A model generated the notes under the pieces. That model was not told the origin of the DNA. It ran no database searches and worked only from the letters and a program-made list of their open reading frames with translations. The position numbers were made by a program, and so were the translations under genes. DNA of 10,761 bases. Origin: Candidatus Nanohaloarchaea archaeon (GTDB taxonomy: Archaea > Nanohalarchaeota > Nanosalinia > Nanosalinales > Nanosalinaceae). The stretch lies in NCBI GenBank assembly GCA_042218075.1, contig JBDGRK010000029.1, positions 1 through 10,761 on the forward strand, read 5' to 3'. This document shows positions 1 to 10,761 of the stretch, piece by piece. The stretch's first letter is position 1; every line of letters starts with the position of its first letter.

Positions 1-1102
1 CGAGTGTTAGAGGCACTTCAATCCTTTCACCATCTCTTATCACTTCCAGGGTAACCGTTTCCCCGACCTCAGTCTCCCGGGAGAGGTAAAGAAGTATGTC
101 GCTTATACCTCTCACTTTCTCATCGTTTATACCGACAATCACATCGCCGCCTATGTTCAGCTCCCTTCCATTCACTTCCACGGTTCTCTCCCCCGCCTGG
201 AGCCCTGCCCTGTCAGCCGGCGAATCTTCCACCACGCTGACAACGAGAAAACCTGTAGTGTTCTTGAGATTCATCCTCTCAGCTATCTCCGGGTTTACAT
301 CGATACCGGAGACGCCTATCCAGGGATGCCTGTTTTCCCCATTCTTGATCAGCGATGGAACCACGTTCTTCACAGTATTTGAGGGAATCGCGAAGCCCAC
401 GCCGGAGAAAGTCCCTGATCTCGACTCTATGGCTGTATTGACTCCGATAATCTCTCCCTGGAGGTTCAGTAGAGGTCCACCGGAGTTGCCCGGGTTGATT
501 GCTGCGTCTGTCTGTATCACATTCGGGGTCGAAAACTGTCCCTGCGTCCTCAAAGTCCTTCCTTTCTGCGAGACAATCCCCGAAGTCATGGAGCTTCTAA
601 GGCCGAAAGGATTTCCTATTGCCACAGCTCTCTGACCGACTTCTACCTTTGAAGAGTCCGCGAGCTGGAGAGGCTCAAGATCTTTCCTGTTCACCTTCAG
701 GACCGCCAGATCGGTGTATGGATCCGTTCCAACTACTCTCGCACGATAGGTTGAACCGTCGAGGAAGCCTACTTCGACCCTTGATGCGCCGGATACAACA
801 TGTTCATTAGTGACAATATAGCCGTCGCTCCTGTAGACGAAGCCCGAAGCCTGCGCCTGCTTGTTCCCGTACGCGTTTACAGAAACCACGGACTGGTCCG
901 CGTAGTTGAAGAGATCCGTCAGCACCTGCTCCCTCGTGTAGTTTATACTTACAGAGTTCTCCCCAAACTTGAAATTCTGCACTTTCTGCTCAAGATTCGT
1001 GACTCTCTGGTCCATGTAGCTGAAGGTAACCGCTGAACCTGCGAAAGATCCTGCAAGCAGAAAAACAAGGGAGGCAGCGACCAGCCTTGAGTCTATCTCC
1101 AT
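1..1102 (-). CDS. htrA: HtrA/DegP-family (S1C) trypsin-like serine protease with N-terminal membrane anchor and C-terminal PDZ domain; 3' end runs off the window
   Basis: Manual translation from ATG at 1102 (not in the ORF track because there is no stop in the window): MEIDSRLVAASLVFLLAGSFAGSAVTFSY (TM)...GYIVTNEHVV (His)...DPYTDLAVLKV (Asp)...AIGNPFGL...IQTDAAINPGNSGGPLLN (Ser)...HPWIGV...DSPADRAGLQAG...GDVIVGIN (PDZ). Confidence 0.95.
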   Translation of the reverse strand, partial: MEIDSRLVAASLVFLLAGSFAGSAVTFSYMDQRVTNLEQKVQNFKFGENSVSINYTREQVLTDLFNYADQSVVSVNAYGNKQAQASGFVYRSDGYIVTNEHVVSGASRVEVGFLDGSTYRARVVGTDPYTDLAVLKVNRKDLEPLQLADSSKVEVGQRAVAIGNPFGLRSSMTSGIVSQKGRTLRTQGQFSTPNVIQTDAAINPGNSGGPLLNLQGEIIGVNTAIESRSGTFSGVGFAIPSNTVKNVVPSLIKNGENRHPWIGVSGIDVNPEIAERMNLKNTTGFLVVSVVEDSPADRAGLQAGERTVEVNGRELNIGGDVIVGINDEKVRGISDILLYLSRETEVGETVTLEVIRDGERIEVPLTL

Positions 1103-1120
1103 AGCTGCAAATTAAAGCTG

Positions 1121-1132
1121 AAAGTTTTATAC
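1121..1132. promoter_or_regulatory. Probable bidirectional TATA element between htrA and the divergent membrane-protein gene
   Basis: AAAG-TTTTATA on + (BRE-TATA-like) reads TATAAAA on -. It lies about 22-28 bp from both the htrA ATG (1102) and the TTG/GTG starts at 1147/1153. Confidence 0.5.
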
Positions 1133-1146
1133 TCAACGAAGAAAGC

Positions 1147-1506
1147 TTGGATGTGAAAAAGTATCTTTTCGAGGCAACTCCCCTTGGAAAAGCGGATAAA
1201 GAGGTAAGAGAGTTTCTCCAGGACAACCTGACTGATGAGGAAATGAAGAAATACAGGACCGCGCTGAACCATTACCGCCAGCTGAAAATAGTTCAGGGAA
1301 CGCTAAAGCTGCTTCTCTACGCCTCAATTGTGACCTCTGTTTTCGCGACCGTGGGACTTAAAGAGGCCCAGATACTGCAGAAGATCGCGTCCTACCTTGG
1401 AACAACCTTCCTGTTCCTTCTTTACGCAGTTGTGAGCTACATCACGATGATAAGGAGGGAGAACTACCACGTCCAGCGAGAGATACTGATCGCGAGGGCG
1501 TCGTGA
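1147..1506 (+). CDS. Hypothetical membrane protein with 2 predicted TM helices (start may be GTG at 1153)
   Basis: Soluble N-terminus followed by hydrophobic segments LLLYASIVTSVFATVGL and YLGTTFLFLLYAVVSYITMI; fills the gap between genes; TATA upstream. Confidence 0.75.
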   Translation: MDVKKYLFEATPLGKADKEVREFLQDNLTDEEMKKYRTALNHYRQLKIVQGTLKLLLYASIVTSVFATVGLKEAQILQKIASYLGTTFLFLLYAVVSYITMIRRENYHVQREILIARAS

Positions 1507-1540
1507 AAAAACTTTAACTGTAGAGTCGCAAGTGAAGGTT

Positions 1541-2650
1541 ATGGCTCGTTCAAGCAGCGAATTACCTTGGTGGGCTAGAGCCCTCGGGATATTCCCATTT
1601 TTGGACAAGATAGTGGGCAAGGCATACCCCGACCACGGAAAAAAGATGGCTGAGTACAGGGAGGAGCTGGAGGAGCTCAGGCAGGAAGAGGAAACTGTAG
1701 AGGAGGAAGAGGAGAAGGAGCTAAGTGAGGAAAGGAAGCTGATGAAGAAGTACAGAGAGGGGAAGATAAGCCTTGAAACTCTTCATAAGGAGCTGAAAAA
1801 GCTGGAGGAAGAGGAGGAACAGGAAATCAAACAGATAGAGCAGATTGAAAAGCGGATGGAGGAGCTGATGCAGGATCTCGATGAGAACGAGATAACACGA
1901 ATAAAGAAGGAAGAAGACGAGATAATGGAGATGGAGGAAGAGGATTCACAGGAACTGGATACGATTCTGAGGGACTCTGAAAACTTCCTCGCAGACATAG
2001 ATAAACTGGTGAAAGGAAGTGGAAAGCCCCCGAACCAGATCGCTAGAGAGGCCTCACAGTACAGGAAAGATCTTAAGGAATTTGAAGAAATCCTGAAGCG
2101 GGAAGCCCAGACCGCAGAAGAGATGAATGATGCTCTTACCAGATTGAGGGCGACCAAGGAATTCCTGGAAGAATTGACTCAGTTGGTAAGTGAACTTGAG
2201 CACATTGAAGAGGGAGAAGAGGTGACGGAGGAAAACCTGGAGGAGATAGTTCAAAATATTCCAGAGGATTCACAAGGTTTCAAGCAGCAAATTTCCAGTT
2301 TGCTTAAGGGTATCGAAGAGGAAGAGCAGAAAACTGAGTACGAACTCCAGGAAATAGTGGAGAAAAGGGAGGAGATGAAGCAAAAGTTGGATGCGGAAAT
2401 AGACAGGATAGAGGAAGAAAGAGAAGAAGCCCTAAACGAGATGCAGGAGATAAAGGAGATACTTGAAGACCTTAGCCAGGAAGACGGGGAAATCAAGCAG
2501 TTCATCAGGAACAACAAGACGCAGGCAAGATCGGGTAGTGCCCTGGGCCAGTTAATCAGTACACTGGAAGAATTGGATGAAAACATCCAGACACTGATTG
2601 AAGAAGGTCAAAATGTGCTTGATGAGTTGAGAAGAGATGTATCTGCATGA
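1541..2650 (+). CDS. Acidic coiled-coil protein with a short N-terminal amphipathic/hydrophobic segment
   Basis: 369 aa from ATG 1541; AAAAACTTTAA promoter-like element at about 1506-1517 favours this start over GTG 1532. LPWWARALGIFPFLDKIVG is followed by a Glu/Lys/Leu-rich heptad-like sequence. No Walker motifs. Confidence 0.85.
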   Translation: MARSSSELPWWARALGIFPFLDKIVGKAYPDHGKKMAEYREELEELRQEEETVEEEEEKELSEERKLMKKYREGKISLETLHKELKKLEEEEEQEIKQIEQIEKRMEELMQDLDENEITRIKKEEDEIMEMEEEDSQELDTILRDSENFLADIDKLVKGSGKPPNQIAREASQYRKDLKEFEEILKREAQTAEEMNDALTRLRATKEFLEELTQLVSELEHIEEGEEVTEENLEEIVQNIPEDSQGFKQQISSLLKGIEEEEQKTEYELQEIVEKREEMKQKLDAEIDRIEEEREEALNEMQEIKEILEDLSQEDGEIKQFIRNNKTQARSGSALGQLISTLEELDENIQTLIEEGQNVLDELRRDVSA

Positions 2651-2994
2651 AGAGAAGTCTGAGTAATAGTGAAATCCTTCTGATTCTACTTTCACTGGTA
2701 ACAGGGATTATCCATGTCTGGGTAGGCTACCTCTCGCTCTCGAATACTCTCATTCTGGCAGGCATCGGGTTTCTGGTAGGCCTCTACCTTTTTGTCGTGA
2801 TGGAGAAGTTCCGGACCGTGATCGTCTCTCTATCTATACCGTATACCCTTTCCCAGATCTACTTCGCCTACCAGAGCTACGGTTTTAACCCGACCCAACT
2901 CGTAATAATTGACAAGATAATCCAGCTAGCCTTGATACTCACAGCAATATACTACCTTTCCCGGAACAGTATCGAATTCATGAATGCTCGCTGA
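2647..2994 (+). CDS. Small 4-TM membrane protein of a haloarchaeal hypothetical type
   Basis: ATGA overlap with the upstream gene; four hydrophobic segments with LVTGIIH, LAGIGF, IPYTLSQI and IDKIIQ motifs. Confidence 0.8.
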   Translation: MKRSLSNSEILLILLSLVTGIIHVWVGYLSLSNTLILAGIGFLVGLYLFVVMEKFRTVIVSLSIPYTLSQIYFAYQSYGFNPTQLVIIDKIIQLALILTAIYYLSRNSIEFMNAR

Positions 2995-3244
2995 CTGATT
3001 CTATCAGTTGGTGGAAAAGCTCCTGGTTCAGGGAGTAAATCCTCCTGTTACCCTGCTTCTTCCTCTCCACGATGCCCACTTCATTCAGCTTCTTGAGGTG
3101 GTGGGAGACGCAGCTCTGTCCGCACTCCGCGATCTCGGTAAGTTCGGAGACGGATCTATCGTCTTCCTCCAGCTCGAAAAGTATCTTCATCCTTGCCTGC
3201 TGGGAGAGCACCTGGAAGAACTCGGCGTATTCATACTCGTCCAT
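2978..3244 (-). CDS. ArsR/SmtB-family transcriptional repressor
   Basis: FQVLSQQARMKIL...SVSEL...QSCVSHHLKKLNEVGIVERKKQGNRRIYSL is the classic ArsR wHTH pattern; two Cys (ECGQSC) lie in the HTH. Confidence 0.93.
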   Translation of the reverse strand: MDEYEYAEFFQVLSQQARMKILFELEEDDRSVSELTEIAECGQSCVSHHLKKLNEVGIVERKKQGNRRIYSLNQELFHQLIESVSEHS

Positions 3245-3272
3245 ATTGATAGATATCCATATAGTTTATAAA
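3243..3272. promoter_or_regulatory. Candidate ArsR operator (imperfect 9-2-9 inverted repeat) next to a palindromic TATA box
   Basis: ATATtGATA-GA-TATCcATAT at 3243-3262 (8/9 pairs) overlaps the arsR start codon. TTTATAAA at 3265-3272 reads the same on both strands. Confidence 0.65.
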
Positions 3273-3309
3273 TATCTTTGCCCATCTTCGATACAAGAGG
3301 TGATACCAA

Positions 3310-3627
3310 ATGGAGAACCTTTCAACCGAGGATTTCGAAGACATGAAAAACCGTGAAGACTTTGTGCTGATAGATGTGCTTTCCAGGGAGCAGTTCGAGG
3401 ACGGTCACATCCCGGGAGCGATCAATATACCCTACGATCAGGTCGGAGACATCGTCGAGAAACTGCTGACTCACGACCAGAACATCGTGGTCTACTGCGC
3501 CAGCGAGGGATGCGGGGCGAGTGAAACGGCGGCCGAGAAACTTGAAGACCTTGGATTCAGCAACGTCATGGACTACGAGGCCGGCAAGCAAGGGTGGCAG
3601 GAAGCGGGACACGAACTGGAGGCCTGA
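3310..3627 (+). CDS. Single-domain rhodanese-like sulfurtransferase
   Basis: LIDV...F..GHIPGAINIP and VVYCASEGCGAS (active-site Cys loop), then LGFSNV..YEAGKQGW. SD GAGGTGA at 3297-3303. Confidence 0.93.
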   Translation: MENLSTEDFEDMKNREDFVLIDVLSREQFEDGHIPGAINIPYDQVGDIVEKLLTHDQNIVVYCASEGCGASETAAEKLEDLGFSNVMDYEAGKQGWQEAGHELEA

Positions 3628-3662
3628 TTCCTCCAGTCTTCAACTTTTTACATGACTCGGCT

Positions 3663-4088
3663 TCACTCCCAGCTGAAGCTCTCTTCTATCTCGGTCTTCA
3701 CCGACCTGTGGATGAAGCAGTTCTTCATAGCTGCCTCTCTCACTTCCTCCGCCTTCTCCTCATCGGCGATACCTTTCAAAACGACATCGACCTCCGCCTT
3801 ATCAACTATAGGCCTTGAATCCTTTCCCCGGTCAAGTACAGCCCTGGAACTTGATTCAATGGTTTCAAACTCAAGGTTTTTCCTCTCTGCTATCGTCTTG
3901 AAGGTGGCGACAATGCAGTTTTCAATGGAGGAAAGGAAAAGATCTTCAGGCGTCGCCAGACTGTCAACTCCGCCGAACTCCTCTGGAACTGAAACATCCA
4001 GGCTCTGATCGGATATACCGGCTTCCCAGCTATCCTCTCCTTTCGAAGCTTCGGTCGCCGAGAAGAACTCCAGCGGATAATCCACCAT
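3663..4088 (-). CDS. OsmC/Ohr-superfamily protein (paralogue A)
   Basis: VPEEFGG...TPEDLF...ENC(58)IVATF...KNC(124)FIHRSV; both family Cys are present. Confidence 0.9.
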   Translation of the reverse strand: MVDYPLEFFSATEASKGEDSWEAGISDQSLDVSVPEEFGGVDSLATPEDLFLSSIENCIVATFKTIAERKNLEFETIESSSRAVLDRGKDSRPIVDKAEVDVVLKGIADEEKAEEVREAAMKNCFIHRSVKTEIEESFSWE

Positions 4089-4114
4089 GAAATTAGTTTA
4101 CACATACGGGAATA

Positions 4115-6232
4115 TCAATCTTTACAGTACCAGGAAGATCTGAGTGAAACTTCCTCAGGCCCTTCAACCCTCTCCCTTATTTCATTTCTGTCAAGACCCA
4201 TGGGAGACAGGATCGACTCTGCGGCCCTGATCAGCTTAGTGACGTAGAAATCAGGATCGTATCTCCCTTCCGTCTCGAACTCCAGCCTCACCCTGTCTCC
4301 AGGTTCCGCATCATCCTCCCTCACCACATACCTGACTTTCTGGCCCGGCCTCACATCAAGACCGTTAATCTCGGCTCTCTTCAGCGCGGAATAGTTCCTG
4401 TTCTTCACCTGGTACTGCTCCAGTTTTTTGCTGACATTCTTCTCAATGATAAGATCAGAAGGATCAACGCCTCCAGACTCCAGCTTCTCGATACAGGATT
4501 CAAGAAGCTCCAGAACTTCCTCAACTGATCTTTTCTCATCGTACCTCTCAATCATCTCCATCTGGCATTCCTTCACATAATCACAGGCGGAGTGCTGCTC
4601 CACCTCGATGCCCGCCGTCTTGATCCCTCCTCCTTTCTTCCTCCCGAAGTAGCGGTTGAGCGTTCCTATACTCGCCTCTTTGGATGCTCTAGGAACGAAA
4701 GCCACCCATTCAAACTCGTGCTCCAGTTCCAGCTTGATGCCTATCTCATCCGATATCTCCCTGCGCACCTCGCTGATCGGATTCGCACCTTCCCTCCCCT
4801 GAACCCACAGACTGTCGACTATGCCGTGGACGATACCGTAGCCGTTCTCATCGAAGATATCGGCTGTTTTGCTCATTATCTTACGATCAAATGCCTGTAT
4901 CGCCTGGTGGCACTCTATAGCGCCGTAGGAGGCGTGTGCGTGACCCATGTAGCCGAAGCAGGAGACCAGCAGCCACTTTATCGCGTCGATACTTCCCTGT
5001 ACATACTTCCTCTCCTCCTTATTCTCGATCTCTTCCACCCTCTCCTTCATCTCCTGTCGATCATCCACAAGCGGCGCCAGAACTTCGGAAATAAAGCCCT
5101 GACTCTGCTCGCATATGCTGTAGTCAAGTTCCGGGACCCTGGAGTTGTCGCAGCAATCGCAGCAGACGGTCTCCGGCGAGATGTTCTTCTCCACCATGAT
5201 GCTGGGGAAGAGAGAGGCGAAGTCCGCCTCGAAGACGTTCTCGTGGATTCCTGGCTCAGGGTTGAATATGTATCCTCCTCGATCCGCATCATGTAGGGTC
5301 TCCATCGACTTGAAGTTCTCGCCGCTCCAGTTCTTCCAGGAGGTCAGGGTATCCTTCTCAAGGTAGGCCTTCCTGATCTCTATGGCGGTGAGAAGTCTGC
5401 CTATCGACCCCCAGGCAAGCTCCTGCAGAGGCTTCCAGCTCCTCCTCACCAGATCCCAGAGACCTTCAACCGTGGCCTCCCCGAGAAGAAAGCTGTTGGA
5501 CTCGTCTATCACTATTCGGCCGGGAACGTTGAACCTTGCGGATGAGTGCACCGTCTTGCCGTAGCTCTGGACCGTGTTCTCGGAAGCAAGCTTCTCGAAG
5601 CCTTCCAGCCTTCCGAACGAGTAATCCAGGCCGTATTCCCGGATCTTTTCCTCGATTAGGGGAAGCAGCTGTCCTCTACTGACGTAGAGTATGTCGGGAT
5701 CCTTCTGCTCCAGCTCACTGACAAGAAGCTCCAGTACCTCCCGCCCTGACCCCGCGACTTTCTCGCCATCAACCCTGAGACCGGACAGATCCGAGTCCGC
5801 GATCGACTTCCTGTGGAGGCTGAGCCTCATCTCCTCCAGCCTTGAGAGATCATCCGGTACCGGCTCGATCCTGTTCTGGAGGCAGTACCTGAACTGCCTT
5901 GATAGAGATACGTTATAGAAGCGGAACTTCTGGCGGGGAAAACCCGAGATTATCCTGTGGGCTATCTTACTGACCCTATCGGGCCTGGAAACATCAACCC
6001 TGACAACTTTACTCTTCTCTCTATCTTCCAGCGAGGTAAACCACTCCTCGAAACAGGTGGATTCAACCCCTCTCTTCCGGGAGAGCCAGGCCCGGAGCTC
6101 CAGAAGATCTTTGCTGGAACCACCTATGTAGAAGCGTGGGCTGTAGCTTTCATCGACTTTCCGCACTACCTCCTCTCCCTGCCTGCTCCAGAGAAACGCT
6201 TTACCGTTCCTGAAGTCGATCTTGAATACCAT
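4115..6232 (-). CDS. polB2: Family B DNA polymerase of the archaeal PolB2 (Dpo2-like) group
   Basis: Motif A ADFASLFPSIM, motif B KWLLVSCFGYMG, motif C HGIVDSLWV (canonical YGDTDS), C-terminal VRPGQKVRYVV and YDPDFY. No recognisable Exo I-III carboxylate motifs. The ATG at 6232 overlaps the upstream stop (TGATG). Confidence 0.92.
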   Translation of the reverse strand: MVFKIDFRNGKAFLWSRQGEEVVRKVDESYSPRFYIGGSSKDLLELRAWLSRKRGVESTCFEEWFTSLEDREKSKVVRVDVSRPDRVSKIAHRIISGFPRQKFRFYNVSLSRQFRYCLQNRIEPVPDDLSRLEEMRLSLHRKSIADSDLSGLRVDGEKVAGSGREVLELLVSELEQKDPDILYVSRGQLLPLIEEKIREYGLDYSFGRLEGFEKLASENTVQSYGKTVHSSARFNVPGRIVIDESNSFLLGEATVEGLWDLVRRSWKPLQELAWGSIGRLLTAIEIRKAYLEKDTLTSWKNWSGENFKSMETLHDADRGGYIFNPEPGIHENVFEADFASLFPSIMVEKNISPETVCCDCCDNSRVPELDYSICEQSQGFISEVLAPLVDDRQEMKERVEEIENKEERKYVQGSIDAIKWLLVSCFGYMGHAHASYGAIECHQAIQAFDRKIMSKTADIFDENGYGIVHGIVDSLWVQGREGANPISEVRREISDEIGIKLELEHEFEWVAFVPRASKEASIGTLNRYFGRKKGGGIKTAGIEVEQHSACDYVKECQMEMIERYDEKRSVEEVLELLESCIEKLESGGVDPSDLIIEKNVSKKLEQYQVKNRNYSALKRAEINGLDVRPGQKVRYVVREDDAEPGDRVRLEFETEGRYDPDFYVTKLIRAAESILSPMGLDRNEIRERVEGPEEVSLRSSWYCKD

Positions 6233-6483
6233 CAATCCTCCAGCTCCTCAACCCTCTCCTCGAGCTCGTTCAGCTGTTTCTGAAGGCCGAGGAGTATTGA
6301 CAGGAAGGCCGGCATTCCCGGGCTCGTGGAGTTCAGCTGTGAGGCGGCGTGCGCACTGCTGTAGGCTTTTTCCTCGAGATCGGTGAAGTGTTCTTCATCG
6401 GACCTGAGCTCCTTCCTGAACGATCTTAGCTGTTCAAAGAACTGCTCCAGGTGCTGCCTGTAGGTCCTGTTCGTTCTTCCCAA
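6232..6483 (-). CDS. Small PolB2-associated helical protein (arCOG07300-like), 83 aa, TTG start
   Basis: SD GGAGGTG 7 nt before TTG at 6483 gives MGRTNRTYRQHLEQFFEQLRSFRKELR...PAFLSILL. This matches, from memory, the MGRTxPT/S...FRRALR family encoded next to polB2. Confidence 0.85.
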   Translation of the reverse strand: MGRTNRTYRQHLEQFFEQLRSFRKELRSDEEHFTDLEEKAYSSAHAASQLNSTSPGMPAFLSILLGLQKQLNELEERVEELED

Positions 6484-7135
6484 CGATTTCCACCTCCCCT
6501 TTGAAAGTGGAATTCGTGAAGAGCGGTACAGTGGTCTGGATTTTGCCGTTCGAGCGGTAAATCTGGGAGCTGAATCCCTCTGACTCAAACTTGAGGCCCT
6601 GGCAGGTCTTTTCAGCTTCAACGGTCTTTTCAGCCCTGGCCCTGATCCTGAATTCCAGGCTGCCGGGAACCCTGTCCGATAGAGAGGTCAATACTTTCAG
6701 GCCGTATTCCGCCGCGTACCTATCGATCCTCTGCATCATTTCTCCAAAAAGATCTTCGCGTTCCTTCTCCTTCAGCTGATCCTCGTACATCAGGTTTATC
6801 GATGGCATCACCATCACCTCCGCATCCTCCAGGAATTCTTCTGCCTCCATAACTGATGTGTAGTGCTGGTAGGGCGTGTAGCTCCTTGAGACCATTATAT
6901 CCCGGAGAAAGTTCTCTCCCCCGACTCGAGACATCCTGAATGTGGATGCCTGGTCTCCCTGGTCGATCCAGAATGCCTTGCCACTCGAAAGCTCCCTGGA
7001 TAGAAGTATCTGGAACACGGGAAGATCAGGGTCCGCCTCTACCAGGTTTATGCCTCTCTCAATTTGGGGCAGGGTCTGTACGAGCAGTTTTGATCCTGTT
7101 TCAGTCTTCCTGTCAAGTTCAAGCTCCGGGATCAT
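6434..7135 (-). CDS. Degenerate RadA/RecA-fold protein of the polB2 operon (start ATG 7135, alternatively GTG 7156)
   Basis: RecA-like order of motifs: LPQIERGINLVE (P-loop position lacks GxxxxGKT), AFWIDQG, IMVSRSYTPYQH, VMVMPSINLMY (Walker B Asp absent). First gene of the cassette. TTTAATTA about 26-33 bp upstream of ATG 7135. Confidence 0.8.
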   Translation of the reverse strand: MIPELELDRKTETGSKLLVQTLPQIERGINLVEADPDLPVFQILLSRELSSGKAFWIDQGDQASTFRMSRVGGENFLRDIMVSRSYTPYQHYTSVMEAEEFLEDAEVMVMPSINLMYEDQLKEKEREDLFGEMMQRIDRYAAEYGLKVLTSLSDRVPGSLEFRIRARAEKTVEAEKTCQGLKFESEGFSSQIYRSNGKIQTTVPLFTNSTFKGEVEIVGKNEQDLQAAPGAVL

Positions 7136-7232
7136 CGCGACGGGAATAGAATTCACATAATAATTAAATACTGCGACCGGGATGGAAGCTTCCGGGAGTT
7201 CCGGTAAACGGAAAGAAAATCGTTTGGAGAAT

Positions 7233-7658
7233 TCACTCCCAGCGGAATTCTTCCTCTATATCCGTCTTGACGGACCTGTGGATGAAGCAGTTCTTTATCG
7301 CGGCTTGCCTCACTTGATCTGCCTTGTCCTCGTTCTCAACTCCACTCACCTTCACCACTATTTGGGCTTCCTCAATCATGGGTCTTGAGTCCTCAGCTCT
7401 ATCAAGCACCGCATTTGACTCTGATTCTATAGAATCAAATTTCAGCTGCTTTCTCTCCGCTATTGTCTTGAAGGTGGCGACCACACAGTTCTCCAGTGCA
7501 GCCACAAAGATTTGCTCGGGCGATGCAGCAGTTTCTTCCCCTCCAAACTCTTCTGGAACTGAAACATCCAACTCTTCATCAGATAGCCTTGTTTCCCACC
7601 TTTTTTCTTCCTCGGTTGCTTTCGTCTCCGATTCAAATTCTAGCGGATACTTTACCAT
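7233..7658 (-). CDS. OsmC/Ohr-superfamily protein (paralogue B)
   Basis: Same 141-aa length as paralogue A, 86/141 identical by ungapped hand alignment; Cys58 and Cys124 retained. Confidence 0.9.
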   Translation of the reverse strand: MVKYPLEFESETKATEEEKRWETRLSDEELDVSVPEEFGGEETAASPEQIFVAALENCVVATFKTIAERKQLKFDSIESESNAVLDRAEDSRPMIEEAQIVVKVSGVENEDKADQVRQAAIKNCFIHRSVKTDIEEEFRWE

Positions 7659-7679
7659 AAAGAAGATTTGAAAGCAGGA

Positions 7680-7714
7680 ACTTAATCATTTCCGGACACA
7701 TGAAAGTTTTTAGA
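7680..7714. promoter_or_regulatory. Back-to-back BRE-TATA promoters for osmC-B (-) and the nitroreductase (+)
   Basis: GAAAG-TTTTTAGA at 7702-7714 lies about 22 bp before ATG 7736. On -, GGAAAT-GATTAAG lies about 22 bp before ATG 7658. Confidence 0.55.
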
Positions 7715-7735
7715 CTGAATAACCAATATTTCAGT

Positions 7736-8341
7736 ATGGATTTCTCAGAGCTGGTTGAATCCCGGCAGTCTTTCCACAGCTTCAGTGAGGAAGAGATCGG
7801 CGAGGAAGAGTTGAGGGAAATTTTTGAAGAGGTGAGGAGGAGTCCCACGGCGTGGAACCTCCAGCCCTACGAATTTCTGGTTCTAGACTCTGAGGAAAAG
7901 AAGGAGGATGCCTACAAGTCAAGCAACGACCAGGAGTTCCTTCTTGATGCGGACAAGATCGTGGTTGTGATGGGTGATGAGAGGATCGATACTCACGCTG
8001 AGCAGGCCTTCTCGGACGCAGTTGAGAAAGGCTACATGACTCAGGGGGAGGCTGAAGAATTCAGGCAAGCTGTATCAACTTACAGCGAGAGAGGCGAAGA
8101 TTTTGTGTCTGCCTTCCTGAACAAGCAGTGCTCCTTTGCCTGCTGCTTCCTGATGCTGGCGGCCTGGAACCGCGGAATAGGGTCCTGCCCGGTCGCAGGC
8201 TTCGATGCGGAGGAGCTATCGGGAAGGCTTGATCTCGATGAACACCTGAGAACCATGCTGATGCTGCCTCTGGGATACCCTGAGGAGGATAGAGAGAAAA
8301 AATGGCGCAGGAAAGCTGGAGATTTCTACAGTATAGTCTGA
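7736..8341 (+). CDS. Nitroreductase-family FMN-dependent oxidoreductase
   Basis: MDFSELVESRQSFHSF...RRSPTAWNLQPYEFLV...LMLAAWNRGIGSCPVAGFD...LPLGYP. ATG 7736 is preferred to 7700 because the latter overlaps the promoter element. Confidence 0.93.
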   Translation: MDFSELVESRQSFHSFSEEEIGEEELREIFEEVRRSPTAWNLQPYEFLVLDSEEKKEDAYKSSNDQEFLLDADKIVVVMGDERIDTHAEQAFSDAVEKGYMTQGEAEEFRQAVSTYSERGEDFVSAFLNKQCSFACCFLMLAAWNRGIGSCPVAGFDAEELSGRLDLDEHLRTMLMLPLGYPEEDREKKWRRKAGDFYSIV

Positions 8342-8420
8342 TACCCTGAGCAAATAATTTTTTCCGGGCGGGGAAAAGGTGTAATAGTAAAACCGATAAT
8401 ATTCAAACAATGAATAGCCC

Positions 8421-8714
8421 ATGCAGAATTTCGAGAAGATGCTCTGGTGGCTTATCGGCGGCACCAGGGGAGGAGAAAACCGCCTGAGAATAATCAGGAA
8501 GCTTGAGGAGAAGCCCATGAATACCAATAAACTGGCAGAAGAACTTGACCTGGACTACAAGACTGTGGAGCATCACCTCGACCTGATGCAGGAGCATAAC
8601 GTGATAACCTCGATGGGAGAAGGTTACGGCAAGAATTTCTTCCTGACAGAGCAGATGGAAGAAAATAAAGAAAAGCTGGACCAAATACAGGATGAGGCAG
8701 GTGTGGAAGTATGA
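8421..8714 (+). CDS. ArsR-like winged-helix transcription regulator (archaeal 'LWWLIGGTRGG' type)
   Basis: LWWLIGGTRGGENRLRII...PMNTNKLAEELDLDYKTVEHHLDLM...GEGYGKNFFL. Confidence 0.9.
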   Translation: MQNFEKMLWWLIGGTRGGENRLRIIRKLEEKPMNTNKLAEELDLDYKTVEHHLDLMQEHNVITSMGEGYGKNFFLTEQMEENKEKLDQIQDEAGVEV

Positions 8715-9100
8715 AACCGAGGCATGAAATGGCGGGTGTAGCAGGATTCGCATTTATCACAGGTCTATTGGCCGCGTACCTGAGTCAACAGGCTCTTTTT
8801 GCACCCGAACAGTACGTTGAAACTGCTATCGCTGTTAAAGTGTTCTTTTCATCGGCAAACGCCATACTCCTGGCAGGACTCGTGCTGAACTACGCCCAGA
8901 TCTACAGGAAAATGCCGACCTCGACTTCCAGGATCTTTCTCATATTCAGCTCGGCGCTGATGTTCTACGCGATCTCATCCAACCCTATCGTTCACCTCCT
9001 GTTCGGCTACGAGTTCATACCTCTAGGACCTTTCACCTACATTCCCGACCTGTTCGTGACTGCGGCAACAGGAGCGATACTGTACGAGAGCTACCGGTAG
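8711..9100 (+). CDS. 4-TM membrane protein coupled to the wHTH regulator
   Basis: ATGA overlap; four hydrophobic segments, including ANAILLAGLVLNYAQIYRK...IFLIFSSALMFYAISSNP. Confidence 0.82.
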   Translation: MKPRHEMAGVAGFAFITGLLAAYLSQQALFAPEQYVETAIAVKVFFSSANAILLAGLVLNYAQIYRKMPTSTSRIFLIFSSALMFYAISSNPIVHLLFGYEFIPLGPFTYIPDLFVTAATGAILYESYR

Positions 9101-9112
9101 AAGAATAACTTT

Positions 9113-9177
9113 TTTGGGCTAATTTGGGCCTGATTTGGGTCTGGATTGGAACCAAGTTCGGAATACGGGTTTTAAAA
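9113..9177 (+). promoter_or_regulatory. Helically phased TTTGGG direct-repeat array followed by a TATA box
   Basis: TTTGGG at 9113, 9123 and 9134, ATTGGA at 9145, GTTCGG at 9156 (spacing 10, 11, 11, 11), then TTTTAAAA at 9170-9177. Confidence 0.65.
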
Positions 9178-9211
9178 CAGAACCGTATTTTCAGGATAAG
9201 GTGACTCGAGA

Positions 9212-9337
9212 ATGGAAAGAAGACTTGGTAAATGCATATTCTGCAACCAGAGAGTCAAAACCGACCAGACCTACCTCACAGTAGCGGAGGGATACGCACA
9301 CAGGAGCTGTCTCAGCAGAACAGGAATCATGGCCTGA
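9212..9337 (+). CDS. 41-aa putative zinc-finger microprotein (CxxC...HxxC)
   Basis: MERRLGKCIFCNQRVKTDQTYLTVAEGYAHRSCLSRTGIMA*. SD AAGGTGA at 9198-9204, TATA at 9170-9177, pyrimidine/T-rich tract downstream. Absent from the ORF track, whose shortest entry is 60 aa. Confidence 0.75.
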   Translation: MERRLGKCIFCNQRVKTDQTYLTVAEGYAHRSCLSRTGIMA

Positions 9338-9401
9338 AAACGGAGAGAAACTAATCGATACGGAGACTTTATCCTTCTATATTTTTAGGAACTGGAATTA
9401 G

Positions 9402-9463
9402 CGTCGGGGGCGTCATAAAAACCAGCGGTTAAAACACCTCGAAGCACTACACTTTATTACAGC
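9402..9463 (+). repeat. 62-bp direct repeat, copy 1
   Basis: 52/62 identical, ungapped, to 10062-10123; shares a perfect 21-bp core CGGGGGCGTCATAAAAACCAG (9405-9425). Confidence 0.92.
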
Positions 9464-9467
9464 CTAA

Positions 9468-9950
9468 TCAAAATTCGACCTCTCCTTCAAAATACAGGTC
9501 TACTTTCTTGCCACCAATATTGAATATTTCTACTCTATCTCCATTCGGAATTAATGCCAGTTGGAAGCGTGAAAAACTCTTCGGGACTTTTTCTCCTCCT
9601 TCACGCTTGGAAACTTGGGAATTATTAAACTTGTAATAGACTAAATCACCAACTACCTGACCTTCTTTATGACCCACATCTCTTCCAATTATATACATAT
9701 CGCCTTTTAAGGAGGGCATCGCACCGCCAATCATCATTTTCTTAGCTCCGCCAGGGCTCGCTATAATCTTGAAATCCTTCTGTGCTACCTCAAAATGGTC
9801 GCCGAGATGTAGGTCAACTCCGCCGTGTTTCTGTAATCTTTGAACTGCCTTTCCGACCTTCTCTTTATCGTGTTCTTGCTGTTTTTCAATCTGGGTAAGT
9901 GCATTCTCAATCGAACTGACAATATCTTTATTCGCAGAAACTCTCTTCAT
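9468..9950 (-). CDS. Hypothetical protein with a probable C-terminal FHA-like domain
   Basis: YIIGRD...SFSRFQLALIPNGDRVEIFNIGG resembles the FHA G-R / S-R-x-H(Q) / N-x-G pattern. Helical N-terminus. TTTAATTA promoter-like element about 25-30 bp upstream. Confidence 0.65.
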   Translation of the reverse strand: MKRVSANKDIVSSIENALTQIEKQQEHDKEKVGKAVQRLQKHGGVDLHLGDHFEVAQKDFKIIASPGGAKKMMIGGAMPSLKGDMYIIGRDVGHKEGQVVGDLVYYKFNNSQVSKREGGEKVPKSFSRFQLALIPNGDRVEIFNIGGKKVDLYFEGEVEF

Positions 9951-10000
9951 AAGCTCAACTACTATAAAGTCATTAATTAAAGTTGCCTAAACTACGGATT

Positions 10001-10060
10001 TTAACCCGCAGAACTTCTGCCGCCAGAAATCACGTTTCTCAAGCTCTGAGTTCGGGTTGA
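10001..10060. other. Cluster of short inverted repeats (possible structured RNA/ssDNA element)
   Basis: AACCCG (10003)/CGGGTT (10053) enclose GCAGA-ACT-TCTGC, AGAAA-TCACG-TTTCT and CTCA-AGCTC-TGAG; adjacent stems share 1-2 nt. Confidence 0.4.
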
Positions 10061-10061
10061 A

Positions 10062-10123
10062 CGCCGGGGGCGTCATAAAAACCAGAAGTTAAACCGCCTG
10101 GACGCATTACAGTTTGTTACAGC
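10062..10123 (+). repeat. 62-bp direct repeat, copy 2
   Basis: Exactly 660 bp downstream of copy 1, same orientation, 10 substitutions and no indels. Confidence 0.92.
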
Positions 10124-10164
10124 GACTCCTTTGATTTTAAATCGAGAAATTATAATTCTTACAT

Positions 10165-10761
10165 ATGAGCAACGAGTTCATCTTGCCCTCAGCCCTAAAT
10201 AAAGGAGATAAAGTTGCTGTTATGGCAACCTCAGCAGGAATCAAGGAGAGATTTCCAGCAGCGTTCGAAAAAGGAATAGAAAGATTGGAAGAAAGATTCG
10301 GTCTTGAACCTGTAATTTACGATACCGCAGAGAGGGATACCGAATATCTGAACGCTAACCCTAAAGAGAAAGCAGAAGAGTTTATGCAGGCTTTCGAAGA
10401 CCCAGAAATTAAAGGAGTGATACCAGTTTCAGGAGGCGACGAAGAACTCAGAGTTCTCAAGCACCTCGACCCTGAAAGACTGAAGAACAATCCTACAAGG
10501 TTCTATGGAATAAGCGATAATACAAATCTACACCTTTACTTATGGAATCTCGGTATTCAAACCTTCTACGCAGGACAGATAGTCCCAGACTTGATGAGCG
10601 GTGGAGAACTTGGAGAATACACTTACAATCATTTGGAAAGAGTATTTTTCGAGGATAGTTTAGGCACAGTTGAAGCATCAGACCGCTTTACAGATGAATT
10701 TGTGGACATCCAGACAGACGCACCTATCAACCCTGGCAACAGCGGAGGACCGCTCATCAAC
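10165..10761 (+). CDS. Peptidase S66 family (LD-carboxypeptidase/MccF-like), incomplete at the 3' end; the last 18 codons are HtrA-like
   Basis: Manual translation from ATG 10165: MSNEFILPSALNKGDKVAVMATSAG...AFEDPEIKGVIPVSGGDE...NPTRFYGISDNTNLHLYLW (catalytic Ser, G-x-S-D). TTTTAAA at 10135-10141. Open to the window end. Confidence 0.9.
   Translation, partial: MSNEFILPSALNKGDKVAVMATSAGIKERFPAAFEKGIERLEERFGLEPVIYDTAERDTEYLNANPKEKAEEFMQAFEDPEIKGVIPVSGGDEELRVLKHLDPERLKNNPTRFYGISDNTNLHLYLWNLGIQTFYAGQIVPDLMSGGELGEYTYNHLERVFFEDSLGTVEASDRFTDEFVDIQTDAPINPGNSGGPLIN

What the first reader, a model, noticed from the sequence alone, without database searches (positions are those of the whole stretch)
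9402..10123. Unexplained 62-bp direct repeats bracketing a foreign-looking gene: candidate cassette or recombination system
Seen: two intergenic copies (9402-9463, 10062-10123), 52/62 identical with no indels, a perfect 21-bp core, conserved GTTAAA, and a 10-bp-spaced pair of TACA motifs (TTACAG-TTTG-TTACAG in copy 2). Copy 1 ends 4 bp from the stop of the enclosed gene, copy 2 ends 41 bp before the S66 start, and the DNA looks AT-richer from about 9340 onward. Inference: a 660-bp repeat+gene unit resembles attL/attR scars or integron/pdif-like cassette boundaries for a recombinase acting in trans, since none is encoded in the window. A dispersed ncRNA, MITE end or multi-site regulatory module is an alternative. 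Substitution-only divergence suggests spacing is under selection.
Basis: partly seen in the sequence, partly recalled or inferred. Interest (0 to 1): 0.75.

Follow-up and report, generated by a model that had tools for sequence, protein, structure and literature searches.

The report
tRNA-Ser integration-site scars bounding gene islets
The two 62-bp repeats are junction scars, each a conserved 51-nt element end fused to the last 11 bases of a serine tRNA gene, that mark where small blocks of foreign genes were inserted one after another next to that tRNA gene in a nanohaloarchaeon.

Summary
9402-9463 and 10062-10123 are direct repeats, 52/62 identical with no indels, and they are the only two copies in the 1.1-Mb genome.

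Read on the minus strand, each copy is a conserved 51-nt arm followed by the last 11 nt of tRNA-Ser(GCT). A model built from the copies finds 7 clear copies and 1 weak one, in 5 of 50 genomes of the family (Candidatus Nanohaloarchaea). It finds none in the 4 same-genus genomes and none in 20 genomes of other families.

In two other genera the copies lie in the tRNA's orientation, 1-8 kb downstream of tRNA-Ser(GCT), two per array. The 11-nt core follows the host tRNA's own sequence. In a same-genus genome, a 9.4-kb element carrying a tyrosine integrase sits at this tRNA end. It is bounded by a 20-nt repeat made of the same tRNA end plus trailer.

The repeats are therefore attR-type junctions in an integration hot spot. 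The 660-bp unit is one integrase-less islet (trailer/promoter, 160-aa gene, arm, core), comparable to bacterial cis-mobilisable elements stacked by accretion.

I found no Rfam match, no supported RNA fold, no inverted ends and no attC-like hairpin. I also found no excision joint, no free attP and no partner recombinase, so present-day mobility is open.

The parts
10062..10072 (-). Core of copy 2: 11 nt equal to the 3' end of a tRNA-Ser(GCT) (last 3 nt of the T stem, the acceptor 3' strand and G73). This is the GGCG variant, as in the G047 tRNA, not the own tRNA (GACG).
10073..10123 (-). Arm of copy 2: the conserved 51-nt non-tRNA segment. It holds three TGTAAC-like motifs and a T5 run, and takes the place of the tRNA body. 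It is the right end of the S66 islet.
   Evidence: the same arm sits next to S66 in G047
9402..9412 (-). Core of copy 1: 11 nt identical to the 3' end of the genome's own tRNA-Ser(GCT) at C39:224-234.
9413..9463 (-). Arm of copy 1: the right end of the 160-aa-gene islet. It starts 4 nt after that gene's stop codon.
9990..10061 (-). Left end of the 660-bp islet. In G013 and G050 (two other genera) the same sequence directly follows the real tRNA-Ser(GCT). The stretch 10010-10072 is 86% identical to G013. It probably also carries the promoter of the 160-aa gene (inference).
9468..9950 (-). Cargo of the 660-bp islet: a 160-aa protein of unknown function. It is confined to Nanohaloarchaea and patchy (4 of 50 family genomes).
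10165..10719 (+). Cargo of the next islet toward the tRNA: the N-terminal half (aa 1-185) of an S66 LD-carboxypeptidase. It is 69% identical to the full-length S66 that sits between tRNA-Ser and a repeat copy in G047.
10707..10761 (+). HtrA-type protease segment (catalytic-Ser motif) fused in frame to the truncated S66. It is 100% identical to G047's HtrA. It probably continues into contig C39, whose first 163 nt are the 3' end of that HtrA and whose positions 224-316 are tRNA-Ser(GCT).

Best explanation
**What the repeat is.** On the window's minus strand each 62-bp repeat is a junction of the attR type. It has a conserved 51-nt end ('arm') of a family of inserted DNA segments. The arm is joined to an 11-nt core that is the 3' end of tRNA-Ser(GCT).

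**Where it sits.** The window lies in the variable gap that opens just downstream of tRNA-Ser(GCT) in this family of Nanohaloarchaea.

**How the array forms.** DNA segments entered at the tRNA's 3' end by recombination within the core, or within core plus trailer. Each entry pushed the earlier junction outward, so a tandem array of islets built up. Each islet ends in arm + core.

**Reading order from the tRNA.** This assumes the inferred C39-C22 join. The order is: tRNA-Ser, then the HtrA'/S66' islet, then copy 2, then the trailer + 160-aa gene islet (the 660-bp unit), then copy 1.

**State of the islets.** They carry no integrase, so they resemble bacterial cis-mobilisable elements stacked by accretion.

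**Shown:**
- the tRNA identity of the core
- the arrays next to the tRNA in other genera
- the co-variation of the core with the host tRNA
- use of this tRNA end by a real integrase-bearing element in the genus
- lateral exchange of islet cargo

**Inferred:**
- that a tyrosine integrase made these particular junctions, rather than homologous recombination over the roughly 90-nt core + trailer repeat
- that the arm holds recombinase arm-type sites
- that C39 and C22 are neighbours
For: 1. **Core equals the tRNA end.** The last 11 nt of copy 1 are identical to the own tRNA-Ser(GCT) end at C39:224-234. Only the two copies and the tRNA carry this core in a matching context, among 6 regex hits in the genome.

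2. **More copies, patchy distribution.** Model R1 finds 7 strong copies (E 4e-11 or better) plus 1 weak one, in 5 of 50 family genomes and 5 of 21 genera. It finds 0 in 4 same-genus genomes. At order level the count is 5 of 70, with 0 of 20 outside the family.

3. **Arrays hang off the tRNA.**
 - G015: the tRNA-Ser(GCT) end at L013 17666 is followed by copy a 2.07 kb downstream and weak copy b 5.6 kb further, all in the same orientation.
 - G047: the order is tRNA-Ser, S66, copy a, HtrA with two more ORFs, copy b. The two contigs are joined by a 55-nt overlap.
 - In G047, copy b lies about 1.5 kb from the homologue of window 60-1502.

4. **Core follows the host.** In G015 both the tRNA and copy a end in the C-to-T variant and share 9 further trailer nt, giving a 20-nt identity. 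In G047 the tRNA and copy a share core + trailer at 84/89.

5. **A working precedent in the genus.** In G004 a 463-aa tyrosine integrase lies directly after tRNA-Ser(GCT). A 9.4-kb element there is bounded by an exact 20-nt repeat: the tRNA's last 11-12 nt plus trailer. That repeat abuts the block homologous to window 1-1514.

6. **Hypervariable gap.** The four same-genus genomes have four different sequences after the tRNA. Their gaps to the conserved HtrA/p119 block are 1.1, 2.1, 2.9 and 9.4 kb. In 5 of 30 tRNA-Ser loci the contig ends in the tRNA or within 50 nt after it.

7. **Displaced trailers.** The flank after copy 2 is the trailer that follows the real tRNA in G013 and G050. In G058 a true 20-nt tRNA-Ser 3' fragment plus the G047-type trailer, a deaminase gene and arm + core form a unit of about 650 bp with the same layout as ours.

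8. **Cargo moves laterally.** Own C39:1-163 is 94% identical in nucleotides to G047's HtrA, and C22's last 55 nt are 100% identical to it. Neighbouring syntenic genes are 73-79% identical and the tRNA 89%. The 160-aa gene is in 4 of 50 genomes and S66 in 20 of 50.
Against: - No integrase or other mobile-element gene lies in any islet next to an arm. The cargo genes are S66, HtrA, NUDIX, shikimate dehydrogenase, hydrolases, deaminases, PPDK and MFS.
- G015 has two copies but no PF00589 hit at all, at 79% completeness.
- The right arm of the one intact element (G004) is unlike the 51-nt arm.
- No free attP, circular form or intact element carrying the arm was found in viral contigs, phages, plasmids, genome contigs or metagenome contigs.
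- The link of the window to tRNA-Ser rests on inference: two contig ends lie in one HtrA-type gene. No overlap was found.
- For G046 and G058 no link to the tRNA could be made.
- About 6.7 kb beyond copy 1 (2651-9401) is also non-syntenic, so copy 1 is not the island's outer edge.
- The arm is 80-90% conserved while all flanks differ. This fits related mobile ends, but it also fits selection for a host function.
Confidence: 0.7

Rival explanations
1. A live cassette platform. Arm + core + trailer would be a compact attP of about 130 bp. Small integrase-less circles (trailer/promoter + one to a few genes + arm) would be captured at, and shuffled within, the tRNA-Ser(GCT) end. The agent would be either an integrase supplied in trans or homologous recombination over the roughly 90-nt core + trailer repeat. 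In function this is integron-like, but it is unrelated to integrons.
For: - There are two single-gene units with the same layout. Ours is 660 bp. The G058 deaminase unit is about 650 bp. In both, the ORF stop lies 4-8 nt before the arm.
- The S66 and HtrA modules occur in both the own genome and G047, but in opposite order relative to the tRNA.
- The copy 2 junction joins an arm to a trailer typical of other genera, which is the form expected for attP between tandem units.
- No decayed integrase is found in any of the six islets examined.
- The HtrA cargo is nearly identical across genera.
Against: - No circle or attP was found outside the arrays in the collections searched.
- No integrase co-occurs with the repeat; G015 has none.
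- Islets range from 1 to 7 genes and are not uniform cassettes.
- The near-identical HtrA cargo has unrelated trailers in the two genomes.
- Only 5 of 70 genomes carry the repeat.
Confidence: 0.2
2. A host cis-regulatory or transcript-end module. It would act as a terminator or insulator through the T5 run, as a transcription-factor site through the three TGTAAC motifs, or as a small RNA. The tRNA-like end would be incidental.
For: - The element is always intergenic.
- In 4 of 7 copies it starts 4-30 nt after the stop of a same-strand gene, and it holds a conserved T5 run of the kind that ends archaeal transcripts (the terminator rule is recalled knowledge).
- The arm is conserved while the flanks are not.
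Against: - There is no Rfam match at E up to 1.
- Fold energies are no better than shuffles, with z from +0.16 to +1.30.
- The only consensus helix has 6 pairs and 1 compensatory change, and 72 of 500 shuffles reach it.
- The patchy occurrence (5 of 70 genomes, 0 of 4 in the genus) does not suit a host regulator site.
- This reading does not explain the tRNA core, its co-variation with the host tRNA, or the position of the arrays.
Confidence: 0.07
3. A tRNA part. It would be either the 3' half of a split tRNA-Ser, or one interrupted in the T loop, or else a decaying duplicate of the tRNA gene.
For: - The lineage has many odd tRNA genes with long or multiple introns. ARAGORN finds only 25 tRNAs, and a two-intron tRNA-Leu was found by eye.
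- GCGTC and GACGC could form a T-stem-like helix directly before the acceptor strand.
Against: - The would-be T loop is 26 nt and shows no conserved T-loop sequence.
- No 5' half with a complementary trailer was found. All five other acceptor/D-arm pattern hits are a complete tRNA, an intron-bearing tRNA that is complete, or sequence that does not look like a tRNA.
- An intact tRNA-Ser(GCT) is present.
- An essential tRNA part would not be missing from 65 of 70 genomes.
- The 51-nt arm is no more similar to the tRNA body than shuffled arms are; 30-67% of shuffles score as high.
Confidence: 0.03

Closest known systems
Integrative elements that target the 3' end of tRNA genes with a tyrosine integrase, leaving attL/attR direct repeats. 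The local example is the 9.4-kb element at tRNA-Ser(GCT) in G004.
   Same: The direct repeat contains the tRNA's 3' terminal bases plus a few trailer bases: 20 nt in G004 and 20 nt in G015. It has the same orientation as the tRNA and lies downstream of an intact tRNA. Content differs among close relatives.
   Different: No integrase lies inside the bounded segments. The units are tiny (0.66-5.6 kb). The same 51-nt arm recurs next to unrelated cargo. The arm is unlike the right end of the G004 element.
Cis-mobilisable elements (CIMEs) and tandem accretion of genomic islands at tRNA genes in bacteria. I read passages of PMC5704250; the original papers cited there were not read.
   Same: These are att-flanked segments that have lost integration and transfer genes. 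They are stacked in tandem at a tRNA 3' end by successive site-specific integrations into an att site of the resident element.
   Different: They are described for conjugative elements of Firmicutes and Actinobacteria. Here the host is a roughly 1-Mb DPANN archaeon, no parent element is known, and the units can be a single gene.
Integron gene cassettes (attC x attI, IntI), including the integrons reported in Archaea. For that preprint I saw only the search listing and the start of the abstract (10.1101/2022.02.06.479319).
   Same: It is an array of promoter-poor small gene units. Each ends close after the stop codon in a conserved recombination-type site, next to a fixed anchor site, with module order differing between genomes.
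   Different: The attC-like imperfect palindrome or hairpin is absent. No IntI was looked for. The anchor is a tRNA end, not attI. The GTTAAAC in the repeat fits the GTTRRRY core only as a single site with no inverse partner; that consensus is recalled.
tRNA gene fragments left at island borders in prokaryotes. I saw only the title and start of the abstract of PMC9897764.
   Same: A partial tRNA 3' end lies downstream of the full gene.
   Different: Only 11 nt are tRNA-derived. The remaining 51 nt form a conserved non-tRNA arm.

Membership tests
attR-type junction of a tRNA-targeted integrated element | The repeat contains the 3' terminal sequence of the target tRNA gene. | tested here: met
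   The 11-nt core is identical to the own tRNA-Ser(GCT) end in copy 1. Copy 2 has the GGCG variant found in the G047-type tRNA.
attR-type junction of a tRNA-targeted integrated element | It lies downstream of the intact tRNA gene and in the same orientation. | tested here: inconclusive
   This is met in G015 and G047. For the window it is inferred from contig ends C22 and C39 lying in one HtrA-type gene and from genus synteny. No overlap was found.
attR-type junction of a tRNA-targeted integrated element | The core sequence follows the host's own tRNA sequence. | tested here: met
   The G015 tRNA and copy a both carry the C-to-T variant plus 9 shared trailer nt. In G047 core + trailer match at 84/89.
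attR-type junction of a tRNA-targeted integrated element | An integrase gene lies within the bounded segment. | tested here: not met
   No PF00589 hit or other recombinase domain was found among the 36 ORFs scanned against Pfam: 12 in the window and 24 in the G015, G047, G058 and G046 loci. G015 has no PF00589 hit anywhere. The junctions are therefore filed as scars or integrase-less units, not as an intact element.
attR-type junction of a tRNA-targeted integrated element | Presence/absence or content varies among relatives at the same site. | tested here: met
   Four same-genus genomes have four different insertions of 1.1-9.4 kb at this tRNA.
Integron cassette / attC | An imperfect inverted repeat (R''-L''...L'-R') that folds as a hairpin. 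| tested here: not met
   No inverted repeat lies within or between the copies. Fold z-scores are +0.16 to +1.30 on both strands.
Integron cassette / attC | An integron integrase (IntI) next to the array. | not tested
   No recombinase lies in the window. IntI-specific models were not searched.
dif/pdif module (Xer site) | A 28-bp site with two inverted 11-nt arms around a spacer of about 6 nt (recalled definition). | tested here: not met
   The only complementary segments are two 5-6-nt stretches 24-26 nt apart.
MITE / IS end | Terminal inverted repeats, a target-site duplication, and many dispersed copies. | tested here: not met
   There are two copies in the genome, both direct. All linked copies are in one orientation relative to the tRNA.
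Known or structured ncRNA | An Rfam match, or a conserved structure with covariation. | tested here: not met
   There were 0 Rfam matches at E up to 1. One 6-bp helix has covariation that 72 of 500 shuffles reach.
Split tRNA 3' half | A canonical T arm, and a 5' half elsewhere with a complementary trailer. | tested here: not met
   There is no T loop. No 5' half was found. The element is missing from 65 of 70 genomes.

The most novel reading that the evidence does not exclude
Nanohaloarchaea may have a tRNA-anchored gene-capture platform. Small integrase-less units (trailer/promoter, one or a few genes, 51-nt arm) would circulate between genera. They would be inserted, excised and reordered at the 3' end of tRNA-Ser(GCT), through a compact attP of about 130 bp made of arm + core + trailer. 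The agent would be an integrase supplied in trans or homologous recombination. This would be a functional analogue of integrons that arose independently in DPANN archaea.
Probability: 0.2. Interest if true: 0.8.

Novelty: new variant of a known kind. Interest (0 to 1): 0.45.

Why it matters
Nanohaloarchaea have genomes of about 1 Mb and live on host cells, so how they gain genes is an open question. The finding points to one concrete site, the 3' end of tRNA-Ser(GCT), where accessory genes are stacked. These include proteases, a peptidoglycan-type peptidase, deaminases, small metabolic enzymes and proteins of unknown function. In at least one case the cargo was exchanged between genera at 94-100% nucleotide identity.

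The conserved 51-nt arm gives a searchable marker for such islets in hypersaline metagenomes. It is also a defined DNA substrate for testing which recombinase acts on it. If the units prove to be mobilised in trans, this would be a new kind of gene-capture system in Archaea. If not, it is an archaeal case of island accretion and decay, so far documented mainly in bacteria.

Tried and rejected
- **Rfam and folding.** Rfam over the whole window gave nothing. Single-sequence folds of both copies on both strands were no better than shuffles. A consensus fold of 7 copies gave one weak helix that is not supported by controls.
- **Split tRNA.** I searched for acceptor/D-arm patterns and for a trailer complementary to the arm. 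I found only complete tRNAs, among them a two-intron tRNA-Leu, and chance 12-13-mers.
- **Arm as degenerate tRNA body.** Alignment scores equal those of shuffles.
- **A third scar at 1493-1509.** This was a weak R1 hit (E 2.5) at the synteny boundary. I rejected it because the stretch is homologous to the conserved block in all four same-genus genomes.
- **More copies near other loci.** I looked near 22 other tRNA-Ser loci and 3 loci of the 160-aa homologues with filters off and found none.
- **Intact element or attP.** Viral contigs (3 patterns), phages and plasmids gave no hits. Genome contigs gave only the known archaeal copies plus 8 bacterial chance hits. Metagenome contigs gave one record identical to the G015 locus.
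- **attR of the own tRNA-Asn element.** It was not found in the assembly.
- **Contig links.** I could not link G046 or G058 to a tRNA-Ser.
- **Contigs of four public runs laid on 8600-10761.** No joint skips the 660-bp unit, no circle junction appears, and there are no raw reads. Contigs drop rare variants, so this says nothing about excision.
- **Trailer search.** The search with the trailer alone missed G013 and G050, which searches show. The first-look filter evidently lost them.
- **Structure of the 160-aa protein.** The model is poor (pLDDT 45), so no fold search was run. The Atlas gave only an FHA-like lead (score 0.91, TM under 0.5).
- **Earlier findings.** There were none for this genome.
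- **Literature.** Three full-text searches listed no paper on tRNA-linked islands or att sites in Nanohaloarchaea. PMC3316494 (passages read) has nothing on it.
Full report
**1. The observation**

The two copies are real: 9402-9463 and 10062-10123, direct, 52/62 identical with no gaps, with a perfect 21-nt run. The stated distances are right. Copy 1 ends 4 nt from the stop of the minus-strand 160-aa ORF (9468-9950). Copy 2 ends 41 nt before the ATG of the S66 ORF at 10165. Similarity ends abruptly at both borders.

The window is a whole contig (C22) of a 1.10-Mb, 40-contig genome that is 92% complete. BLAST and nhmmer with filters off find only these two copies in it; the next best hit has E 5.5. 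GC drops to 0.39-0.44 from about 9100 onward.

**2. What it is not**

Rfam gives no match at E up to 1 anywhere in the window. ARAGORN finds no tRNA in the window. Neither strand of either copy folds better than shuffled sequence, with z from +0.16 to +1.30.

**3. The key: the other strand and a tRNA**

A search of relatives with 9340-10170 hit two other genera. In G013 the match (window 10010-10072, 86%) turned out to be the 3' trailer of a tRNA-Ser(GCT) plus its last 11 nt.

Read on the minus strand, both window copies end in those 11 nt: the end of the T stem, the acceptor 3' strand and G73. The genome's own intact tRNA-Ser(GCT) is at C39:316-224. It ends in exactly the core of copy 1. Copy 2 has a G in place of A at one acceptor position, as in the tRNA of G047 and several other genera.

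The remaining 51 nt (the 'arm') are not tRNA-like. Their alignment score to the tRNA body equals that of shuffled arms.

**4. The family of copies**

A sequence-only model (R1) built from three copies was run over 50 genomes of the family. It finds 7 strong copies (E 4e-11 or better) and 1 weak one. They lie in 5 of 50 genomes and 5 of 21 genera, and in none of the 4 same-genus genomes. Over the order the count is 5 of 70, with 0 of 20 outside the family.

Record titles of the archaeal hits in the public genome collection name Candidatus Nanohaloarchaea. The 7 copies align with one 1-nt gap and 83% mean column identity. All flanks differ. Contigs from public runs of the same and related brines show further members with other flanks.

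**5. The copies hang off tRNA-Ser(GCT)**

- **G015.** ARAGORN finds tRNA-Ser(GCT) at L013 17758-17666 (minus strand). Copy a lies 2.07 kb downstream in the same orientation. The weak copy b lies 5.6 kb further on (E 3.8e-4 in a 49-kb search) and lacks the acceptor part.
- **G047.** The end of contig C6 overlaps the start of C12 by 55 nt. The locus therefore reads tRNA-Ser(GCT), an 84-nt trailer X, a full-length S66 gene, copy a, an 82-nt X', an HtrA gene with two more ORFs, then copy b. About 1.5 kb further on lies the homologue of window 60-1502.
- **Core follows host.** In G015 both the tRNA and copy a carry a C-to-T variant and share 9 trailer nt, giving a 20-nt identity. In G047 the tRNA and copy a share core + X at 84/89.
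- **G058.** The order is a 169-aa gene, a true 20-nt tRNA-Ser 3' fragment (T loop onward), the G047-type trailer (85-89% identical), a dCMP deaminase gene, then arm + core. This forms a one-gene unit of about 650 bp built like ours.
- **Unlinked.** G058 and G046 could not be linked to a tRNA-Ser by contig overlaps.

**6. This tRNA end is a proven attachment site in the genus**

tRNA-Ser(GCT) was found in 46 of 50 family genomes. In G004 (same genus) a 463-aa ORF with a Phage_integrase domain starts just after the tRNA. An exact 20-nt repeat recurs 9.4 kb downstream. It consists of the tRNA's last 11-12 nt plus trailer, and it abuts the block homologous to window 1-1514. A 61%-identical integrase in the own genome sits next to an intron-bearing tRNA-Asn(GTT) on C13.

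The four same-genus genomes have four different sequences after the tRNA. Their gaps to the conserved p119/HtrA block are 1.1, 2.1, 2.9 and 9.4 kb. In G002 the protein-level synteny reaches the 372-aa ORF. In 5 of 30 tRNA-Ser loci the contig stops in the tRNA or within 50 nt after it. Other genomes carry longer tRNA-Ser 3' fragments nearby. The site is a hot spot.

**7. Placing the window**

The window's left part (1-1514, and to 2650 at protein level) is the conserved block that lies beyond the variable gap in the genus. Its orientation puts copies 1 and 2 on the tRNA side.

At the right end, the S66 ORF matches only the N-terminal 185 residues of G047's S66. It then runs into an HtrA catalytic-serine segment that is 100% identical in nucleotides to G047's HtrA. 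Contig C39 begins with the last 54 codons of that same HtrA (94% identical in both nucleotides and amino acids), followed after 53 nt by the convergent tRNA-Ser(GCT).

A contig of the probable source run carries the S66|HtrA junction. Contigs of two other runs are identical up to 10720 and then continue differently. I read this as a real deletion fusing S66 to HtrA over about 14 shared nt in this population (inference).

The inferred order is: tRNA-Ser, HtrA'::S66', copy 2, trailer + 160-aa gene, copy 1, the small zinc-ribbon ORF, and a further 6.7 kb of non-syntenic DNA. The C39-C22 join is inferred, not shown.

**8. Mechanism**

The simplest account is serial entry of DNA at the tRNA's 3' end by recombination within the core, or core + trailer. 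Each entry leaves an arm + core junction that later entries displace outward. This is the accretion model described for bacterial islands, whose integrase-less att-flanked products are called CIMEs (PMC5704250, passages).

Three observations fit this model:
- Copy 2 joins an arm to a trailer that follows the real tRNA in G013 and G050, which is the attP-like form expected between tandem units.
- The S66 and HtrA modules sit in opposite order in the own genome and in G047.
- The HtrA cargo is far more similar between these two genera (94-100%) than the neighbouring core genes (73-79%) or the tRNA (89%).

The three TGTAAC-like motifs in the arm, two of them 10 nt apart, could be arm-type recombinase sites. 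The T5 run 4-8 nt after three upstream stop codons could end transcripts. Both are inference.

**9. What speaks against the model or stays open**

- No islet holds an integrase or other mobile-element gene.
- G015 has no PF00589 hit at all.
- The arm differs from the right end of the G004 element.
- No free attP or intact arm-bearing element turned up in any collection.
- The roughly 90-nt core + trailer repeats would also allow homologous recombination.
- The near-identical HtrA cargo has unrelated trailers in the two genomes.
- I therefore cannot tell passive scars from units still mobilised in trans.

**10. The enclosed gene**

The 160-aa protein matches nothing in Pfam, NCBIfam or PHROGs. 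It has 10 homologues in the large protein collection. Most carry no source name; those that are named are hypothetical proteins, and the only organism named is a Nanohaloarchaea archaeon. It occurs in 4 of 50 family genomes. Its model is poor (pLDDT 45), and the Atlas offers only an FHA-like lead.

**11. Verdict**

The att/cassette-boundary reading is supported in substance and sharpened: the repeats are attR-type junctions (arm + tRNA-Ser(GCT) end) in a tandem islet array at an integration hot spot. The integron, pdif, MITE, ncRNA and split-tRNA readings fail their defining tests.

It is a new variant of a known kind. Three literature searches listed no description of it in Nanohaloarchaea. 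Supplements were not consulted.

Noticed in passing
window 10165-10761 and G000 contig C39:1-316: The S66 gene is cut at codon 185 and fused in frame to the catalytic-serine region of an HtrA protease. The last 55 nt are 100% identical to G047's HtrA and 80% complementary to window 464-517. C39 starts with the 3' end of the same HtrA, followed by tRNA-Ser(GCT). A contig of the probable source run spans the junction, while contigs of two other runs diverge after 10720.
   Followed up: partly
window 3663-4088 and 7233-7658 (with 4115-7156 between them): Two OsmC-like paralogues (61% aa identity; a 100-nt stretch is 80% identical) lie in direct orientation around a block of family-B DNA polymerase (706 aa), a 129-aa ORF and a 240-aa ORF. 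In the complete same-genus genome G002 that block lies about 340 kb from tRNA-Ser. The window therefore also records a larger rearrangement or transfer.
   Followed up: partly
G000 contig C13:14629-16033: An intron-bearing tRNA-Asn(GTT), missed by ARAGORN, is followed directly by a tyrosine integrase. The integrase is 61% identical to the one at tRNA-Ser(GCT) in G004, and the element's left-end sequence is homologous too. This is probably an integrated element; its far end was not found in the assembly.
   Followed up: partly
G004:C1:91364-100877 (L086): An apparently intact 9.4-kb integrated element lies at tRNA-Ser(GCT). It has a 463-aa integrase and is bounded by an exact 20-nt direct repeat.
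   Followed up: partly
G000 whole genome; C19:2367-2602: ARAGORN finds only 25 tRNA genes, many with introns of 31-226 nt. A tRNA-Leu-like gene with two introns was seen by eye. tRNA annotation in this lineage is clearly incomplete.
   Followed up: no
window 9212-9337: A 41-aa CxxC...C ORF has a weak DUF2175 match (E 0.006). Its homologue in G047 also lies next to a repeat copy, but on the other side of it (72% nt identity, G047 C12:128-235).
   Followed up: no
window 1-55: The contig's first 55 nt are identical to the last 55 nt of contig C17. This is a k-mer overlap, so C17 and C22 are neighbours in the assembly graph.
   Followed up: no
L041 (G049), L043 (G054), G016:C3:47136-47193, G009:C47:1-54: Longer tRNA-Ser 3' fragments that include the T arm lie 56 nt or more downstream of the tRNA, or elsewhere. 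These look like scars of other element families using a larger core at the same tRNA.
   Followed up: no
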